Of a DNA stretch of 64,000 bases, positions 1-64,000 are shown one piece after another. This DNA is from an uncultured Acidobacteriota bacterium. GTDB taxonomy: Bacteria > Acidobacteriota > Terriglobia > UBA7540. The position numbers were made by a program, and so were the translations under genes. Under the pieces are notes generated by a model. It was not told the DNA's origin. It searched no databases and saw nothing but the letters and a program-made list of their open reading frames with translations. Location: positions 544,001-608,000 of the forward strand of contig CAWDSK010000001.1 of the NCBI GenBank assembly GCA_963804995.1, in the 5' to 3' direction. Positions within the stretch are counted from its first letter, which is position 1, and each line of letters starts with the position of its first letter.

Positions 1-285
1 CAGGGCAAAATCGCAAGTGAATGGCGGCTTGAAAATGAGCGCTTCAATTGGCGAATCACCGTGCCCGCCAACACACGGGCCACGGTTTATATGCCCTGTG
101 ATGAAGCGAGCGCTATCACGGAAGGTGGTCATCCGGTGCACGAACTTCGCGAGCTTACCCTGCGCAGCGAAAGACCCGGCTGGGCAATCCTCAAGATCGG
201 CTCTGGGGAATACGAGTTCGCTTCCCACCTGAACAAAAGCTGCCAGCCGGTGGTGCCCCGCGATTCTGCTCAACCCTGGTGGTAA
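1..285 (+). CDS. C-terminal end of alpha-L-rhamnosidase (GH78), 5' partial
   Basis: Frame +1 is open from base 1: QGKIASEWRLENERFNWRITVPANTRATVYMP...IGSGEYEF, typical of the GH78 C-terminal domain. Confidence 0.75.
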   Translation, partial: QGKIASEWRLENERFNWRITVPANTRATVYMPCDEASAITEGGHPVHELRELTLRSERPGWAILKIGSGEYEFASHLNKSCQPVVPRDSAQPWW

Positions 286-539
286 CCCCACGCTTCCCAG
301 TCACGGCATGGCAGGCCCGTACGTGCCTGTTAACCCCTCAGAAACCCTGTGCCATTGGCAGCATTACTGAAGTAAGAATCGGTCGATCCCAGGGTTGCGG
401 CTCGACCGGCTTCGACACGCGTGGTTCTTAGTTTGGCGAGGGTTGAGGTGGGCGGGAAATCCACACATCCGGGCGGGCGAAGGGCGAAGAGATCGGACTT
501 AACGTCGCCTGTTCTCCCACGCGGTTATTGCAGGCCCGC

Positions 540-654
540 GACTTTTTGTCAATGTGGGACTTGTCCCAGAAGTTGCTCTCCGCGGGGTGTAGCGAGCGAG
601 GTCCCACTTAATTCCCCACCTTCTTGCGTTATTTTCCTATGACTTTTCACATGC
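540..654. repeat. Dispersed ~115-bp non-coding repeat, copy 1 (copy 2 at 53678-53792)
   Basis: Near-identical same-strand sequence, including AGCGAGCGAGGTCCCACTTAATTCCCCACCTTC. Confidence 0.9.
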
Positions 655-803
655 GGATTCGCCGCTCTGAATAATCATCAAACTCCCGTTAACGGGAACA
701 CCCTCTGATGACTTCCCCATCACGATCTCGAAGCTACAGGGCAACAGCACGCAGTGCATGTCATGGTCGAGCCATTGCAAATCCACCGGTCTCGCGATAA
801 AGG

Positions 804-2639
804 TCAGGGCTTGAGCCTCGCGATATTTGAGTAAGCAGACCGGCCACTCTTATTCAAAGCATAAACACGGTAGCTGACCTGTCCCGTGGCCGGCGGCTGG
901 AGGTCAGCATATTCCGATTTGTCGGCCGGCAAATCGGCCAGCTTCATCCACGCTTCCCCATTGCGGTTTCGCCGCTCCAGGACGACGCCGGTGATGTCAC
1001 CCCCGTGCGGCTTCCAAGTCAGACGCACCGAGCCGCTGGCTGCATGGACATCGAGTGAGCTCGGGGTTTCCGGCAGGATGGGCCAATCAAAATAAGTTGC
1101 GTCCGCTATCGCTTGAATAGTGTCTCGAATCGGCAGCTTTTCAAGCGTGTCGGTCGTGCCTTCTTTCCATTTAAGCGGTGTAATCTTTCCTGAAACCACA
1201 TCAATCAAGATGGGATTTTTGATGCCGGTATTCTCGATCGTAACGGTGGCGAAGTAGGGAGCAAACACGTTGTGAGGCCAACTGTGCGCCGACAACCAAT
1301 ATCCCACCACACCCTTGCCGCTGCGCGAGCGGAATCCGTACGCCAGCACGGGCGCGCCGGCGTCCACCTGAATGGCAGTAAAATCGGGACTGGTCATCTG
1401 GATGGTCGCGTCGCGCTGGGTGTCGGAGAAAACCGCGTCCAGATTCTGCATCGCAAAATAAACCGGGCGCGGAGTAAAGTCCGCGGGCTTGTACATCATT
1501 CCATGAATAATCCCAAATGCATCGCCTTCACTGCTGCTCGTGTCGTTGATCAATTCCCAGATGTAGGTCGATACACCCTCCGCCCAATTGTAGAGCATGC
1601 CGCGGGTGACGTATTTCGCCTGCACGGATTCGTCATTACCGCGGGGAAGATCGGGAAGGGCATTGAACTCGTCATCCCAAAACTCGATGTCGGTACGGAT
1701 GCCGGGATAGCTGCGTATCGCTTGCCGCAGGGCACGGGTCGTCAGCGGGCCAAAGGCGCCGTAATCCATGGACTCAGGTGGGGCATTGTTCGCGTAGCCA
1801 CCGGGATAAGTGTGGTAAGCGAAAACATCGAGACCGGCAGCACACTGGCAAGCGTCCAAAGCGGTGCGCGCGAAGTCAACGGAAAGTGAGGCTTGGCCGC
1901 CGTAAATCACCTTGGCGTCCGGGTCAGTCTCCCGCACAGCTTTTACAAAGGCGCCCAGCAACCTTCCATATTCTTCCGCGTTGGAGTCGGGGTTCCAGTA
2001 CGAACCGTCTTGCTCGTTCCACAAGGCGTAATAGCGAATGCGGCCTCGGAAGTGATTCACCATCCACTTGGTGTAGCGTACAAACGCGGCGATCTGTTCC
2101 GGCGTTCTAGGCGGCCAGAACACGGAGTACAAATTCATGTCGCGATTGTGGACGCTGGCCGGGGTGGGAGTAATCGTATCCGGCAGGCGGCCCGCCGGGG
2201 AGGTGTACATGGGGTTGCCATACAGGAGTTGGAGCTGAACCTTGACGCCATTATCGACGAGGGAATCCACGTAGTCATCCAGTTCAGGCAGGGCGCTGAA
2301 TTCCCCGCGCTTCTGTTCGATCCAATCCCAGCCACTAATATCCGAGGTGTCCTCGTACTGGCCGATGCGCGCCCACTTCATGCCCGCGTCGAACATGCGC
2401 GTCCACCACCAGCGGTTCCAGGGAATATAGGGATCGCGCGGCAGGCTGGTGTTAACGCCTCCCATCCCGATCTCAATCTGTGCCGAGCGCTTGGGAGGAA
2501 TGCGCTCCGGCACGCTGCGGTTCTGCCCCGCCGCGTTTATGGTCAGGGCCGGAGTTCCAATCAGAATGAATGCGGCTGCAACCAGCAGCAACCAGGGACC
2601 TCGGACCGACAAGTATCGATGTTTTGAAATGGCGCCCAT
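804..2639 (-). CDS. Secreted clan GH-A glycoside hydrolase (GH5/GH39-like) with C-terminal Fn3 domain
   Basis: Signal peptide; WNEQD acid/base motif, AYHTY, WDDEF nucleophile region; Fn3-like end YRVYALNKSGRSAYSN. Start could be 2663. Confidence 0.75.
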   Translation of the reverse strand: MGAISKHRYLSVRGPWLLLVAAAFILIGTPALTINAAGQNRSVPERIPPKRSAQIEIGMGGVNTSLPRDPYIPWNRWWWTRMFDAGMKWARIGQYEDTSDISGWDWIEQKRGEFSALPELDDYVDSLVDNGVKVQLQLLYGNPMYTSPAGRLPDTITPTPASVHNRDMNLYSVFWPPRTPEQIAAFVRYTKWMVNHFRGRIRYYALWNEQDGSYWNPDSNAEEYGRLLGAFVKAVRETDPDAKVIYGGQASLSVDFARTALDACQCAAGLDVFAYHTYPGGYANNAPPESMDYGAFGPLTTRALRQAIRSYPGIRTDIEFWDDEFNALPDLPRGNDESVQAKYVTRGMLYNWAEGVSTYIWELINDTSSSEGDAFGIIHGMMYKPADFTPRPVYFAMQNLDAVFSDTQRDATIQMTSPDFTAIQVDAGAPVLAYGFRSRSGKGVVGYWLSAHSWPHNVFAPYFATVTIENTGIKNPILIDVVSGKITPLKWKEGTTDTLEKLPIRDTIQAIADATYFDWPILPETPSSLDVHAASGSVRLTWKPHGGDITGVVLERRNRNGEAWMKLADLPADKSEYADLQPPATGQVSYRVYALNKSGRSAYSNIARLKP

Positions 2640-2758
2640 GCTTCTTCCTCCGTGATGGATCATGATGGCCGGGTCATACTTCCTTTACTCGTAGAGAGGG
2701 GGCCTTTGAAATAAAGGGGTGCGTTCCCACTCGCAACAGATGGCCCCGTTTCCTTCGA

Positions 2759-3878
2759 CTAATGTTTCTCGCCCAGGACCCACGCACGCGAGAACCGCGC
2801 CCAGTGAATCTCCTCTCGAACACCCTCCTCAAGTTCCAATTGCCAGACGGCTACAAACGTTCCGTCCTGGGTCTGGGTGATACTCGGGTAAGAAACATCC
2901 AGCCGGTTGGTCGTCGCGATGTCCCGAGGCGGGCTCCAGCGCCTGCCCCCATCGGCTGAAATCGCCACGCTGAGCGGCCAGCGATTAATCGGAGAATTGT
3001 TGAAGGCGACGATGATTTCCTCCGGCTTCTGCTCCAGCTTCCAGAGCGACACCGGGTTGTTGTGGCCCAGCACGGTTGAAGGGCGAGGAGGATCCCAACT
3101 CAGGCCCCCGTCGTGGCTGCGGCTTTCGTAGTGGAATGAAGTTCCGGTCCGCATGATCATTAGCAGGTCACCGTTGGCCAATTGCACCAGTGCCGGCTCG
3201 GCGAGTCCATTAATCGAAAACGAAGTCACCTTCTCAAGCCAGACGTGCAACTGGCCGTGAGGGGTCCAATGAACACCGTCCTTCGAAAGGAGTACTCCGG
3301 AGGCGACGTTCATTTCGCCTTCAGTGCGGGCAGGATCGTCATTCTGCGCCCAGAGGTCCCAGGAGAATCCCATGGCCAGAGTGCCGTCTCTCAACTTAAT
3401 GCCGTTTTGGCATTTGCCCACAAAGTATTTGTAGGGCTGCGAGATCAGAACCGGCTTGGTCCAAGTGGCCCCTTCGTCGTCACTCTGAATCATGAAAACC
3501 TGGCTTCCCGTGATGTGCTTCATGTGCAGCGGGACGGTGGTGGAGTAGACGAACACGCGCTTTGCGTCCACAACCATGTTGGGATCGGAGTCATCCATGC
3601 CGGGGGTTTTGATGAGGTCCTGAGGTCGAGACCACGTGCGGCCTCCGTCGCTTGAAGATTGCGCCTACAATGCGGCCCCGCCACTCACTTCTAGCATAAG
3701 CCGACCAGACAGCAAGCAGCTTTCCGCTCGCCAGTCGCGCTACGGCCGGAATCGTGTTCAGTTGAAATGCCCCGCCGTCAGTGCGCTGAATGACACCCGT
3801 CTCGAAACCTGCGGAAACTGCGGCGGCAGGCATCATTATTGCCGCGATAATCAGCAGGGCACAGCAAATGGCTTTCAT
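2759..3878 (-). CDS. Secreted sialidase/BNR (Asp-box) family protein, +1 frameshift near 3655
   Basis: Signal peptide MKAICCALL; Asp-boxes SDGGRTW, SDDEGATW, SHDGGLSW, SADGGRRW; YPS motif; removing one base joins ORFs 3591-3974 and 2759-3598. Confidence 0.8.
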
Positions 3879-3920
3879 CGTGTACTTTCCAACCAGGGCG
3901 TTGAGGAACCGTGAGCAACT

Positions 3921-4060
3921 GTAGCGCCGACCGCCGTTCTGGGGGTCGCGATTCTTCCGTCGCCAAAACTGCAAATCTCAAAGGTGGACGCCCACCTATG
4001 GGCTGGGGTGCGCAAATCCAGGGAAGGGCCGTAGACCTCAAAGGCGGGGGTCTGCGCTAC
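3921..4060. repeat. GTAG-family REP pair (REPIN-like)
   Basis: GTAGCGCCGACC...GGGGTCGCG and inverted partner ...GACCTC...GGGTCTGCGCTAC; relatives at 31195-31340, 34528-34569, 46256-46445. Confidence 0.7.
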
Positions 4061-4089
4061 AATCTCACCTAGCTCCTGGCTTTCCCATC

Positions 4090-5910
4090 CTACCTTCTCC
4101 CGTACACCGGCCCATAGGTTGCGCAGGCGCGGAAGTCGGCCCCTTCCGGATCATGGGTCCCGAAGTGGGTCCAGGCGCTGGGCCGGAAGATCCTTTCTTC
4201 GTCCACGTTATGCATGCAAACGGGAATGCGCAGCATGGACGCAAGGGTAATCAGCTTATCGCCAACGTGCCCGTAGCAGATGGCCCCATGGTTCGCGCCC
4301 CAATTGTTCATCACTGAGTACACATCGCGGAAGGGGCCCTTGCCGGTGAGAAGGGGAGCAAACCAAGTGGTCGGCCAAGTGGGGTTGGTCCGCTGATCGA
4401 GGACTTTGTTGATGTCCTGCGGCAGGGCTACGGTGTGGCCTTCCACGAGTTGCAGCACCGGCCCCAGGCCCATCATCCAGTTGAGCCGAGCCATGGTCAC
4501 GGGCATTTCACAGCAGGTCAGGAACTGCGATGAGTAGCCGCCGCCGCGGAAGTACTCGAGCATCGCCGGCGCCCACTCGGTCGCCTCCAGACAGCGCCCG
4601 ACATCCTCGGGAGTGATTTCCCAAAAAGGTTTCATGGCGGGCTCGCCGTCACAGGTCATCTGCCCTGTGGCATCGAGCGTGGCGGCGCCGGAGTTAATCA
4701 AATGCAGAATGCCTCCGCTAGCCCTTCCCGTCAGGCCCCGGCCGGTGACGCGCGCCACCGCCGCCGGGCTCCAGTAAGTCCGCACGTCCGCAAAAATCTG
4801 TGCCGTGTCGGTGAGCAGGTGCCCAAAGAGCATGGTGGCCCCATTGAGCGAATCGTTTTCGGTAGCGAAGACAAAGGGCTCGCGGATGCCGTTCCAATCG
4901 AAAGAGGAATTCAGCATGGCCTCCATGAAATCCCCGTTGGGGAAGTGGTCGGTCCATTGCCGCTGCCCCTGGAAGCCTGCCACGATGGCGTTGCGGCCCA
5001 AGGCTTCCTCACCGTAACCCAGTTCTGCGAGGCGACGGTTGCCGACCATCAGGTCACGCGCGATCATCGCCATCTTGACGGAGGTTTGCCAATCGGCGTC
5101 CTTTTTATCGCGCGACTTCTGAAGCGCCGGGGGATTCAAGTCGGCGCCCTCCGGGCAATTGTCCTTCACCCACGTGAGGGCGCGCTCGAACTCTTTGGGA
5201 TCATAGATCCCCTCGTCAATGCGCCGCACAAACTCTGACATGTCCACATACTCGTTGCGCATGCCCAAGTAATTCTGAAACAAATCGGAGTTAACCATGG
5301 AGCCTGCAATGCCCATGGAAACGGAGCCCAAAGAGAGATACGACTTGCCCCGCATCTCCGCCGCCGCCAGGCCCGCCTTGGCGAATTGCAGCAACTTCTC
5401 CTGCACATCCGGGGGAATCGAGGTGTCCGTGGAATCCTGCACGTCGTGCCCGTAAATACCGAAGGCGGGCAACCCCTTCTGGTTGTGCCCGGCCAGCACG
5501 GCAGCCAGATAGACCGCACCTGGCCGCTCCGTGCCGTTGAAACCCCACACCGCCTTGGGAATGAGCGGGTCCATGTCCATCGTCTCTGAGCCGTAACACC
5601 AACACGGGGAAACCGTCAGCGACACGCCCACGCCCGTGCGCGCAAACTTGTCGGCGCAGTCGGCGGCCTCCGCCACGCCTCCGATGCACGTGTCCGCGAC
5701 CACGCACTCCACCGGCAGACCGTTCGGATGACGCAGGTTCTTTTCCAGGAATGCAGCCGCGCCCTTCGCCATGCCCATTACTTGCCCTTCCAGCGACTCG
5801 CGAACGCCCTTCCGCCGCCCGTCAATCGCGGGCCGAATTCCAATCTTCGGAAGCGCCCCGCGTAAACGCTTCTGCGGCTCGCCCGCTTTCATGTCCTTAA
5901 TCTTCGCCAT
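4090..5910 (-). CDS. fucI: L-fucose isomerase
   Basis: [53 protein letters not shown]. Confidence 0.97.
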
Positions 5911-5955
5911 GTCTGTATGCCTCCTCAGCGCGCCCCATTGTACTCCAACGTTCTC

Positions 5956-6654
5956 CTATTCCTTTCCCAATCTGGAAAACGACCGGTCGATGGTGAACGA
6001 CAAAGTGGCGCGTGCGATCTCAACGTAATTCGCCAGCGCCTCGCGATAGAACGTCAGGCTGCGCTTGCGCACCACATCTTCCGGCGCTTGGGGCTCGACC
6101 ATGTGGTGAGTCTCGTGCAGCAGGATGCTGAGCAAGCGGAAACGTAATTGTTGGTCGTGGAATTCCTTCCGGCGGCTTCCGGCGATGAACTGCGTATCGA
6201 GCGCCGTGTCCATCAGGGGTTGCGCCAGCCAGCTCTCTACGCGGTCGAAGGCAATGTCCATCTCGCCCACGGCGGCATTACCAAACGCTTCGTGCGGCTC
6301 AGCGAAGGGCGCTTCCTTCACCACGACGTGGCGATGCCCCAGGCACCCGCACACATTCCTGCGGCGCAACTGAACAACGATCAGGCCGGGGGCCTGCGCC
6401 AGAATCTCTTCGTAGGACTCGCGGCAGCGCAACGGTGTCTCCGCCCAATCCTGCTCGACGGCGCGGGCCACCTGCTCCGCCTTCGCAGGGTCGCGATAGC
6501 GATGCGCAATCACCACTACGGGCAGCGCGCGGTCCGGGAAGGCCGCCAGTCGATAGCGGCGGCCCGCCAGCCACTCAATCCAGCGGGCAGCGCGCGGGCG
6601 CGAGGCGAGATAGCTCTCAACGGCCTGTCCGAAGGGGGGATACTCTTGAACCAT
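5956..6654 (-). CDS. Hypothetical protein with HEXXH (zincin-like) motif
   Basis: 232-aa ORF collinear with its neighbours; LLHETHH motif. Confidence 0.6.
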   Translation of the reverse strand: MVQEYPPFGQAVESYLASRPRAARWIEWLAGRRYRLAAFPDRALPVVVIAHRYRDPAKAEQVARAVEQDWAETPLRCRESYEEILAQAPGLIVVQLRRRNVCGCLGHRHVVVKEAPFAEPHEAFGNAAVGEMDIAFDRVESWLAQPLMDTALDTQFIAGSRRKEFHDQQLRFRLLSILLHETHHMVEPQAPEDVVRKRSLTFYREALANYVEIARATLSFTIDRSFSRLGKE

Positions 6655-6750
6655 CGGATCACATTTTAACCAGGGTTATCCCGTGGAGCAGAGCCTGAAG
6701 GTGAAATCTTCCGGTCTCGCAATCTTCTATTAATTCTTCAACCGCATTCC

Positions 6751-8031
6751 TCACCCCAGTGCCAAGGGTTTCTCCTGCGGAGCCAGGATATCTCCAGGCA
6801 ATGCCATCAGGCGCGCCAGGGTGGGGGCAATTTGCTTCAGCGAGATGCGCCCCAGATTTTTCCCGGGAGCGATCTCCCGACCCACCGCAGTGAACATTGC
6901 CTCCATGCCCGCGTGGGAGGGAAGGTAACCGTGGGTGCCGTGATCCTTTGTCGAATCGCTCGCCACCGGTCCTTCCAGCCGGTCGGAGAAACTAAAACCC
7001 GGCGCAGCTTCGAGCATCAGTTCGGCGTCGGGGTCGGCCCCGAGGGCGTCAAGCTTTTGCCGGTCTACTACTTCCGCGACGGCGCCCGTCGCGCGCACGC
7101 GTTCCACTGCATTTTCCAACCGGCGCCGATCGTCGGCCGAAGGCTTTTCCAGCCAGTAGACCGCGAGCGACCCGCCCGCGCTCACCGCACCCAGCCGCCG
7201 CAGCGACAGCGACCCGTCCGCGCCGTGCGCAAAGAGCCCTTCCTCGGCAAAGACTGCGAGCGGCGCCACCTCCTTCTCAACCGGCACAAAGCCGTGATCG
7301 GAAAGCACGACCAGGGTTGCCGCCGCGTCGGCCGAGATGGCATCGCGAATCCGTCCAATTTCCTTGTCGGCGGACTCAAGCGCCGCAAGCGCCGGTTCCG
7401 ACTCCGGCCCATAAGCGTGCGCCTGCGAATCGTACCAAACGAAGTGCACCATCAGCAGGTCCGGCCGGTAGTGACTCCACAAGTAGAGCGCCGCCTCGCC
7501 GCGCATCTGGTCAGGATCAGCCTTGCCAAGCCTCGGCATCACGACCGCTGCTACTTCGGCAAAGAGGCCGGGCGTGGCATGGCGCGCGGGCGTTTCGAAA
7601 TCGCGGTGCGGGTCAGGCACGGCGGGGTCCCAGATTTCCGGGATGTTGTGATTGATTGCAGCGCCGGCGCTGACCGGCCAACTGATGGCCGCGCTCCGCC
7701 GGCCGCTGGCCCGGGCCACGTCCCAGAGCGCCGGGGCGCGCAGGGTGCGTGCAAACCAACACCAGGGCCGCGCCTTCTCCGTGGGGTCAAGCGAAGCGAG
7801 GTGGCTATAGATGCCATGCGCGCGGGGGGGAAGGCCGGTCACAATCGTCGCGTGGGCGGGGTAGGTCGTCGTGGGGTAGATGCTCTCCACGGCCTCTGCG
7901 CTCGCCCCGGCTGGTTCGAGCGCGTTGAGATTGGGGAAGCGGTGACGCGTCTCCGGCGCGCGATAAACCGCCGGCCGCAGGCCGTCCACGGAAAGCAGCA
8001 CCAGTAATGGGGATGAGGGGATAGATTTCAC
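6751..8031 (-). CDS. Alkaline phosphatase superfamily, nucleotide pyrophosphatase/phosphodiesterase
   Basis: SVDGLR, YPTTTYPAHATIVTG, DSQAH, LSDHG, HGTHG metal-binding motifs. Confidence 0.9.
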   Translation of the reverse strand: MKSIPSSPLLVLLSVDGLRPAVYRAPETRHRFPNLNALEPAGASAEAVESIYPTTTYPAHATIVTGLPPRAHGIYSHLASLDPTEKARPWCWFARTLRAPALWDVARASGRRSAAISWPVSAGAAINHNIPEIWDPAVPDPHRDFETPARHATPGLFAEVAAVVMPRLGKADPDQMRGEAALYLWSHYRPDLLMVHFVWYDSQAHAYGPESEPALAALESADKEIGRIRDAISADAAATLVVLSDHGFVPVEKEVAPLAVFAEEGLFAHGADGSLSLRRLGAVSAGGSLAVYWLEKPSADDRRRLENAVERVRATGAVAEVVDRQKLDALGADPDAELMLEAAPGFSFSDRLEGPVASDSTKDHGTHGYLPSHAGMEAMFTAVGREIAPGKNLGRISLKQIAPTLARLMALPGDILAPQEKPLALG

Positions 8032-8149
8032 AGTGTCAGGCTACCATATTGCCAGAATCGTGGGCCACCCTGGAAGTCATAATCATGATTGATGCCTCGG
8101 GGCGCTATTCGGTTAACAGCCTGCGGGTATCCTCGCAGCCCACGCGACG

Positions 8150-8158
8150 TGCTATAAT
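8150..8158 (+). promoter_or_regulatory. Extended -10 promoter (TGnTATAAT) for the crcB leader
   Basis: TGCTATAAT just upstream of the riboswitch aptamer. Confidence 0.6.
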
Positions 8159-8164
8159 TGGTTT

Positions 8165-8222
8165 ATCCCAGGCGATGGAGTTCGCCTTTAAGCGTCCCTT
8201 TAGTGGACTGATGACTCCTGGC
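8165..8222 (+). promoter_or_regulatory. Fluoride riboswitch (crcB motif)
   Basis: AGGCGATGGAGTTCGCCT...CTGATGACTCCT matches the crcB aptamer consensus and lies directly upstream of crcB. Confidence 0.95.
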
Positions 8223-8248
8223 CGCTGACCGGCGCCCAGGAGTTTTTT
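8214..8248 (+). terminator. Intrinsic terminator forming the riboswitch expression platform
   Basis: Stem ACTCCTGG/CCAGGAGT followed by a T tract; the 5' arm overlaps the aptamer pseudoknot strand. Confidence 0.8.
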
Positions 8249-8283
8249 GTTGGGCAGGGACGCGCGCGGAAAGCGATACACCT

Positions 8284-8655
8284 TTGCGTATCTTTCTCCT
8301 GATTGTGTTCGGGTCAGCCGGAACACTCGCCCGCTACGCTATGCAGGGGCTCATCCAGTACCGGACGGAGTCCTCACTTCCCCTTGGCACACTCGCGGTG
8401 AACTTGCTGGGCTGCTTTCTGTTGGGAGGTATCGGCCAGTTTGGTCTTGACCACCTCGCCTTCCCGCCGGAGTGGCGCATCGCCATCACCGTGGGCTTTT
8501 TCGGCGCTTTCACTACCTTTTCCAGTTTCAGTTGGGAAACCGTTCACCTTTTTGAAGATGGCGAGTGGATTCAGGCTTGTGTGTATGTGATGGTCAGCGT
8601 GTTGGGCGGACTCTTGCTGGTTCGCACCGGCATGCGATTGGCAAAATGGTTCTGA
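8284..8655 (+). CDS. crcB: Fluoride channel Fluc/CrcB
   Basis: GTLARY, PLGTLAVNLLGCF, GFFGAFTTFSSF. Confidence 0.97.
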   Translation: MRIFLLIVFGSAGTLARYAMQGLIQYRTESSLPLGTLAVNLLGCFLLGGIGQFGLDHLAFPPEWRIAITVGFFGAFTTFSSFSWETVHLFEDGEWIQACVYVMVSVLGGLLLVRTGMRLAKWF

Positions 8656-8789
8656 GCGGACGTACCGGTTCGGTTTGATCTTGTCGTAGAGGCGGTGGCA
8701 TTCATCCCGATCTGATCGGGACGCCGCCATATGGCGAGGTAAACTCGCCGCTACAAAATCAATGGGAACCACCATTGAGCGGAGGCGTT

Positions 8790-9134
8790 ATGGAACACCA
8801 GCGCTTTGAAGGCGAACGCACTTTGATGCGGATTCACATCGGCGAATCGGACCGGTGGCAGGGTTCGCCGCTCTACGAGGCCCTGATCAAGCTATTTCGC
8901 AGGGAAGGTTTCAGCGGGGTCACGGTGCTGCGAGGCGTAGCCGGCTTCGGCTCAGCCAGCCACCTTCATACCGACAAGATTCTGCGTCTCTCGCAAGACT
9001 TGCCGATCGTCCTTGAGGTAGTCGAGTATTCGGAGCGAATCGAAAATATTCTTCCCAAGCTCGATGAGATGGTAGGGGGAGGCCTGGTCACGCTCGAAAA
9101 GGTCCGGGTGATTCTTTACCGGCCCAGGAAGTAG
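8790..9134 (+). CDS. DUF190 (PII-like) protein
   Basis: IGESDRWQG, GVTVLRGVAGFG, LSQDLP; usual crcB partner; GGAGG RBS. Confidence 0.9.
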   Translation: MEHQRFEGERTLMRIHIGESDRWQGSPLYEALIKLFRREGFSGVTVLRGVAGFGSASHLHTDKILRLSQDLPIVLEVVEYSERIENILPKLDEMVGGGLVTLEKVRVILYRPRK

Positions 9135-9262
9135 ATTCCGGATACGAAAAGCCAAAGGTTTCAGGTGTCTGGTGCAAAAGCACAACCTGAGCTCTTCCTG
9201 CTGGATAGTCTTTTGAGGCTGAGTTTCCCGAGTCCCGAATCCCCGGTCAAATAAAGCGCCGC

Positions 9263-10163
9263 CTACAGCGCGTGAATGCGGATCGACCCGCCGCTGGTGT
9301 GCAGCCGCAATTCCTCTCCGCCGGAGCCTATCGCCCCCTGCATCTTGGAACGGCTGACCGTGCCCACCACGCGCACGGGTAAATCGCTGGAAACCGATCC
9401 GCCGGAAGTTGACGCGTCAAGATTCAGATTAGCGGAGGGATCAAGGGCGACTTCAATCGGGCCGCCGGAGGTTTCGAGATCGCCTCCATGCCGGTTGCCG
9501 GGGGAGTAGCTGACGTGGATCGGGCCGCCGGAACTCTTGGCTACCACGCGGCCGGAGACCCGATTCACGTGAATTCCCCCACCGCTCGTTTCTGCCTGCA
9601 GGTTCCCGTTCGAGCGCTTCCACGTCAATCGGCCCGCCGGAGGTATCCACGCGCGCATCGCCGGTCACCTCGCGCAGGCGAATGGGTCCTCCCGAGGTTC
9701 GCGCCTCCAGATTCCCGCTCAACCCGGTGACCTCGATGGGTCCTCCCAACGTCTTCACATTGGATTCCCCGCGCAAGCCGGAAAGCGTAATGGGTCCGCC
9801 GCCGGTGCGGACCATGGTGCGGGTTTCGATGGGGACTTGAATTTCAAAGCGCACGTAATGACCATGCGACCAGCCAGACTCCGGCTTGCGCTTAGCTGTC
9901 ACACGTGCCAGTGCTGCGCTGCCGGAGAAATTGAAATCAAGCAGCCTGTTCAGATCTTCGCGCTCCGAGGTGATGACAATGTGCGCACCCGAACGCGAGA
10001 CGCCGGTGACCGTAACACTGCCCATGTCCGATTCCAGAACGAACTGGCCATTGGGCTGCAGGTCCAAATCTTTCTCGATGCGTGATTCTCCCGCCGCCGG
10101 CAATGCCACGGCCAGAAACGCCAGGACTCCCGCCATGATTCCCAGGGATCGAAAGACTCTCAT
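9263..10163 (-). CDS. Secreted DUF4097/putative adhesin beta-repeat protein, +1 frameshift near 9612
   Basis: Signal peptide; repeated TSGGPI motifs continue across ORFs 9453-10184 and 9263-9658. Confidence 0.85.
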
Positions 10164-10325
10164 TTTTCCTCCTACCGAAGACACCCAAGATTTGTTACGT
10201 TAGACGCGCGGCGCAAGTTCCGGATAGTTGATCATTTTTGGCCTGAATCTCTGGTGTGCCGCCTGCCATGCCGGTGTAGAATCTCCTCTGCTGTAAACGA
10301 TCCTGTCATCCTAGAAGGTGATGCT

Positions 10326-11426
10326 ATGAAAAAATTGCTCTTTCTAGTGCTACTTCTCAGTCTGAGCGCGAGGGGTGGATTCGCCCAGGCGGCGAAGACT
10401 CGTCTCGCCATTATAGGTCTCGACCACGATCACGTATGGGGCCTGCTTGGAACCATCGCCAAAACTCCAGAGGCGGAACTGGTGGCTATTGCCGACCCGC
10501 ACCCGGAGCTGGTGGCGAAGGCGAAAGCCAAAGTTCCTGCCAGCGTGAAGTTCTTCGCCGACTACGCGCAGATGCTCGACCAGGTGAAGCCGGAGGCGGT
10601 CATCGTCACCACGGCCAATAATCGGCATCTCGAAATCCTGCGTGCCTGCGTCCAGCGGCACGTGCATTTCTTCACTGAAAAGCCCATGGCCGCGACGGGT
10701 TCGGACGCGCGCGAAATGGAGCGACTGGCGCGGGAGGCGGGCATCAAGCTGATGGTGAATTACTGGAATGCCTGGGCTCCCCCCACGCAGGCTGCCTACG
10801 CGCGGCTGAAGGCCGGCGAGCTTGGACCCATTCAGAAAATGATCATCGAATTTGGCCACGAGGGTCCGAAGGAAATCGGAGTCTCAAAGGAATTTGGGGA
10901 GTGGCTCTACGATCCGGATAAGAATGGTGCGGGCGCCCTGATGGACTTTGCCTGCTACGGTGCGGATTGGGCGCTGTGGGCAAAGGGGCGGCCCCAGCGG
11001 GTTTACGCCTATTCACTCAAGCTGAAAACCGCGCAGCACAATAAGGTTGAAGACGACGCGGTGGTCCTGCTGGAGTACGCGGACGCGACGGCGATCCTGC
11101 TGCCTTCCTGGGACTGGCCGTACGGTAAGGGCCAGGCAGAGTTTTTTGGTCCCAAGGGCAGCTTCCTGGTCATGGGCGACGGATTGCTCTTCCAGCCTGC
11201 CCATAAGGATACCAAGGCCCAGAATCCCGACGGCACACTGGTGCCCACCCCACCGCTGCCGCCCGAGAAGCAAAACGGCATCACTTATTTTCTCGATTGC
11301 CTTCGCAATAACAAACCGATTGAGGGTCCAGTAACAGCGGAACTCAACGTGGGCGTGAATGAAATCATCGACGCGGCGAAGGAGTCCATTCGCACCGGCC
11401 GCGCGGTGGATTTGGCGAGCAAGTGA
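10326..11426 (+). CDS. Gfo/Idh/MocA family oxidoreductase with signal peptide
   Basis: TEKPMA, GAGALMDFACY; N-terminal MKKLLFLVLL...AQA. Confidence 0.88.
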   Translation: MKKLLFLVLLLSLSARGGFAQAAKTRLAIIGLDHDHVWGLLGTIAKTPEAELVAIADPHPELVAKAKAKVPASVKFFADYAQMLDQVKPEAVIVTTANNRHLEILRACVQRHVHFFTEKPMAATGSDAREMERLAREAGIKLMVNYWNAWAPPTQAAYARLKAGELGPIQKMIIEFGHEGPKEIGVSKEFGEWLYDPDKNGAGALMDFACYGADWALWAKGRPQRVYAYSLKLKTAQHNKVEDDAVVLLEYADATAILLPSWDWPYGKGQAEFFGPKGSFLVMGDGLLFQPAHKDTKAQNPDGTLVPTPPLPPEKQNGITYFLDCLRNNKPIEGPVTAELNVGVNEIIDAAKESIRTGRAVDLASK

Positions 11427-11914
11427 GTTGAACAGCTAGCGGGCACCCCCCGGCGCCATAAACGTTAACCTGAAACCAGCGTGAAAAATGGGAAGAACCC
11501 AGCTTCCAGCGTCTAGAAACACAGCTTTTGCAGCACTCGAATACAAAAACAAGATTTGCCTTTTGCCCTTAGTTCGGCGCGACGCTTAAACCAACGGGTG
11601 ACCGCCCTTGAGGCGGCCCCACTCAGCAAGCCACCCGCTTTGCGGGGGGCGTCTGACTGATCCAGGACAGGGCAAATACACTCGCCTTTCATGTGTCGAA
11701 TTTCGCATTCTAGTATCTCCGAACGGCGACTTTGGCCTGGGTTTTTGGGGTTGAGTCATCAAATAAATGACAAACAGCAAGAAAATGGATGTAAGCTCTC
11801 GTTTCTCTTGGTCCTGGCAGGATACCCAGGCCTCAGCGGAAGGACCGATTCTGGCAGAGCGATTGCGAGGGAAAGCACCCAGATAGGCTGAATCCACCGT
11901 GCCCGGAGGCGAGA

Positions 11915-13114
11915 ATGTCCGGTCCCCCCCAAACGGATCTCAAGGCTTGGCAGCGCAGCGCCATCCGGAATACGATGGCGAACTACCGTCGCGCCCAGGA
12001 GAATTACTACATCAGTGGCAAGCCGCTGGTGGAATTAGAGGATGGCACCAAGGCTTTTTCTCTCCTCACGCCTCCGCTGGGCTCCCTGGCGGCCCGGCGC
12101 CGGGTGAAGTTGATTATGGGGAACATGCTCCAAGCGAATGCTGCCGCCCCAACCCAAGTGCAGTTCGCCACCGCAGGACGCACGCCCCACGTCATTACGG
12201 TCGCGGTCACTTACAACTGCCAGTGCGACTGCCTGCATTGCTCGGCGGTGGATTATCAGGAAAGAACGCGCCGCGAGAAAAGCTGCCCTCCGCCTCGGCG
12301 AGTTGAAGAGGGCGATCGAACGAGAGCCTCGCCCTGGGCACGACCTGCGTCGTCCTGACGGGGGGCGAGCCTTTACTCTACGAGCACATTTATGAACTCA
12401 TCGCCGCGGTCGACAGATCCCGCAGCGTCATGCACGATGTTTACCAACGGCGAGTTTCTGCGGGAGCACACAGTGGAGCGGCTGAAGAACGCGGGGGTGT
12501 TCGGCGTGTTCGTCAGCCTGGACCACGCCGACTCCGGCCGGCACGACGCCAACCGCCAGCGTCCCGGCCTGGCGGAAAAGGCTTACCGCGGCGTGAGGCT
12601 CTGCCAGCAGGCTGGCATCCTCACCGGCATCTCCACCTACGCGACCAAGGAGAAAATCGATAACGGCGAACTGGATGCGATGATGGACGTCGCACGTGAC
12701 CTGGGCGTGCTGGAAGTCTTTCTCTTCGATGTCATCCCCACCGGGCGGCTCTCCGCGCAGCACGAGTGCATGCTCAGTGAGGCGGACGCGCGCCGCATCG
12801 TTGACTTCCGTGCGAAATACACGGCTCTGCCCGATTACCCGCGTATCATCCACCAGACGATGTTCTCCAGCATCGCCTATCCCTGCGTGGCGGAGGGCTG
12901 CCCGGCCGCCATGGTGCAATTGCACCTGCGGGCCAACGGCGATGTGTGCCCCTGCGATTTCACCCCGTACTCCTTCGGCAATATTCGCCAGCGGCCGCTG
13001 CGGGAGATCTGGGAATCGATGAGCGCCGATCCGCTGTACGCCAAGCCGTCGGCGCGCTGCCGCCTGTCGCAGGAGGCCTTCTGGTCGAAGCTGTCGGAGT
13101 TGCCTCCCGTGTAG
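11915..13114 (+). CDS. Radical SAM protein with SPASM/twitch domain, three +1 frameshifts at about 12281-12430
   Basis: CQCDCLHC (CxxxCxxC); VLTGGEPLL read in a third frame; FTNG, VSLD; GCPAA...GDVCPCDF...GNI. Confidence 0.85.
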
Positions 13115-13153
13115 GCAATCGCCCCGACGACTCCTGTGAATAGGCATCAAGAA

Positions 13154-14275
13154 ATGTCTTTCTTCCGAATCGCCCTCAAGAACCTCCTTCGACGCCGCCT
13201 GCGCACCGCGCTCACGCTCTGCGGAGTGGCGGTTGGTATCGCGGCATTCGTGGCGTTGGTGGGGTTTTCGCGTTCCTTTGAGCAGCAATGGCTGAAGCTT
13301 TATGAAAGCTCGGGTACCGACCTCGCGGTCGTGCAGAAGACCTTCCTGAATACTTCTGTAGATGAAGGGGCAGGGGAAAAGCTGCGCGCCCTCCCCGCCG
13401 TCGCGGCCGCTGAGCCCATGATCGTGAACCTGATGGACCTCACCCCCGAGGTCAACGCCCTGGTCTATGGATGGCCGGACAATTCTTTTGAAATGGATTC
13501 GCTCACTCTTCTCCAGGGACGCCGGTTTCACGACGATCAGCCCGAAGTGATGCTGGGCGAAGTGCTGGCGGAAAACCTCGGAAAGAAGGCCAACGAGGAT
13601 TTGGAGATTCAAGGCGCCACCTTTCATGTAGTGGGCGTGTTCCGCGGAGGCTCGGCCTTGGAGGCCGGCGCGGCGATTATGCCCCTGCGGCAGTTACAGA
13701 AGCTCGCCGACCTCGGAGGCAAGGTCACGGCTTTCCATGTGCGCCTGCGCAAACCGCCCGGCGGAGAACTAGACCCGAAGCGTATTCAACAGGCCCGCGG
13801 CGCGATTGAAGCAGCGCTCCCGGGCCTAAAAGCCGTCCCCGCCAGCGACCGCGCGCACAACAATCAATTCGTCGCGCTGGCCCGGTCCACGGCCTGGGGC
13901 ACGTCACTCATCGCGCTTCTCATCGGCGCCCTGGGCATCGCCAACACCATGGCCATGTCGGTATTCGAACGCACCAAAGAGATCGGCGTCTTGCGCGCCT
14001 TGGGTTGGAGGCGCTCGCGGGTGATGAAGCTCATCCTCATCGAGGCAGCGGTCCTGGGCTTGGCGGGGGGCTGTTTCGGCGTGGCGGGCGGGTGGCTGGC
14101 GCTGCGCATCCTGGCCGGCCTGCCCTTCACGGCCAGCTTCGTCACCAGCTCGATTCCCATCATGCACTGCGTGGAAGCGCTGTGCATCGCGGTGCTCGTC
14201 GGCCTGCTGGCCGGTTTCCTGCCCGCCCATCGCGGAGCGCGGCTTTCGCCCGTGGAGGCGTTGCGCTATGAATGA
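13154..14275 (+). CDS. ABC transporter permease, MacB/FtsX (LolC/E-like) family
   Basis: ERTKEIGVLRALG, PAHRGARLSPVEALRYE. Confidence 0.92.
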   Translation: MSFFRIALKNLLRRRLRTALTLCGVAVGIAAFVALVGFSRSFEQQWLKLYESSGTDLAVVQKTFLNTSVDEGAGEKLRALPAVAAAEPMIVNLMDLTPEVNALVYGWPDNSFEMDSLTLLQGRRFHDDQPEVMLGEVLAENLGKKANEDLEIQGATFHVVGVFRGGSALEAGAAIMPLRQLQKLADLGGKVTAFHVRLRKPPGGELDPKRIQQARGAIEAALPGLKAVPASDRAHNNQFVALARSTAWGTSLIALLIGALGIANTMAMSVFERTKEIGVLRALGWRRSRVMKLILIEAAVLGLAGGCFGVAGGWLALRILAGLPFTASFVTSSIPIMHCVEALCIAVLVGLLAGFLPAHRGARLSPVEALRYE

Positions 14276-14936
14276 TGGCCTGCTTGAGGCGAGGAACGTC
14301 ACCAAGCATTACGACGAGGGCCGCATTCAGGCCTTGCGCGGCGTCGATCTGGCGGTCAACGCCGGCGAGTTTGTGGCCATCACGGGCCCCAGCGGCAGCG
14401 GCAAATCCACCCTCCTGCACCTGCTGGGCGGACTGGACCAACCCACCAGCGGGGAGATCAGGTTCCGGGGCCAAAAGCTGGCCAACTCCTTCGACCTGGA
14501 TGCTTACCGCTCGCGGAGCGTGGGCTTCATCTTCCAGGCCTTCCATTTGCTGCCCACGCTGCGGGCGCTGGAAAACGTTCAAGTGCCCATGTTTGAAACC
14601 AAGTTGAGCTTGCGCGAGCGTGAGGAGAAGGCCGCGGCGCTGTTGTGCGAGGTGGGGCTTGAGCACCGCCTCCGGCAGTATCCGAATCAGCTCTCCGCGG
14701 GCGAGCGCCAGCGCGCGGCCATCGCCCGCAGCCTGGCCAACGACCCCGAGATCCTGCTCGCCGACGAGCCCACCGGCAACCTCGACAGCGAGAACTCCGC
14801 CCTGGTCATGGCCTTGTTGACGGGCATTCAGGCCAAGCGCAACATGACTCTGGTGGTCGTCACGCACGAAGCCGCCATCGCGCAATTGGCCCAGCGCACG
14901 GTGCAGATTCGCGACGGCCGCATCTGGACCCACTAA
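14268..14936 (+). CDS. ABC transporter ATP-binding protein (LolD/MacB type)
   Basis: GPSGSGKS, LSAGERQR, LLADEPTGNLD. Confidence 0.95.
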   Translation: MNDGLLEARNVTKHYDEGRIQALRGVDLAVNAGEFVAITGPSGSGKSTLLHLLGGLDQPTSGEIRFRGQKLANSFDLDAYRSRSVGFIFQAFHLLPTLRALENVQVPMFETKLSLREREEKAAALLCEVGLEHRLRQYPNQLSAGERQRAAIARSLANDPEILLADEPTGNLDSENSALVMALLTGIQAKRNMTLVVVTHEAAIAQLAQRTVQIRDGRIWTH

Positions 14937-14939
14937 GCC

Positions 14940-15699
14940 ATGCCCCTGCCCCATCGACTCGTTGCCTCGCTGCTTCTGTCCGTGGCCATCTCTGCCCGCC
15001 GCCACGCGGGAGGAAGTGGTGGCGCGGCTTCTCTCCCTCCGCAACGCGACCGACTATACGGCCAGCGCCCGCCTGGTGCGTGTCTCGGCGTCAGGTGAGC
15101 GTAACAACATCTCCATTGCCTTCCGAGCCCACGCGTTCCCTGACGGTCTGCGAATCTTTTGTGACGTAACCGCTCCGCCGCCCGCGCGCGCCCGCTTGCT
15201 CCTGTTCGTTCCCTCCCAGGGCCCAGCGACCATCCGTATTGGTCATCCCGGCGACCGGTCGCCCAAAGAACTGCCCAGGGAGCGCTGGGGCGAGAGCCTG
15301 CTGGGCACGGATTTCACTTACGAGGATCTGCTGGAGAACTCCGTGTTGTGGCGGCGCCAGACACTGCTTCCGGAGGCGCAATACGGAGCGCGCACTTGCC
15401 TGGTCTTGCGGAGCGAGCCCGGGCCCGAAGATCACAGCCAGTATGCATCGGTCACCTCGTGGCTCGACCGGGAGATTTATCATGCGGTGAAAGTGGAGAA
15501 GGTCGTGAAGAATTCCGGCGAGGTGAGGGTGTTCATCTACTATGGCCTGCGCCAGGTGAAAGGCGTGTGGTCCGCCAGCCAGATCGAGTGCAAGGTGGCG
15601 GGCAAACCCGGCTCGTCCCTCTTGATTATCAACCGCGGCGCCGAGAAACCCCACCTGGATCGCACTGCCTTCGATCCCACCCTGCTAACCAAGCCCTGA
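14940..15699 (+). CDS. LolA-like outer membrane lipoprotein-sorting protein, +1 frameshift in the signal region
   Basis: LLGTDFTYEDL motif; signal-like start MPLPHRLVASLLLSVAI at 14940 in the adjacent frame. Confidence 0.7.
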
Positions 15700-16082
15700 T
15701 TCCTCCGTGGGAAAGCCCTGCCCTTTCCAACCCGTGGGAAGAAATCCGGGTGAATTCCTGCCAGGCGGTCGTCACTTGACTCCCAGCTCCTCGCGCGGAA
15801 GCAAGTCCGGCAGCCCCCAGCAGCGAATTGCCGAAAGCAATTCCGGAGGGATGGCGGGGACCTGGGCCAGGAAATCGTCAATTAGGAAGACGGTCGTCTT
15901 GCACTGGCGCGATCTTCGGTCGTAGCCTTGGCAGTTGCGCGCGGCGCACGGGGACGTGATCAGCTTGGTCGTGTAACTTGCATACGAAAGTGTGGTGCGG
16001 CCCGGCTGACTGCTGCGAAGTCCATCTCCCATCAATGACTTCCACGCAATTTATTGCGAGGCGATCGGGGCACTGGATGACT

Positions 16083-17238
16083 TTACAGCGGGCCGATGTC
16101 AACCCAGGAGCGCTTGCGCCATGACTCCAGGCCTTTCTCGGCGAGCTGCAAGCCCTTGGCGCCTTCGAGCAGGCTCCAACGGAACGGCTCATCCTTCACG
16201 ACGTAGCGCAGGAATAACTCCCACTGCCGCTTGAAGGCGTTGTCATAAGTTTCCTGCTCCGGCACCTTTTGCCATCCCTCGAAATAGTCGAGCGTACTCG
16301 GCACGTCCGGATCCCACACCGGACGGGGGGTTGCTCCATAGGGCTGAATCCAGCAATCGCGCAATCCCGCCACCGCAGTACCCTTCGTGCCTTCCACCTG
16401 AATCGTCAGCAGGTCGTCCCGGCGGACCCGCACACACCAGGAAGAGCTGAAGGGGGCAAGGATGCCGCCCTCCAGTTCAAAGGTGGCGTAAGCGGAATCG
16501 TCAGCCGTGCATTCATAAGGCTTGCCTTCTTCATCGCGCCGTTGGGGGATGTGGGTTGCGCCCACACAGGAAACCGCTTTCACGGGGGCAAAGATGTTGT
16601 CGAGAACATAGCGCCAGTGGCAGAACATATCGATGATGATCCCGCCGCCTTCTTCCTTGCGGTAGTTCCACGAGGGGCGCTGAGAAGGAACCGTGTCGCC
16701 CTCGAAAACCCAATAGCCGAACTCTCCGCGTACTGCGAAAATGCGCCCGAAGAAGCCCGTATCGCGCAGCCTTTGGATCTTCAGCAAGCCCGGCAGCCAG
16801 AGTTTGTCCTGCACCACGCCGTGCTTGAGGCCGGCAGCTTCCGCCAGCCGGTAAAGCTGGAGCGCTTGCTTCGAGAGTCTCAGCGACCGGCTTCTCGCAA
16901 TAGATGTGTTTGCGCGCGGCGATGGCTTTGGTCACTGACTCGGCGCGTTGCGCGGTGGTCTGGGAATCGAAATAAATGGAGTATTCAGCATTGTTGAGGG
17001 CTACATCAAGGTGGGTGGTGTAGGGCACGCCTCCCATCTCCCGGGAAATAGCCTCCAGCTTCGCAGGGTTTCTCCCCACCAGGAGCGGACGGGGCATGAT
17101 TCTTTCCACCGGGCTAATCTTGATGCCGCCTTGCTTGATAATGGCGTTAATCGAACGGCGGAGGTGCTGGTTCAGGCCCATGCGCCCGGTGATGCCGTTC
17201 ATTATGATTCCAATCGAGTGGGTCTTCTGGATGTCCAT
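16083..17238 (-). CDS. Gfo/Idh/MocA family oxidoreductase, +1 frameshift near 16865
   Basis: IIMNGITGRMG, YCEKP, VQDKLWLPGL, GGGIIIDMFCHW split over two ORFs. Confidence 0.88.
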
Positions 17239-17240
17239 GT

Positions 17241-17705
17241 TTACGCCTTTGGTTTTTCCGTGCATTGGGGATGGGCGCCGGAGGGGAGCGCCGGGGCTTC
17301 TACTCCCGCGCGGGGCAGGGTGCCCTCCAATTCCTGCCGCCAATGCGCCACATCGCCGGCGGGGCCGTAACAGTAAATCATGCGCATCGTCGTGGAGCCG
17401 GTGTTGGTAAGCTGGTGAAAGACCTTGGGAGGAATATAGACGGCCTGCCCTGCCTTGAGCGTCACCTTCTCAGCGCCCAAGCACATCTCGCCGGCGCCTT
17501 CGAGAACCAGGTAAATCTCTTCCTGCTCCTGGTTGTGCCAGGGGACCTGGCCACCCTCAGGCTCCAGCGTGACGCACCCCATCGAAAAGGTCTTGGCTTG
17601 GATGGGGCTGGCCCCGCCCACGATATTCTGCGTGCGGCGCCGCGCGGGATAGGTGCGGCCAGCGATTTCATTCAGGTCAGCAATAATCACAGGGTGTACT
17701 CCCAA
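17241..17705 (-). CDS. Cupin domain protein
   Basis: PWHNQEQEEIYLVLEG...YIPPKVFHQLTN. Confidence 0.88.
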   Translation of the reverse strand: MGVHPVIIADLNEIAGRTYPARRRTQNIVGGASPIQAKTFSMGCVTLEPEGGQVPWHNQEQEEIYLVLEGAGEMCLGAEKVTLKAGQAVYIPPKVFHQLTNTGSTTMRMIYCYGPAGDVAHWRQELEGTLPRAGVEAPALPSGAHPQCTEKPKA

Positions 17706-17999
17706 ATATCAAATGAAGTGATTGTCCGAGATGATTAATCTACAGCTTCGAACGCCGGACGGTGGGTCACAGGGAAGATCCGTTGCCGAAGTCGATCCTA
17801 CCTGGGCCCTATGCACGAAGTGTTCCAAGATACCCTTGCTCCGCTTCGAAATCAATTCTGCTGATTTCTTTTCCGGTTCATTATCGGCTATAACCCATCA
17901 TACCGTGTACGTTTGTGCGATTAAATCCCCGTGCTGGGCGGCGAGCTGAATTATAATCGCTCCGCCGTCAGGACTAACACCCACAGCTTCAGAGAGGAA

Positions 18000-19331
18000 A
18001 TGATGCCTTCCCCGCTACCCGACTATGTCCGCTCCTCGGTCCCCATCCCTGCTGCCCATCGCACTGCGTGGTATCTCAATACTTTTCCGTCTTACGCCGG
18101 GATCTTCCTCTGGGTGGGATTCTACCTGGGCCTGCCTGGCCCCACGCTCAGCCGCGCTGGAACGGGGGTGTGCCTGTTAGGGCTCCTGATTGCCGGCCTG
18201 CTTTGTTTCGCTTTTTATTACTACGCTCCGGCAATGCTGGGAATGCAGACCGGCCGGCCGCTTTACATCATCGGCACGTCGACGTTCGGGGTGACCGGGG
18301 GCTACCTGATGCCGGGATTGCTCATGGGGCTGCTGCAAATCGGATGGTTTGCCGTCGCCACCTCCATTTCCGCTCAGTTCATCCTGAAAGGCCTGCATCA
18401 GGAATCCAAAACCCTCTTCACCATCGTGGCGCTCGTTTGGGCTTACGGTTTGGCTTGGATCGCTCTCAAAGGGATCGCTTATGTGGCGCGCGTCGCCGAG
18501 ATCTTGAATTGGGTTCCGTTGATCATGATCGCAATCGTTTTCTGGAAGAATATGGGAGGCATCGCAAGCTATCGCCCGGCCCAACCCGACCCCTGGGGCG
18601 GGTTTGTAACCACCCTCGAAATCGTGCTCGGTTTTTTCGCGACCGCCGGCGCCGCCGGGGCTGACTTTGGGATGAGCAACCGCAATAGCCGCGACGTTTC
18701 CCTGGGAGGATTCACCGGCATCGCGCTGGCGATTCTGGTCGCCGGCGGACTTCCGATTCTTGCCGTTGCAGGGCACATCGGCAAAACGGCGGGGCCGCAG
18801 AGCTTCGATTATACCGTCACCATCTCGAGCGTAGGGGCGCTCGCCCCCATGGTCTTTTTCCTCTTCGCTGCCGCCTCCGTGACGCCCACGTGCTTCTGCA
18901 CATTTATCGCCTCCAACAGTTTTGCCACCATGCTGCCCAAGGTCCCGCGCACCTTATCCACCCTGGTGGGCGTCACCGTGGGAGCGGCCCTCGCCATCAC
19001 GGGAGTCGCGCAGAATTTGATCGGGTTTTTTGGGATTGTGGGTGCTTCCTTCGGTCCCATCTGCGGAGCCATCGCCGCCGACTATCTCCTGTCTGGAAAG
19101 AAGTGGGCAGGACCGCGCGCTGGCATCAATTGGGCAGGATATATTTCTTGGGCGCTGGGATTCCTGGTCGGCATCCTGGGCAAAATCCCGGGTGTTCCCG
19201 AATTCCTCGTCAAAGTAGACCGTCCCCCTACCTTATTCTCTTTCGTAGTGGGATTTGCAGTCTATTACACCCTTGTCAAGGTAGGATTCGAGCCCCCTAC
19301 CCTTCCCCTGGAAGAATCACCCGCACGCTAG
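18000..19331 (+). CDS. NCS1 family (cytosine permease-like) transporter
   Basis: About 12 TM segments; GMQTGRPL, STFG, QIGWFAV, FGPICGAIAADY. Confidence 0.8.
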   Translation: MMPSPLPDYVRSSVPIPAAHRTAWYLNTFPSYAGIFLWVGFYLGLPGPTLSRAGTGVCLLGLLIAGLLCFAFYYYAPAMLGMQTGRPLYIIGTSTFGVTGGYLMPGLLMGLLQIGWFAVATSISAQFILKGLHQESKTLFTIVALVWAYGLAWIALKGIAYVARVAEILNWVPLIMIAIVFWKNMGGIASYRPAQPDPWGGFVTTLEIVLGFFATAGAAGADFGMSNRNSRDVSLGGFTGIALAILVAGGLPILAVAGHIGKTAGPQSFDYTVTISSVGALAPMVFFLFAAASVTPTCFCTFIASNSFATMLPKVPRTLSTLVGVTVGAALAITGVAQNLIGFFGIVGASFGPICGAIAADYLLSGKKWAGPRAGINWAGYISWALGFLVGILGKIPGVPEFLVKVDRPPTLFSFVVGFAVYYTLVKVGFEPPTLPLEESPAR

Positions 19332-19340
19332 TGCCACGCC

Positions 19341-20354
19341 TCAAGGTTTCAGGACCACTTTGATGCGCGTGGATTTCGGGTTGACGAGGTCCTCGAAAAT
19401 TTCCTGCCCGTCCGCCAACGGCGCTTCGCTGATCATATCTCCCATAGCCAATCGGCCACCGGCAACCCACTCCACAGCTTTCTGAAACTCCCGGCGATTG
19501 TATGCGAAGGCGCCTGCCAGGCGAATCTCGCGGCGGATGATCTCCACACAATCAAGATTAGTTTCCTGATCCCCCAACCCGGCCAAGACGATGAGCCCGC
19601 CTGAGCGCACCAATCGCACGGCCAGTTGACGAGTCACAGAGAATCCCGCAGCATCAAACACCACGGCGCAGCCTTCCTCGCCGAAGAAGCGCTGAAGTTC
19701 TTCGACCGCACCAGCGTCCAGGGGATTCACGGTCATGTTTGCACCTAAGCGCCGCGCCGCCTCGGAACGGTGGGGATTGATCTCCACGACGGCGATCTTC
19801 GTAAAGTTCAGTTGACGCGCAGCCTGCAATCCCATCAAGCCGATGGGCCCGGCACCCAGAATGGCCAGTGGGCCGCGCTCCTCCCCGGCCAAGCCCGCCA
19901 TGTGCATGCCACACGCCAGGGATTCCACCAGGGCCCCTTGGTTGAAATCGACTTCGGCGGGGAGGGGGTCCAGGTTGGCAATAGGAACCTTCAGATATTC
20001 AGCGAAGCCACCCGCCACATGAAGTCCCAGCACTTGCCGACGCGGGCAAATGTAGTCCCGCCCGGATAAGCAGTAGGCGCACCGGCCACATCCCAAAAGA
20101 GGATAGACGGTCACGCGTGCTCCTGGAACAAAGGCTGCCTGCGCGGTGCCGACTTCGACCACTTCTCCCGCCATCTCGTGCCCGAGCACCAGCGGCGGAA
20201 TGCGGCCGCGGCTGTGGCCGAGCCACCCGTGCAAATCCGAACCGCACACGGCCACGGAATGAACACGCACTAGCGCCTCGCCCGACCCAGGTTTGGGATC
20301 GGGCCAATCCTGATACTCCAGCTTTCGCGGTCCGGTATAGACAAGGGCTTTCAT
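19341..20354 (-). CDS. Zn-dependent sugar-alcohol dehydrogenase (MDR family)
   Basis: CGSDLH, GHE, CGRCAYC...C, GAGPIG. Confidence 0.9.
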   Translation of the reverse strand: MKALVYTGPRKLEYQDWPDPKPGSGEALVRVHSVAVCGSDLHGWLGHSRGRIPPLVLGHEMAGEVVEVGTAQAAFVPGARVTVYPLLGCGRCAYCLSGRDYICPRRQVLGLHVAGGFAEYLKVPIANLDPLPAEVDFNQGALVESLACGMHMAGLAGEERGPLAILGAGPIGLMGLQAARQLNFTKIAVVEINPHRSEAARRLGANMTVNPLDAGAVEELQRFFGEEGCAVVFDAAGFSVTRQLAVRLVRSGGLIVLAGLGDQETNLDCVEIIRREIRLAGAFAYNRREFQKAVEWVAGGRLAMGDMISEAPLADGQEIFEDLVNPKSTRIKVVLKP

Positions 20355-20630
20355 GAAATCGTCTCCTCGGGAAAGTTACAGAACCTCTCTGCTCACGACA
20401 CCAAACGCCCCCGCGCTATGAGCCGGAAAGTATACGTCAAATGCACTATGGCACGGTGAGGTAATCTGACAATCCGCTGCCCTCCCGCCCATCGCGATTT
20501 GAGGCGCACCGCTGGACGCACCTGCGGCAGGAATCTATAATCCCTTACACCGCCTTCAGGGGGATTCATGAGTAACTGGAAAAAAGTCTTCATGCGCTCC
20601 TTGTGCCGAAGTGCCAGCGGAAGGAGAGAC

Positions 20631-22649
20631 ATGGCACCCGGCTGGTTGGTCGTGTTGCTGAGCGTAGCCTGGCTGGCGTCCTGGCCGCCTGACGCCCGCC
20701 CACAGACTTCGCTACGAGCTGCCACTGATAGAATCACCTACAACGTAGGAGAGCAAGTCTGGCTCCAAATTATTCCCCCTTCGCCCGAGGAAGTTCGCAC
20801 GCTGGATAGCTATCTCTTCACAGTACGTTATGAGGGGGAAGGAAAACCACTGGTAGATGGGTTGCGGCTCGGAGAGAAGGTACCGCCTTCTTCTTCGCCT
20901 TCCTCAAGCTATCGGTTGCTTTGGAAGGTCCCTCTCGACGCCCGGACGGGAAGGTACGACATCGATTTGCGGGTGCGAGATCCCAAGTCGCCCCAGGTCA
21001 TTCAGGATAATCCCCGCGTCTGTTCCTTCGTGGTCACTCGCCAGGTGGTTCAAATTATCTCTGCCGAAGTCGGCAAGTTCTACTACACGTCGGGTGATGC
21101 AATAAGCTGTGATATGAAGCTCGAAAACCGCAGTGAGCAGCTTCTTGATGGACTCCGCCTCGAATTCTCCGAGCGTTATTGGCCGTGGATTGTTCAGCAA
21201 ACGGAGAAAGTGGGAACGACCATCAAGACCCTGAAAGAAGACATCAAGCTCGAACCGCACCAGCGGATGAGCTTAGGCTCCACGCACTGCACCGAGGCGA
21301 AAGGCGGAAATGAGCCGGCGATCAAACAGTACGCCGCAGTGGTCTGGGACCGCGACCGCAAGAACGTCTATGCCATTGCCTTCACCCCGCTGGTCTTTGT
21401 CAATCCACCTGGAGCGGATGCGCCGCGGCCTTACCCCGGGCAATACATTTACCCAAAGCTGGATGCGGTCAACACCTCGAGCTATCGGCAGTTTCATTCT
21501 GAATCCTTCGGTGCAGGCGCCATTCAGTTTGATACCCACCATACCCTGTTCCCTTCGGGGGCCGAAGCCACCGTGAAATTTTCATTGTTAAACCCGACGG
21601 ACTCCGTGTGGCAGCAAGTCTCCGTGCACGGGCGCCTGACTGGCCCTGATGGAAAAGAGCAGGTGAATACGGTGGTCGCAGAGCACATCGACCTTGACGC
21701 GCACGGCCCGCCACTGACGCAGGAAGTAAAGTTCAGCCTGCCGGCCGACGCGAGCGGGCTCTACCATGCTTGGGTTGAGGTAACCGCTGCCTCCGGGCAA
21801 AGGCTCGCCTCCAACGAACTCGAACTCGGCGTCAATCCGCTTCCCAGGTCCGCCCTCGTCTTTTGCGCGCACGAGGATGACGATGGAACCCAAATGGGTT
21901 TCATTCGCGCCTTAGTCGAAAACCACATCCCTCTCCAAGTGATCTACTTTACCAGTGGCGATGCAGGCTCCTGCGATCGCTACTACGAGCATTCCTGCGG
22001 CCCGGCCGAGGCGCTGAACTTCGGGGCTATCCGCATGGATGAAGCCCGCGCCGCACTGGGGCACCTCGGCGTACCGCGTGAAAATATTCTCTTTCTGGGT
22101 CTGCCCGATGGGGGTTCGGGCAAGATCTGGTATGACCACCTACGATCGTCGGATCCCTATCTTTCCATTCAGCTCGCGAGCAGTCATGCACCCTACGAAG
22201 GTCTCTTCCGGCCCAATCTGCCTTTCGCCCGGCAGAGCGTCGTCGACGCGGCCGCGGAGATCATCAAGAAGTTTCAGCCTGATGTTGTCTTTACGGTGCA
22301 CCCGCCTGCGCAAGGCCACATCGACCACATCGTGAACAACTATTTTGTGGTGAAGGCGCTGCAACAATTGTGGCGCGAGGGCGCCATCTCGCCCAACCTT
22401 GAAGTGCGCGTGGACCGCATCTTCAGCCCTGAGGGTTATCCAGCTACTCCCTATCACTATGAGGATCACACCTTCCATGTCTCGGGTGAAGCCATGGCGC
22501 TGGCACAGGAGGCCGGATGGTATTATCAATCACAGGGAGGCAACAAAGGGCAAGGCAACATTCGCACCTGGAATAAACTGTCCCGCAGCGAAGGCTATCG
22601 CAAGGTGTTAGACTGGAAGGAGCACGAAGGCTGGAATGAGAGACCGTGA
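20631..22649 (+). CDS. Secreted PIG-L family deacetylase with large N-terminal beta-rich domains
   Basis: AHEDD, TSGDAG, LGLPDG, HIDH motifs in the C-terminal third; signal peptide. Start could be 20568. Confidence 0.82.
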   Translation: MAPGWLVVLLSVAWLASWPPDARPQTSLRAATDRITYNVGEQVWLQIIPPSPEEVRTLDSYLFTVRYEGEGKPLVDGLRLGEKVPPSSSPSSSYRLLWKVPLDARTGRYDIDLRVRDPKSPQVIQDNPRVCSFVVTRQVVQIISAEVGKFYYTSGDAISCDMKLENRSEQLLDGLRLEFSERYWPWIVQQTEKVGTTIKTLKEDIKLEPHQRMSLGSTHCTEAKGGNEPAIKQYAAVVWDRDRKNVYAIAFTPLVFVNPPGADAPRPYPGQYIYPKLDAVNTSSYRQFHSESFGAGAIQFDTHHTLFPSGAEATVKFSLLNPTDSVWQQVSVHGRLTGPDGKEQVNTVVAEHIDLDAHGPPLTQEVKFSLPADASGLYHAWVEVTAASGQRLASNELELGVNPLPRSALVFCAHEDDDGTQMGFIRALVENHIPLQVIYFTSGDAGSCDRYYEHSCGPAEALNFGAIRMDEARAALGHLGVPRENILFLGLPDGGSGKIWYDHLRSSDPYLSIQLASSHAPYEGLFRPNLPFARQSVVDAAAEIIKKFQPDVVFTVHPPAQGHIDHIVNNYFVVKALQQLWREGAISPNLEVRVDRIFSPEGYPATPYHYEDHTFHVSGEAMALAQEAGWYYQSQGGNKGQGNIRTWNKLSRSEGYRKVLDWKEHEGWNERP

Positions 22650-22652
22650 ATT

Positions 22653-23309
22653 ATGGAAACGCCGCGAGAGTGGGCGAGGAGATATGACCGCCAAGCGATG
22701 AACGAGGAAGCTGATTCGCAAAACCCGAATGCTGAAGCGCTGGACGCGGCCGTTCAGGCTTCGGAATTTCCTACCGAGCCGTTCCCCTGCCCGGCGTGCG
22801 GCCAGTTGCTTGCCCCCACGTGTCGTGTGTGCGTAGCTTGCCGGCACGCCATCGATCCCGCCGAAATCGCCAAGCCGCAGGAGGTCGCAGCGGTGATGGC
22901 TCCTCGACCGGCTGCGGAAGTCAAGCCAGCACCCGTGCGCTACCCTTGGGTTCTTTTCTTTGCCGTGCTAGGGATTTCCTTCCTTCTTGCCCAGACCTTT
23001 CTCGAATTCTGGGACCTTCAAAAGACTCAGCTCGCGATGGGGGGAATCCAGGCCCTGGCCGGGATCTGGGTGTTCTTCGATGCTCTCCGTCAGCGCCTTC
23101 CTCGACCACTGCGCTGGGGATTGGGCACGATGATATTGCCCGTCATCATTTTCCCCTGGTACCTGGCACGCCGAAGAGCGCCGCAGTCACGAGTCCCTTT
23201 CGTCGAAGCGGAAGTAGGGCCGGTCACCCGATTCCTGTCTTTCGCCTTGGTTGTCTTCTTTCTGCTGAGCGTGATTCTTTATTTTGTGCAGGGGCCGCCA
23301 CCCAAGTAG
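22653..23309 (+). CDS. Membrane protein with N-terminal zinc ribbon
   Basis: CPACG...CRVCVAC followed by four hydrophobic segments. Confidence 0.65.
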   Translation: METPREWARRYDRQAMNEEADSQNPNAEALDAAVQASEFPTEPFPCPACGQLLAPTCRVCVACRHAIDPAEIAKPQEVAAVMAPRPAAEVKPAPVRYPWVLFFAVLGISFLLAQTFLEFWDLQKTQLAMGGIQALAGIWVFFDALRQRLPRPLRWGLGTMILPVIIFPWYLARRRAPQSRVPFVEAEVGPVTRFLSFALVVFFLLSVILYFVQGPPPK

Positions 23310-23461
23310 CAAACAGGCTTACCTATCTCCAAACTAAGGACAGCGCCTGGTTAGCGGTAGTGGTGCAGTTTGCCGCCGGAGTGACTGATTTCAGCGTGGG
23401 CCGGGTTCGCGGCGAAGATGGGGCCCTACTTCCCTCAATTCATCCCCCGCAACTATAAAGC

Positions 23462-23491
23462 TTGACAATACGCTTTAATGATTGGTATAAT
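23462..23491 (+). promoter_or_regulatory. Consensus sigma70 promoter
   Basis: TTGACA-N18-TATAAT with TG in the extended -10 position. Confidence 0.65.
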
Positions 23492-23770
23492 CCGGCTGCG
23501 CCGACTTTCGGAAGGACTTGGCGTGGAGCGCACCATAGGGAGGCACGCGGTGAAGCCTAAATATGAGACCGAAAACGCACCGTCTGACCCCTTCATTCTT
23601 AGCCGACAATGTGTCGCTGGATGCCCAAAACGCCCAAAGCTGAGAACATGTTGAAAACAAAGCGCGTCGACTCGCGTTTTCTGTTTGCCAAAGCTGAGAG
23701 GTTATTGAAAACAAATACGGTTAGCAAAGATATGAAAAATGGTAAAACAGGATGACAATATGTCTATTGA

Positions 23771-23879
23771 AGTGTCCGGGAAATGGCTCGACAAATGCTT
23801 TGGCCGTAGCGCCAGCATCCTGCCGGCAAATGCCCCGATGGATCGGGGCGCTACGATGTCCAGTTAATTACCGGACACT
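23771..23879. repeat. MITE-like element with an internal GTAG REP
   Basis: Terminal inverted repeats AGTGTCCGG/CCGGACACT enclose GTAGCGCC...GGCGCTAC. Confidence 0.55.
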
Positions 23880-25014
23880 ACACTAGCGCCCCATCCGACG
23901 CCTGGCAAATATAGACCTCGGCCTTAAGGCCTAGCGCTTCCTCGTAACCCTTCGCGACCGAGTGTGCGAATGCCTCCGCCGCGCCCTCGCGGACCAGGTT
24001 AACCGTACACCCGCCAAACCCCGCTCCAGTCATGCGCGCTCCCAGCACGCCGGGTTGCTTCCATGCCAACTCAACAAGGGTATCGAGCTCCTTGGAACTG
24101 ACTTCATAATCATCCCGCAAGCTCACATGGGATTGATTCATCAATTCGCCGAAGCGTTCCAGGTTGCCGCCTTCGAGAACCTTGACGGCCTCCAGCACGC
24201 GCTCGTTCTCCGAAACCACATGGTGGGCGCGGCGAAAGAGCAATTCGTCCAGAACACCGCGCGCCGCCACTAAATCCGAGAGTTCTACATCGCGCAGCGA
24301 CTTGACCGCGAGGCCGGTGCTCGCGATCTGGGCAACAGACTGGCGGCACTGTTTTAACCGTACCTCGTATTCCGATTGCGCCAGAGCGCGCTTGACCCCG
24401 GAATTGCAGACCACAATTTTCACATCGGCCCGGAGCGGCACGTGGCGATACGTGAGGCTACGGCAATCGAGAAACAGGGCGTGATCCCGCCGGCCGAGCG
24501 CCGAAATAAACTGGTCCATGATTCCGCAAGGCACTCCCACAAATTCGTTTTCGGTGCGGCGCGCGAGCTTGACGACATAGACAGGATCGAGCCCCAGGTT
24601 CAGGAGTTTGTTCCAGAATGTCGTGGCGCCCACTTCCACTGCGGCGGAGGAACTGAGCCCTGCCTCGCGCGGCACGTCGCCCCCGAAGGCGATGTCCGCA
24701 CCGGTCAGGTGATGGCCATCTTCTTCCAGGAACTTCGATACGCCGCGGAGAAAATTGCTCCAGGAGTGCTGCCTGTCTTTCTGAATGTCATCGAGGCTGA
24801 ACTCAACGGAGGCTTGGAAGTCGGTGGAGTAAGCGCGCACGCGGCGGTCCGCGCGGCGGCGGCCCACATAGGTGATGGCGCGGTCGATGGCGGCGGGAAG
24901 CACAAAGCCGTCGTTGTAATCCGTGTGCTCGCCAATCAGGTTGACGCGCCCCGGCGCGCGCACCACCGCATCCGGCAGTGAGCCGAACATTTGTTGGAAG
25001 GTTTGTTCAATCAT
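23878..25014 (-). CDS. galK: Galactokinase
   Basis: APGRVNLIGEHTDYNDG, GLSSSAA, CGIMDQ, GARMTGAGFGG. Confidence 0.97.
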   Translation of the reverse strand: MIEQTFQQMFGSLPDAVVRAPGRVNLIGEHTDYNDGFVLPAAIDRAITYVGRRRADRRVRAYSTDFQASVEFSLDDIQKDRQHSWSNFLRGVSKFLEEDGHHLTGADIAFGGDVPREAGLSSSAAVEVGATTFWNKLLNLGLDPVYVVKLARRTENEFVGVPCGIMDQFISALGRRDHALFLDCRSLTYRHVPLRADVKIVVCNSGVKRALAQSEYEVRLKQCRQSVAQIASTGLAVKSLRDVELSDLVAARGVLDELLFRRAHHVVSENERVLEAVKVLEGGNLERFGELMNQSHVSLRDDYEVSSKELDTLVELAWKQPGVLGARMTGAGFGGCTVNLVREGAAEAFAHSVAKGYEEALGLKAEVYICQASDGALV

Positions 25015-25028
25015 CACTCAATCCTCCC

Positions 25029-25251
25029 AGGCAGAAGGCAGTAGGCAGAAAGCAGAAGGCAGAAGGCGGCAAGCAGAAAGCATTGCTACGCCGCCCCTTG
25101 AGAAGATGGTGCGAATCTTTCAGGATGTTCGATCATTGCCAGATCAGGCCTTATATCTTTCAAAGGACCTCCTGAAGATCGAAGTCTTCCGGTTTGTGCT
25201 TTCTGCTTTCCGCCTTCTGCTTTCTGCCTACTGCCTTCCGCCTACTGCCTT
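25029..25251. repeat. Inverted pair of heptamer tandem arrays (GCAGAAG/GCAGAAA-type)
   Basis: 25029-25082 repeats GCAGAAG variants; 25197-25251 is the reverse-complement array. Confidence 0.85.
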
Positions 25252-26218
25252 CCTCCAGCTTCTCCCGCTTCAACGGCGGGACCGCCCGCAACTCCGCTGC
25301 TTTCGCTTCCGCCAGCGAATCATTCAGAAAGGTCCCCCCGCCGGTTTCCACGCTGGCCAGGTACTTAAGCTTGTCCTTGCTGCGGTGAGGTGGATAGAAC
25401 TCGATGTGGAAATGGTAGTAGGGATGCGCCCCCCGTGTGGGGGCCTGATGCAGGAGCATCATGTACGGGAACGACATATGAAAAAGGTTGTCATACTTCA
25501 AAGTCACCCACTTCAATATCTCGGCAAGCGCCTGGTCTTCTGAGGGGCGGAATGCCTCCAGCGTTCCCAGATGGCGGCGCGCGAAAATGTGAACTTCATA
25601 CGGCCAACGCGCGTAGAAGGGGATGAACGCCGTGAAGTCTGCGTTCTCCGCGATGATGCGCTGTCCGTTGCGACGCTCTTTCTTCAAGATATCGCAATAC
25701 AGGCAGCGTTTATGAGTGCGCTGGTGGGCGCGAGCGACGGCCAGCGCTTTCTGCATCCTCGGCGGGATTAGCGGAAACGCGTAAATCTGCCCATGGGGAT
25801 GCGGCATGGTGACCCCAATCACCGCGCCCTTATTTTCGAATATCAAGACATAGCGAATGCCCGGCGTGGCTTTGAGCTCCAGGAAGCGCTTCCGCCAGAG
25901 CCGCACGAGTTTGACGATGTGATCGATGGGAAGTTGCGGCAGAGAGGCATGATGATCTGGGTGGTAGAGCACCACGTCACACTTGCCGTGGCACGGGCGA
26001 ACCCTATAGAAATCGTCGCCTTCGATTGACGGCTTCGGGGCGGGGATGGAGAAGGCCGGGAAATCGTTGGGATAGATCAAAACGTCGTAGTTGTCGGGGA
26101 CGCGTCCGGAGCCCGGGCAGAAAGGGCACCAATCCTTGGGCATCTGGGGACGGCCCTGGCGATGTGAGGCGGTTGCAACCCATTCACGGACGGTAGGATT
26201 CCAGCGCAGTTCGCTCAT
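25160..26218 (-). CDS. galT: Galactose-1-phosphate uridylyltransferase
   Basis: CPFCPG, PNDFPA, FENKG, HPHGQ. Confidence 0.96.
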   Translation of the reverse strand: MSELRWNPTVREWVATASHRQGRPQMPKDWCPFCPGSGRVPDNYDVLIYPNDFPAFSIPAPKPSIEGDDFYRVRPCHGKCDVVLYHPDHHASLPQLPIDHIVKLVRLWRKRFLELKATPGIRYVLIFENKGAVIGVTMPHPHGQIYAFPLIPPRMQKALAVARAHQRTHKRCLYCDILKKERRNGQRIIAENADFTAFIPFYARWPYEVHIFARRHLGTLEAFRPSEDQALAEILKWVTLKYDNLFHMSFPYMMLLHQAPTRGAHPYYHFHIEFYPPHRSKDKLKYLASVETGGGTFLNDSLAEAKAAELRAVPPLKREKLEEGSRRKAVGRKQKAESRKHKPEDFDLQEVL

Positions 26219-26424
26219 GGTTCACTACGATGCGAAGCTCGGTACGCCAGCGCCCCCATGAAAAGTCCAAAAACCAACATCGCCAAGCCCCACCACAGAT
26301 CGATGTTCACTCCCAGCGACTTCTCACGAAAGATGGAAGGGTCCGCAACCGCCCCGTAAGACATCATGATGAGACCGTAAATCGAAAAGATAATTCCAAT
26401 CGGCCAGCGAATATCTAATCCCAT
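26215..26424 (-). CDS. Small two-TM membrane protein associated with the SSS transporter
   Basis: LDIRWPIG...NIDLWWG; 4-bp overlap with galT. Confidence 0.75.
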   Translation of the reverse strand: MGLDIRWPIGIIFSIYGLIMMSYGAVADPSIFREKSLGVNIDLWWGLAMLVFGLFMGALAYRASHRSEP

Positions 26425-26430
26425 CGTCTC

Positions 26431-28071
26431 CTACCAGAAGATAATATTTAAAACCACGCAGAGCGCCAGAATGCCAATCGCCAGGATCCCCGGCCGCTCG
26501 TACCAGGGAAGGTGCGAGGTCTTGGGCCTGGGAGTCATCGAATAAACCAGACCGACCAGGTCCTCTTCTTTCTTGGGGGCGGTGAATGAGCTGACCACGA
26601 GCGTGACCACGAAACAGACGCCAAACGCCCACATGGCTTGATAGAAATTGTTGGCCATGGCCTGGGCGTTGGGATAATGGAAAACATTGAAATAGAGCAG
26701 GGCATAATGAGTGGCGGCGGTCAGGATCCCCGACAGCAATCCCCAGAACCCTGCCGTGGGCGTGGCGCGTTTCCAGAACATCCCCAGCAGGAACGTAGCA
26801 AAGAGCGGCGCGTTGAAGAAGGCAAAAAGGAGCTGGAGATAGTCCATGAGGTTGTTGAACATCAGGACGATGAATGCGGTTCCTATGCCCACCGATACGG
26901 CAAAAATCGTGGCCAGCTTGCCCATGCGCAGGTAGTGGGCATCGGGCTTGCCTGGGTTGACGTGCGTTTGGTAAATGTCGAATGTCCAAACCGTGTTGAA
27001 GGCCGTCACGTTCCCTGCCATGCCTGACATGAAACTGGCCAGCAGCGCCGTCAGACCGATGCCCAGCAGGCCAGAGGGATAAAAGCTGCCGAGCATCGTG
27101 GGCAGCGCCTGGTTGTAATTGTAATCGTGCGTCGCAGGGTCCCAGAGCAGTTGTCGGATGGGCCCGTAGGAGATCGCCACCAAGCCAGGCAGTACCACCA
27201 TCAAGGGAAAGAACATCTTGGGGACCGCGGCGATCAGAGGTGTGCGCTGAGCGGAGGCCATGTCCTTGGCCGCCAGTCCCCGCTGCACGACCAGGAAGTC
27301 TGTGCACCAGTAGCCGAATGACAATACGAATCCCAACCCAAAGATGGTGCCAATCCAATTCACGCCCATGGGGTTCTGGTTCGAATGCCAGATGTTCGCC
27401 CAGGTGTGCGCGTAGCCCGGGTATGGCAACGTCGAGAGCTTGGCGTCCAATCCCGCGAATCCACCCACGGCCTTCAAGCCCAGAATGGCCAGCGGCAGGA
27501 AGCCGAAGACGATCAGGAAGAATTGCAGGACCTCGTTGTAGATTGAGGATGTGAGGCCGCCGAGATAGATATAGATTGCCACCACTACTGCCGACGCCAC
27601 CACACTCGCCCAGAAGGGCCAATTGAGCAGGCGCTCAAAGAGGATCGCCATCGCGTAGAGGTCTACACCCGAGACCAGCAGGGTCATGAACGCGAACGAA
27701 AGGGCGTTGAGGGTGCGAGTCTTCTCATCGTACCGCTTGCGCAGGAATTCGGGCACGCTGCGTACTTTGCTGCCGTAATAGAACGGCATCATGAAGACGC
27801 CCACAAAACACATGGCAGGCATCGCAGCAAGCCAATAAAAGTGATTGACGAACATGCCGTATTTGGCGGCGTTGGCGGCGTGGCCCATCACTTCCAGCGC
27901 CCCGAGGTTCGCGGACATGAAAGCCAGGCCGGTGATCCAGCCGGGAATCGAGCGGCCCGAGAGGAAAAAGTCCTCGCTGGTCTTCATTCGCCCGCGCAGG
28001 GAGAATCCGATCCCTAAAACAAACCCGAAGTAGATGGCGATAATCGCGTAGTCAACAAAATGAGGATGCAT
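26431..28071 (-). CDS. Sodium:solute symporter (probable sugar/galactose)
   Basis: DFFLSGRS, SANLGALE, YWCTDFLVVQR; upstream of galT/galK. Confidence 0.93.
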   Translation of the reverse strand: MHPHFVDYAIIAIYFGFVLGIGFSLRGRMKTSEDFFLSGRSIPGWITGLAFMSANLGALEVMGHAANAAKYGMFVNHFYWLAAMPAMCFVGVFMMPFYYGSKVRSVPEFLRKRYDEKTRTLNALSFAFMTLLVSGVDLYAMAILFERLLNWPFWASVVASAVVVAIYIYLGGLTSSIYNEVLQFFLIVFGFLPLAILGLKAVGGFAGLDAKLSTLPYPGYAHTWANIWHSNQNPMGVNWIGTIFGLGFVLSFGYWCTDFLVVQRGLAAKDMASAQRTPLIAAVPKMFFPLMVVLPGLVAISYGPIRQLLWDPATHDYNYNQALPTMLGSFYPSGLLGIGLTALLASFMSGMAGNVTAFNTVWTFDIYQTHVNPGKPDAHYLRMGKLATIFAVSVGIGTAFIVLMFNNLMDYLQLLFAFFNAPLFATFLLGMFWKRATPTAGFWGLLSGILTAATHYALLYFNVFHYPNAQAMANNFYQAMWAFGVCFVVTLVVSSFTAPKKEEDLVGLVYSMTPRPKTSHLPWYERPGILAIGILALCVVLNIIFW

Positions 28072-28411
28072 AGATTCCTTCCGGTCCGCGCATACTTATC
28101 ACAGGGCACCCCAAATGTAAACGGAAGCCGCGATGTTTCTCATTTTTGTTTTGAGGAGTTTTGAGAAGGCGGGATCGTTCCTCTGTGCGGCCGGGAGGTT
28201 AGGTTGCAGAGGACGCCTATCGGGGTTGACCTCAGCGGGCCTTGTCTTTATTTGGCACCGCAATTCGGATCGATGCCTATGGCCCGGCCCCTTTATCGCT
28301 ACGGCGACCGAAGGGGCGAGTTAGTTCAATCCACATACCCTTGACCTCTGGGGAAAGAGGGAGACGCTCAAGCCCCGGCCATCACTCCCGGATCAGAGTC
28401 GTCTGCCGGCG

Positions 28412-28963
28412 TTACGCGCTCGCAGCTTTCCAGCCCGACCGCTCACGCAGAGAAGTAATGTGCGCCACGTGATGTTTCCCGTGCCAGGCGTAAAGGGCTA
28501 GGTATTTTTCGAGCGTTACGCGCCCCATTTCCGGATGTTTCAAGGCCCGCGCAAAATCTTCCGCCCGAAGGGATTTCAACAGCATTACCCAACGCGCATG
28601 CAGGGTTTCAAGCAGCGTCAATGAGATTTCCGCCGGGGCGGTGCGCGCGTCCGCCAACTCTGCCCAGCGGCTTTCCTGGTAGGTCTTGACAGGCGGCTCA
28701 TCTTCGGTCAGCCCCAGCCGGAAGCGCACGTAAGCATTCAAGTGGCTGTCAGGCAAGTGATGCACCACTTGCCGTACCGTCCAGCCGCCGGGCCGATAGG
28801 GCGTATCGAGTTGCGCCTCACTCAGCCCCGCCACCGCAGCCCGCAACCGTGCCGGAGTCTGTTCGATTTCATGGATCCACTCACGCCGCTCCGCTTCACT
28901 CGCCAGCAACCCTTCACCACTGCGATTCCAAGTGAACTTCCCGATAGGATATTGTAGGTCCAT
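28412..28963 (-). CDS. YfiT/BstA-like DinB family thiol transferase
   Basis: DLQYPIGKF, YRPGGWTVRQVVHHLPDSH, YAWHGKHH. Confidence 0.9.
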   Translation of the reverse strand: MDLQYPIGKFTWNRSGEGLLASEAERREWIHEIEQTPARLRAAVAGLSEAQLDTPYRPGGWTVRQVVHHLPDSHLNAYVRFRLGLTEDEPPVKTYQESRWAELADARTAPAEISLTLLETLHARWVMLLKSLRAEDFARALKHPEMGRVTLEKYLALYAWHGKHHVAHITSLRERSGWKAASA

Positions 28964-29135
28964 GTCACCCTCCCGTTCAGCATGAATGCTTATTCGATGC
29001 ATTCCGCAGCCGACCGGTTCCGATTTCTTACTGCCAGCCCCGCGCCCTTTCGCATGCGCGGTAAGATTCTATCTTGCAGCGGCCAATGCCACCCGCGCAA
29101 GACACGCATTGACGGCATATCCAGGAACCTGTACG

Positions 29136-29540
29136 ATGGTAGTCAAAGCACACAGGGCTGCCATTACCAGGGTTCGAATCATAGCGGGCGAGCCGGCTCG
29201 GGAGAACGAAGTGCCGCCAAGACGAGCAGTTCGGGTTCGATCGAGAGCTGTCACGCATGTGGGCTTTATTGGGACTGACCAGAAATTCACTGCCCCCTTG
29301 CTGGAATTCAGCCCCTTTGGGCTTTCCGTCAAAAGTTCGCGTGAGACCAAAAAAGGCACAATTTTCAAGGTGGGCATTCAGGTTGGCGCTGACTACTTCC
29401 GTGCTTCCGCCATCTGCCGCGCGCAGTTTCCCGGCGGGTTCGCGGTGGAATTCCTTTCTATGACTCCCATGGACCGCGAAATGATGCGCCGACTTTACCT
29501 GCGTCTGCAAATAATTGAACGTGAATCAAATGCGGGGTGA
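29136..29540 (+). CDS. PilZ domain protein
   Basis: RRAVR (RxxxR) and EFSPFG (D/NxSxxG-like), GFAVEF; start uncertain. Confidence 0.65.
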   Translation: MVVKAHRAAITRVRIIAGEPARENEVPPRRAVRVRSRAVTHVGFIGTDQKFTAPLLEFSPFGLSVKSSRETKKGTIFKVGIQVGADYFRASAICRAQFPGGFAVEFLSMTPMDREMMRRLYLRLQIIERESNAG

Positions 29541-29695
29541 TCTCGCGGAATATACGTGGGACAACGCCCGCTACAGCCCGCTACGGGCAACAAGTGGGAC
29601 GGCTCTCGTCCGGGTGTCCCATCTCTCGCGAGGAACCCCGAGCAGGTTGAAGCTTCAAATCCTCAGACTATTTGCCCCTTAATCCTGCCCTGCAA

Positions 29696-31111
29696 TCACG
29701 CGTAAGAGTGCAATCCTGGCAGCAAATAAGTAACGCCGAAGAAGGTGAACATTACGACGGCGAAGCCGATGATGGCGAAATAGGCCGAGCGTCGTCTGCG
29801 CCACCCCCGCGTGAGCCGCATGTGCAGGTATCCGGCGTAGGTCAGCCAGGTAATCAGGGCCCAATCTTCTTTAGGATCCCAGCTCCAATACGAGCCCCAG
29901 GTGCGATTAGCCCAGTAAGCGCCGGCGATGATCATCAAGGTCAGCAGCGGAAAAGAAATCGCCACGGTTTTATAAATCATCTCGTCGAGCACATCGCGGT
30001 TGGGCAGGAAATTGGCGATGGTGTCGCGTTTCCAATTCAGCACCTGCCACGCGAGCGAAACGAACAGCGCCGTGACCACGCCTGCCAGCAGAAACGGGCT
30101 GGCTGCCAGATGCACGCCAAAGCTCTGCCCATATTGTGGAACCTCGTAGGGCCCTGCATTCACCTTGACCAACAGGAGCGCGAGCGACAGCGCCTGGGCG
30201 AAGAGCGTAGCCATGTACACGCGGCGCGCCAGGGTCTCCCAGCGCTCACTTGAAGCCGAAGACGTGCCCACCAGATTCAGCGCCAGCGTGGCCGCTGCGA
30301 GCGCCAGCACCAGAACGAAGGGCCAGCCCAGCCCCTCGAGGGGCACCATCAGCGCCTGGTGAGGAGCCTGCATTACTTTCTCATGCGCCGCGGCGTCCCA
30401 AGCGGGCAGCATCAGCGCCATGCCGCTCGATACAGAAGTCGCCGCGACGACGCCGTAGATGCCCACCACCAGCGCCGCGCTCCAACTGAGAAAGCTGCGG
30501 AGGGCGACGCCGTCTTTGATCAAATAAAGCAGCGCCACGGCAAACGAAATGGTGAAACCCGCGTAGCTCAGCATGGCGAGCGTCACGTGAATCTGCAACC
30601 AGGTGGATTGCAACGCCGGCACCAGGGGCCGAATCTCCCCCGGCAGCACCTGCATGAGGACGAGCGACAGCGCGGCGATGGGCACCGTGATAGCGCCCAG
30701 GAAGGGCAGCTCGAAATTCCATTCCGCCAGCTCGTGCAGCGCCACGACGCCCCAGGAAAACATCAGCACCATCTCATAGATATTCGAAAGGGGTGCGTGC
30801 CCCGAACTCGCCCAGCGCACCACAATCGCCGTGGTATGCAGCATGAAGCCGCCCCGCGTCAGCGCCACCGCGCCTGCCAACAGACCTGCCTGCCGCACCG
30901 CCGCCGCTAAAACGTACAACGCCGCCGCGCCCAGATAGGCAACGAGTGCCAAGTAGAGAAATTTCTCGCCCGTCAACCACCCCTCGCGTCCCACCAGGTG
31001 CGGGACGGAGATGGCTGTCACGGTCAGTACTGCCACGCTGACCACCAGAAGGATCCAGCTTGAGGCGCTCTGCTGGCCGCGGTCCGCGGTTTGTGTCATC
31101 GCTTTCGCCAT
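29696..31111 (-). CDS. ccsA: Cytochrome c biogenesis protein CcsA/ResC (system II)
   Basis: HAPLSNIYE, PALQSTWLQIHV, GAYWANRTWGSYWSWDPKE (WWD motif). Confidence 0.93.
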   Translation of the reverse strand: MAKAMTQTADRGQQSASSWILLVVSVAVLTVTAISVPHLVGREGWLTGEKFLYLALVAYLGAAALYVLAAAVRQAGLLAGAVALTRGGFMLHTTAIVVRWASSGHAPLSNIYEMVLMFSWGVVALHELAEWNFELPFLGAITVPIAALSLVLMQVLPGEIRPLVPALQSTWLQIHVTLAMLSYAGFTISFAVALLYLIKDGVALRSFLSWSAALVVGIYGVVAATSVSSGMALMLPAWDAAAHEKVMQAPHQALMVPLEGLGWPFVLVLALAAATLALNLVGTSSASSERWETLARRVYMATLFAQALSLALLLVKVNAGPYEVPQYGQSFGVHLAASPFLLAGVVTALFVSLAWQVLNWKRDTIANFLPNRDVLDEMIYKTVAISFPLLTLMIIAGAYWANRTWGSYWSWDPKEDWALITWLTYAGYLHMRLTRGWRRRRSAYFAIIGFAVVMFTFFGVTYLLPGLHSYA

Positions 31112-31194
31112 GTTCTGCTCCCTTGCTAAGTCTTGAACTGATCGCCGGCTTGCCGCGCTAGAAACCTTGAAGTTGAGAACTAAGTGAAGCACGC

Positions 31195-31340
31195 GTAGCG
31201 CGGTCCCCCGTTTTTGGGGTCCGCGGTTCTTCCTTTGGAAACTCCGAAAACCTTAAACCCGGGCGGCTTCTTCGCCACATTACATTTGCTCCCATGACGC
31301 ACGAAGAACCGCAGACCTCAAGAGCGGAGGTCTGCGCTAC
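31195..31340. repeat. GTAG-family REP pair (REPIN-like)
   Basis: Inverted REPs; the right 42 bp differ from 34528-34569 at 2 positions. Confidence 0.75.
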
Positions 31341-31426
31341 ACTTACTTCTTCCGCTCTATCATGCGCCGCAGTCATCTTCTCGGCGGGCGTCAGGACACG
31401 GCCAGTGTCGCGCCCCGACGCTTTTC

Positions 31427-32875
31427 TTATGCCGCCGAAACCGTTTCGGTTACACCCTCAGAGGTGTTCTGCAAAGCCTTCTCCAGCTCATCCGCCAGAT
31501 GCTGGAAGGTGCGCTCAAATTTCTCACGATACTTGCTGGGCTGGCCGCCGAGCAGCAGCACCGGGCGACCCTTGCGGTCGCTCGCCACCACCCCCCAGAT
31601 GCGGATGTGCGAGAGGTACAGCGCCATCATCAGGCCGGCGCACAGCACCAGGCAGCCGAGCCAGATCAACCCTTGCCCGGGCTCGCGAGCCACTTGCAAG
31701 CCCGTCATGTATTCCATGTCCAGGCTGACTAATCGAAAGTTTATGCCCGTATCGTTGGGTGCCTTCGTGTCGGGCGCCTTGGGCAGAATCCAGGCGGTCG
31801 TCGGCTTGTCGCCCGGCCGCGTAACTTGCAGGCGAATGGCGGGGTTATTGGGCTCAGCGGAACGCGAGGCGATCTGGTTGCCTTCCAGCACGAAATCGGG
31901 GATGAAGTCGCCCAATTCGACCGTCGCGCCCTGCTGACCGAGCGGCGCCGGCGTCCCGGGCGCCAGGGTAAGCGTCTGATATTTCTCTGCTCCCTTTTCG
32001 ACCCAACTCGCCTCCATCTCCAGCCGGCGCGGCGCGCCCGTGGAACCGTAAGAGGCCTGGAAGAAGCGCACTCCCTGGTAAGTCAGCGGATCGTTCACAG
32101 AGATCTGTTTGTGCGCCACCTCGTGGCCATTTTCTTCCACCGCCAGGCGGCTCCAATACTGTTGCGGTGAACCGTCAGGGTAACGGTCCATACCTGCCGC
32201 GTCGCAGCGGATCGTGAATGCCAGGCGTCGCGGCGTGCCCGGCATGGACAAAGGGTCGACCGTGTCGGTACGCATTCCCGGCTTCAAGTTTATAAATCCC
32301 CGGTAGCCGTGCGAGCCGTCAATGATTGCCCCCAAGAAAATCACCAACAGACTGGCATGAACCACATAAGGAGCCAGACGCGCCATGCGGTGCTTCTCAA
32401 TGTAGAGTGTTCCCTGGGCTAAGGGTTCCGGACGTGGCGGGTAACCGAGGGACCGCAGATGGCGGTTAGCCACCGCCACGGCTTCCGCCGGAGTGTGCTT
32501 GTCCAGAGGAATCTCACGCTGGAACGGCAGGGCACGGACGAAGACTGCGTCCGCCGAGAGGTGGGGCCGGACGTACAGTCGCCATACTTGCGGGAACCGC
32601 TCGATCGAGGCCAGGGTGATATTGGCTCCGAGCAACCCTAAGAGAAGTATGAACCACCAGGTATGGAAAACGTCGAACAGACCCAACGCGTTAAGCAGCC
32701 GGAGCGTGTGCGGAGCATAGATCTGCTCAATCTGCCCTTCCTGGGCCATAGGCTTTTGGAGAATTAGCGTCCCCAAGGTAACGGCCACGCCTAAGAAGCC
32801 AAGCAGTAGCAAGCCGCATTTCAGCGAGCTGAAGAATTGCAAGAACTTATCCAGACTTGATTGCCCTTTGACCAT
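31427..32875 (-). CDS. resB: Cytochrome c biogenesis protein ResB/CcsB
   Basis: FFSSLK, GTLILQ, DVFHTWWF, YVVHAS, VNDPLTYQG, TGLQVAREPG. Confidence 0.92.
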   Translation of the reverse strand: MVKGQSSLDKFLQFFSSLKCGLLLLGFLGVAVTLGTLILQKPMAQEGQIEQIYAPHTLRLLNALGLFDVFHTWWFILLLGLLGANITLASIERFPQVWRLYVRPHLSADAVFVRALPFQREIPLDKHTPAEAVAVANRHLRSLGYPPRPEPLAQGTLYIEKHRMARLAPYVVHASLLVIFLGAIIDGSHGYRGFINLKPGMRTDTVDPLSMPGTPRRLAFTIRCDAAGMDRYPDGSPQQYWSRLAVEENGHEVAHKQISVNDPLTYQGVRFFQASYGSTGAPRRLEMEASWVEKGAEKYQTLTLAPGTPAPLGQQGATVELGDFIPDFVLEGNQIASRSAEPNNPAIRLQVTRPGDKPTTAWILPKAPDTKAPNDTGINFRLVSLDMEYMTGLQVAREPGQGLIWLGCLVLCAGLMMALYLSHIRIWGVVASDRKGRPVLLLGGQPSKYREKFERTFQHLADELEKALQNTSEGVTETVSAA

Positions 32876-33222
32876 TAATCGCTCCTGCCGGTAATCGAAG
32901 TGCCGTCCTAAAGGGCGGCGCTACAGCACAACATTCGGCATCTCTATTGCCAACCGGGAAAAATTGTCCGGTTCCTCTATTCCCTTGAAAATGGGCAAGA
33001 AATCGGTCTGGATTTACTCCGCAGGTGAGTTTCCGACGACTTGGCGGGTTGAAATCTTGGGGCAAAAGCCTCATGGAATTGTGTGTGGATGCGCAATTTG
33101 TCCGCTTTCTGAACGTTAAATAAGTCCGCTTTCCCTATCTTTCAACAACATCTGAGTGGACAGAAAGGAACTCAAAATGCTGACAAAAGGGCGGTGCCGA
33201 AACGTTTTTTGGCTAGGAGACT

Positions 33223-33522
33223 ATGATGAAACCTTTTACTACCATGCCAGGCTCGACCGATGCGAAGGACTTTGTTGGGGGGCCGAGGGCTGTTGTTCCT
33301 ATTAAGGAGGTTACACCCATGGAGATGCAACCCACCTTCACGCTCACGTTCTCCGTCGGAACATCCATGCGGGAAATCCACGATACCGTCATCAAGACGA
33401 TTCTGCAGTACACGCGCCACAATCGCCTGCGTGCCGCTCAACTTCTGCAGATCAACCCCCGCACGATCCGGCGTCGCTTGGGCAAGAAGGAAGCAGCTGC
33501 GGCAGCAGTCCGCGCGGCTTAA
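33223..33522 (+). CDS. Small Fis-type HTH protein
   Basis: ILQYTRHNRLRAAQLLQINPRTIRRRL is an HTH_8 pattern. Confidence 0.75.
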   Translation: MMKPFTTMPGSTDAKDFVGGPRAVVPIKEVTPMEMQPTFTLTFSVGTSMREIHDTVIKTILQYTRHNRLRAAQLLQINPRTIRRRLGKKEAAAAAVRAA

Positions 33523-33771
33523 TACTTTTTATAGTTGTTACCACGGCTCCCGCCTCGGTGTGAGACGAGTGTCAATCCCTTGCAGTCCCTTCTGCCGGAT
33601 TCGCCCCGTTACCTCGTTGAGGCGGGTTAGCTAAGCATGCATGACAGAGTGTCATGTCCCCTGCCCGGCTTTCCCCTTCCCCCATAGGAAACCTTCCAGG
33701 ATTGGTGACTTACGTGCTCCTTGATTAATCGATCGTCTACTGAGCAGATTCACACGTTTGGATTTTGAGAT

Positions 33772-34245
33772 ATGTGGGATGCAGTCGAACAGCCCGGGTG
33801 GAAGGCAGAGAGTCCGGAGGAGAGGGAACCTCGGGGTGAGGTAATAACCGGCCGTATCCTGATTATCGACGACGACCCTCATTTCCTGAGAATTCTCCAA
33901 CGCATCCTCTCCGGTGAGCAGTTTGGTGTCACCGCGACCTCGAACTCCTGTGAGGCCATAGAACTTCTGCGTTCCAGCAATTTCGATTTGGCCATATGCG
34001 ATTTACGGATGCCTGATTGTGACGGTCTCAGCATTCTGCAGGCCCTCCGCAGCGGGGGGAGCGAGATTCCTGTGATTATCCTAACCGCGTATGGCGAGGT
34101 GGATACGTACCTCGAAGCCATGAACGCGGGCGCCACCGAATACCTGAACAAGCCCATTAAGTCTGAAGAACTGGTGCGGGTTGTCCGCAATTGCCTCCGC
34201 AAAGGTAATCACCGCCGCAACTCCAAGCGCCCCAACAACGTCTAG
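33772..34245 (+). CDS. Single-domain response regulator receiver
   Basis: ILIIDDD, CDLRMP, ILTAYG, YLNKP; start uncertain. Confidence 0.9.
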   Translation: MWDAVEQPGWKAESPEEREPRGEVITGRILIIDDDPHFLRILQRILSGEQFGVTATSNSCEAIELLRSSNFDLAICDLRMPDCDGLSILQALRSGGSEIPVIILTAYGEVDTYLEAMNAGATEYLNKPIKSEELVRVVRNCLRKGNHRRNSKRPNNV

Positions 34246-34406
34246 AACCCCTCTTTTTTCGCGCTATAGCGCCCCTGTAAATCGTGCTTCCACCCACATG
34301 CTCTGCGTGAAGGCTCACGGAAGTGGGCGTATTGGGGAATGCCGGGTGCGTTTTAACGACGCTGACTGCCTGGGAGCCGTTATGACTATTTGTGGATGAG
34401 GTGGCC

Positions 34407-34569
34407 GTAGCACAGCCACTCCTGGCTGTGTCTCCAAGCTCTGAACCTTGAGCCGCAGTCACAGGCAGGAGTGCCTGTGCACCCTGCGCGGCTTGCTTCT
34501 TCGCTTCGATCCATTTGCTCAAAGGGCGCACGAAGAACCGCAGACCTCAACGGCGGAGGTCTGCGCTAC
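34407..34569. repeat. Cluster of GTAG-family REPs
   Basis: GTAGCACAGCCACTCCTGGCTGTG with inverted CACAGGCAGGAGTGCCTGTG, then GCAGACCTC...GAGGTCTGCGCTAC. Confidence 0.65.
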
Positions 34570-34578
34570 ACAATCCTG

Positions 34579-36978
34579 CTAAACCTTCAACTCCACAATC
34601 GTTGCGCCTGCCCCGCCTTCCTGTTGTGACGCGGGGTAGAATTTTTCCACTTGGGGGTGACTTGAAAACATTTCATGCAGGGTCTTCCGCAAAATGCCTT
34701 TACCGAAACCGTGAATAATGCGCACCCGGGAACGGCCACCGAGAAACGCCTGGTCGAGAAACTTGTCCACGCGCTCGCGGGCCTCTTCCGCTGTGTTACC
34801 TATGACGTTGAATTCTTCCGAAACCTCCGGCGTGCTCCCGGCGGGGGCCGTCGCTTCCGGAGCCGTGGCGCCACCCGGCAGAAGCGGCCGGACCTCCTCC
34901 TTGCGGACGCGCATCTTGAGGTTGCCGATCGCCACTTCCAGGTTTTCCCCATCGAGCAAAGCCGTCACCGTCCCGGGGGTTGAGATATTCGGCAACTGCA
35001 CGCGGTCACCGACCGCCAGCAGCCTCACTACCGGCGTCGCCTCGGGTGTTTCCGAGGGCATGCCCAGAGCCTCCAGCACCTGCGCATTCCATTCTTCCCG
35101 AGCCTCGTGCACCAGGACCGTGGCTTTCCGCTCGCCCCGCGCCACCACCTTGGCGGGCGCCGCCTGCTTGCGCAACTCTTCGAGGGACTGCTCCCAATCC
35201 TTGGCGTACTGGCGGAGCGTGCTCTCCAGGCGGGAATCGAGTTCGCGCAATTTCGCCCGGCGGTCGCGTTCGAATTGCTGCTCCAACTTTTCGTGCTGCG
35301 CGGTCAACTCCTTCCGCTCCTCCACCAGGGTTTCGATGCGGCGCTCCATCTCCGTGCGTTGCTGGTGCAACCCGGCCACCAGGGCGGCCGCTTCCGCGTC
35401 CGCCGGATGGAGGAGCGACCGCGCTTTCTCCACGATCGAGGGCTCCAGTCCCAGGCGCGCCGCAATATCCAGCGCACTGGACTTGCCCGGCAATCCCACC
35501 AGCAATCGATAGGTGGGCTGGAGCGTGGCTTCATCAAACTCCATCGCGGCGTTCACGGCCGCCGCGGTCTCCGCCGCGTAAGCCTTCAGGCGCGAATGGT
35601 GCGTGCTCACGAGTGTCATCGAGCCACGCTCGCGAAAGTGTTCGAGGATGGCCACAGCCAGCGCCGCCCCTTCGTTGGGCTCCGTGCTGGCGCCGATTTC
35701 ATCGAGCAGGACCAGGTCGTTCCGGTCGCCCACTTGCGCCATGGCCTCGATATTCGTCACGTGCGCGGAAAACGTGCTGAGGTTCGCCGCGATGGATTGC
35801 TGGTCGCCGATGTCAGCCAGCACGCGCCCGAAGAGCGGCAGCTTGGCTTCGCTCGCGGGCACAGGGATCCCTGCCTGCGCCATGAGCACCGTAATCCCCA
35901 GAGTTTTGAGCGCCACGGTTTTTCCGCCCGTATTCGGCCCGCTGATAATCATGAGGGTGTGGGGCGCCTTCAGTTCCAGGCTCATGGGTACCGGCTGGCG
36001 TCGCTGGCTGCGCAGGGTCTTTACGAGCAGCGGGTGACGCACCTCGTGCAGCCACAGGTCTCGCTCCTCGCGGAATTCCGGAATGCAGCAGTCGTATTGG
36101 CGGCTGAATTCTCCCTTGGCGAAAGCCAGATCGATTTCGCTTACGATATCGGTGGCCCTGTTCAGGTCTTCGCGCCGCTCCTGTAATTTGCGGCTGTACT
36201 CGCCCAGGATGCGCTGCACCTCCTCAAACTCGCGGTCCTGCAATTCCACAAGTTCGTTGTTAATCCCCAGGGTCTCCAGGGGCTCAATGTAAACCGTGGC
36301 GCCCGAGGAACTGGTTCCGTGCACGACGCCTTGCACGCGGCGCTTGTCTTCCACGCGCACGGGAATCACAAAGCGGTCGTTACGGATAGTCACCACGGCG
36401 TCTTGCAGAACGTCCTCCTGCGCAAAGCGCCGCAACATGCGCTCCAGGCTCGACTGGATTTCCATCTTCAGCCGCTCGATGGACCGCCGGATTCGCGCGA
36501 GCTCCGGGCTGGCCGTGGATTCGAGCGTGCCATCGGGATTGATCTTCCCGCCCAGCTCCGCGACGAGACTGCGGAAATCCGGCAGGGTACGCGCCAGTTC
36601 CGCCAGGCGCGGCGTGGGGTGCTTCGCGAACGTCCGGTACATATCCAGCGCCCCGCGCGCCACCTCCACCACCGCCAGAATCTCCAGCGCCTCGAGCGCC
36701 ATGCCTTCCACGCGCAGCTTGTCAAGCAGGGGACGCGGGTCGTGCAACCCTCCCAGGCTGGGGCGAGGGCTCTCCCGCAGATAATCGTGCGTCTCACGTG
36801 CCAGTTCCAGATCCTGCCGCAGCCGGGCAAGATTCGCGTGCGGCTCAACCCGCCGAAGGAGCGGCTCACTGATCGGCCCGGAAAGATAGCCGTGCAGCAA
36901 CTCGATGACGGCGGCGAATTCCAGCACCTCGCGCGAGAAGGGATCGATCGGCTTGCGGGTCAATTCGGGCTCAGACAT
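34579..36978 (-). CDS. mutS2: Endonuclease MutS2
   Basis: SGPNTGGKT, DIGDQQSI, LSTFSAH, C-terminal Smr domain IIHGFGKG; ATG start MSEPEL. Confidence 0.95.
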   Translation of the reverse strand: MSEPELTRKPIDPFSREVLEFAAVIELLHGYLSGPISEPLLRRVEPHANLARLRQDLELARETHDYLRESPRPSLGGLHDPRPLLDKLRVEGMALEALEILAVVEVARGALDMYRTFAKHPTPRLAELARTLPDFRSLVAELGGKINPDGTLESTASPELARIRRSIERLKMEIQSSLERMLRRFAQEDVLQDAVVTIRNDRFVIPVRVEDKRRVQGVVHGTSSSGATVYIEPLETLGINNELVELQDREFEEVQRILGEYSRKLQERREDLNRATDIVSEIDLAFAKGEFSRQYDCCIPEFREERDLWLHEVRHPLLVKTLRSQRRQPVPMSLELKAPHTLMIISGPNTGGKTVALKTLGITVLMAQAGIPVPASEAKLPLFGRVLADIGDQQSIAANLSTFSAHVTNIEAMAQVGDRNDLVLLDEIGASTEPNEGAALAVAILEHFRERGSMTLVSTHHSRLKAYAAETAAAVNAAMEFDEATLQPTYRLLVGLPGKSSALDIAARLGLEPSIVEKARSLLHPADAEAAALVAGLHQQRTEMERRIETLVEERKELTAQHEKLEQQFERDRRAKLRELDSRLESTLRQYAKDWEQSLEELRKQAAPAKVVARGERKATVLVHEAREEWNAQVLEALGMPSETPEATPVVRLLAVGDRVQLPNISTPGTVTALLDGENLEVAIGNLKMRVRKEEVRPLLPGGATAPEATAPAGSTPEVSEEFNVIGNTAEEARERVDKFLDQAFLGGRSRVRIIHGFGKGILRKTLHEMFSSHPQVEKFYPASQQEGGAGATIVELKV

Positions 36979-37280
36979 GGTGGTGCGGTCATTGTAGCAG
37001 AGGCGGGGATGGGGAGTAGGCCGTAGGCAGCGAGCGGTAAGCCAGGGGCGCGGGATGCGAAGCTTTGGAGTGCGGCAGCTTGCTGCCGCTTTCCTCCCCG
37101 CGAGCTTGCTCGCGGCAATCTTCAACGTGGGCTCTATCGAGCCACGGCACGGCCAGCAAGCTGGCCTCTGGACTTTGGCCTTTAACTAGATAAAGGCTGT
37201 CGGAAAGTATTTACTTGCAGAAAAGCCAGTCTTCTGATATCTAGTTATATGACTAGATATTCCTCAAGGAGGCTTTTCTC

Positions 37281-37568
37281 ATGGGGTTCCCTACCAAAGT
37301 ACAGCTTATCAAACGCCAGGCGAGCGAGCAGTGGTACATCAACTTTCCTTCCGCCCTCGCCCAAGCCATGGAGTTTGCGCGCGGCGAATCGGTCGAATGG
37401 TTCGTCGAAAACAAAGGTCTGCTGGCCCTGCGACGAGCCTCGCCGCCGCCTTCCGTGCTAAAAAAAACTCTACCGGCGTCCTCGCCGAACTCGAACAACT
37501 CTGGAGCCAATGTTTCCCGGGCTTCCGCCAGCGCCGCGTTGCCGCGCACGCCCAAGCCCTCGCGCTGA
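37281..37568 (+). CDS. IS orfA, AbrB/MazE-like DNA-binding domain
   Basis: TKVQ...QWYINFPSALAQAMEFARGESVEW fits the swapped-hairpin pattern; AGGAGG RBS. Confidence 0.7.
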   Translation: MGFPTKVQLIKRQASEQWYINFPSALAQAMEFARGESVEWFVENKGLLALRRASPPPSVLKKTLPASSPNSNNSGANVSRASASAALPRTPKPSR

Positions 37569-38908
37569 GCACCTTGCTTTGTCTGGGACGCCATACCGTG
37601 ACCGGTCTGCTCACCACTTGCGGCCTGCAGTTCCGTGACTGGACCTCCAGTTACCGGCTCTTCTCCCAGCACCGTCTGCGGGTTGAGGCGCTCTTCTCCG
37701 TGGTGCGCCGCGCGGTGGTGAGCGAACTCGCACCCGGCGCTCCCGTCTGCGCCCTCCTCGATGACTCGCTGTTGCGTCGTTCCGGTCGGCGCACTCCCGG
37801 GGTGGCTTGGCGCCGCGACCCGCTGGGCCCGCGCTTTCAAACCAACTTCGTGCGCGCCCAGCGTTTTCTTCAAACCTCCCTCGCGCTCCCCACTCCCGAC
37901 GGCTCCTGCCGCTTGCTCCCCATTGCTTTCCGCCATGCCCCCACGCCCCGCAAGCCTTCCCGGCAGGCCCCCGCCGCCGAGCAGCAGCAGTACCGCACCC
38001 AAGCGCGCGCTGCCCGCCTCGGTCAACGCGCCAGCGAACAGATCCACGATCTGCGTGCGGCCCTTGACTCCGATCCCGCCTCCGCTTCGCGCCTTCTCCT
38101 CGTCGCCTTCGATGGCGGATACACCAACCGCACCGTCCTCAAACGCCTTCCTCCCCATACCACCGCCATCGGCCGGCTCCGCAAAGATGCTCAGTTGCTG
38201 TTCCGGCCCGATCCCCAAACCCAAAAGGCGCGCGGTCGCCGTCTCTGCTACGGGCCTCCCGCTCCCACTCCCGAGCAGGTCCGCACCGACGATGCTCCCT
38301 GGCAGACCTTGACCTTTACCCATCACGGCATTCCCCATCAACTCCGCTTCAAGCGCCGCACCGGCCTCCTGTGGCGTGCCGCCGGCGCCCACCAATTCCT
38401 GCAACTTGTCGTCATCGCGCCGCTCGCCTATCGTCTGCGCCAAGGTTCCAAGCTGCTCTATCGCCAACCCGCCTTCCTCCTCTGCACCGACGAAAACCTC
38501 GACCCCCAACTCCTCATCACAACTTACTTCCAACGCTGGGACATTGAAGTTAATTTCCGCGATGAAAAAACTCTGCTGGGAGTGGGCCAAGCCCAGGTCC
38601 GCTCCCCCCATTCGGTCGAGTCTGCCCCCGCCTTCACCGTGGCCGCCTATGCCCTCTTGCTCCTCGCTACCCATCGCGCCTTCGCCCGTACCCGCCACGG
38701 CCTGCTGCCGCGCCCCAAGTGGATCCACGCTGCCCCCACTGCCCGCATCTCCACCCAACACGCCATCCATCAACTGCGCGCCGAGGTCTGGGGCCGGGGA
38801 CTGGGTCTCGATCATTTCTCCGGCTTCGCGCCTCCCCAACCCTCTACAACGAAGCCCCAGAATTGTACCTTCCCCCTCGCCTCCGCCCTCTGCTACGCCA
38901 ATGCTTGA
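37460..38908 (+). CDS. IS orfB, DDE transposase, probably reached by a -1 frameshift from orfA
   Basis: LLDDS, AFDGGY, YFQRWDIEVNFRDEK (YREK signature); no good independent start. Confidence 0.85.
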   Translation, partial: KKNSTGVLAELEQLWSQCFPGFRQRRVAAHAQALALSTLLCLGRHTVTGLLTTCGLQFRDWTSSYRLFSQHRLRVEALFSVVRRAVVSELAPGAPVCALLDDSLLRRSGRRTPGVAWRRDPLGPRFQTNFVRAQRFLQTSLALPTPDGSCRLLPIAFRHAPTPRKPSRQAPAAEQQQYRTQARAARLGQRASEQIHDLRAALDSDPASASRLLLVAFDGGYTNRTVLKRLPPHTTAIGRLRKDAQLLFRPDPQTQKARGRRLCYGPPAPTPEQVRTDDAPWQTLTFTHHGIPHQLRFKRRTGLLWRAAGAHQFLQLVVIAPLAYRLRQGSKLLYRQPAFLLCTDENLDPQLLITTYFQRWDIEVNFRDEKTLLGVGQAQVRSPHSVESAPAFTVAAYALLLLATHRAFARTRHGLLPRPKWIHAAPTARISTQHAIHQLRAEVWGRGLGLDHFSGFAPPQPSTTKPQNCTFPLASALCYANA

Positions 38909-38992
38909 ACTGCAAAAGGCCAAAGGCCAGCGGCCAGCAAGCTGGCCTGACCAAAAACGGTAGCAAGCTGCCGCACTCCAAAGAAGGGGCTC

Positions 38993-39550
38993 CTAAACCG
39001 ACTGCGCCTCGTCTTCCTCGATTTCGGGGAGCATTTCCGCGGGCTCGCTCTTGGGCAGGTCTGTAGCGGACGACTTCTTGCCGCGCCGCATGGCCACGAT
39101 TCCCGTGCGCACCATTTCCATGACACCGTAAGGGCGAAGCGCGTCCAGGAGCCCATCGATCTTGTCCTCGGCGCCGGTGATTTCAATGGTCAGCGACTCC
39201 GGTGAAACATCCACGACGCGGGCCCGGAACACTCCCACCAACTGAAGAAGGTGAGAACGCTCATCGTGCTTGGCCGCCACTTTGATCATGGCCAGGTCGC
39301 GGACGATGGCGCGCGTGTGGGTGAGGTTTTCCACCAGCAGAACGTTGACCAGCTTGTACAGGCTCGCCTCGATGCGGCGCGCCTGATCCTGGTCAGCGTC
39401 CACCGTGATGGTCATGCGTGAGACTTCCGGCTTCTCCGTCCGCCCCACGGTCAGCGAATCGATGTTAAAGGCTCGGCGCCGGAACAGCGACGCCACCCGG
39501 GTCAACACGCCCGGCTTGTTTTCGACATGCACCACAAAAGTTCTTAGCAT
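38993..39550 (-). CDS. ilvN: Acetolactate synthase small subunit
   Basis: VENKPGVLTRVASLFRRRAFNIDSL ACT domain. Confidence 0.96.
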   Translation of the reverse strand: MLRTFVVHVENKPGVLTRVASLFRRRAFNIDSLTVGRTEKPEVSRMTITVDADQDQARRIEASLYKLVNVLLVENLTHTRAIVRDLAMIKVAAKHDERSHLLQLVGVFRARVVDVSPESLTIEITGAEDKIDGLLDALRPYGVMEMVRTGIVAMRRGKKSSATDLPKSEPAEMLPEIEEDEAQSV

Positions 39551-39556
39551 AGGGGC

Positions 39557-41278
39557 CTATGAATCCTCGGCAGTCTCGACCAGCGGGTTGGGCCGGCGAA
39601 TCATCTCGTGCAGTCCGGCTCCGGCCGCTACCATGGGATAAACCGAATCTTCCTGTTCAACCTGGAAATCAATCAGCACCGGCCCGTTATGGGCGCGCGC
39701 CGCTTGTACGGCAGGCACAACTTCAGCCCGCTTGGTCACGGTGACGCCCCGAATGCCGTAAGCCTCAGCCAGCTTGGCAAAATTCGGGCTCAGCAAGGGC
39801 GTCGACTCATAGTTGCGATCGTAAAAGAATTCCTGCCACTGGCGTACCATGCCCAGGTAGCCGTTGTTGATGATGGCAATGTGAATCTTCAGCTTTTCCT
39901 GCACCATCGTGGCCAGTTCGGCCATGGTCATTTGGAATCCACCGTCACCCACCACCACCCACACCTCAGCCTCCGGGCGCGCCACCTTCACACCAATGGC
40001 GGCGGGCAAGGCGAATCCCATCGTGCCCAATCCGCCGGAAGTGATCAAGGAACGCGGATCCTCGTGCTTGAAGTATTGGGCCTCCCACATCTGGTGTTGG
40101 CCCACGTCGGTCACCACCACGGCGGTGCCGCCGCGGGTTTCGCGCCAGAGGTCATTGATTACGTGCGCGGCGTAAAGGTGGCCGCTGTCGGGCAGGTTCT
40201 GGATGTCGCGCACGGAGGAATCCCCCCGCAGAGCGTCGATGTGACTCCGCCACTCACTGCAGTCGATGGGCTCGATGCGGGGCAGGAGTCCGCGCAGGAT
40301 TTCCTTGAGATCGCCAATCAGGGCCACATCCACCTTCACGTTCTTGTTGATCTCGGTAGGATCGATGTCCACATGAATTTTTTTGGCCTGGGGCGCGTAG
40401 GTCTTCAGGTTCCCCGTGACCCGGTCATCAAAGCGCATGCCCAGCGCCAGCAACAAGTCGGCTTCCTGGATCGCGTGGTTCACCCAGGCTTCGCCATGCA
40501 TGCCCATCATGCCGAGATTCAGCGGGTGCGAAGCGGGAAAGGCGCCCAGGCCCAGCAGGGTGAGCGTCACCGGAATGCCGGTGCGGTCAACCAGTTCGCG
40601 CACCTGCTGCATCGCTCCGGACTGCAGGATGCCGTGACCGGCCAGAATCAGCGGTCGCTTCGCCTCCTGAATCAGCTTCAAGGCCTTGGCCAATTCCTTC
40701 GCCGTGGGAGACAGATCCGGACGGTACCCCGGCAAGCGAGGCTGCGCCGACTCCCAATCGAATTCACAGGAAGACTGCTGCGCGTCTTTGGTGATGTCGA
40801 TCAGCACGGGGCCGGGACGCCCGGAATTCGCCACATAAAACGCTTCGCGGATGGCGTTCGCCAACTGACTGGCGTGCGTCACCAGGTAATTGTGCTTGGT
40901 GATGGGCAACGTGACGCCGGTGATGTCAGTCTCCTGAAAGGCGTCGGAGCCGATCAGCTTGCTGCCCACTTGCCCCGTGATGCACACGATCGGAGAGGAG
41001 TCCATCATGGCCGTAGCGATGCCGGTGACCATGTTGGTGGCGCCGGGCCCGGAGGTCGCGATGGCCACCCCTACGCGTCCACTGGCCCGCGCGTAGCCGT
41101 CAGCCATGTGCGTCGCGCCCTGCTCGTGCCGCACCAGCACGTGATGGATCTTGCTGTGTTTAAGCGCGTCGTAAGCCGGCAGGATCGCCCCGCCCGGATA
41201 GCCAAACACCGTCTCCACACCCTCGCGCCCCAAGCATTCCCAAAGAATCTCCGCTCCCGTCTTGACCATATGCTTCAC
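39557..41278 (-). CDS. ilvB: Acetolactate synthase large subunit
   Basis: FGYPGGAIL, RHEQGA, TSGPGATN, DVGQHQMW, GDGGFQM. Confidence 0.97.
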   Translation of the reverse strand: MKHMVKTGAEILWECLGREGVETVFGYPGGAILPAYDALKHSKIHHVLVRHEQGATHMADGYARASGRVGVAIATSGPGATNMVTGIATAMMDSSPIVCITGQVGSKLIGSDAFQETDITGVTLPITKHNYLVTHASQLANAIREAFYVANSGRPGPVLIDITKDAQQSSCEFDWESAQPRLPGYRPDLSPTAKELAKALKLIQEAKRPLILAGHGILQSGAMQQVRELVDRTGIPVTLTLLGLGAFPASHPLNLGMMGMHGEAWVNHAIQEADLLLALGMRFDDRVTGNLKTYAPQAKKIHVDIDPTEINKNVKVDVALIGDLKEILRGLLPRIEPIDCSEWRSHIDALRGDSSVRDIQNLPDSGHLYAAHVINDLWRETRGGTAVVVTDVGQHQMWEAQYFKHEDPRSLITSGGLGTMGFALPAAIGVKVARPEAEVWVVVGDGGFQMTMAELATMVQEKLKIHIAIINNGYLGMVRQWQEFFYDRNYESTPLLSPNFAKLAEAYGIRGVTVTKRAEVVPAVQAARAHNGPVLIDFQVEQEDSVYPMVAAGAGLHEMIRRPNPLVETAEDS

Positions 41279-41396
41279 TTCCTTCTTGAATCTACGGCTG
41301 CTCTTGCCCGGAATAAGCTAGCCCCGCCATTGTACAATGGGTGCGCGTCCAATGGGGCAGTTCCATAAAACGCCGGCAGAGGGGCCTGCCGCATCG

Positions 41397-41442
41397 TTGA
41401 TCACTTAAGGGTAGCCAAGGTATACTACCGACCAGTCGGTAG
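41397..41442 (+). promoter_or_regulatory. Sigma70-like promoter with overlapping palindromic operator
   Basis: TTGATC-N18-TATACT; palindrome CTACCGAC-CA-GTCGGTAG at 41425-41442. Confidence 0.55.
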
Positions 41443-41503
41443 GCATCTTATCAAGAGGGCCTTCCCGCGTCAACTTCTATTTTGATGGTCTCCTAGTTTG
41501 AAC

Positions 41504-41748
41504 GTAGCGCCGACCTTTAGGTCGGCACATGCTGACCTAAAGGTCGGCGCTGCTTTATTTTTCTCGCCGAAGGATTTTTGTAGGTGAGAATCGTTGCGGG
41601 TTTTACAGGCTGCGGAAAAACGCTCCAATGCTGTCATCCTGAGCGCAGCGAAGGACCCCGGTATTTGAACTTTCAAGCAAATACAGAGGTCCTTCGTCGG
41701 CTTCGCCTCCTCAGGATGACAGTTTGCGGCGTTTTTCCGAAGCCTGTT
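41504..41748. repeat. REP pair plus nested palindromic MITE-like element
   Basis: GTAGCGCCGACCTTTAGGTCGGC and inverted partner; ACAGGCTGCGGAAAAAC...GTTTTTCCGAAGCCTGT encloses GTCATCCTGAG...CTCAGGATGAC. Confidence 0.7.
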
Positions 41749-41828
41749 TAGCCCGGCATGCTGCCCTCAAAAGCGGCATTACGATATTATATTGCCCAAC
41801 GCTCCCGTTAGGCTTCAAGGAGAAACCT

Positions 41829-42770
41829 ATGAACCCAACACGCTTCAAGGGGCTCGGCCTCTGGTTGATTCTACTCCTGGGATGTGCCGCCACGTTGACG
41901 CTCCACGCCCAGCAGCGAGTCATTCCGGTGTGGCCCGGCCCCGCGCCAGGGTCAGAAAACTGGAAACAGAAAGAAGTCGAGTACCCGAGCCGCAGCGGGA
42001 AGAAGATGGTTCGGAATGTGGTGACGCCCACGCTCACCCTGTTCCTGCCCAATCCCTCTGTGGCCAATGGAACTGCGGTGATTGTGTGTCCGGGCGGAGG
42101 ATTTCGATTCCTCTCCTGGGAATCGGAGGGCCTGGACGTTGCCGAATGGCTCAGCGATCACGGGGTCGCAGCCTTCGTGCTGAAGTACCGCCTCTTCGAC
42201 ACGGGCGCGACTGAGGAGGATTTCCAAAAGGTGACAGCGGAATTGAATCGAGTCCAGGCCCGGATCATCGAATCCGCCGGCCCGAACGCTCCGGCGCCGG
42301 CTGACCCGGCTCGGGAGAGCGTGCTGCCCCTCGCCGCGGCCGACGGTCGGGAAGCCATCAAGCTGATTCGCCGGCGCGCCTCGGAATGGGGAATCGCGCC
42401 CGACCGCATCGGCATCATGGGTTTCTCCGCGGGAGCGCTGGTCACCACGGAAGCGGCGCTGCATTACACCCCCGACGACCGGCCCAACTTCGTTGCGCCC
42501 ATCTACGGAGCGCCCTGGGTTGACATCCAGGTGCCCTCCGACGCGCCGCCCATGTTTATCCTGGTGGCGAATGACGACGCCATCGCCTCCTGGACCAGCG
42601 TGCACTTGTTCTCTGAATGGAAGGCCGCGGGCAAATCCGTGGAACTGCACATCTATTCCAAAGGGGGTCACGGTTTCGGCTCAGGCAAGCGCGGGCTGCC
42701 GGTCGATCATTGGATTGATCGCTTCGGCGATTGGCTTGACGTGCAGGGTTTGCTCAAACCGGCTCACTAA
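41829..42770 (+). CDS. Secreted alpha/beta hydrolase (carbohydrate esterase-like)
   Basis: CPGGGF, GFSAG nucleophile, GGHGF; signal peptide. Confidence 0.88.
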   Translation: MNPTRFKGLGLWLILLLGCAATLTLHAQQRVIPVWPGPAPGSENWKQKEVEYPSRSGKKMVRNVVTPTLTLFLPNPSVANGTAVIVCPGGGFRFLSWESEGLDVAEWLSDHGVAAFVLKYRLFDTGATEEDFQKVTAELNRVQARIIESAGPNAPAPADPARESVLPLAAADGREAIKLIRRRASEWGIAPDRIGIMGFSAGALVTTEAALHYTPDDRPNFVAPIYGAPWVDIQVPSDAPPMFILVANDDAIASWTSVHLFSEWKAAGKSVELHIYSKGGHGFGSGKRGLPVDHWIDRFGDWLDVQGLLKPAH

Positions 42771-42853
42771 GTGGTGCGTCAATTATCTTCGCGTTCGCTG
42801 GATGGCGCAGACCCTGGTTCTGGGGGTCTGCGATGCCCCGAAGGGGCACTTTT

Positions 42854-43378
42854 TCAGTTATCTTCGCGTTCGGACTTGCCGAAGGATTTCCAGAAGACGC
42901 GCACCACCTGGACAGCTTCCTGGACGTTATCACCCCGGCTGGTGACAATTTCCAGATTTCCAATCAGGCGCAGGTAGTCCGGATCGCCTTCCTTATGACC
43001 CGCGCCGCGTTCCACATTCCCCGAAAAGCGATAAGACCTGCCGTGAATCTTGTTGGTGCGGAATTCCACGTGAGTCTTCTTGCGAGTTCCGTCGACCAGG
43101 TTGAAGGTCAGAGTATCCTCGGATTCTTCTTCCGACTGAGCGACGTCGATGTACCCCTTAAGCTTGCCTTCCTCGTCGAGGATAGCCAGCGTATCGTCGG
43201 GAGCAAGGAAATGGTATTTGGCCGTGATGTCATCAATGGGGCGCTCCTCCATCTGAGCCCTCAGGGAACTGCCGGTGAACCACGCGATCACAAAAATGAC
43301 CAGCCCTGTGAGGAACTTCGAAATCCTGCGACCTCGAAGCGAATCCCATAACGCTTTCTCGCGAATCCCCTGAACCAT
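42854..43378 (-). CDS. Hypothetical exported protein
   Basis: N-terminal hydrophobic segment followed by a soluble beta-rich region. Confidence 0.55.
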   Translation of the reverse strand: MVQGIREKALWDSLRGRRISKFLTGLVIFVIAWFTGSSLRAQMEERPIDDITAKYHFLAPDDTLAILDEEGKLKGYIDVAQSEEESEDTLTFNLVDGTRKKTHVEFRTNKIHGRSYRFSGNVERGAGHKEGDPDYLRLIGNLEIVTSRGDNVQEAVQVVRVFWKSFGKSEREDN

Positions 43379-43730
43379 AGAATCCTTTCTTGCCGACGTG
43401 TTGCTGCCGCCGTATTGCGTCGAGTTTTAGTTCAGTGGCATGTACTAGGCCATGTAACAGAAATGCGCTGATGAATTCAGCCCGCGTAGCGGGCGGGTCG
43501 CCGCGGCGACTAGCCCACGGCGTGCCCTGGGCTACGATCTTACGCCCCTGACGGGGCTGCGGAACGGCCCCCGCACGTCAGAGACTTCGTGAGCGAACCT
43601 CGGTTACACGACCCCAGTTTATTCCGACTTTCAGAAGAGCGCAAATTTCGGTAGTGTCCTAATTTGGGCACCAATATACTTGACTCATCCACTGGGTTTT
43701 GGTATAGTTTTGCTTGTGAGGAGCGAAACC

Positions 43731-44699
43731 ATGCGCGAACCCCGTACCCTGCAAGAAGCCATTATCTATTTTTCGAACCCTGACAATTCCCGCGCCTACC
43801 TTGTGGCGAAGCGCTGGCCCCAGGGCGTCATCTGCCCAACCTGCGGGTCGGAAAAGGTCAAATTCAATCCGGCTCGCGGCGTCTGGCAATGCCCCCGCCA
43901 TCATGCCCGGCGGCAATTCTCCGTCAAGGTGGGCACCCTGTTTGAGGATAGCGCCATCGGCCTGGATAAGTGGCTCACGGCGGTGTGGATGCTCACCAAC
44001 TGCAAGAACGGTATCAGTTCCTATGAAGTAGCCCGCGACCTGGGGGTCACGCAAAAGACCGCCTGGTTCATGCTGCACCGCATCCGGCTGGCCTTGCAGG
44101 ACGAGGGCGGCGGCAAGTTGGGAGGAGAAGTCGAGGTTGACGAAACCTTTATCGGCGGCCTCTCCCGCAACATGCACATCGGTAAGCGGCGGGAGAAAAT
44201 CCAGGGCACGGGCGGGCGCGATAAAATTGCGGTCCTGGGAATTCTGAAACGGCGAGGCAAAGTTCGCACTTCGGTCGTTCCCGATGTGACCCTCAAAACT
44301 CTTCGCGGCAGCGTTGTCGAAAACGTTTCGGCGGGCTCGCAGGTTTTCACGGACGCTTGGATTGGTTACCACGGGTTGGATTCCGAATATGTTCATAGCG
44401 TTATTGACCATGCCCAAGCCTATGCCGTGGAAAACGTCCACACCAACGGCCTCGAAAACTACTGGAGCCTTTTGCAGCGCACCCTCCAAGGGACCTACGT
44501 TAGCGTCGAACCGTTCCATTTGTTTCGTTACCTTGACGAGCAAGCCTTCCGTTACAACCAGCGCGAAGGACTTGATGATCGTGGCCGCTTCGATGCGGCG
44601 GTTTCCAGGATCATCGGTAAGCGCCTCACCTGGAATCGCCTCGCCGGAAAGACGCAAGCTCGTCCAACCTGTTCTAACGCACAAGGCAAGGCAACGTGA
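43731..44699 (+). CDS. IS1595 family transposase
   Basis: RWPQGVICPTCG zinc ribbon, KTAWFMLHRIR, EVDETF, FTD, HTNGLENYWS, YLDEQAFRYN; promoter TTGACT-N17-TATAGT starting in the left TIR. Confidence 0.95.
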   Translation: MREPRTLQEAIIYFSNPDNSRAYLVAKRWPQGVICPTCGSEKVKFNPARGVWQCPRHHARRQFSVKVGTLFEDSAIGLDKWLTAVWMLTNCKNGISSYEVARDLGVTQKTAWFMLHRIRLALQDEGGGKLGGEVEVDETFIGGLSRNMHIGKRREKIQGTGGRDKIAVLGILKRRGKVRTSVVPDVTLKTLRGSVVENVSAGSQVFTDAWIGYHGLDSEYVHSVIDHAQAYAVENVHTNGLENYWSLLQRTLQGTYVSVEPFHLFRYLDEQAFRYNQREGLDDRGRFDAAVSRIIGKRLTWNRLAGKTQARPTCSNAQGKAT

Positions 44700-44716
44700 G
44701 CGCCGGGGGAAGCGGG

Positions 44717-44863
44717 TCAAGCCTTCGCCCGCTTCTTCCGCTGGCGTTGCTTCTTCCACTCCGCTTTCCTTCGCTGTAACTCCTCCCGCGGGACGGAGAA
44801 AATCTTGCTGATTGCAGCGTCGAAATTCTGGAATTCTGAGGTTTTTATCCCCTTCTGGCTCAT
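44717..44863 (-). CDS. Small basic passenger protein inside IS1595
   Basis: MSQKGIKTSEFQNFDAAISKIFSVPREELQRRKAEWKKQR..., convergent with the transposase. Confidence 0.5.
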   Translation of the reverse strand: MSQKGIKTSEFQNFDAAISKIFSVPREELQRRKAEWKKQRQRKKRAKA

Positions 44864-45349
44864 AAACATTAAATGCCTCAGTCCGTGACAATACCTTATC
44901 CACTCAACATCGTACACCTCCAACCCGTTCATCTCGCACCTTTCGAATGGATGAGTCAAGTAAGTTGGTGCCCTAATTTGACCGTCCGGTGAACCCATCT
45001 CCCCCGATAGGCTCGCTTGACTTAGCGCTGGACGGCGCGTAGCATCGGCGTATCTCACTGACACTATGGAAGTGCCGGCGCAGAAAGTAGCCATGTGGCG
45101 GGCAACGAACGTTCTTATGACCGCCTTCTCGCAGAGCTGGTTGACGATGGCGCGCCTGAGGTGCGCAATCCCAGCGGCGCCGCCCTCAGCCGCGTCTCCT
45201 GGTGCTTGCGGTCAGTAGGGCCCGCCACACCTGCGCAGCGGCAACATAGATGACGAATGAAGTAGTGGCCCGTCCTCTGCACGGGTCCGAAGTCCCGGGA
45301 TTCGCAGCGGCGGTCGGGAGCCACGCAAATGACACAAGGAGGAGGAGCT

Positions 45350-45823
45350 ATGGCGAGAGAAGATGCGTTCAATGCGGCTAAGGCCACGTCCACCTTACTG
45401 GGTGGATTCTTTAAAGACGTTGCCAATGAAATCGGCCTGGAAAAGACCCTTTCGCTGTACGCCAAGCATGGTGAAGTCGTCGGCGCCATGATGGCCAGGG
45501 CGGTAAAGGAACGGTTGGGCGACAAAGAGTTCGACATGAAGACACTCGCTTCGGTCGCGTCCGGGTTCTTCCAGATATGTGGGTATACGTATGAGCTTGA
45601 AGAGACGCCCACGTCGATAAAAGTAAAATGTTTCCAGTGCCCTTTCTACGAAGGACTCAAGAACGCAGGGTTGGACGACCAGACCATCGAGGCTGCATGC
45701 AACCAGTCGGTGGCGGTGGAGCTTGCCGAATTGAAGAAATCCTTCCCACAGCTTTCCGGTGGTCTGAAGTTCCGCTCAGCACCCGACCAACCCTGCATCG
45801 ACGAGTTCGAATTGGCGAAATAG
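45350..45823 (+). CDS. ATC-hydrolase/V4R-like small ligand-binding protein
   Basis: AGGAGG RBS; EIGLEK, CFQCPFYEG...C...C pattern. Confidence 0.6.
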   Translation: MAREDAFNAAKATSTLLGGFFKDVANEIGLEKTLSLYAKHGEVVGAMMARAVKERLGDKEFDMKTLASVASGFFQICGYTYELEETPTSIKVKCFQCPFYEGLKNAGLDDQTIEAACNQSVAVELAELKKSFPQLSGGLKFRSAPDQPCIDEFELAK

Positions 45824-46255
45824 CCAAGGAGGTTATATGAAGCATGTAGCGCCGAGCGCAGCCATCTTTTAGTAGAGGATGGTGAGGCCGCCGTCGGGGC
45901 GCGGGCAGGCGGCGACCAGGCCCCATACCGGCACGCCCGGAGCGTTCCCGCGGATTTCGGTCGGATGGCCAGAGGCGTCGAACCACTGCTACCCGAGTGA
46001 TCCACCCCTTGCCCAGGCCGTCCCCTCCGTCCAGGCGAGGAGCGTCTCACCACGGGAGTTCCCCGCCACGGAGGGATGCTTACGGTCGGCGGCGTCGCCC
46101 GGAGCAGGAATCAGCTCATTCCCACGTGAGGTCGGCGATCCACATGACGTGCAAACGCCCGCCCCGGCCGAGCGCTATTTGCGCCCCCCGCACGCTGCCG
46201 ATAGCCAAAGCGCTGCCGGGAATGCGGTTCACACGAATGGGCGGTAGGAAGCAAG

Positions 46256-46445
46256 GTAGCGCAGAGTCTTGTGCTTTCCGAGACTCTGCGGCTTTTCGTC
46301 TCTTCGGCGCGAATTTCCATCACCAATTATGATCTCCCGAGAAACTGGCTGACCACATCAGGTGTCAAGGTCGTGTGTTAATAATACAGTGTATGTTTAT
46401 CAGAGTAAGAACCGCAGAGTGTGAAAGGCGTACACTCTGCGCTAC
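46256..46445. repeat. GTAG-family REP pair (REPIN-like)
   Basis: GTAGCGCAGAGTC...GACTCTGCG and inverted CGCAGAGTGT...ACACTCTGCGCTAC. Confidence 0.7.
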
Positions 46446-46625
46446 CCGCTCGGTACAAGCCGTCCTGAGTCAGGTTTTCGGCCGCTTGAATCTCAGTGGA
46501 CGCTAAAGCGATCAGGGTACTGCCTCTCTTCCGTTGGGTGATGTTGAAGCTGGGGCGGAGACGCATCTTTCACCATTCTTGGTCAGAAGGTAACAGCTTT
46601 GCCCTCGCGTGGCATCTAGCAGCAA

Positions 46626-47033
46626 TCAGCGGATAAACTCGACGCGAACGAGGCCAGCTTGTTGAACGGGCTCGAAGTCTGGGTCTGCTGTGACCAAAAT
46701 CGCGGCGTGTTCTTCGGCGCACGCTGCAACGAATGAATCACCTAAGCCAAGCCCGGGGTTTACCTTCCATCGGGCAACCCGCTTTATGAATCCCCCGTCA
46801 ATTGTCTCGAGGACCCCCAATAGCTTCGTCGCCCTTTCCCATGCCTCGTTGGCTTTTTCCAAACCGTCCGACCGGAGATAGCCATAATAAACCTCACATA
46901 AGTTTACCGTGTGGATGGCCAAATTGTTGCGCTCGTCCATCAGGAGGCTAGCCACACGTTCGTGGCCTTGTTCTCCCTTGAAATATGCGATTAGAGCGGA
47001 GGCGTCTACGATGTGTGTAATGGCAGCCGGCAC
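46626..47033 (-). CDS. PIN domain (VapC-like) nuclease
   Basis: VDASAL, NLCEV, GLGDSF, LVTADPDF; GTG start overlaps the ATPase stop (TAGTG). Confidence 0.9.
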   Translation of the reverse strand: MPAAITHIVDASALIAYFKGEQGHERVASLLMDERNNLAIHTVNLCEVYYGYLRSDGLEKANEAWERATKLLGVLETIDGGFIKRVARWKVNPGLGLGDSFVAACAEEHAAILVTADPDFEPVQQAGLVRVEFIR

Positions 47034-49573
47034 TATTGCTCTCTTGATCTTTCCACGCGTTCCTGTTCGAAGTACAATTTTGTATCAAATCGGGCGTCTC
47101 GAAGGGCAGCCTCGGATTCCCTTACAAGCTTGGTCCTGTCCACCGCAACAGATGCTTCCTTCCCTGGAGCTGGATAAATGAGGGTGCCGCAACGACAGGA
47201 AAGTTGGCCAATAGGGGCATTGGATGGTGTTATGAATCTGCGGCACTGGGGGCAAAAAACCGCGTCAAAGAGGCCCGCAACCGCATCGCCAAATTCGACC
47301 GTGTCTTGGCGCGATGTGTGCTTTGCCCACTCATTAAAGTGTGCTCCCACCCAATTCCGCACAGGCCAGTTGAGATCGAGTGAGTCGAGAAATGGTCGCG
47401 TTTGCCCGTAGAATGTCGGATAATTTTTGCGGACTGCCTTATAAAATGACGGCCAAAGTTCCCCAATCTCGTACCTTTCGCTCCTCTTGGCTTGAACGCT
47501 GAGCGATAGGTTATATCGCATTTCCTGGAGAATATGTTCAAGGAGTCTTCCGGCCGTTGAGGCAATGTCTTCAGAGGTTCCGTCCGTCAGCAGTTCCTTT
47601 AGGCGGTCGCGCTCATCCTGCGGTTCGCGGAGGTCCGGTCCTTCGTCTATTGTCCATTTGTGGATGACTTTATTGACATAGTTAGCCGAAACGCCGCACC
47701 TGGCCTGTATATCCTGGAAATGTTCGAACCAAATTCTGTCGTGAGTGGTCAATAGGACTTGGTACTCGCCAAATTCCTTTAGCAACAACTTGGAAAGACG
47801 GACAGCATGGGCACTATCTATGCTCGTCAAGATATCATCCAATACAAGCAGATTGAATTCCGGATATCGCTTGCGATGCCATCGTCGCAAAGCGAGAAAA
47901 ATGCTGATGCCAAGAGTGTCAAGATGTGCGTCACTGTAATACCCGCGCGGGTCCTCGTCGGTCTTTTCGTAAAACGAAGACCGTAGATTGGCGCTTCCCT
48001 GTCCTATCTCTCTGACCTCCAGTCGAATCCCGCCGTGACTCTCGTCAGGATGGAGGCGGGTGTAAATACCGTCAATGTCTTCTGATAATTTATTGAATAG
48101 TTCCTGAACAACCTCCCTCCGTGACTCAAGTGCACGCTGATAGACCGTTTCGGCTTGCGCAGCCTCTGCATTTGCGGCTTTGGATGCGGTTCTGAGGGTT
48201 TCTAACTGACTCCATCCTTCCGAGGCGGTTTCAATCCTCTGCCTTGCCGACAGTAATTGTCTTGCCCGATCAGGCGAGGGCAATCCGTCAATGGCTGTCT
48301 GCAAACTCCCAGCAATTCTGGCTATGGAGGCCATCTCGGGCGACTCTGGCAGAAGAACACATATGGAGCGATCCAGGACTTCGAGGTCGAGATTGCGAAG
48401 GCCTTTATGAACCTCGAGGTCTAACGCAGCGAGCATGGTTGCGAAATCAGTCAAAGGCTGTGTTTGGATTATGTGGGCGGGAAGTCCGGTAGTGGTTAAT
48501 GATTTCCTGGCTTTTGCCAAAGACTCCGTCATCGCACGCACGGAAGCGATTGCGCGGGTCAGTCCAGATGATGCTTCATTACGCAGCGAGATTAGCTCTC
48601 GCATGGAGTCCAGCCGGGCCTGTGCCCTACCGATAGTTGCGGCAGGCTCGATGGGGTTTTCGCAAAGCGGACAGGCAGCGCGGTTTTCTTCCCTTATCCA
48701 CTTGATGCCATCTTCCAGAACCCGGTCATAGAATACCTTCGACTCCGCTGCCTCCTTTTCGTGGAGCTTCCTGCACGCTTCTGTGAGTTGGGAAAGGGTA
48801 TCAGGTGATGTAGCCTCCAGCAGTTCGAGAAGAGAAGCCTTCGCATTCATTAGACCGCCTGCCACGGCCGTGTCGCCGAACTTGGCCAGTTCATGGTCCA
48901 GCAAGCTCAATGACCCGCTTATTTCGTCGGGTGAAGAGATCGAGTTGTGGCCCACGTCCGCCAGGATCTTAGAAATCGCTACAACCAGACTCGCCTTGGT
49001 TGGCTCCCCGACGGTCCCTAGAGTCTTGCTTATGGAGCCCGCTAATTGGGCTACTCGGGCTTGTGCAATTGCAGCATTTTTATTCGCCTCATCCCTCGCT
49101 TCTCTCATCGCGTTCTCAACTTCTTGAATTCCGACAAGAGGTAGGAATGGGCGCAGGTAGGCGTACCGCTCGCGGGGCTGGGATTCAATGAAGCTCAAGA
49201 TATCTCTGCGGCGCAGGATGAAGAGATCCTCCTTTGCACCACCCAGATACGCGACGAAGCCCGTGGGGGTTACTGAGGTTTCCCCTTCCAGGTCGTAAGT
49301 AAGATCCGGACTTGAAAAGACGAGAGAAATCGAAGGTCCTGATGCCCCAGCGTGAATATGAGGGCCTTGACGGTCTGAAGAAATTCCTTGCGCACGGCCA
49401 TCTAAGGTAGCTACACGTCCACAGAGCAACCTTTCAATTGCATCCACAAAAGAACTTTTCCCAGTCCCGTTTTCACCGAACAGAAGCATAGACTTCTTGT
49501 CAAAAATTAAGCTACAGCCCGGGAGCGCAACCCCTCGGAAGCCTGCGACATTTAGGCGGCTAATTAACGGCAT
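47033..49573 (-). CDS. Rad50/SMC-like ABC ATPase with zinc hook, HEPN-like motif and C-terminal zinc finger
   Basis: Walker A GENGTGKSS, coiled coil with CPLC, degenerate signature YSDAH, Walker B LLVLDD, LTTHD, RNWVGAH, CPQC...CRC. Confidence 0.85.
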   Translation of the reverse strand: MPLISRLNVAGFRGVALPGCSLIFDKKSMLLFGENGTGKSSFVDAIERLLCGRVATLDGRAQGISSDRQGPHIHAGASGPSISLVFSSPDLTYDLEGETSVTPTGFVAYLGGAKEDLFILRRRDILSFIESQPRERYAYLRPFLPLVGIQEVENAMREARDEANKNAAIAQARVAQLAGSISKTLGTVGEPTKASLVVAISKILADVGHNSISSPDEISGSLSLLDHELAKFGDTAVAGGLMNAKASLLELLEATSPDTLSQLTEACRKLHEKEAAESKVFYDRVLEDGIKWIREENRAACPLCENPIEPAATIGRAQARLDSMRELISLRNEASSGLTRAIASVRAMTESLAKARKSLTTTGLPAHIIQTQPLTDFATMLAALDLEVHKGLRNLDLEVLDRSICVLLPESPEMASIARIAGSLQTAIDGLPSPDRARQLLSARQRIETASEGWSQLETLRTASKAANAEAAQAETVYQRALESRREVVQELFNKLSEDIDGIYTRLHPDESHGGIRLEVREIGQGSANLRSSFYEKTDEDPRGYYSDAHLDTLGISIFLALRRWHRKRYPEFNLLVLDDILTSIDSAHAVRLSKLLLKEFGEYQVLLTTHDRIWFEHFQDIQARCGVSANYVNKVIHKWTIDEGPDLREPQDERDRLKELLTDGTSEDIASTAGRLLEHILQEMRYNLSLSVQAKRSERYEIGELWPSFYKAVRKNYPTFYGQTRPFLDSLDLNWPVRNWVGAHFNEWAKHTSRQDTVEFGDAVAGLFDAVFCPQCRRFITPSNAPIGQLSCRCGTLIYPAPGKEASVAVDRTKLVRESEAALRDARFDTKLYFEQERVERSREQ

Positions 49574-49748
49574 CCACTGTCACCCCTTGATGATAAGCTT
49601 CTAAGAGTTTTTCTGGTTGGCCCAAGGTTCCATCTCGCCGCATTTCCTCTAGGTGAGACACAAGCCCAGGCGGAACCTGGCGGTCCGCCCTTAGCTTAGC
49701 CATTAACCTGTCTAATACTTCATCCTCAATTGACTTGACGTTGTCCAT
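49560..49748 (-). CDS. Small helical protein, first gene of the ATPase-PIN operon
   Basis: 62 aa, GGAGG RBS, 14-bp overlap with the ATPase start. Confidence 0.7.
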   Translation of the reverse strand: MDNVKSIEDEVLDRLMAKLRADRQVPPGLVSHLEEMRRDGTLGQPEKLLEAYHQGVTVDAVN

Positions 49749-50152
49749 CTGGCTTGCCTCCCAAACTCGCGGTCAGGAAACGGGAATGACATTCCCGTGT
49801 ACAAGTAGTTTGCATCATACTTGCCGATAAAACAACAGCGAGCAGCAAGCGTAGTGCGGCCCTATAAAAGGTCCGCGACATTTTGTTGTCGATGGGGGAC
49901 GAAACGCAGGAAGGAAAACACGGGATACGGGGGACGGGATACGGGGAACGGCGCAGAGCTCCGCGCCACTTGTTACCACTGCTGGTGAAACGCGGGATAC
50001 GGGATTAGGGAAACGGGACAAGGGAAAGCCGCCGCAAACGGTGGGATTAATCGGGCGTTCGAATTCACCTTCAACATTCACCGCAGTTATCCTAATGCTT
50101 GACAGTCGCCTCCCTCTCCGTTACCGTGGGGCTTGGTGCAAGGAGGTTCCTG

Positions 50153-50404
50153 GTGACTGTCCATCTTCCCCCCCAGGTCGAACGTATCGTCAATGATGCC
50201 CTTCGCTCCGGCCAATACCGCTCGGCCGAAGACGTGCTCTCGGAAGCGATCGCCGTCTGGCAGGCGCGGCAAGCCGCGGCGGCGGAGCCGTCCGAGGAGG
50301 AGCGGCAAGCGGCCATTGAGCGGCTCAAGAGCTTCGGCAAAACGCACCAACTTTCCTTGGGCGGCATCACCCTCAAGCAACTCCGCGACGAGGCGCGTCC
50401 GTGA
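50153..50404 (+). CDS. ParD-like RHH antitoxin
   Basis: AGGAGG RBS, GTG start; VNDALRSGQYRSAEDVLSEAI; GTGA overlap with the PIN gene. Confidence 0.8.
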   Translation: MTVHLPPQVERIVNDALRSGQYRSAEDVLSEAIAVWQARQAAAAEPSEEERQAAIERLKSFGKTHQLSLGGITLKQLRDEARP

Positions 50405-50814
50405 GTTGGATTGTCCTCGATGCCTCCGTTACTTTGTCCTGGTGTTTTCCCGATGAGCAAACGCCCGCCGCGATGGGAGTGCTGGACTTGCTGAAGGCGG
50501 GCGAGCAAGCCCTGGTGCCTGCCTTCTGGTGCTCCGAGGTCCTCAATTCCTTGCTCGTGGGCGAGAGGAAAGGGCGTATCTCTGCCGACCAAACACGGGC
50601 TTTCCTCAAAGATCTTCGCGCCTTGCGCCCCACACTCGACAATGCTTCCCTGGAGCGGGTGGTCCAAGACATCCAGGCGCTTTGCCGCCAATATGGCTTG
50701 GCTTCGTACGATGCGCTTTATGTGGAGCTTGCTATGCGGTCAGGGAGTCCCCTTGCCACGCTGGATAAGAGTCAGCGAGAGGCTGCCTTGGCAATCGGAG
50801 TGACTTGCTTGTGA
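50401..50814 (+). CDS. vapC: VapC PIN toxin
   Basis: VLDASVTLSW, EVLN, SYDALYVELA, LATLD. Confidence 0.9.
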   Translation: MSWIVLDASVTLSWCFPDEQTPAAMGVLDLLKAGEQALVPAFWCSEVLNSLLVGERKGRISADQTRAFLKDLRALRPTLDNASLERVVQDIQALCRQYGLASYDALYVELAMRSGSPLATLDKSQREAALAIGVTCL

Positions 50815-50818
50815 GAGT

Positions 50819-51049
50819 CGAATTGAGCGCGCCTTGCAGAAGGAAGTCCGCGACCGAAAGAATGTGTTGTTCCCTATCCGCATTGACGATTACCTCTTCG
50901 ACGAATGGGATCACCCCCGCAAGGCCGATGTGGTGAGCAAGGTGATTGGAGATTTTCGCGGGTCGGACAATCTTGAGACCTACGCAAAGGCCTTCCCCCG
51001 TTTCCTCGAAGCGCTCAACCGTCCCCAGCCAGCGTCCAAGCCCAGGTAG
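50819..51049 (+). pseudogene. C-terminal remnant of a TIR-domain protein
   Basis: RIERALQKE...VLFPIRIDD...IGDFR...YAKAFPRFL resembles the second half of a bacterial TIR domain; N-terminal half absent. Confidence 0.6.
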
Positions 51050-51189
51050 CGCAGGGCCCGCACTCCGGCCCCGCGGCTTTTCCAGCGGTGCGGGTTCTTG
51101 CCGCGCCGCAAACAAGATAATCCGAATTTTCATCGGTCGCGCCGCCAAAAGCACGGCGCATAACTCCGCGCCACTTGCCACCGCCCTTT

Positions 51190-52290
51190 CCAGCCCCAAC
51201 GGGGCGTACTAACAAAGCCCGGGGCAACGCCCTGGGTCAACGAAGCCACCCCTTTCCATCGGTAAGCCCTGAAGGGGCGTGCTAACCCTACTCGCCATCG
51301 TGCCCGTTCGTCCCAGCCGGTGGGGCGGTTCAGGGGGTTGCGTAGATCGCCCCCTTCGCTTTGCTCAGAGCCTGCCCTGAGCGGAGCGAAGGGGCAGGCT
51401 CTACAGGGCTCGGGCCGGGAACCAATCTGTTAACCCAGGGCGTTGCCCCACCATTAAGATCGGCGGACCTTCGGCCTGGGCGTGGTAGGACGCCCCGTTG
51501 GGGCTCACAAGAACCTGGCGAGCCCTGCGCGGCGAAGCCGCACCCAAAACGTGCCACGGCCATCCGAAGGTGTGAAAAAATACCATTTTCACCGCTGAGA
51601 CGCTGAGACGCAGAGAAATGACCCTTTGTTTTCAAGCCTCTGCGCCTCCGCGTCTCCGCGGTGAAAGGTTTGATGGGATTCTTTCACAGCTTCTCCTGGC
51701 CGTGTCGGTCACGGGCGAGAGAAGCTGTGAAGAAATCCCTAAACGAGCAAAAGCATCTCGCGCAGAGACGCAGAGGCGCAGAGGCTGCAAAGAAAACAAA
51801 CCAGTTATTTGCTTAAAATCTCTGCGCCTCAGCGGCTCTGCGCGAGATTGTCTATTTCTTCACACCTTCAGACGCCCGTGGCACAGCGTAAAGGCCAGCG
51901 GCCTGCGCCCCAGAGCCGGCTTCTGGCGTCCACCATTAGGATCGGCGGACTTTCAGCCGGGGCCGCGCTCGGCCCCGATCATCAATTTGGAAAGAACGTG
52001 CTATCGGGGCTCGGCCCCGATGATCAATTTGGAAATAACGCGCTATCGGGGCTCGGCGCGCCACCCCTCCTCATCTGAGGCGGGGAGTGTTTTTAAGAAC
52101 TCCCCGCCTGATTTCCGTGGCGCCGTAGGCGACGGGGGTGGTTACCGCCTCCGCCGGGCGACTTGGCGCCACGATCAACACGACGCTTCTATCTTGTCAC
52201 CGCCACGCCACCGCTTGTCAGCACCACGCCTTTTCAGCACCACCCCGGCGCTCGGCGCGCCACCCCTCCTCATCTGAGGCGGGGAGTTCT
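51190..52290. repeat. Dense cluster of REP-like, MITE-like and tandem repeats
   Basis: AGCCCCAACGGGGC/GCCCCGTTGGGGCT pair; two units bounded by GAAG(G/C)TGTGAA...TTCACA(G/C)CTTC containing CGCAGAG repeats; 42-bp tandem at 51967-52057; 38-bp direct repeat at 52051 and 52250. Confidence 0.8.
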
Positions 52291-52544
52291 TCTCAAGGCG
52301 AGGCCGCTCGGGTCACTCGCTAATATGGACAGCCTTGGTCAGAGACCGCCGCTACAGACCCCGCCATTCGCCCAAACTCCTCAAGGGCCGTAACCTGATC
52401 TGCCGTGCTTTCTTGGTTGGACCTGCGGCTAATGATATTCTTCCCTTGCGGGGAATAGGCCGGCGTTGCGGTGACATCTGCTTATAGGTCCGCCGCCCTG
52501 GGGCGCGGTTAACCTGAAAAATCCATCACAAAAGGAGCTCGCCA

Positions 52545-53432
52545 ATGACTTTTGCGACATCACTTCGGGCAGTCGCTCTCACGATTTCACTGTTCTTTCT
52601 CGCTCTCACCGGGCTGGCTCAGCCCGCTAACGCGCAATCCAAAAAGGTTTTCATGATTACGGATATGGAGGGCGTGGACGGCGTCTTCAATTCGGCTTTG
52701 CAGGTCGTGCCCAACGAGAGCCCGCGCTGGGAAGAGTCCTTGGAGATGTTTACGGATGAGATCAACGCGGCGGTGACGGGACTGCTTGCCGGAGGAGCCA
52801 CGGACGTCGTGATCTGGGACGGTCACCATGCCGACAGCAATCTCTCCGCGCGTGATATCCATCCCCGCGCCCGGCTGCTGACCGGTGAACCGATCTCGCC
52901 TACTCTGGAACTGGATGCTTCCTACGGCGCGGTCATCTTTATCGGGCAACACGCCATGGCCGGGGCGGAGAATGCCGTGCTTAGCCACTCGTATTCATTT
53001 ACGATTCAAAACATCTGGGTGAACAACAAACTGACGGGAGAAATCGGGGCGCGGACCCTGTTGGCAGGAACCATGGGCATCCCCGTCATCATGCTTTCCG
53101 GAGACACCGCCGCCTGTAAGGAACTGCACGACCTGGTTCCCCAGGCGGAGTGCGCCGAGGTCAAGACGGGCGTCAGCAGGACGGCGGGATTCATGCTCTC
53201 GCACGCGGCGGCCTGCGACCTGATTCAGCAAAAAGCCAAACGCGCCATGGAACGCCTGCCGGAATTCAAGCCATACAAGATCGCCGGGCCCGTAGAGGTG
53301 AAAGTAGAATTCACCACTCCGGGGACGCAGGTCTTCAGGCCCCGGGAGGGAGTGGAACGAATCAACGATCGCACCTGGGTGTTTCGAGGGAAAGATATCC
53401 TCAACGCCTGGTTGAAATATTCGGATTTTTGA
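52545..53432 (+). CDS. M55 family D-aminopeptidase (DppA-like) with signal peptide
   Basis: ITDMEG, DGH, IGQHAMAG, LSHSYS, GEIG, MLSGD. Confidence 0.9.
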   Translation: MTFATSLRAVALTISLFFLALTGLAQPANAQSKKVFMITDMEGVDGVFNSALQVVPNESPRWEESLEMFTDEINAAVTGLLAGGATDVVIWDGHHADSNLSARDIHPRARLLTGEPISPTLELDASYGAVIFIGQHAMAGAENAVLSHSYSFTIQNIWVNNKLTGEIGARTLLAGTMGIPVIMLSGDTAACKELHDLVPQAECAEVKTGVSRTAGFMLSHAAACDLIQQKAKRAMERLPEFKPYKIAGPVEVKVEFTTPGTQVFRPREGVERINDRTWVFRGKDILNAWLKYSDF

Positions 53433-53677
53433 GAGCGTGGGTGGATTCTCGCTTGGCGGGATTGCGAGAATGAGCATGCCTCGATCGTTTGGCGCAGCTC
53501 AGCCGCGTGGGCTGCCTGCTTCGAAGACGCTGCTGCCTCAATCTGGTTGGGGTGCGAACCGGAAGTGGGAAATCGGCACGTCCGGTCGGGCGTGGGGCGC
53601 AGAAGGCAGGCTCGGCGAGGGGCCCGAAGGTAGGGCTCGGCCCCGCGTTTGCCCCCGCTCTAATCTTGTAGATCCAC

Positions 53678-53792
53678 GACTTTTTGTCGTGGTGGGACAT
53701 GTCCCACATGTTGCTCTCCGCGGGGCATAGCGAGCGAGGTCCCACTTAATTCCCCACCTTCATGCGTTATTTTCCCATGACTTTTCGCATGC
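53678..53792. repeat. Dispersed ~115-bp non-coding repeat, copy 2
   Basis: Matches 540-654. Confidence 0.9.
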
Positions 53793-53812
53793 CAATTTGC
53801 CGGGTTGCGCTT

Positions 53813-55231
53813 CTAGTCTTCGATTGGTAAATCGTACTTTTCCCCAAACATACCGAGCGCGGCTTTCACCATTTCGTCCTCAGCTTCCGGCGCCCAACCC
53901 ACCGGACATCCAAGCTGAATCTGGATCACCTGCGCCTGGTAAGCGTTCTCGCGCACAAGTTCGCGCGTCGGCACATACAGATTCCGTTCGCCGAAATATC
54001 CAAACAGCATGAAGGGCCCTTTCAAACGCATCCGGTCTTTGATGCGCGCGCCCACAGGAGAACAGGGCTCACCCTGAATCGCCAGGAAGTTCAAGTTTCC
54101 GATCTTCGCCGCCAGGGCCTCTACCATTCGGCACTCGTACTTGCGCGGCTTGTCGAGTTTGGTAACGAAGAAACCACCATCCCCGCATGGCATGTCGGAA
54201 GTCTTCGTGGGGAACGGTATGCCGTCCTTATAGTGCTGCACCAGGGCGCGGATCCAGTTCGTGCCCCTCGCGGGATGCGGTGGCGGCACCAAGCCAACAT
54301 CCATCGGAATGCCGCGCGCGAGGTCCAAAGCCTTCTCATACGGCAGAGGCTCGGCCAGCGGCAGGTCCACTACTTTTAACTGGCTTTCGAGCGGCCCGGT
54401 AATTTCCACCAGCGGACCGTTCGCAATCTTGATGACCTCTTCGGCCAGATAGTGACCAAGCTTATGGCACGCGACCGTCTTATCCATGCCAGTAAAGCCG
54501 GTGGGGAACTGGTTACCGCCGCAAGCGTCAGCGTAAAGGGCGAGGGCGCCGGGGAATCTTTCCTCAACTTCGTCCATGGCGTAACCTGGGTGCGACGGGT
54601 CGTATCCAGTTCCGATAGCACCCGGGTGCGTCGGCTGATTGAACAGTAGCGCCACCGGACGCCCGCCCTTGGCCACTCGCAATAACTGGATCTCGAAGTC
54701 CACGGGAGCCGAACCGCTGGACCGCACCCAGTAGCCATTCCCAAATCCGAAATGCAGCTCAACCGGACCATCTTCCTTGGCGATGGCTTCCTTAATGGCG
54801 CCGAAGATCTTTTCCGCCAGCCAGGCGCCGTAGTCGTAGTTGGTCGGAACCGTCTGCATGGGCACATCGTGGTTGTGCGTGGCCAGCAGAATCAGATAGG
54901 CAGGGGTGATGCCCAAATCATTTTCCACGCGCTCCCGAAGGATCGGCGTGGCGTAGTCCAGGCAGTTCAGGTCGTAGGTGACAATCACCATGCGCCGCGT
55001 GCCGTCGTTCAAAGTTAGAACGCGCGCATGAACGGGGTGGTGGACAATCATCGGGTCGACCATTTTCCCATGCACGGTAATGCGGGGCCGATCCGGAGTG
55101 ATGTCAACCTTGGCGGTGCCTGCCTTCATCTTGCCTGCGTCGGGTCTTGCCCCGAGGGCAGCACCCCACGGCATCGCTGCCACACTGGAGGCGGCGCCCA
55201 GAAAACGTCTGCGGCTTATGCTGGATTGCAT
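53813..55231 (-). CDS. Tat-exported neutral ceramidase-superfamily hydrolase
   Basis: SRRRFL Tat motif; AKVDITP, ATHNH, THP, ACGGNQ. Confidence 0.7.
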   Translation of the reverse strand: MQSSISRRRFLGAASSVAAMPWGAALGARPDAGKMKAGTAKVDITPDRPRITVHGKMVDPMIVHHPVHARVLTLNDGTRRMVIVTYDLNCLDYATPILRERVENDLGITPAYLILLATHNHDVPMQTVPTNYDYGAWLAEKIFGAIKEAIAKEDGPVELHFGFGNGYWVRSSGSAPVDFEIQLLRVAKGGRPVALLFNQPTHPGAIGTGYDPSHPGYAMDEVEERFPGALALYADACGGNQFPTGFTGMDKTVACHKLGHYLAEEVIKIANGPLVEITGPLESQLKVVDLPLAEPLPYEKALDLARGIPMDVGLVPPPHPARGTNWIRALVQHYKDGIPFPTKTSDMPCGDGGFFVTKLDKPRKYECRMVEALAAKIGNLNFLAIQGEPCSPVGARIKDRMRLKGPFMLFGYFGERNLYVPTRELVRENAYQAQVIQIQLGCPVGWAPEAEDEMVKAALGMFGEKYDLPIED

Positions 55232-55672
55232 GGCGATTCTCCTCCCGAAACTGAGATTGCGCGTTGGCCCGGATTTCTTATCCAAAAACTGCAAGAGGTT
55301 TCTTCTTTCTGGCGTCCGTGCAGGCGCATTATACGCTTAATCAACCGTGCACAAGCCGCAGGGTCACAAATGCATCAAGTCTGAGGCTGAACAAGCTTGG
55401 GCTTATGCCACCTCTCCTTCAGATTGAACCCCCGCCCAGAAACCAGTTGCGTGGGTCCTCGAAACGGAGCAGAATAGATGTGTAGCTAAACGCTGTTCTA
55501 AGGCATCCAACCATAAGGGGAATTCAGCATTGCTCCTGGCGGCTGGCGCCGGTTATTCCCCGGGGGGCGACACACAGTAAGGCCTGAGGCAGCACAGCAT
55601 GAAGTGGAATGAACGGAAACGGGACCTCGAGTAGCAAGCCTTCGTCATCCACCCCGATTTGGAGAAAATTCA

Positions 55673-57103
55673 TTGGAGCCAGCCTCCCAGCTCTTTCCAA
55701 GCTATTCTCTCTCTGTCGACAAGTTCCACGACCATTGTGGCGTCTTTGCAGTCTACGGACACCCGGACGCCGCTAAGCTCACCTACCTGGGTCTCTACGC
55801 CTTACAACATCGCGGACAGGAAAGCGCCGGGATCGCAGTTTCCGATGGGGATAACCTAACCTGCAAGAGGGGCATGGGGCACGTGGATGAGGTTTTTCCG
55901 AAAAACGTCGTCCAGGGCCTGCCGGGGCGGCTGGCTATCGGCCACACGCGCTACTCCACTGCCGGCGACACGGACTTGAAAAACGCCCAGCCGTTGAAGG
56001 TGAGTTGTCACCGGGGTCAAGTGGCTCTCGCCCACAACGGCAACCTGGTCAACGCCACTTCGATCCGGCGGGACCTGGAAAGCCGCGGCGACATTTTCCA
56101 AACCACCAGCGACACGGAAGTCATACTGCATTTCTTTGCCCGCTCGCGACAGGCAGGAACGCCGGAAGCCGTCGCCGAAGCGCTCAACAAAGTGGTGGGA
56201 GCCTACTCGCTGGTGATGCTCTTCAAGGATGCGGTTTACGGCATCCGCGACCCACGGGGCTTCCGCCCGCTCAGTTTGGGGAAACTTGACGGCGCCTACG
56301 TCCTAGCGTCAGAGTCCTGCGCTTTTGACCTGATCGACGCGAAGTTTATCCGGGATGTGGAGCCGGGCGAGATGGTGATTCTGGATGCGCGGGGCGTGAC
56401 GTCTTTGCGTTTTGCGCCGCCCGCCCCGCCGGCCCAGTGCATCTTCGAGCACGTTTACTTCTCCCGCCCGGATAGCGTGGTCTTCAACCGTCCCGTCCAG
56501 GAAAGCCGCGAGATGCTGGGGCGCTACCTGGCGCGTGAGCATCCCGTGGACGCCGACCTGGTCGTTCCGGTTCCGGACTCCGGGGTTCCCGCCGCCACGG
56601 GGTTTGCCGCAGAATCCGGCATCCCTTTCAAGATTGCACTCATCCGAAACCACTACGTGGGGCGCACCTTCATCGAGCCCACCCAGGCGATCCGCGACTT
56701 CGGGGTGAAGCTCAAGCTAAACCCGGTGCGTAGCTTGCTGGAAGGAAGGCGCGTAGTGCTGGTTGACGATTCTATTGTTCGTGGAACAACCAGTCGCAAG
56801 ATTGTGCGCATCGTACGAGAGGCAGGAGCTCGTGAGGTGCACATGCGGATCAGTTGTCCGCCCACGTTGTCTCCCTGCTTTTACGGCATCGACACGCCGA
56901 CCAAGAAGGAGTTGATTGCGGCCACCCATTCGGTGGACGAGATCCGTGAATACCTGGGCGCGGATACGTTGGGTTATCTTTCGGTTGAAGGGTTGCGGCG
57001 AGCGGTCGGCGATACCGAAGGCCGCTATTGCCTGGCCTGCTACACCGGGAATTACCCCACGACTATTCAAGAGCCGTTGATCGCCTTGCGCAATCGGGAT
57101 TGA
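55673..57103 (+). CDS. purF: Amidophosphoribosyltransferase
   Basis: CGVF, LQHRGQESAG, GHTRYST, VLVDDSIVRGTT; exact start uncertain. Confidence 0.97.
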   Translation: MEPASQLFPSYSLSVDKFHDHCGVFAVYGHPDAAKLTYLGLYALQHRGQESAGIAVSDGDNLTCKRGMGHVDEVFPKNVVQGLPGRLAIGHTRYSTAGDTDLKNAQPLKVSCHRGQVALAHNGNLVNATSIRRDLESRGDIFQTTSDTEVILHFFARSRQAGTPEAVAEALNKVVGAYSLVMLFKDAVYGIRDPRGFRPLSLGKLDGAYVLASESCAFDLIDAKFIRDVEPGEMVILDARGVTSLRFAPPAPPAQCIFEHVYFSRPDSVVFNRPVQESREMLGRYLAREHPVDADLVVPVPDSGVPAATGFAAESGIPFKIALIRNHYVGRTFIEPTQAIRDFGVKLKLNPVRSLLEGRRVVLVDDSIVRGTTSRKIVRIVREAGAREVHMRISCPPTLSPCFYGIDTPTKKELIAATHSVDEIREYLGADTLGYLSVEGLRRAVGDTEGRYCLACYTGNYPTTIQEPLIALRNRD

Positions 57104-57108
57104 GCCTA

Positions 57109-57933
57109 ATGGAACCTTTGGAATCCAAGCCGGAAGAAATCTCTACCCCTGAGCCGGTCGCCGAAGTCAAATCTCCCAAGCCGCAGCGCCAGGAGACCGT
57201 CTGGGATACTCTCCGCTCTCTGCTCATCGTGCTGGTCGGCGTCTTCTGCATTCGCACTTTTGTGGCAGAGGCCACGGTCATCCCCACGGGGTCGATGGAG
57301 CGAACCATTCTGATAGGCGACCACGTGTTTTTGAACAAACTGCTCTATGGCCCCCGGTTGCCGTACACCTCCTTGCGCTTTCCGCCGCTCAAGGGAGTTA
57401 ATCGCGGGGAGATTGTAGCATTTCGTTATCCCCGCAATCCCTCAGTGATGTTCGTCAAGCGGGTAATCGGCGTCGGCGGCAACGTCGTGAAGATCCAAAA
57501 CAAGAAGGTTTACGTTAACGGTCAGCCCCTCATTGAGCCCTATGCGCAGTTCCAGTTTTCAACCACGTTGCCTTTGCGTGACGAGTTCCCGCCCACGCCG
57601 AGCCTGCTTGAAACCTTGCCTGCCGCCTGGGGGCTTGATCCTGCCTGGGCTCGCGAAATGCCCAACTACATCCGCCAGGATGGGTTGCATGTTCCACCCG
57701 GCTACCTATTCGCGATGGGTGACAACCGCGACAACTCGCTGGACAGCCGCTTCTGGGGATTTGTTCCTCTCGAAAATGTCGTAGGCGAACCGCTGTTCGT
57801 GTACTGGTCCTACGACGCGCCGAGCAAAGATTGGACAGCGGAGAATTTGGCGACGCGAACGAAGTTCGATGCTTCAATTATTTGGAACTTCTTTACGCGC
57901 ACGCGCTGGTCAAGGACCGGGAAGACCTTCTAG
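57109..57933 (+). CDS. lepB: Signal peptidase I
   Basis: IPTGSM, FVKRVIG, MGDNRDNSLDSRFWG. Confidence 0.95.
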   Translation: MEPLESKPEEISTPEPVAEVKSPKPQRQETVWDTLRSLLIVLVGVFCIRTFVAEATVIPTGSMERTILIGDHVFLNKLLYGPRLPYTSLRFPPLKGVNRGEIVAFRYPRNPSVMFVKRVIGVGGNVVKIQNKKVYVNGQPLIEPYAQFQFSTTLPLRDEFPPTPSLLETLPAAWGLDPAWAREMPNYIRQDGLHVPPGYLFAMGDNRDNSLDSRFWGFVPLENVVGEPLFVYWSYDAPSKDWTAENLATRTKFDASIIWNFFTRTRWSRTGKTF

Positions 57934-58041
57934 TCTGCCGGGTTTGGACTGCCTTCCTTCGCGATTCACCTTGGATAGGAAAACCGCGTTCTGGGGCCTG
58001 CCGCCTGTGCTATTATGGCGCGCTGCCGCTCCGAATCATCT

Positions 58042-59067
58042 ATGCGCTACCGTGACGCTGGCGTCGATATCGACGCCGCCAGCCAAGCCAAATCTCGCAT
58101 CAAGCAGTTGGCGCGAAGCACCTTCAGCCCTCGCGTTTTGAGAGAGGTCGGTGCCTTCGGCGGCTTCTTCTCCTTGCAAGGTCTGCCGCGCGATGCCGTG
58201 CTGGTGTCGAGCGTGGATGGCGTCGGCACCAAGCTCAAGATTGCCTTTGCCCTCAATCGCCACAATACAGTGGGGGCGGATCTGCTCAACCACTGCGTCA
58301 ATGACATTGCTGTGCACGGCGCCGCTCCCCTCTTCTTCCTCGATTACCTGGCCACGGGAAAGATGCGCCCGCAGGTGGTGACGGAAGTCGTCAGTGGCCT
58401 GGCACGCGCCTGCCGCAAAGTAGGGTGCGCACTCGTCGGCGGTGAGACTGCCGAGATGCCGGGCTTCTACCCTGAGGATGAGTACGATTTAGCAGGCTGC
58501 ATCGTGGGATGGGTGAGGCGAAGCAAAATCATTGATGGCGGCAGCATTCAGCCGGGAGACGTAATCCTGGGATTGCCTTCGCTCGGCCTGCATACCAACG
58601 GCTACTCGCTGGCCCGCAAAGTGCTACTCGAAAAGGCTGGCCTCAGACTCACCCAGCACATCCCCGAACTCGGCCGGACCCTTGGAGATGAACTGCTCGC
58701 CCCGCACCGCTGCTACTGGCCAGCAGTTCAGCCGCTGCTCGCCCGTGGCTGGCTGAAAGGCCTGGTCCACCTTACGGGTGGAGGCATTACAGATAACACC
58801 CCGAGAATTCTCCCCGACGGCACGCGAGCGGAAGTTCAACTGGGGAGCTGGCCGGTGCTGCCGATTTTCAACCTGATTGCCAAGCGGGGCAACGTCCCCG
58901 AGGACGACATGTTGCGCACCTTTAACATGGGCCTGGGGATGCTACTGATCATTTCGGAACGGAACCTTGCGAAGGTCATCTCAAACTTGCAGAAGCGGCG
59001 GGAAAAGTTCTGGAACATCGGTCGCATCGTCCGCGGCCGCCCGGGGGTGAAGTACCTGGGCGCTTAG
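58042..59067 (+). CDS. purM: Phosphoribosylformylglycinamidine cyclo-ligase
   Basis: YRDAGVDI, DGVGTKL, GGETAEMPG, TFNMG. Confidence 0.97.
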   Translation: MRYRDAGVDIDAASQAKSRIKQLARSTFSPRVLREVGAFGGFFSLQGLPRDAVLVSSVDGVGTKLKIAFALNRHNTVGADLLNHCVNDIAVHGAAPLFFLDYLATGKMRPQVVTEVVSGLARACRKVGCALVGGETAEMPGFYPEDEYDLAGCIVGWVRRSKIIDGGSIQPGDVILGLPSLGLHTNGYSLARKVLLEKAGLRLTQHIPELGRTLGDELLAPHRCYWPAVQPLLARGWLKGLVHLTGGGITDNTPRILPDGTRAEVQLGSWPVLPIFNLIAKRGNVPEDDMLRTFNMGLGMLLIISERNLAKVISNLQKRREKFWNIGRIVRGRPGVKYLGA

Positions 59068-59130
59068 AGCCGATTGTTCAGCATGCGTCCTTCTGGCTTT
59101 GGATCATGAATCCCTTGGCGAGTGTCTTCC

Positions 59131-59731
59131 ATGAAAAAACTTGGAATCCTCCTTTCCGGCCGCGGCTCAAACTTTGAGGCCATCGCCCGCAACGTGCAAG
59201 CGGGCAAGATTCCGGCGGAAATCGCCGTGGTGATTAGCAATAAGGAAGACGCGCTGGGCTTGGCAAGGGCCCGGGAAATGGGGCTCGCGACCCGCTTCAT
59301 CCCCTCCAAGGGTAAAGAGCGCGAAGCATTCGACCGCGAAGTCGCGGCGGTGCTCAAAGAATTCCAGGTTGACTTGGTCTGCCTGGCCGGCTTCATGCGC
59401 ATCCTCAGTCCTTACTTCGTGCGGGAATTCCCCCGTCGCATCCTGAACATTCACCCCGCCTTGCTTCCTGCCTTCCCGGGAGAAGACGCGCAACGGCAGG
59501 CGCTCGAATACGGTGTTAAATTCACCGGCTGCACCGTTCACATCGTGGACGAAGGCGTGGATACCGGCCCCATCATCTGCCAGGCGGTGGTGCCGGTGCT
59601 CGAACGCCGACACCGCGGAAACGCTTGCCGCGCGAATCCTCAAAGAAGAACACCGCATTTACTCCGAGGCCATCTGTCTGCTCCTGGAAGACCGCGTTCA
59701 CATCGAAGGCCGCCGCGTGCTGGGCAAATGA
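59131..59731 (+). CDS. purN: Phosphoribosylglycinamide formyltransferase, +1 frameshift near 59608
   Basis: LSGRGSN, LAGFMRIL, NIHPALLP, GCTVH; C-terminus ADTAETLAARILKEEHRIY lies in the next frame. Confidence 0.93.
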
Positions 59732-59792
59732 TATCCACCCTCACAGGTAGCGACGAACGCATCGAGGTGATACACTAGCGTGTGTAATCCCT

Positions 59793-60074
59793 ATGGCCAC
59801 AAAGACCAGAATTAACGTTACCTTCGACCCTGAAACCTTGCGCCTAGCGGACCGGGAAGCCCGCCGACGGAAAACTTCGCGCAGCAATCTTATTCGCACC
59901 GCAGTTCGTGCTTTCGCCTCCGAGCACGAAAAACAACAGGCCGAGACCGCCCGGTTACAGCGCCAAAGGAAAGCGGTAGCGACCATGGACCGCTTGGCGC
60001 GAGAAGCCGGTGACTGGCCAGCAGTTGAGATTCTCCACGCGTGGAGATACCGGCTGCAGGGTGGCAAGAAGTGA
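59793..60074 (+). CDS. CopG/RHH antitoxin
   Basis: RINVTF...SRSNLIRTAV; GTGA overlap with the PIN gene. Confidence 0.8.
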   Translation: MATKTRINVTFDPETLRLADREARRRKTSRSNLIRTAVRAFASEHEKQQAETARLQRQRKAVATMDRLAREAGDWPAVEILHAWRYRLQGGKK

Positions 60075-60523
60075 CCACCGACCTTTCCAGATCCCGGTAC
60101 GTCGTCGACACTTCCGTTGTGCTGAAATGGTTTGTGCAAAGCGAAGAGAGTGATTGGTTACAGGCCCGGGAATTGCGCACAGCCTATATTCAGAAGCGTT
60201 GCACCCTGAGTTGCCCAGAGTTTCTTGTGCTCGAGCTTGCCAATGCTTTGAAGACGGGACGAAGGTTCACCGCCGATGAAATTAATGTAATTGCAGATTC
60301 GTTTCGGGCGCTGGACCTAGTCTTGGAGGCGTTAAGCTGGTCCACACTCGCGAAGGCAGTAGAGCTGGCGGCCTCGCTCAACGCGGCGGTCTACGATTCT
60401 TACTTTTTGGCCTCTGCAATCGAGTCTAGCAGCATCCTGGTGACGGCTGATGACCTCTTTGTGCGCAAGGTTGGGAAACATCCCAATCTGTCAGCGCTCC
60501 GCCAGCTCCAGATCCTGACCTGA
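60071..60523 (+). CDS. vapC: VapC PIN toxin
   Basis: VVDTSVVLKWF, ELANAL, VYDSYF, LVTAD. Confidence 0.9.
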   Translation: MTTDLSRSRYVVDTSVVLKWFVQSEESDWLQARELRTAYIQKRCTLSCPEFLVLELANALKTGRRFTADEINVIADSFRALDLVLEALSWSTLAKAVELAASLNAAVYDSYFLASAIESSSILVTADDLFVRKVGKHPNLSALRQLQILT

Positions 60524-60557
60524 GTGCAGAAGCTAATCCGACTGACGATTAACCCCT

Positions 60558-61868
60558 ATGACCCTCGACGAACAACTCGCATACCTCACCAAAGGCGCGG
60601 AGGAAACCATCCGCGTGGAAGAGCTCAAAGCCAAGCTGGAGCGCTCGGCGAAGACCGGCAAGCCGCTGCGCGTGAAAGCCGGGTTTGACCCCACGGCGCC
60701 GGATATTCACCTTGGCCACACCGTGCTGATTCGCAAGCTGAAACACTTCCAGGATCTCGGTCACACGGTGATTTTTCTGATTGGCGATTTCACCGGCATG
60801 ATCGGTGACCCTTCCGGCCGGAACGTCACGCGCCCACCTTTGACGCCGGAGGAGATCGCCGCCAACGCGGAAACTTACAAGAAACAGGTCTTCAAGATTC
60901 TCGATCCGCACAAGACTGTCGTGGACTTCAATAATCGCTGGCTCGGCAAACTCACTGGGCGCGACTGGGTGACGCTTTGCTCCAAGTACACCGTGGCGCG
61001 AATGCTGGAGCGTGACGACTTTGCCAATCGCATGAAAGAGCAGCGGCCCATTTCCATGCACGAACTGCTTTACCCGCTCTCGCAAGCGTACGACTCCGTG
61101 GCGCTCGAAGCTGATGTGGAACTTGGCGGCACCGACCAGAAATTCAATCTGCTCGTGGCGCGGGCCATCCAGGCCGAATATGGGCAGGAGTCGCAGGTCA
61201 TCATGACCACGCCCATCCTCGAAGGGCTCGACGGCGTGCAGAAGATGTCGAAGTCACTGGGCAACTACGTGGGCATCAATGAGCCCCCCGCCGAAATGTT
61301 CGGCAAGTTGCTGTCGATCTCGGATGAGATGATGTGGCGTTACTACCTGCTGCTCACCGATCTGACTCCTGCCCAGATTGAGGCACTCAAGACCTCGGTC
61401 GCGTCCGGAAAGAATCACCCGCTCGAAATGAAGAAAGCCCTGGCGCAGCGCATCATCACGGATTTCCACGGGCCGGAGGCAGCCGAGCAAGCGCAGAAGG
61501 ATTTTGAATTCAAGCACGAGAGCAAAGGGATTGATCCGAATGCACCCTCGGCGAGTGCCGTGGTTTCATCGGCAGGCCTCATACGGGTGACAGTTGGAGC
61601 CTCCGAGAAGGAGTTCAAGGTCGGTGCGAGGCTTGACACCTGGCTTGTGAACCTGGACATCTGCAAATCCAAGAGCGACGCCCAGCGCCAAATCAAAGCG
61701 GGTGCAGTCTATATTGCGACCGGGGACCTTGGGCAAGCCACTTGGGAGCGAATAACCAATCCCGCCTCAAAATTTTCTCCTTGGGACAACAAGGGCAATC
61801 CGGTTTACACGGAGGTAGTCTTTAAGGTGGGCCGCCAGCAATATCGAGTCAAGTTCCCGCCAAAGTAA
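60558..61868 (+). CDS. tyrS: Tyrosine--tRNA ligase
   Basis: [27 protein letters not shown]4-like C-terminus. Confidence 0.97.
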
Positions 61869-61882
61869 GATTCTCTGGTGCA

Positions 61883-62008
61883 ATGGTTCGAGTAAATCCG
61901 GACGGCACATCGACACCATTGACCATGCCAAATCATCCCCATTTGAAAGGGTCCACACTCAGGACCATCTGCACGCAGGCGGGCATCCCCAGAGACGAAT
62001 TCCTTTAG
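61883..62008 (+). pseudogene. HicA toxin C-terminal remnant
   Basis: MVRVNPDGTSTPLTMPNHPHLKGSTLRTICTQAGIPRDEFL; N-terminal helix and GSH motif absent. Confidence 0.6.
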
Positions 62009-62152
62009 ACCTTTGAAGGTTCATAGTTTGGCGCGACCGCTGGCCTCAATCAAAGTAAAGTTCGCCATGAACTTCGCGCCTTTCAATCTCCAACGATGGC
62101 TGAAAGCATCGAGCCGCTTGAACTGGGGTTGGCATGAAGACCTCAGGCTTGC

Positions 62153-62587
62153 TTACTGCTTCGGGGCGGGGATGGTGAGGTTGAGCACCAGATGTGTACG
62201 TATATCCACTGAGCTGACCTTCCGGACCTCTGAGGAAGCCCCCTTGAACGTGGCCTTAATCGTGTAATCGTGCGAAAGTGAGAGGTCGGCATACTGGTAC
62301 TGGCCTCCCTCCTGAGAGTAGATCTCCAGCACCTTCCCGGTCTGGAGATCAGTCAGCTCCACCGTCGCACCTTCAATCCCATTCTCCGTCGCGTCCATCA
62401 CTTGGCCGGTGACGGTTTTTGACGGAGGTTTCTTATCCTTGGCAAACCCTTCCGGGGCAAAAAGGATCAACGTCCCAACCAGGAGCAGGGCCGCAAGCGA
62501 AGCCGCTTTGCGGAGCGTGCCCTGAAATTCATCCCCCCGGTGCTGCCAACCGAATAGCGCTTTCACAATTGCTAGGCGTGAATTCAC
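62153..62587 (-). CDS. Secreted carboxypeptidase regulatory-like domain protein
   Basis: Signal peptide; VTGQVMD...GATVEL...GQYQY...YTIKA; start uncertain. Confidence 0.75.
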   Translation of the reverse strand: MNSRLAIVKALFGWQHRGDEFQGTLRKAASLAALLLVGTLILFAPEGFAKDKKPPSKTVTGQVMDATENGIEGATVELTDLQTGKVLEIYSQEGGQYQYADLSLSHDYTIKATFKGASSEVRKVSSVDIRTHLVLNLTIPAPKQ

Positions 62588-62588
62588 T

Positions 62589-62762
62589 CTACCAGGCCTC
62601 TTCTTCCTCTTCGGCTTCCTCGCTGGAAATGACGTCGATCTCCACCGGGTTAGTGTTCACCACTTCGAGCTCTGCGCCGCAATCGGGGCAATCCATCAGT
62701 GCCCCTTCTTCAACGTCGTCTTCAACATCAATCACGGCCTCGCACTCCGGGCAGTGAGCCAT
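62589..62762 (-). CDS. LysW-like zinc-ribbon acidic protein with non-canonical C-terminus
   Basis: CPEC...CPDCGAELEV; acidic tail ends EEEEEAW rather than EDWGE. Confidence 0.75.
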   Translation of the reverse strand: MAHCPECEAVIDVEDDVEEGALMDCPDCGAELEVVNTNPVEIDVISSEEAEEEEEAW

Positions 62763-63059
62763 AAAGCACCCCCAAAAGAACTCCCTGCTTCCCCCAGACA
62801 AGAGTCTAGTCATTTCCAAAGATGAAGTCCAGCGGGTCATCGACGTAAAGGGACGAAGTGACAGGCCATCCCAACATTGCGGTGGGCGTGAGTGTCCACC
62901 CGGTGGGGTCGCGACCTCCGGAGGCTTTTTGCCCTGATGGATTGGACGAACATGGCGGTTGGTTTTTGCCTCCATCTGGCTCTTTCCAATCCTGCCGTGC
63001 CGCGATACTCTGGAATCTCTTCGGAGCAGACCGGGGAATTAATCATCTCGAGGTGCGCC

Positions 63060-64000
63060 ATGAAGGACGATTTCAAATTCGCCACGCTTGCTGTGCACGC
63101 GGGGGAAGCCCCTTGCAAAATCACCGGGGCCATCGACACACCGATCTACCAATCCACCACGTTCGCCGCAGTGGATTCCGATGAAATGGCCGCGTTGTAC
63201 GCCGGAGAGAAGCCCGGATACACTTATGGGCGTTACGGGAATCCCACGGTCCACGCGTTGGAAGAAAAATTCGCGGCGCTCGAGGGCGGCGAAGCCGCGT
63301 TGGCCTTCGGCTCCGGCATGGCGGCTATTTCTTCTGCGATTCTGGGATACGTGAAAGCCGGTGATCATGTGGTGGCAGCGCGATCCCTTTACGGCGCAAC
63401 CTATGATTTCCTCAAGCGGGTACTCCCTGATCTGGGCGCCTCCGCAACCTTTGTGCAATCGACACGCCCCGAAGATTTCGAGAAGGCGATTCGGCCCAAT
63501 ACGCGCCTAATCTATTTGGAGACCCCCAGCAATCCCGTGCTGGAGATCCTGGACATCGCCGCGCTGGCCCGGATCGCCACAGCGCATGGCATCCCCTCCA
63601 TGATTGACAACACCTTCGCTTCGCCGGTGCTTCAACAACCCCTGAAAATGGGTGTGACCGTGGTGGTTCATGCCGCGACCAAGTATCTGTGCGGCCACGG
63701 TGACGCGATGGGAGGCGCCGTCATTGGCCCCCAGGACTACATCCGCCACCTCAATCTCCATGTCCTCCGCGACTTCGGCGGGGTCATGAGCCCCTTTAAC
63801 GCCTGGCTTATCCTGCGTGGAATCCACACCCTGCACCTTCGCGTTCCAGCACAATGCGCCAACGCCCAGAAGATCGCTGAATTCCTGGCTCAACACCCTA
63901 AGGTTGCGCATGTCAACTACCCCGGCCTCCCGGCTCATCCCGGCCACGACCTGGCCAAGCGGCAGATGAAAGGCTTTGGAGCCATGATGAGTTTTGAGGC
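63060..64000 (+). CDS. PLP-dependent transsulfuration enzyme (methionine gamma-lyase-like), 3' partial
   Basis: Manual translation: TPIYQSTTF, YGRYGNPT, GSGMAAI, ETPSNP, DNTFASP, HAATKYLCGHGD. Confidence 0.9.
   Translation, partial: MKDDFKFATLAVHAGEAPCKITGAIDTPIYQSTTFAAVDSDEMAALYAGEKPGYTYGRYGNPTVHALEEKFAALEGGEAALAFGSGMAAISSAILGYVKAGDHVVAARSLYGATYDFLKRVLPDLGASATFVQSTRPEDFEKAIRPNTRLIYLETPSNPVLEILDIAALARIATAHGIPSMIDNTFASPVLQQPLKMGVTVVVHAATKYLCGHGDAMGGAVIGPQDYIRHLNLHVLRDFGGVMSPFNAWLILRGIHTLHLRVPAQCANAQKIAEFLAQHPKVAHVNYPGLPAHPGHDLAKRQMKGFGAMMSFE

Follow-up and report, generated by a model that had tools for sequence, protein, structure and literature searches.

An IS701-related insertion sequence with an AbrB-like partner, a probable slippage-made transposase fusion and hairpin targets duplicated whole

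Introduction

The DNA analysed (the window) is a stretch of 64,000 nucleotides from an uncultured Acidobacteriota bacterium (GCA_963804995.1, contig CAWDSK010000001.1, positions 544,001 to 608,000 of the forward strand), and all positions are counted from its first letter. In it, a small reading frame with an AbrB-like product overlaps that of a transposase, and an earlier note, made from the letters alone, had attributed their joining to a probable programmed −1 frameshift. The locus raises the question of whether the transposase is made by recoding, whether the ribosome or the RNA polymerase would then be the agent, and where such an element inserts.

Results

Ten places in the genome were matched by blastn at 99.77–100% identity over 1763–1768 bp, and the ends of the element were set at the points where the flanks of the copies diverge. 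The copy in the window is an insertion sequence of 1763 bp (37168..38930, plus strand), bounded by terminal inverted repeats that match at 15/16 bp (left, 37168..37183, plus strand; right, 38915..38930, minus strand). It interrupts a REP-like palindromic repeat (37063..38983, with arms at 37063–37116 and 38930–38983) located between the acetolactate synthase small-subunit gene and mutS2. A promoter was not located by a sigma-70 scan of 37100–37400 (0 sites). Viral contigs gave 77 pattern matches, 0 of them confirmed, and plasmid records gave no orfA match; distant transposase matches were present in 38 plasmid records, at about 25% identity among the 30 matches listed.

The first reading frame, orfA (37281..37568, plus strand, 95 aa), begins with the ATG at 37281 and is preceded by a ribosome-binding site, AAGGAGG (37266..37272, plus strand). 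An AbrB/MazE-like domain (about residues 1–56) is followed by a linker ending in LKK and by a low-complexity tail that is read past an A run. The domain profile PF04014 matched this orfA alone at E 0.012, short of the cut-off, and was found at E ≤ 0.05 in 27/41 family members (best 1.1e-5). The predicted topology of OrfA (strand-strand-helix-strand-strand, pLDDT 76.5) is that expected of AbrB, MazE and SpoVT. Foldseek searches with the model returned no match at E ≤ 0.001, the top rows including MazE, AbrB and SpoVT at E 0.5–2.9; PDB profile matches were weak (E 0.11 and 0.91), and a wide fold search run with a single OrfA chain, although the domain takes shape in a dimer, gave a best Z of 2.3 and listed no AbrB. 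In the model of a natural in-frame fusion (P0080) the AbrB part had a pLDDT of 30–48, too low for contacts between the domains to be read. Taken together, these weak but concordant matches suggest that the orfA product is AbrB-like.

Just upstream of the ribosome-binding site lies a conserved palindrome with a CTAGT-N6-ACTAG core (37237..37260), which was kept in 35/38 lineages (80% clustering), occurs without mismatch 11 times in the genome (7.55 Mb) and is absent from 7/7 copies of a sister family that lacks AbrB. It is a likely operator for the AbrB-like protein. A single half-site (37185..37192, plus strand), a predicted binding site of OrfA or of the OrfAB fusion, lies just inside the left end; its core was present at 98/109 left ends and 0/109 right ends. 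The palindrome is one of two traits beyond those that the earlier note had described, the other and most unusual one being the duplication of whole hairpins at the target.

The second frame, orfB (37466..38908, plus strand, 480 aa), was assigned to a DDE transposase from the profiles NF049999 and PF01609 and from motif positions, namely D99/D100 (37760–37765) and D216 (38111) and a complete YREK motif, Y354-R357-E361-K368 (38525..38569), all on the plus strand. It scored 182.8 bits against NF049999 (IS701_3; cut-off 170), 31.2 bits against PF01609 (cut-off 23), 53.6 against the older IS701 profile NF033540 (cut-off 150) and far under the cut-offs of the IS4 profiles; the natural fusion P0080 reached 162.3 with NF049999, just below the cut-off of 170. 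The structure model of a natural relative matched Tn5 transposase at E 1.8e-10, and a PDB sequence search with the transposase gave nothing below E 0.068. By profile and motif, the transposase is IS701-related and of the IS4-clan YREK type.

The transposase frame lies at −1 relative to orfA and is open to 38908, an overlap that had already been read from this copy. At 37460..37467 (plus strand) a run of eight A's followed by C reads CTA AAA AAA ACT in the orfA frame, and it does contain the A-AAA-AAA heptamer that had been pointed out there. The addition of one A and a −1 shift would both give an identical predicted fusion of 542 aa, with the junction PSVLKK-NSTGVLAELEQ correctly foreseen in the earlier note. 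The run is A8 in 10/10 genome copies. Two assembled contigs had 0 differences, 0 gaps and A8, one over 37168–37597 (X1 record 1; X1 may be the source sample) and one, from another study, over 37403–37609 (X3 record 18). Among 79 metagenome relatives with both frames, 74 combined the −1 register with a run of at least 8 and 0 were in frame. There are 87 A/T runs of length 8 and 9 runs of length 9 in the genome, so A9 can be assembled. Sequencing error was rejected as the cause of A8 on the evidence of the 10 copies, the 2 contigs and the 79 metagenome relatives.

Relatives were clustered at 90% identity into 90 lineages, which are related, so that the counts are not independent: 78 have the −1 register with an unbroken run of 8–9 A's, 5 the −1 register without such a run, 7 the +1 register and 0 are in frame. 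Because 78/90 keep the −1 overlap on an unbroken run and 0/90 are in frame, the transposase is very likely made by recoding at the A run. Elsewhere in the elements, Lys codons are AAA in 712/1283 only; the junction counts (69/69 AAA) are circular, the rows having been chosen on the run, and were left out as evidence. The conservation across other copies that the earlier note had proposed as a check was thus found, and for this lineage there was neither a continuous A9 frame nor an independent orfB start lacking a slippery site; its central claim, that an AbrB-like orfA is joined to an IS701/IS4-clan YREK transposase by a selected frame transition, holds.

Two readings that dispense with recoding were weighed. 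If orfB started independently, at GTG 37331, at ATG 37397 or at a rare start codon close to the run, orfA would be a separate regulator and the run mere Lys-Lys. The orfB frame of this copy is open from upstream of 37331, and some relatives do have own starts: the ATGA of G555, a GTG in L165 and a coupled ATG in addition to the run in L201 and L162. Against this, 18/78 lineages have no start whatever after the last upstream stop, and the 15 codons after the run hold no ATG, GTG or TTG in 76/78; the upstream ATG or GTG codons are a by-product of an invariant Glu-Trp codon pair of orfA and are mostly without a Shine-Dalgarno (SD)-like 4-mer (present in 6/58 lineages, versus 67/78 for orfA). As orfA ends 33 codons beyond the run, there is no coupling in this copy, and an independent start, which would leave the unbroken run unexplained, is very improbable. 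Alternatively, replication slippage might occasionally yield an in-frame A9 copy that supplies the transposase, the A8 copies being a silent reservoir. Run length varies within genomes, and in-frame natural fusions of 537–545 aa are present in the protein database, although in one larger protein cluster they are a minority beside split products of 75 and 459 aa. A moving copy carries its own run length, however, so that in-frame movers should accumulate, and 0/10 copies here, 0/79 metagenome loci and 0/90 lineage majorities were in frame; this route to the transposase is accordingly rated as quite unlikely.

Given recoding, the same fusion could come mostly from ribosomes that shift by −1 on A-AAA-AAA with no conserved stimulator, as in IS1, or from a polymerase that adds one A. 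For the ribosome speak the 83/90 lineages in the −1 register, the in-frame heptamer of all 78 lineages with that register and a long run (which A8 always contains), the A-AAA-AAG of L012 and a proven A-AAA-AAC case in an insertion sequence, described in the cited part of PMC4066793 as having no established stimulator. In G1056, one element has A7-G at 4 insertion sites and A8 in 7 copies; A7-G keeps the heptamer and shortens the run, which suits the ribosome unless the A7-G copies moved in trans. The hairpin CGGCG-TCCT-CGCCG that the earlier note had placed after the run is present in this copy (37474..37487, plus strand; −9.0 kcal/mol, z −3.1), 7 nt past the heptamer and 6 nt past the run, but it is lineage-specific, all 5/5 pairs being there in 1/78 lineages. 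No conserved local structure 3′ of the run was found over the 78 lineages (mean z near 0 in four sequence windows). The hairpin was therefore rejected as a family-wide stimulator and is probably incidental. An SD-like 4-mer 5′ of the run was seen in 4/78 lineages only, and according to the cited passages of PMC5009743, A-AAA-AAA is in E. coli by far the weaker site compared with A-AAA-AAG. In 0 lineages was the majority state a run of 6–7 A's with an intact heptamer in −1. At 70% clustering, by comparison, a run of at least 8 A's was kept in 14/16 run-bearing lineages, in all three codon phases, and the base after it was C in 16/16, whatever the phase. Where an Asn codon follows the run it is AAC in 68/68; the figures for four control Asn codons are 46/65, 40/58, 29/53 and 47/69. 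Both types of tRNA-Lys are present in the host, so the avoidance of AAG fits either mechanism.

The lineages in the +1 register bear on the same choice. Five copies in G305 keep an intact transposase frame with A9 in the +1 register, where a −1 shift runs into a stop; they account for 5 of the 6 A9 runs of that genome, which also has one A10. L136 has one copy in the +1 register, and runs one A short were seen in 3/8 copies of G948 and 1/7 of G889. The +1 cases may be homopolymer errors, and in the tree, a quick run with long branches, they form no clade. In the parts of the sources cited, the occurrence of both shift directions within one family is taken as a mark of polymerase slippage (Antonov 2013, PMC3711429) and no insertion sequence with +1 ribosomal shifting is known (Atkins 2016, PMC5009743). 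The passages cited also report that IS1447 slips on A9, seven A's being sufficient (PMC6211511), that A8 was suggested to be productive in insertion sequences of Deinococcus and Nostoc (PMC1088944), and that on a 5-A run a 3′ C raised insertion slippage 2.2–2.7-fold relative to G or T, the E. coli polymerase slipping poorly on short A runs (PMC6260861). Because the hairpin is not kept, the run length and the C are kept in three phases, and a +1 lineage has five copies, the comparative pattern leans somewhat towards polymerase slippage; a predominantly ribosomal shift is possible, on the doubtful side. Of the programmed −1 frameshift of the earlier note, the recoding thus stood, and the ribosome as its agent is the less favoured reading.

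In a divergent branch with six copies (G555), AbrB and transposase are coupled through ATGA and there is no run; fusion is thus not needed family-wide. The tree placed this element inside the run-bearing group with support 85–86, too weak for the order of the coupled and the run states to be inferred.

At the insertion site, the whole hairpin of the REP-like repeat stands on both sides of the element as an 18-bp direct repeat (37150..37167 and 38931..38948), with a 6-bp stem, a 4-nt loop and 1 nt on each side; empty sister REP-like repeats carry it once. Duplications of 18–27 bp flank 8/10 copies of this genome, and one inferred insertion there has a 7-bp duplication and no hairpin. Duplications of 17–34 bp were found for 59/109 insertions, with 53 different sequences and the hairpin centred in 57. 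A perfect stem of at least 6 bp was present in 201/218 flanks, versus 73/3000 random 30-mers and 83/2180 shuffled flanks. The other 50/109 insertions have no long duplication, yet 86/100 of their flanks also form hairpins, a pattern that collapsed repeats or recombination would produce. In the sister family without AbrB, whose orfA encodes a HARE-HTH protein, exact hairpin duplications of 18–22 bp flank 5/7 copies; judged from these sequences, hairpin duplication does not need AbrB, and AbrB as the hairpin sensor, a candidate considered, is made unlikely. Landing on unrelated hairpins that are then copied to both sides suggests an enzyme that reads DNA shape.

Discussion

On balance we regard the element as one in which a slippage-made AbrB-transposase fusion, most likely produced by a polymerase adding one A, inserts at hairpins and duplicates them whole. 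There is a single ribosome-binding site and start, with orfA in frame 0, the transposase in −1 and a junction without a separate start. Most transcripts would yield OrfA alone, a dimer of which would repress the element from the upstream palindrome; in a minority, an extra A would turn A8 into A9 and so lead to the 542-aa fusion. That protein would also arise from a −1 shift of the ribosome at this site, which may contribute. The hairpins that serve as targets are unrelated in sequence, and the duplication is the hairpin plus 0–2 nt per side. A stem-loop or extruded cruciform would be selected by the transposase core, and not by the AbrB domain, and would be cut with a stagger at the base of its two arms, so that repair would copy the entire palindrome. 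As a wider proposal, which is tenable and a little short of probable, the element would belong to an unnamed IS group that occurs in three phyla or more; the Tn5-like DDE transposase of this group would pick targets by shape alone and cut a cruciform at the base of both arms, a swappable front module (AbrB-like with its operator, or HARE-HTH) being joined to it by start-stop coupling, polymerase slippage or full fusion according to the branch.

The analysis adds an IS701-related YREK transposase and its AbrB-type partner, genes that gene callers split or truncate, to the cases of recoding. The natural variants (coupled, coupled plus run, run only, fused) could serve for testing polymerase against ribosome slippage, and, if the wider proposal is true, they form a natural series in which translational coupling turns into recoding. 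The larger point is the targeting rule, since known hairpin-seekers delete the hairpin (IS1272) or use a fixed sequence and short repeats. Here 53 different hairpins are copied whole, which leaves a terminator or REP at either side; the element would thereby be insulated and host genes spared. Should the enzyme read cruciforms, their formation in cells could be probed with it directly, and it might become a tool for structure-guided insertion; targeting by shape alone would make it a compact structure-guided integrase that spares genes.

Among known systems, recoding is listed for IS1, IS3, IS5 and IS630 in the cited part of PMC5009743. With these and IS1447 the group shares an upstream DNA-binding frame, whose product can be a regulator by itself, fused to the catalytic frame on an A-rich site (PMC5009743, PMC6211511 and PMC1088944, in the parts cited). 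They belong to other transposase families, and the OrfA of IS3-type elements is a helix-turn-helix protein, whereas here it is AbrB-like; the present group also has an own transposase start in some branches and no conserved 3′ stimulator. Hairpin targets with little sequence conservation are shared with IS1272 and TnSha1 of the IS1182 family (PMC4923244, PMC5678879), but IS1272 removes part of the hairpin and leaves no duplication, whereas this group keeps it and copies it to both sides. Duplications of 15–17 and 27–28 bp are made by the long-repeat subgroups of IS1202, in a paper from which the words hairpin and palindrome are absent (bioRxiv 10.1101/2022.12.17.520857). There, the length is fixed per subgroup, whereas here it follows the hairpin. 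IS1634 and IS1549 are also said to make long or variable target duplications.

With the IS4 family (IS10, IS50/Tn5, ISPepr1, ISRm22) the group shares the Y-2-R-3-E-6-K spacing, a Tn5-like fold and CT ends. The absence of frameshifting is a stated IS4 hallmark in the cited text of PMC2266710, and IS4 duplications are of 7–13 bp, whereas this group is frameshifted and duplicates 17–34 bp. ISRm22 targets REPs (PMC1525189) but inserts at the palindrome axis with 6 bp. The likeness to IS701 lies in the best profile match, NF049999 transpos_IS701_3, which is over the cut-off. IS701 elements, as given in the cited part of De Palmenaer (2008, PMC2266710), have a 4-bp duplication, a length of 1400–1550 bp and the Tyr of YREK in 4/27 members, and those of Geobacillus have 4–9 bp duplications (PMC8024623). 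The present group differs in its duplications of 17–34 bp, a length of about 1750–1820 bp (1763 bp with two overlapping frames in this element, outside the IS701 range), a full YREK motif and the extra AbrB-like frame. The ends CTGGACTTTGG partly match, by eye, the IS701 signature ---YACT-Y--YR, a consensus that does not cover the whole family (PMC2266710, cited part).

A literature search for IS701, frameshift, transposase and AbrB together found nothing, and neither a description of the group nor whole-hairpin duplication was found in literature that included few subscription papers and no supplements; some members may already be listed in ISfinder or in supplementary tables (e.g., the DDE_Tnp_1 clusters of PMC3711429). 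A Sinorhizobium plasmid transposase matches the same NF049999 profile at 309 bits, with 25% identity and similar CT..ACTTTG ends.

The insertion sequence and its overlapping frames

An insertion sequence of 1763 bp with 16-bp inverted repeats was located at 37168-38930, within a REP-like repeat between mutS2 (34579-36978) and the acetolactate synthase small-subunit gene (38993-39550). Both neighbours lie on the minus strand, opposite to the element, were matched by profiles above cut-off and are not interrupted. The first gene, orfA (37281-37568, 95 codons), has AAGGAGG before its start, the good ribosome-binding site of an earlier note, and overlaps the transposase frame (orfB, -1 relative to orfA, open to 38908) at a run of eight A's (37460-37467), read in the orfA frame as CTA AAA AAA ACT; coordinates and frames agreed with that note. 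Translation with a -1 shift or with one extra A gave the identical predicted fusion (542 aa; 62 + 480 residues) and reproduced the junction previously proposed, ...PSVLKK-NSTG....

Ten copies of the element were found in the genome (99.77-100% identity), all with A8. The run was also crossed, with 0 differences and 0 gaps, by assembled contigs from two studies (X1, record 1, and X3, record 18); X1 may be the source sample. The A9 form with one continuous frame, which the earlier note had considered, was thus absent from these copies and contigs, and the frame overlap at A8 is a real finding.

Junctions in relatives

Loci were drawn from named genomes (53), from metagenomes (the best 80 of 574 confirmed, a set therefore biased to close relatives) and from further genomes by phylum or order. 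Matches were obtained in 9/401 genomes of the same phylum, in 8/301 and 4/301 of two other phyla and in 42/137 of the same order, counts that include AbrB-like genes adjoining other transposases. OrfA was present at 226 loci; 195 also reach the transposase start, and the other 31 were excluded from junction counts. The 195 loci represent 131 distinct junctions and, at 90% identity, 90 lineages, in which the majority state was -1 over 8-9 uninterrupted A's in 78, -1 lacking such a run in 5, +1 in 7 and in frame in 0. Conservation in other copies, as the earlier note had suggested checking, therefore extended to 78/90 lineages. Two of the five -1 lineages without a run have their own transposase start (G555, six copies, through an ATGA overlap; L165, a GTG just past the orfA stop), and most of the other exceptions are single copies in which the transposase is disrupted or truncated at a contig end. 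Elsewhere in the elements AAA accounts for only 712/1283 Lys codons, yet the run is unbroken in 78/83 of the -1 lineages, which share ancestry and are not independent observations; this points to selection on the nucleotides.

In distant lineages (L201, L162, L137, L161, L164, L043, L174 and L181) orfA stops approximately 9-15 nt past the run. Two of them, L201 and L162, combine the run with a coupled start, an ATG of the transposase frame that overlaps the orfA stop. At four loci of one genome, G792 (L176, L179, L182 and L185), no transposase match follows a divergent AbrB-like gene that has an A run; the four copies share a short end and diverge directly past it, which resembles deletion derivatives reduced to the regulator.

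Expression of the transposase frame

A usable separate orfB start, the other possibility considered earlier, was not seen in the main lineage: no ATG, GTG or TTG occurs within 15 codons past the run in 76/78 lineages, and 18/78 lack any start beyond the nearest upstream stop. The ATG at 37397 arises incidentally from the invariant Glu-Trp codons of orfA; its frame is open to the run in 58/78 lineages, with a Shine-Dalgarno (SD)-like word in only 6. As judged from these frames, the transposase of this lineage is without a separate start at the junction. In-frame fusions are present in the protein database; they appear to be run-length variants, because in the cluster of one such fusion (P0080) split products outnumber fused ones (11 and 8 contigs carry the split products, as against 2 contigs for each of three fused proteins).

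Since any A8 contains an in-frame heptamer, the site alone cannot discriminate between mechanisms. Polymerase slippage is modestly favoured as the main route; ribosomal -1 frameshifting is a weaker candidate, and DNA-level switching or a hidden start takes the rest of the probability. The hairpin that the earlier note had named as a stimulator is present at 37474-37487, yet forms in 1/78 lineages. In none of four window sizes did sequence 3' of the run fold better than its shuffles, and only 4/78 lineages have an SD-like word on the 5' side of the run; these results speak against an IS3-type ribosomal signal. At 70% clustering, 14/16 run-bearing lineages have at least eight A's, spread over three phases, and the following base is C in 16/16. 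In the main lineage this C is a silent Asn position and is kept in 68/68, where four control Asn codons range from 55 to 71%. These features speak for the polymerase and count against the ribosome, as do five copies in a relative genome (G305) whose transposase frames are intact and which, as assembled, have A9 in the +1 register. Both shift directions within one family are a mark of transcriptional slippage in the part of Antonov 2013 (PMC3711429) drawn on, and the relevant passages of Atkins 2016 (PMC5009743) know of no insertion sequence with +1 ribosomal shifting. For Thermus dnaX the same passages connect polymerase slippage with the presence of two tRNA-Lys types, both of which the host encodes.

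An A7-G variant with the heptamer intact speaks for the ribosome; it occupies 4 sites in G1056, which also has 7 A8 copies. Run-length variation within G948 and G889 could be assembly error, the +1 cases are scattered in the tree without grouping, and slippage by the E. coli enzyme depends on long A runs (PMC6260861); these points weigh against slippage by polymerase. The two routes may also act together. Of the programmed -1 frameshift proposed earlier, the selected run and -1 overlap stood, with the ribosome now the less favoured agent.

Encoded proteins and predicted operator

The orfB frame passed NF049999 (IS701_3) and PF01609 and carries a complete YREK motif, in line with the YREK-type, IS701-like transposase first described; a model of P0080 (pLDDT 72.7) matched Tn5 transposase (E 1.8e-10). 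OrfA is tentatively AbrB-like, as had been proposed, on agreeing but individually weak matches. PF04014 was matched by 27/41 family members at E<=0.05, the predicted strand/helix order was as expected for AbrB, and MazE, AbrB and SpoVT were among the top Foldseek rows, all non-significant; one Atlas neighbour cluster is named AbrB/MazE/SpoVT (12% PF04014). At 50% clustering, 593 representatives were retrieved with a profile built from 8 orfA sequences.

AbrB domains bind DNA as dimers. The palindrome at 37237-37260, upstream of orfA, is likely an operator: its CTAGT-N6-ACTAG core lies upstream of orfA in 35/38 lineages, a half-site is inside 98/109 left ends and 0 right ends, and 10 of the 11 exact occurrences in the genome fall within copies of the element. 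Divergent AbrB-like genes are also coupled before IS1182-type transposases (L141 and L209-L221, with L221 above the IS1182-type cut-off, and the remnant L156, G000:C6:1713065, in the same genome as the window) and before an IS4 transposase (L206). In the IS1182 case a different palindrome was seen by eye between apparent -35 and -10 boxes. Taken together, AbrB gene and palindrome may form a portable unit of self-repression.

Target sites and a sister family

Eight of the ten copies in the genome are flanked by 18-27 bp duplications, each a hairpin, and in empty copies of the window's repeat the hairpin is present once. The remaining two (G000:C1:277250 and C2:761832) have exchanged flanks, from either recombination or mis-assembly; once sorted, these correspond to one insertion that duplicated a 21-bp hairpin and another that duplicated 7 bp with no hairpin. 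After end and flank filters, 109 distinct family insertions were retained and duplications scored with one mismatch allowed; 59 were 17-34 bp (53 different sequences) and 50 were 0-6 bp. A perfect stem of at least 6 bp occurred within 30 nt in 201/218 flanks, against 73/3000 random 30-mers and 83/2180 shuffled flanks, and in 86/100 flanks of insertions without long duplication. The hairpin was centred in 57/59 long duplications; it was flanked by 1 nt per side in 36 of them and filled the duplication exactly in 15. If a cruciform were cut at its base in a staggered manner, the whole hairpin would be duplicated. The G305 copies had 20-27 bp duplications in 3/3 checked.

A sister family in the same genome (1830 bp; C5:394183, C5:967979, C3:519231 (L242), C1:533858, C1:328672, C4:164956 and C6:1007095) is IS701-related, with a transposase 41% identical to that of the element. 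Its orfA is HARE-HTH-like (PF05066, E 5e-4), the palindrome core is absent (0/7 copies), and its transposase has its own ATG, coupled through an ATGA overlap. Exact 18-22 bp hairpin duplications were found in 5/7 copies, and because this family also duplicates hairpins the trait likely resides in the transposase core. A similar orfA was seen at L041.

Relation to known elements

The element is related to IS701, yet fails the IS701 target rule: the profile is shared, whereas duplication length, size and YREK (complete versus incomplete) differ from IS701 as described in the sections of PMC2266710 and PMC8024623 drawn on. With IS4 it shares YREK and fold but breaks the no-frameshift and 7-13 bp duplication rules. 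IS1272 also targets hairpins but, in the portions of PMC4923244 and PMC5678879 used, deletes them, whereas this group duplicates them. IS3, IS110 and ISRm22 elements that target REPs insert at fixed sites with repeats of 0-6 bp (PMC1525189), and IS1202 subgroups have long repeats of fixed length (bioRxiv 2022.12.17.520857, in part). Parts of PMC4066793, PMC1088944, PMC3196728, PMC6211511 and PMC6260861 were also drawn on. The element probably works like the recoded IS1/IS3-type transposases. It is best filed as a member of an apparently unnamed IS701-related group with a probably slippage-fused AbrB-like domain and whole-hairpin duplication. A Sinorhizobium plasmid transposase (L157, NZ_CP021214.1), 25% identical, is a single annotated ORF with similar inverted-repeat ends; no long duplication was found in its flanks.

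Additional observations

An antisense open frame of 556 codons (37253-38923, minus strand) spans the whole element and probably only mirrors the codon usage of high-GC DNA. In runs X2 and X3, contigs are joined by unknown letters over a stretch of 84 nt in orfA (37372-37457); they may derive from a divergent relative or from a form with a deletion. A Lys-Pro-Glu-Lys stretch approximately 60-75 nt inside the right end (about 38855-38870, and in relatives) keeps the same codons, which suggests a DNA-level site; the last Lys is AAA in 51/51, and the window's own copy has Asn there.

Follow-up and report, generated by a model that had tools for sequence, protein, structure and literature searches.

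A conserved Rad50-like ATPase-HEPN cassette with a PIN ribonuclease gene and a predicted antitoxin-like tail, probably for phage defence

Results

We analysed a window of 64,000 nucleotides from an uncultured Acidobacteriota bacterium and found in it a real and conserved cassette, probably defensive, which encodes a small protein, an 846-aa Rad50/SbcC-like ABC ATPase fused to a HEPN RNase domain, and a VapC-type PIN RNase. Among cassettes that join an ABC ATPase to an RNase, its distinctive feature is an antitoxin-like tail at the end of the ATPase. The architecture, the HEPN and PIN folds with their intact catalytic residues, the linkage of the genes, their context and the predicted contact between tail and PIN are all supported by the analyses below. 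With moderate confidence, we propose that the cassette is mobile and serves as an abortive-infection-type defence behind restriction systems: its RloC-like sensor would keep its HEPN domain off and plug the PIN by its tail until triggered.

As the original prediction had it, three minus-strand open reading frames overlap by 14 nt and 1 nt: the gene of a small helical protein (62 aa; 49560..49748) runs into the start of the ATPase gene (47033..49573), whose stop overlaps the start of the PIN gene (135 aa; 46626..47033). The cassette had also been thought more AT-rich than its backbone, and it has a G+C content of 52.7% against 58.5% for the genome, a value equally low in only 17 of 2,418 same-size windows; third-position G+C is 54%, compared with 73-79% in two housekeeping genes. 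Its placement between an IS1595 element and a vapBC/TIR remnant held in part. The IS1595 was identified by Pfam (E 9e-38), with near-identical copies on at least three other contigs, though ~1.6 kb separate its end from the cassette, a stretch that contains a 164-aa gene and a broken fourth gene. The TIR label of the right-flank remnant is presumed; the remnant had no Pfam match, and another ORF of the same genome matches it with its C-terminal part. The broken fourth gene is a 5′ fragment (~39 codons; 46449..46566, minus strand) of a HEPN plus AEP-primase-like gene, an optional passenger rather than part of the core, which is cut at a multicopy repeat: DNA similarity ends at 46449, where a repeat of ~200 bp starts, and intact 319-aa versions with Pfam HEPN and AEP-like matches occur in L032/L033. 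The window's own neighbours (a vapBC-like pair, the broken HEPN-AEP gene and the IS) are weak as context. A promoter and terminator scan gave chance-level results only, and the DNA contigs of three runs that partly cover the cassette are silent on its function.

All motifs claimed for the 846-aa protein were located: Walker A (residues 33-40), the zinc hook CPLC (301-304; 48662..48673, minus strand), the signature-position motif (546), a Walker B ending in Asp-Asp (579-580), GRLLE (675-679), R739-x5-H745, CxxC (774-777) and CxC (793-795). An H-loop lies at 609-612. The ATPase motifs are kept in 81 homologues, and in a structure model built from these (pLDDT 82.9) a long coiled coil divides the ABC head and has CPLC at its apex. 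Among 86 close loci, CPLC is present in 71; the region is absent in 14 (partial genes) and cut in one. With Asp-Asp in place of Asp-Glu at the end of Walker B, the protein cannot be assumed to turn over ATP. The top Foldseek matches of the model were Smc, Rad50 and LmuB (E 3.5e-11 to 1.8e-8), with LmuB at rank 4. By sequence, the Pfam, NCBIfam and PADLOC matches listed were generic ATPase matches, the best being LmuB (E 3.8e-24, 84 bits), and Atlas matches were confined to unnamed AAA/SMC clusters. Neither the ATPase nor the C-terminal profile had a significant match in sequence searches of the PDB. The ATPase did not match Pfam AAA_13, which we take to be the family that covers RloC.

The C-terminal region had been predicted to be a HEPN domain, and both its fold and its conservation bear this out. 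Residues 646-846, modelled alone from 77 sequences, reached a pLDDT of 87.4. In VIA-align, the C-terminal domain (residues 646-798) best matched 2hsb (Z 10.3, rmsd 3.0, 119 residues aligned), with HEPN proteins making up the majority of the top 15 rows; Foldseek also placed HEPN proteins first (probability 0.89-0.91), but at E ~0.2. The domain itself spans approximately residues 651-772 (47258..47623, minus strand) and carries E679 and R739-N740-x4-H745. Across the 77 aligned sequences, which include close and distant relatives, E679 and H745 never vary, and conservation of R739 and N740 is 90% or more. The HEPN active site is described as R-x4-6-H (PMC3710099), and the domain has each feature of the superfamily: a helical fold, an upstream Glu and R-x4-6-H. 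Pfam did not detect the domain. Behind it lies a zinc-ribbon-like element, CxxC...CxC (residues 774-795; 47189..47254, minus strand), with weak Pfam zinc-ribbon matches in some members. The predicted terminal finger is thus present in the window's protein and three of its cysteines are kept at 90% or more in the 77 sequences, but the fourth varies among close loci: CxC (counted as CRC) occurs in 49 of 86, and CRR, CRK or CPR in several.

The small gene is a constant partner of the ATPase, with a homologue upstream in 67 of the 69 close loci that have upstream room, and distant PIN-less relatives are preceded by weakly similar small genes (hhalign 59%, E 9e-5). Its product found no convincing match in Pfam, PADLOC or the PDB and stayed under 0.9 in Atlas; a PDB sequence match to ArgR (E 0.005 over 30 residues) is a lead only. 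LmuC models matched none of 55 small proteins, LmuC being too divergent for this absence to decide. A CTD3 model was sub-threshold in three of the 55 (best E 0.0047, 17.5 bits against a cut-off of 28), and a genome search for CTD3 found no match, as was also the case for its controls, which makes this search uninformative.

To assess the linkage of the genes, we gathered 110 loci (31 from genomes and 79 from metagenomes) in addition to the window; setting aside five that miss the HEPN part and five that lack downstream room yielded 101 scorable loci. Tail and PIN occurred together in 79 and were both absent from 21; no locus had the tail only, and one had the PIN only (L108, which is frameshifted such that its tail is not scorable). 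The 21 include a truncated close member (L084) and a locus with an unrelated PIN gene ~100 nt downstream (L017). Within the close clade, the PIN gene adjoins the ATPase gene in 80 of 81 scorable loci, so adjacency does not tell against the original prediction. In a tree of residues 500-800, which leaves the tail out and was inferred by a quick search with long branches among the outgroup, a single branch (SH-aLRT 99) separates 51 tail-plus-PIN sequences from 17 others. Tail and PIN thus form one clade and, on this tree, were gained in a single event, and the 79 loci therefore do not count as independent. The named members of the clade are Acidobacteriota, Verrucomicrobiota and Aerophobota records, and broken loci are found among the relatives (L004, L047/L048, L084, L092 and L108). 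The wider family is far larger: the C-terminal profile matched 1,501 clusters (50% identity) at E 0.001, while the tail profile matched 11 of the best 150, with a divergent extension visible by eye in three more. Relatives without tail and PIN therefore make up most of the family, and the PIN is a clade-specific add-on. Viral contigs gave 13 pattern matches and no relatives, phage records gave no match at E 1e-10, and 24 distant plasmid matches (22-32% identity) all ended by residue 801 and hence lack the tail.

The 135-aa protein has both the PIN profile (Pfam PIN, E 1.3e-19) and the acidic active site of a VapC-type RNase: D10, E47 and D99 are present in 58 of 58 sequences and D117 in 57, and the NCBIfam VapC-family match (E 4e-8) is below cut-off. 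Among the 80 PIN genes listed, 77 overlap the ATPase stop by 1 nt, and three of these PINs are truncated. Distances between ATPases correlate with distances between PINs (Spearman 0.62, 46 pairs; best of 500 shuffles 0.23). The tail, which the original prediction did not mention, consists of two helices (39 residues, 808-846; 47036..47152, minus strand), is 39-40 residues long in all complete close loci and hangs from a flexible linker in the structure model. Because tail and PIN co-occur, we modelled them together, using two PIN copies and residues 795-846 in three runs with three controls. The complex scored 0.89 in the three runs and 0.02 at best in the controls; at least 88% of contacts agreed between runs, and partner pLDDT was at least 72. 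Our score mark is reached by 116 of 157 solved pairs, as well as by 2 of 215 mismatched ones; these counts are only roughly valid for the tail-PIN model. In the model, tail residues 813-845 contact PIN helices and the catalytic E47, D99 and D117, so that the tail is predicted to lie over the PIN active-site cleft. The C-termini of VapB cover the VapC active site in a like manner (PMC5389673), and likeness to solved VapBC complexes may account in part for the model's pass, the closest solved PIN structure being distant (E 1.6e-4).

This predicted contact also bears on a different arrangement, in which the tail would be a tether rather than an inhibitor. It would bring an active PIN close to the HEPN pair, and a single RNA would be cut by both; a tRNA cut twice, for instance, would be beyond phage ligase repair. 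The HEPN and PIN active sites are both conserved, the tail directly follows the HEPN domain and zinc ribbon, and RloC is described as defeating repair by double cleavage (PMC2610378). The modelled tail nevertheless covers three of the four acidic residues of the PIN, as VapB C-termini do (PMC5389673), and we consider a tether very unlikely.

The nearest stand-alone PINs in 401 genomes of the phylum are mostly found behind AbrB-type antitoxins. Twenty-five of these antitoxins align ungapped with the tail, at equal distance from the stop, a weak correspondence. Compared with AbrB-VapB C-termini, the tail gave an hhalign value of 18% (pairwise E 0.0013), with a score that was also reached by 85 of 3,000 shuffles and by 8 of 77 control windows. 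Since this match is weak, descent of the tail from VapB is plausible rather than established. We also considered an origin from the L112-type family of 70-aa partners, which look alike by eye, and rejected it (hhalign 0.3%, with 2,092 of 3,000 shuffles as high). Longer, fused PIN forms were absent from 8,000 candidates, which is weak evidence.

Kinship with free vapBC pairs would also suit an addiction or guard module. On this reading, a vapBC pair would have inserted next to a gene of the RloC kind, which then took on the C-terminus of the antitoxin, and release of the PIN would need loss or degradation of the ATPase, or an end to its synthesis, instead of a conformational switch. The PIN would stabilise the cassette or punish phage attack on it, leaving sensor-coupled killing to the HEPN domain alone. 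The AbrB-type antitoxins that precede the nearest stand-alone PINs fit this, as do the flexible linker that carries the tail in the model and the PIN-less relatives, which look complete and form the bulk of the family (tail HMM in 11 of the top 150 clusters). ATPase and PIN have stayed paired in register across phyla, at ~45-65% identity and with a fixed tail length, a pattern compatible with both readings and hence no direct evidence against the module. We regard the addiction or guard module as rather unlikely and continue to favour the sensor-controlled defence cassette.

Position 838 of the tail is Glu in the window and Lys in 57 of 58 aligned tails, so the window's copy of the cassette may be atypical. 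If the family works as we propose, this copy could even be decaying; K838E is unique among the 58, the downstream passenger gene is broken by a repeat, and an IS1595 is nearby. All three frames are nonetheless open and full length with intact catalytic residues, and the closest homologues are 81-86% identical to the window's copy, which makes decay about as improbable as a tether, or slightly more so.

Next, we examined genomic neighborhoods. We grouped 85 close loci at 90% identity into 59 groups, 24 of which had at least 8 kb of flank. Restriction or Hma genes lie at or beside the cassette in 14 of these 24 groups and any recognised defence gene in 16, while ~2.1% of the window's genome is within 8 kb of restriction or Hma genes, a rough background; neighbour labels were set manually. 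In line with the candidate defence operon of the original prediction, homologues are thus enriched beside restriction or Hma genes (14 of 24 groups against ~2%), with 10 of the 24 groups having no RM/Hma neighbour and eight no recognised defence gene. Often the cassette is flanked either by type III Mod and Res genes or, within a DUF499 system (equated with Hma; PMC12839542), by the genes of the SNF2 helicase and the DUF1156 methylase; tail-less relatives often lie between SNF2 helicase and type III RM genes. It occurred in none of 30 relatives, including 18 congeners (several of these genomes being incomplete), and the HEPN module was found in 12 of 401 phylum genomes, its own genome counted. 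We conclude that the cassette is probably mobile and for phage defence, and that a defence or conflict role of the family is very likely.

The Rad50/SMC fold and the zinc hook might also belong to a DNA-repair or housekeeping complex of the SbcC/Rad50 kind with the PIN as its nuclease partner, and one PIN-less relative (L105) precedes NurA and HerA-domain genes. Such a role fits poorly with the fused HEPN RNase, with embedding in RM/Hma loci and with a distribution of 0/18 congeners, 0/30 relatives and 12/401 phylum genomes, and no Mre11/SbcD was present among the recurrent neighbours. We consider DNA repair the least probable reading of the cassette.

Discussion

By analogy with known systems, the proposed defence cassette might work as follows. 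The ATPase would dimerise via its heads and zinc hook and survey DNA as RloC or Rad50 do. In the resting state, the HEPN RNase would be internally off, and the C-terminal tail, as a built-in antitoxin, would occupy the active-site cleft of the PIN RNase translated together with the ATPase. The trigger could be a DNA end or break, or an anti-restriction factor of a phage; it would change the head conformation, upon which the HEPN domains would pair and the PIN would be freed or exposed, such that two RNases halt translation. The small protein may be an accessory subunit or a regulator of the ATPase. It is from analogy that we infer the defensive role, the trigger, the RNA targets, the release step and the part of the small protein. 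The linkage of the genes, the complex model, the RM/Hma context, the accessory low-G+C occurrence and the precedents of RloC and HEC systems speak for the proposed mechanism; the single origin of tail and PIN, the groups without an RM/Hma neighbour, Glu838, the broken loci and the Asp-Asp Walker B speak against it.

Tentatively, we suggest that a Rad50-like sensor of DNA state captured the inhibitory end of a VapB and became the antitoxin of a VapC, tying the toxin to ATP- and DNA-dependent sensing beside its own HEPN domain, and that the tail-less parent family (small protein and ATPase-HEPN-zinc ribbon, ~1,500 clusters) is an uncatalogued and widespread defence system; we hold this as possible, with somewhat less confidence than the mechanism above. 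The cassette would then be a traceable case of a sensor ATPase recruiting a new effector, with a parent lacking tail and PIN, a derived clade having both, and free vapBC relatives. More broadly, the cassette belongs to a large ATPase-HEPN family, one whose small partner is constant and which our PADLOC 2.0, NCBIfam and Pfam scans did not name. A peptide of 40 residues and a toxin of 135 would suffice to check the proposed contact between tail and PIN. We found no account of the cassette in the full-text literature searched, and the ABC ATPase classification of Krishnan et al. 2020 and tables of Hma-embedded candidates may list the family; the short supplement of PMC3710099 contained no match to it.

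The original prediction could not match this arrangement to a named system, and our comparisons agree: the protein is outside the RloC triad, no LmuA accompanies it, and no HEC-03 model was matched among the PADLOC matches listed. RloC and PrrC are among the closest known systems, and the predicted working of the cassette is like that of RloC. RloC too combines a Rad50-like ABC ATPase, a coiled coil, a CxxC hook and a C-terminal HEPN RNase in one chain, and it is described as 658-897 aa long, a range that includes 846 aa, with occasional RM linkage (PMC2610378; PMC3710099). It is further defined as an anticodon nuclease of the wobble-excising type that DNA ends activate. The cassette's ABC motifs split by a coiled coil with a CxxC hook, and its C-terminal HEPN-fold domain, correspond to this architecture, and RloC provides a precedent for a zinc hook and DNA-dependent control (PMC3458546) as well as for double cleavage that defeats repair (PMC2610378). 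The RloC triad, however, is given as R-x3-E-x36-52-H (PMC2610378), whereas the cassette has G-R-x2-E, with 65 residues from E679 to H745 and a classical R-N-x4-H; position E-4 is Gly (G675, invariant in our alignment), and the Arg is at E-3. The cassette further differs in its zinc ribbon, tail, small upstream gene and PIN gene. We therefore consider it to resemble RloC in its predicted working while, by triad definition, it falls outside RloC.

Lamassu shares an SMC-like ATPase and a small gene ahead of it, and its effector is described as inactive until sensing (PMC12663957). The cassette fails Lamassu membership: there is no LmuA with CTD, one effector is fused to the ATPase, and a second lies downstream, predicted to be held by the ATPase tail. 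No effector gene recurred upstream in the 110 loci, and the 84-bit LmuB match in PADLOC stands beside Smc and Rad50 matches that rank above LmuB by fold. In PARIS, the ABC ATPase AriA, of the OLD family, controls a separate tRNA-cutting nuclease, the Toprim protein AriB (PMC12839542). Control of a separate nuclease is alike, but sequence likeness of the ATPase is confined to the Walker A region.

In HEC-03, the gene of an ABC ATPase adjoins that of a VapC-like PIN, both within Hma loci, and validated HEC candidates include Hma-embedded ABC ATPases (10.1101/2024.01.29.577857). The cassette shares this pairing within Hma loci and differs in its long hooked coiled coil, HEPN fusion, small gene and VapB-like tail; HEC-03A is described as unrelated to VapB (10.1101/2024.01.29.577857). 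No PADLOC HEC model matched the PIN at E 0.1, and none for HEC-03 was among the best 25 of 66 matches for the ATPase. Finally, AbrB-type VapBC systems share a VapC-family PIN that follows a gene whose helical, charged end segment overlaps the PIN start; this segment is predicted to lie over the active site. In the cassette, unlike in VapBC, the predicted antitoxin lacks an AbrB DNA-binding domain and is instead an 846-aa sensor ATPase-HEPN protein.

The tail, the gene after the PIN nuclease and nearby repeats

Residue 838 of the ATPase-HEPN protein, encoded at 47060-47062 in the window, lies in the C-terminal tail and falls in the predicted interface with the PIN protein in our structural model. 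This position is Lys in 57 of 58 aligned tails and Glu in the window ATPase, which may be a true variant or an assembly error.

At several loci, the PIN gene is followed by a gene fusing a HEPN domain to an AEP-primase-like domain (L032/L033, 11011-11970; L076, 6648-7589). The window carries only a remnant of this gene (46378-46566, minus strand), with approximately 39 codons left, and the break coincides with the start of a multicopy repeat. Using BLAST against the window's own genome, we found that a repeat of approximately 200 bp (46249-46450) had 64 hits, 28 of them at least 150 bp long. Further repeat families occur at approximately 51100-52300, and at least three additional contigs of the genome carry copies of the IS1595 element (43655-44978) that are 99.7% identical.

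A ParD-like antitoxin and PIN pair is divergently placed in the window (50099-50814, plus strand) and is absent from the homologous loci. The closest stand-alone PIN, at locus L112, is preceded by a non-AbrB partner gene (1295-1504) whose 70-aa product has 48 relatives and matches no Pfam family.

Architectures and neighborhoods of relatives

Among relatives matched by the C-terminal profile, P0202, P0211, and P0216 (955-963 aa) carry in place of the tail a second, degenerate HEPN-zinc-ribbon module at the C-terminus, a copy that rests on two matched stretches. Three shorter relatives (P0270, P0275, and P0282; 576-602 aa) have a short coil and the same HEPN module as the family; inspecting the P0270 sequence by eye, we found no CxxC hook. 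In four Chloroflexota loci (L024, L025, L027, and L031), the ATPase ends or is disrupted either inside the HEPN domain or immediately ahead of it, such that the small gene and the ATPase are what remains.

Around relatives lacking the tail (L016-L023, L028, and L030), an SNF2 helicase gene repeatedly precedes the relative, type III Mod/Res genes mostly follow it, and relaxase or integrase genes are often nearby. At L105 (4829-7973), genes for NurA and a HerA-domain protein lie directly downstream of a tail-less relative.
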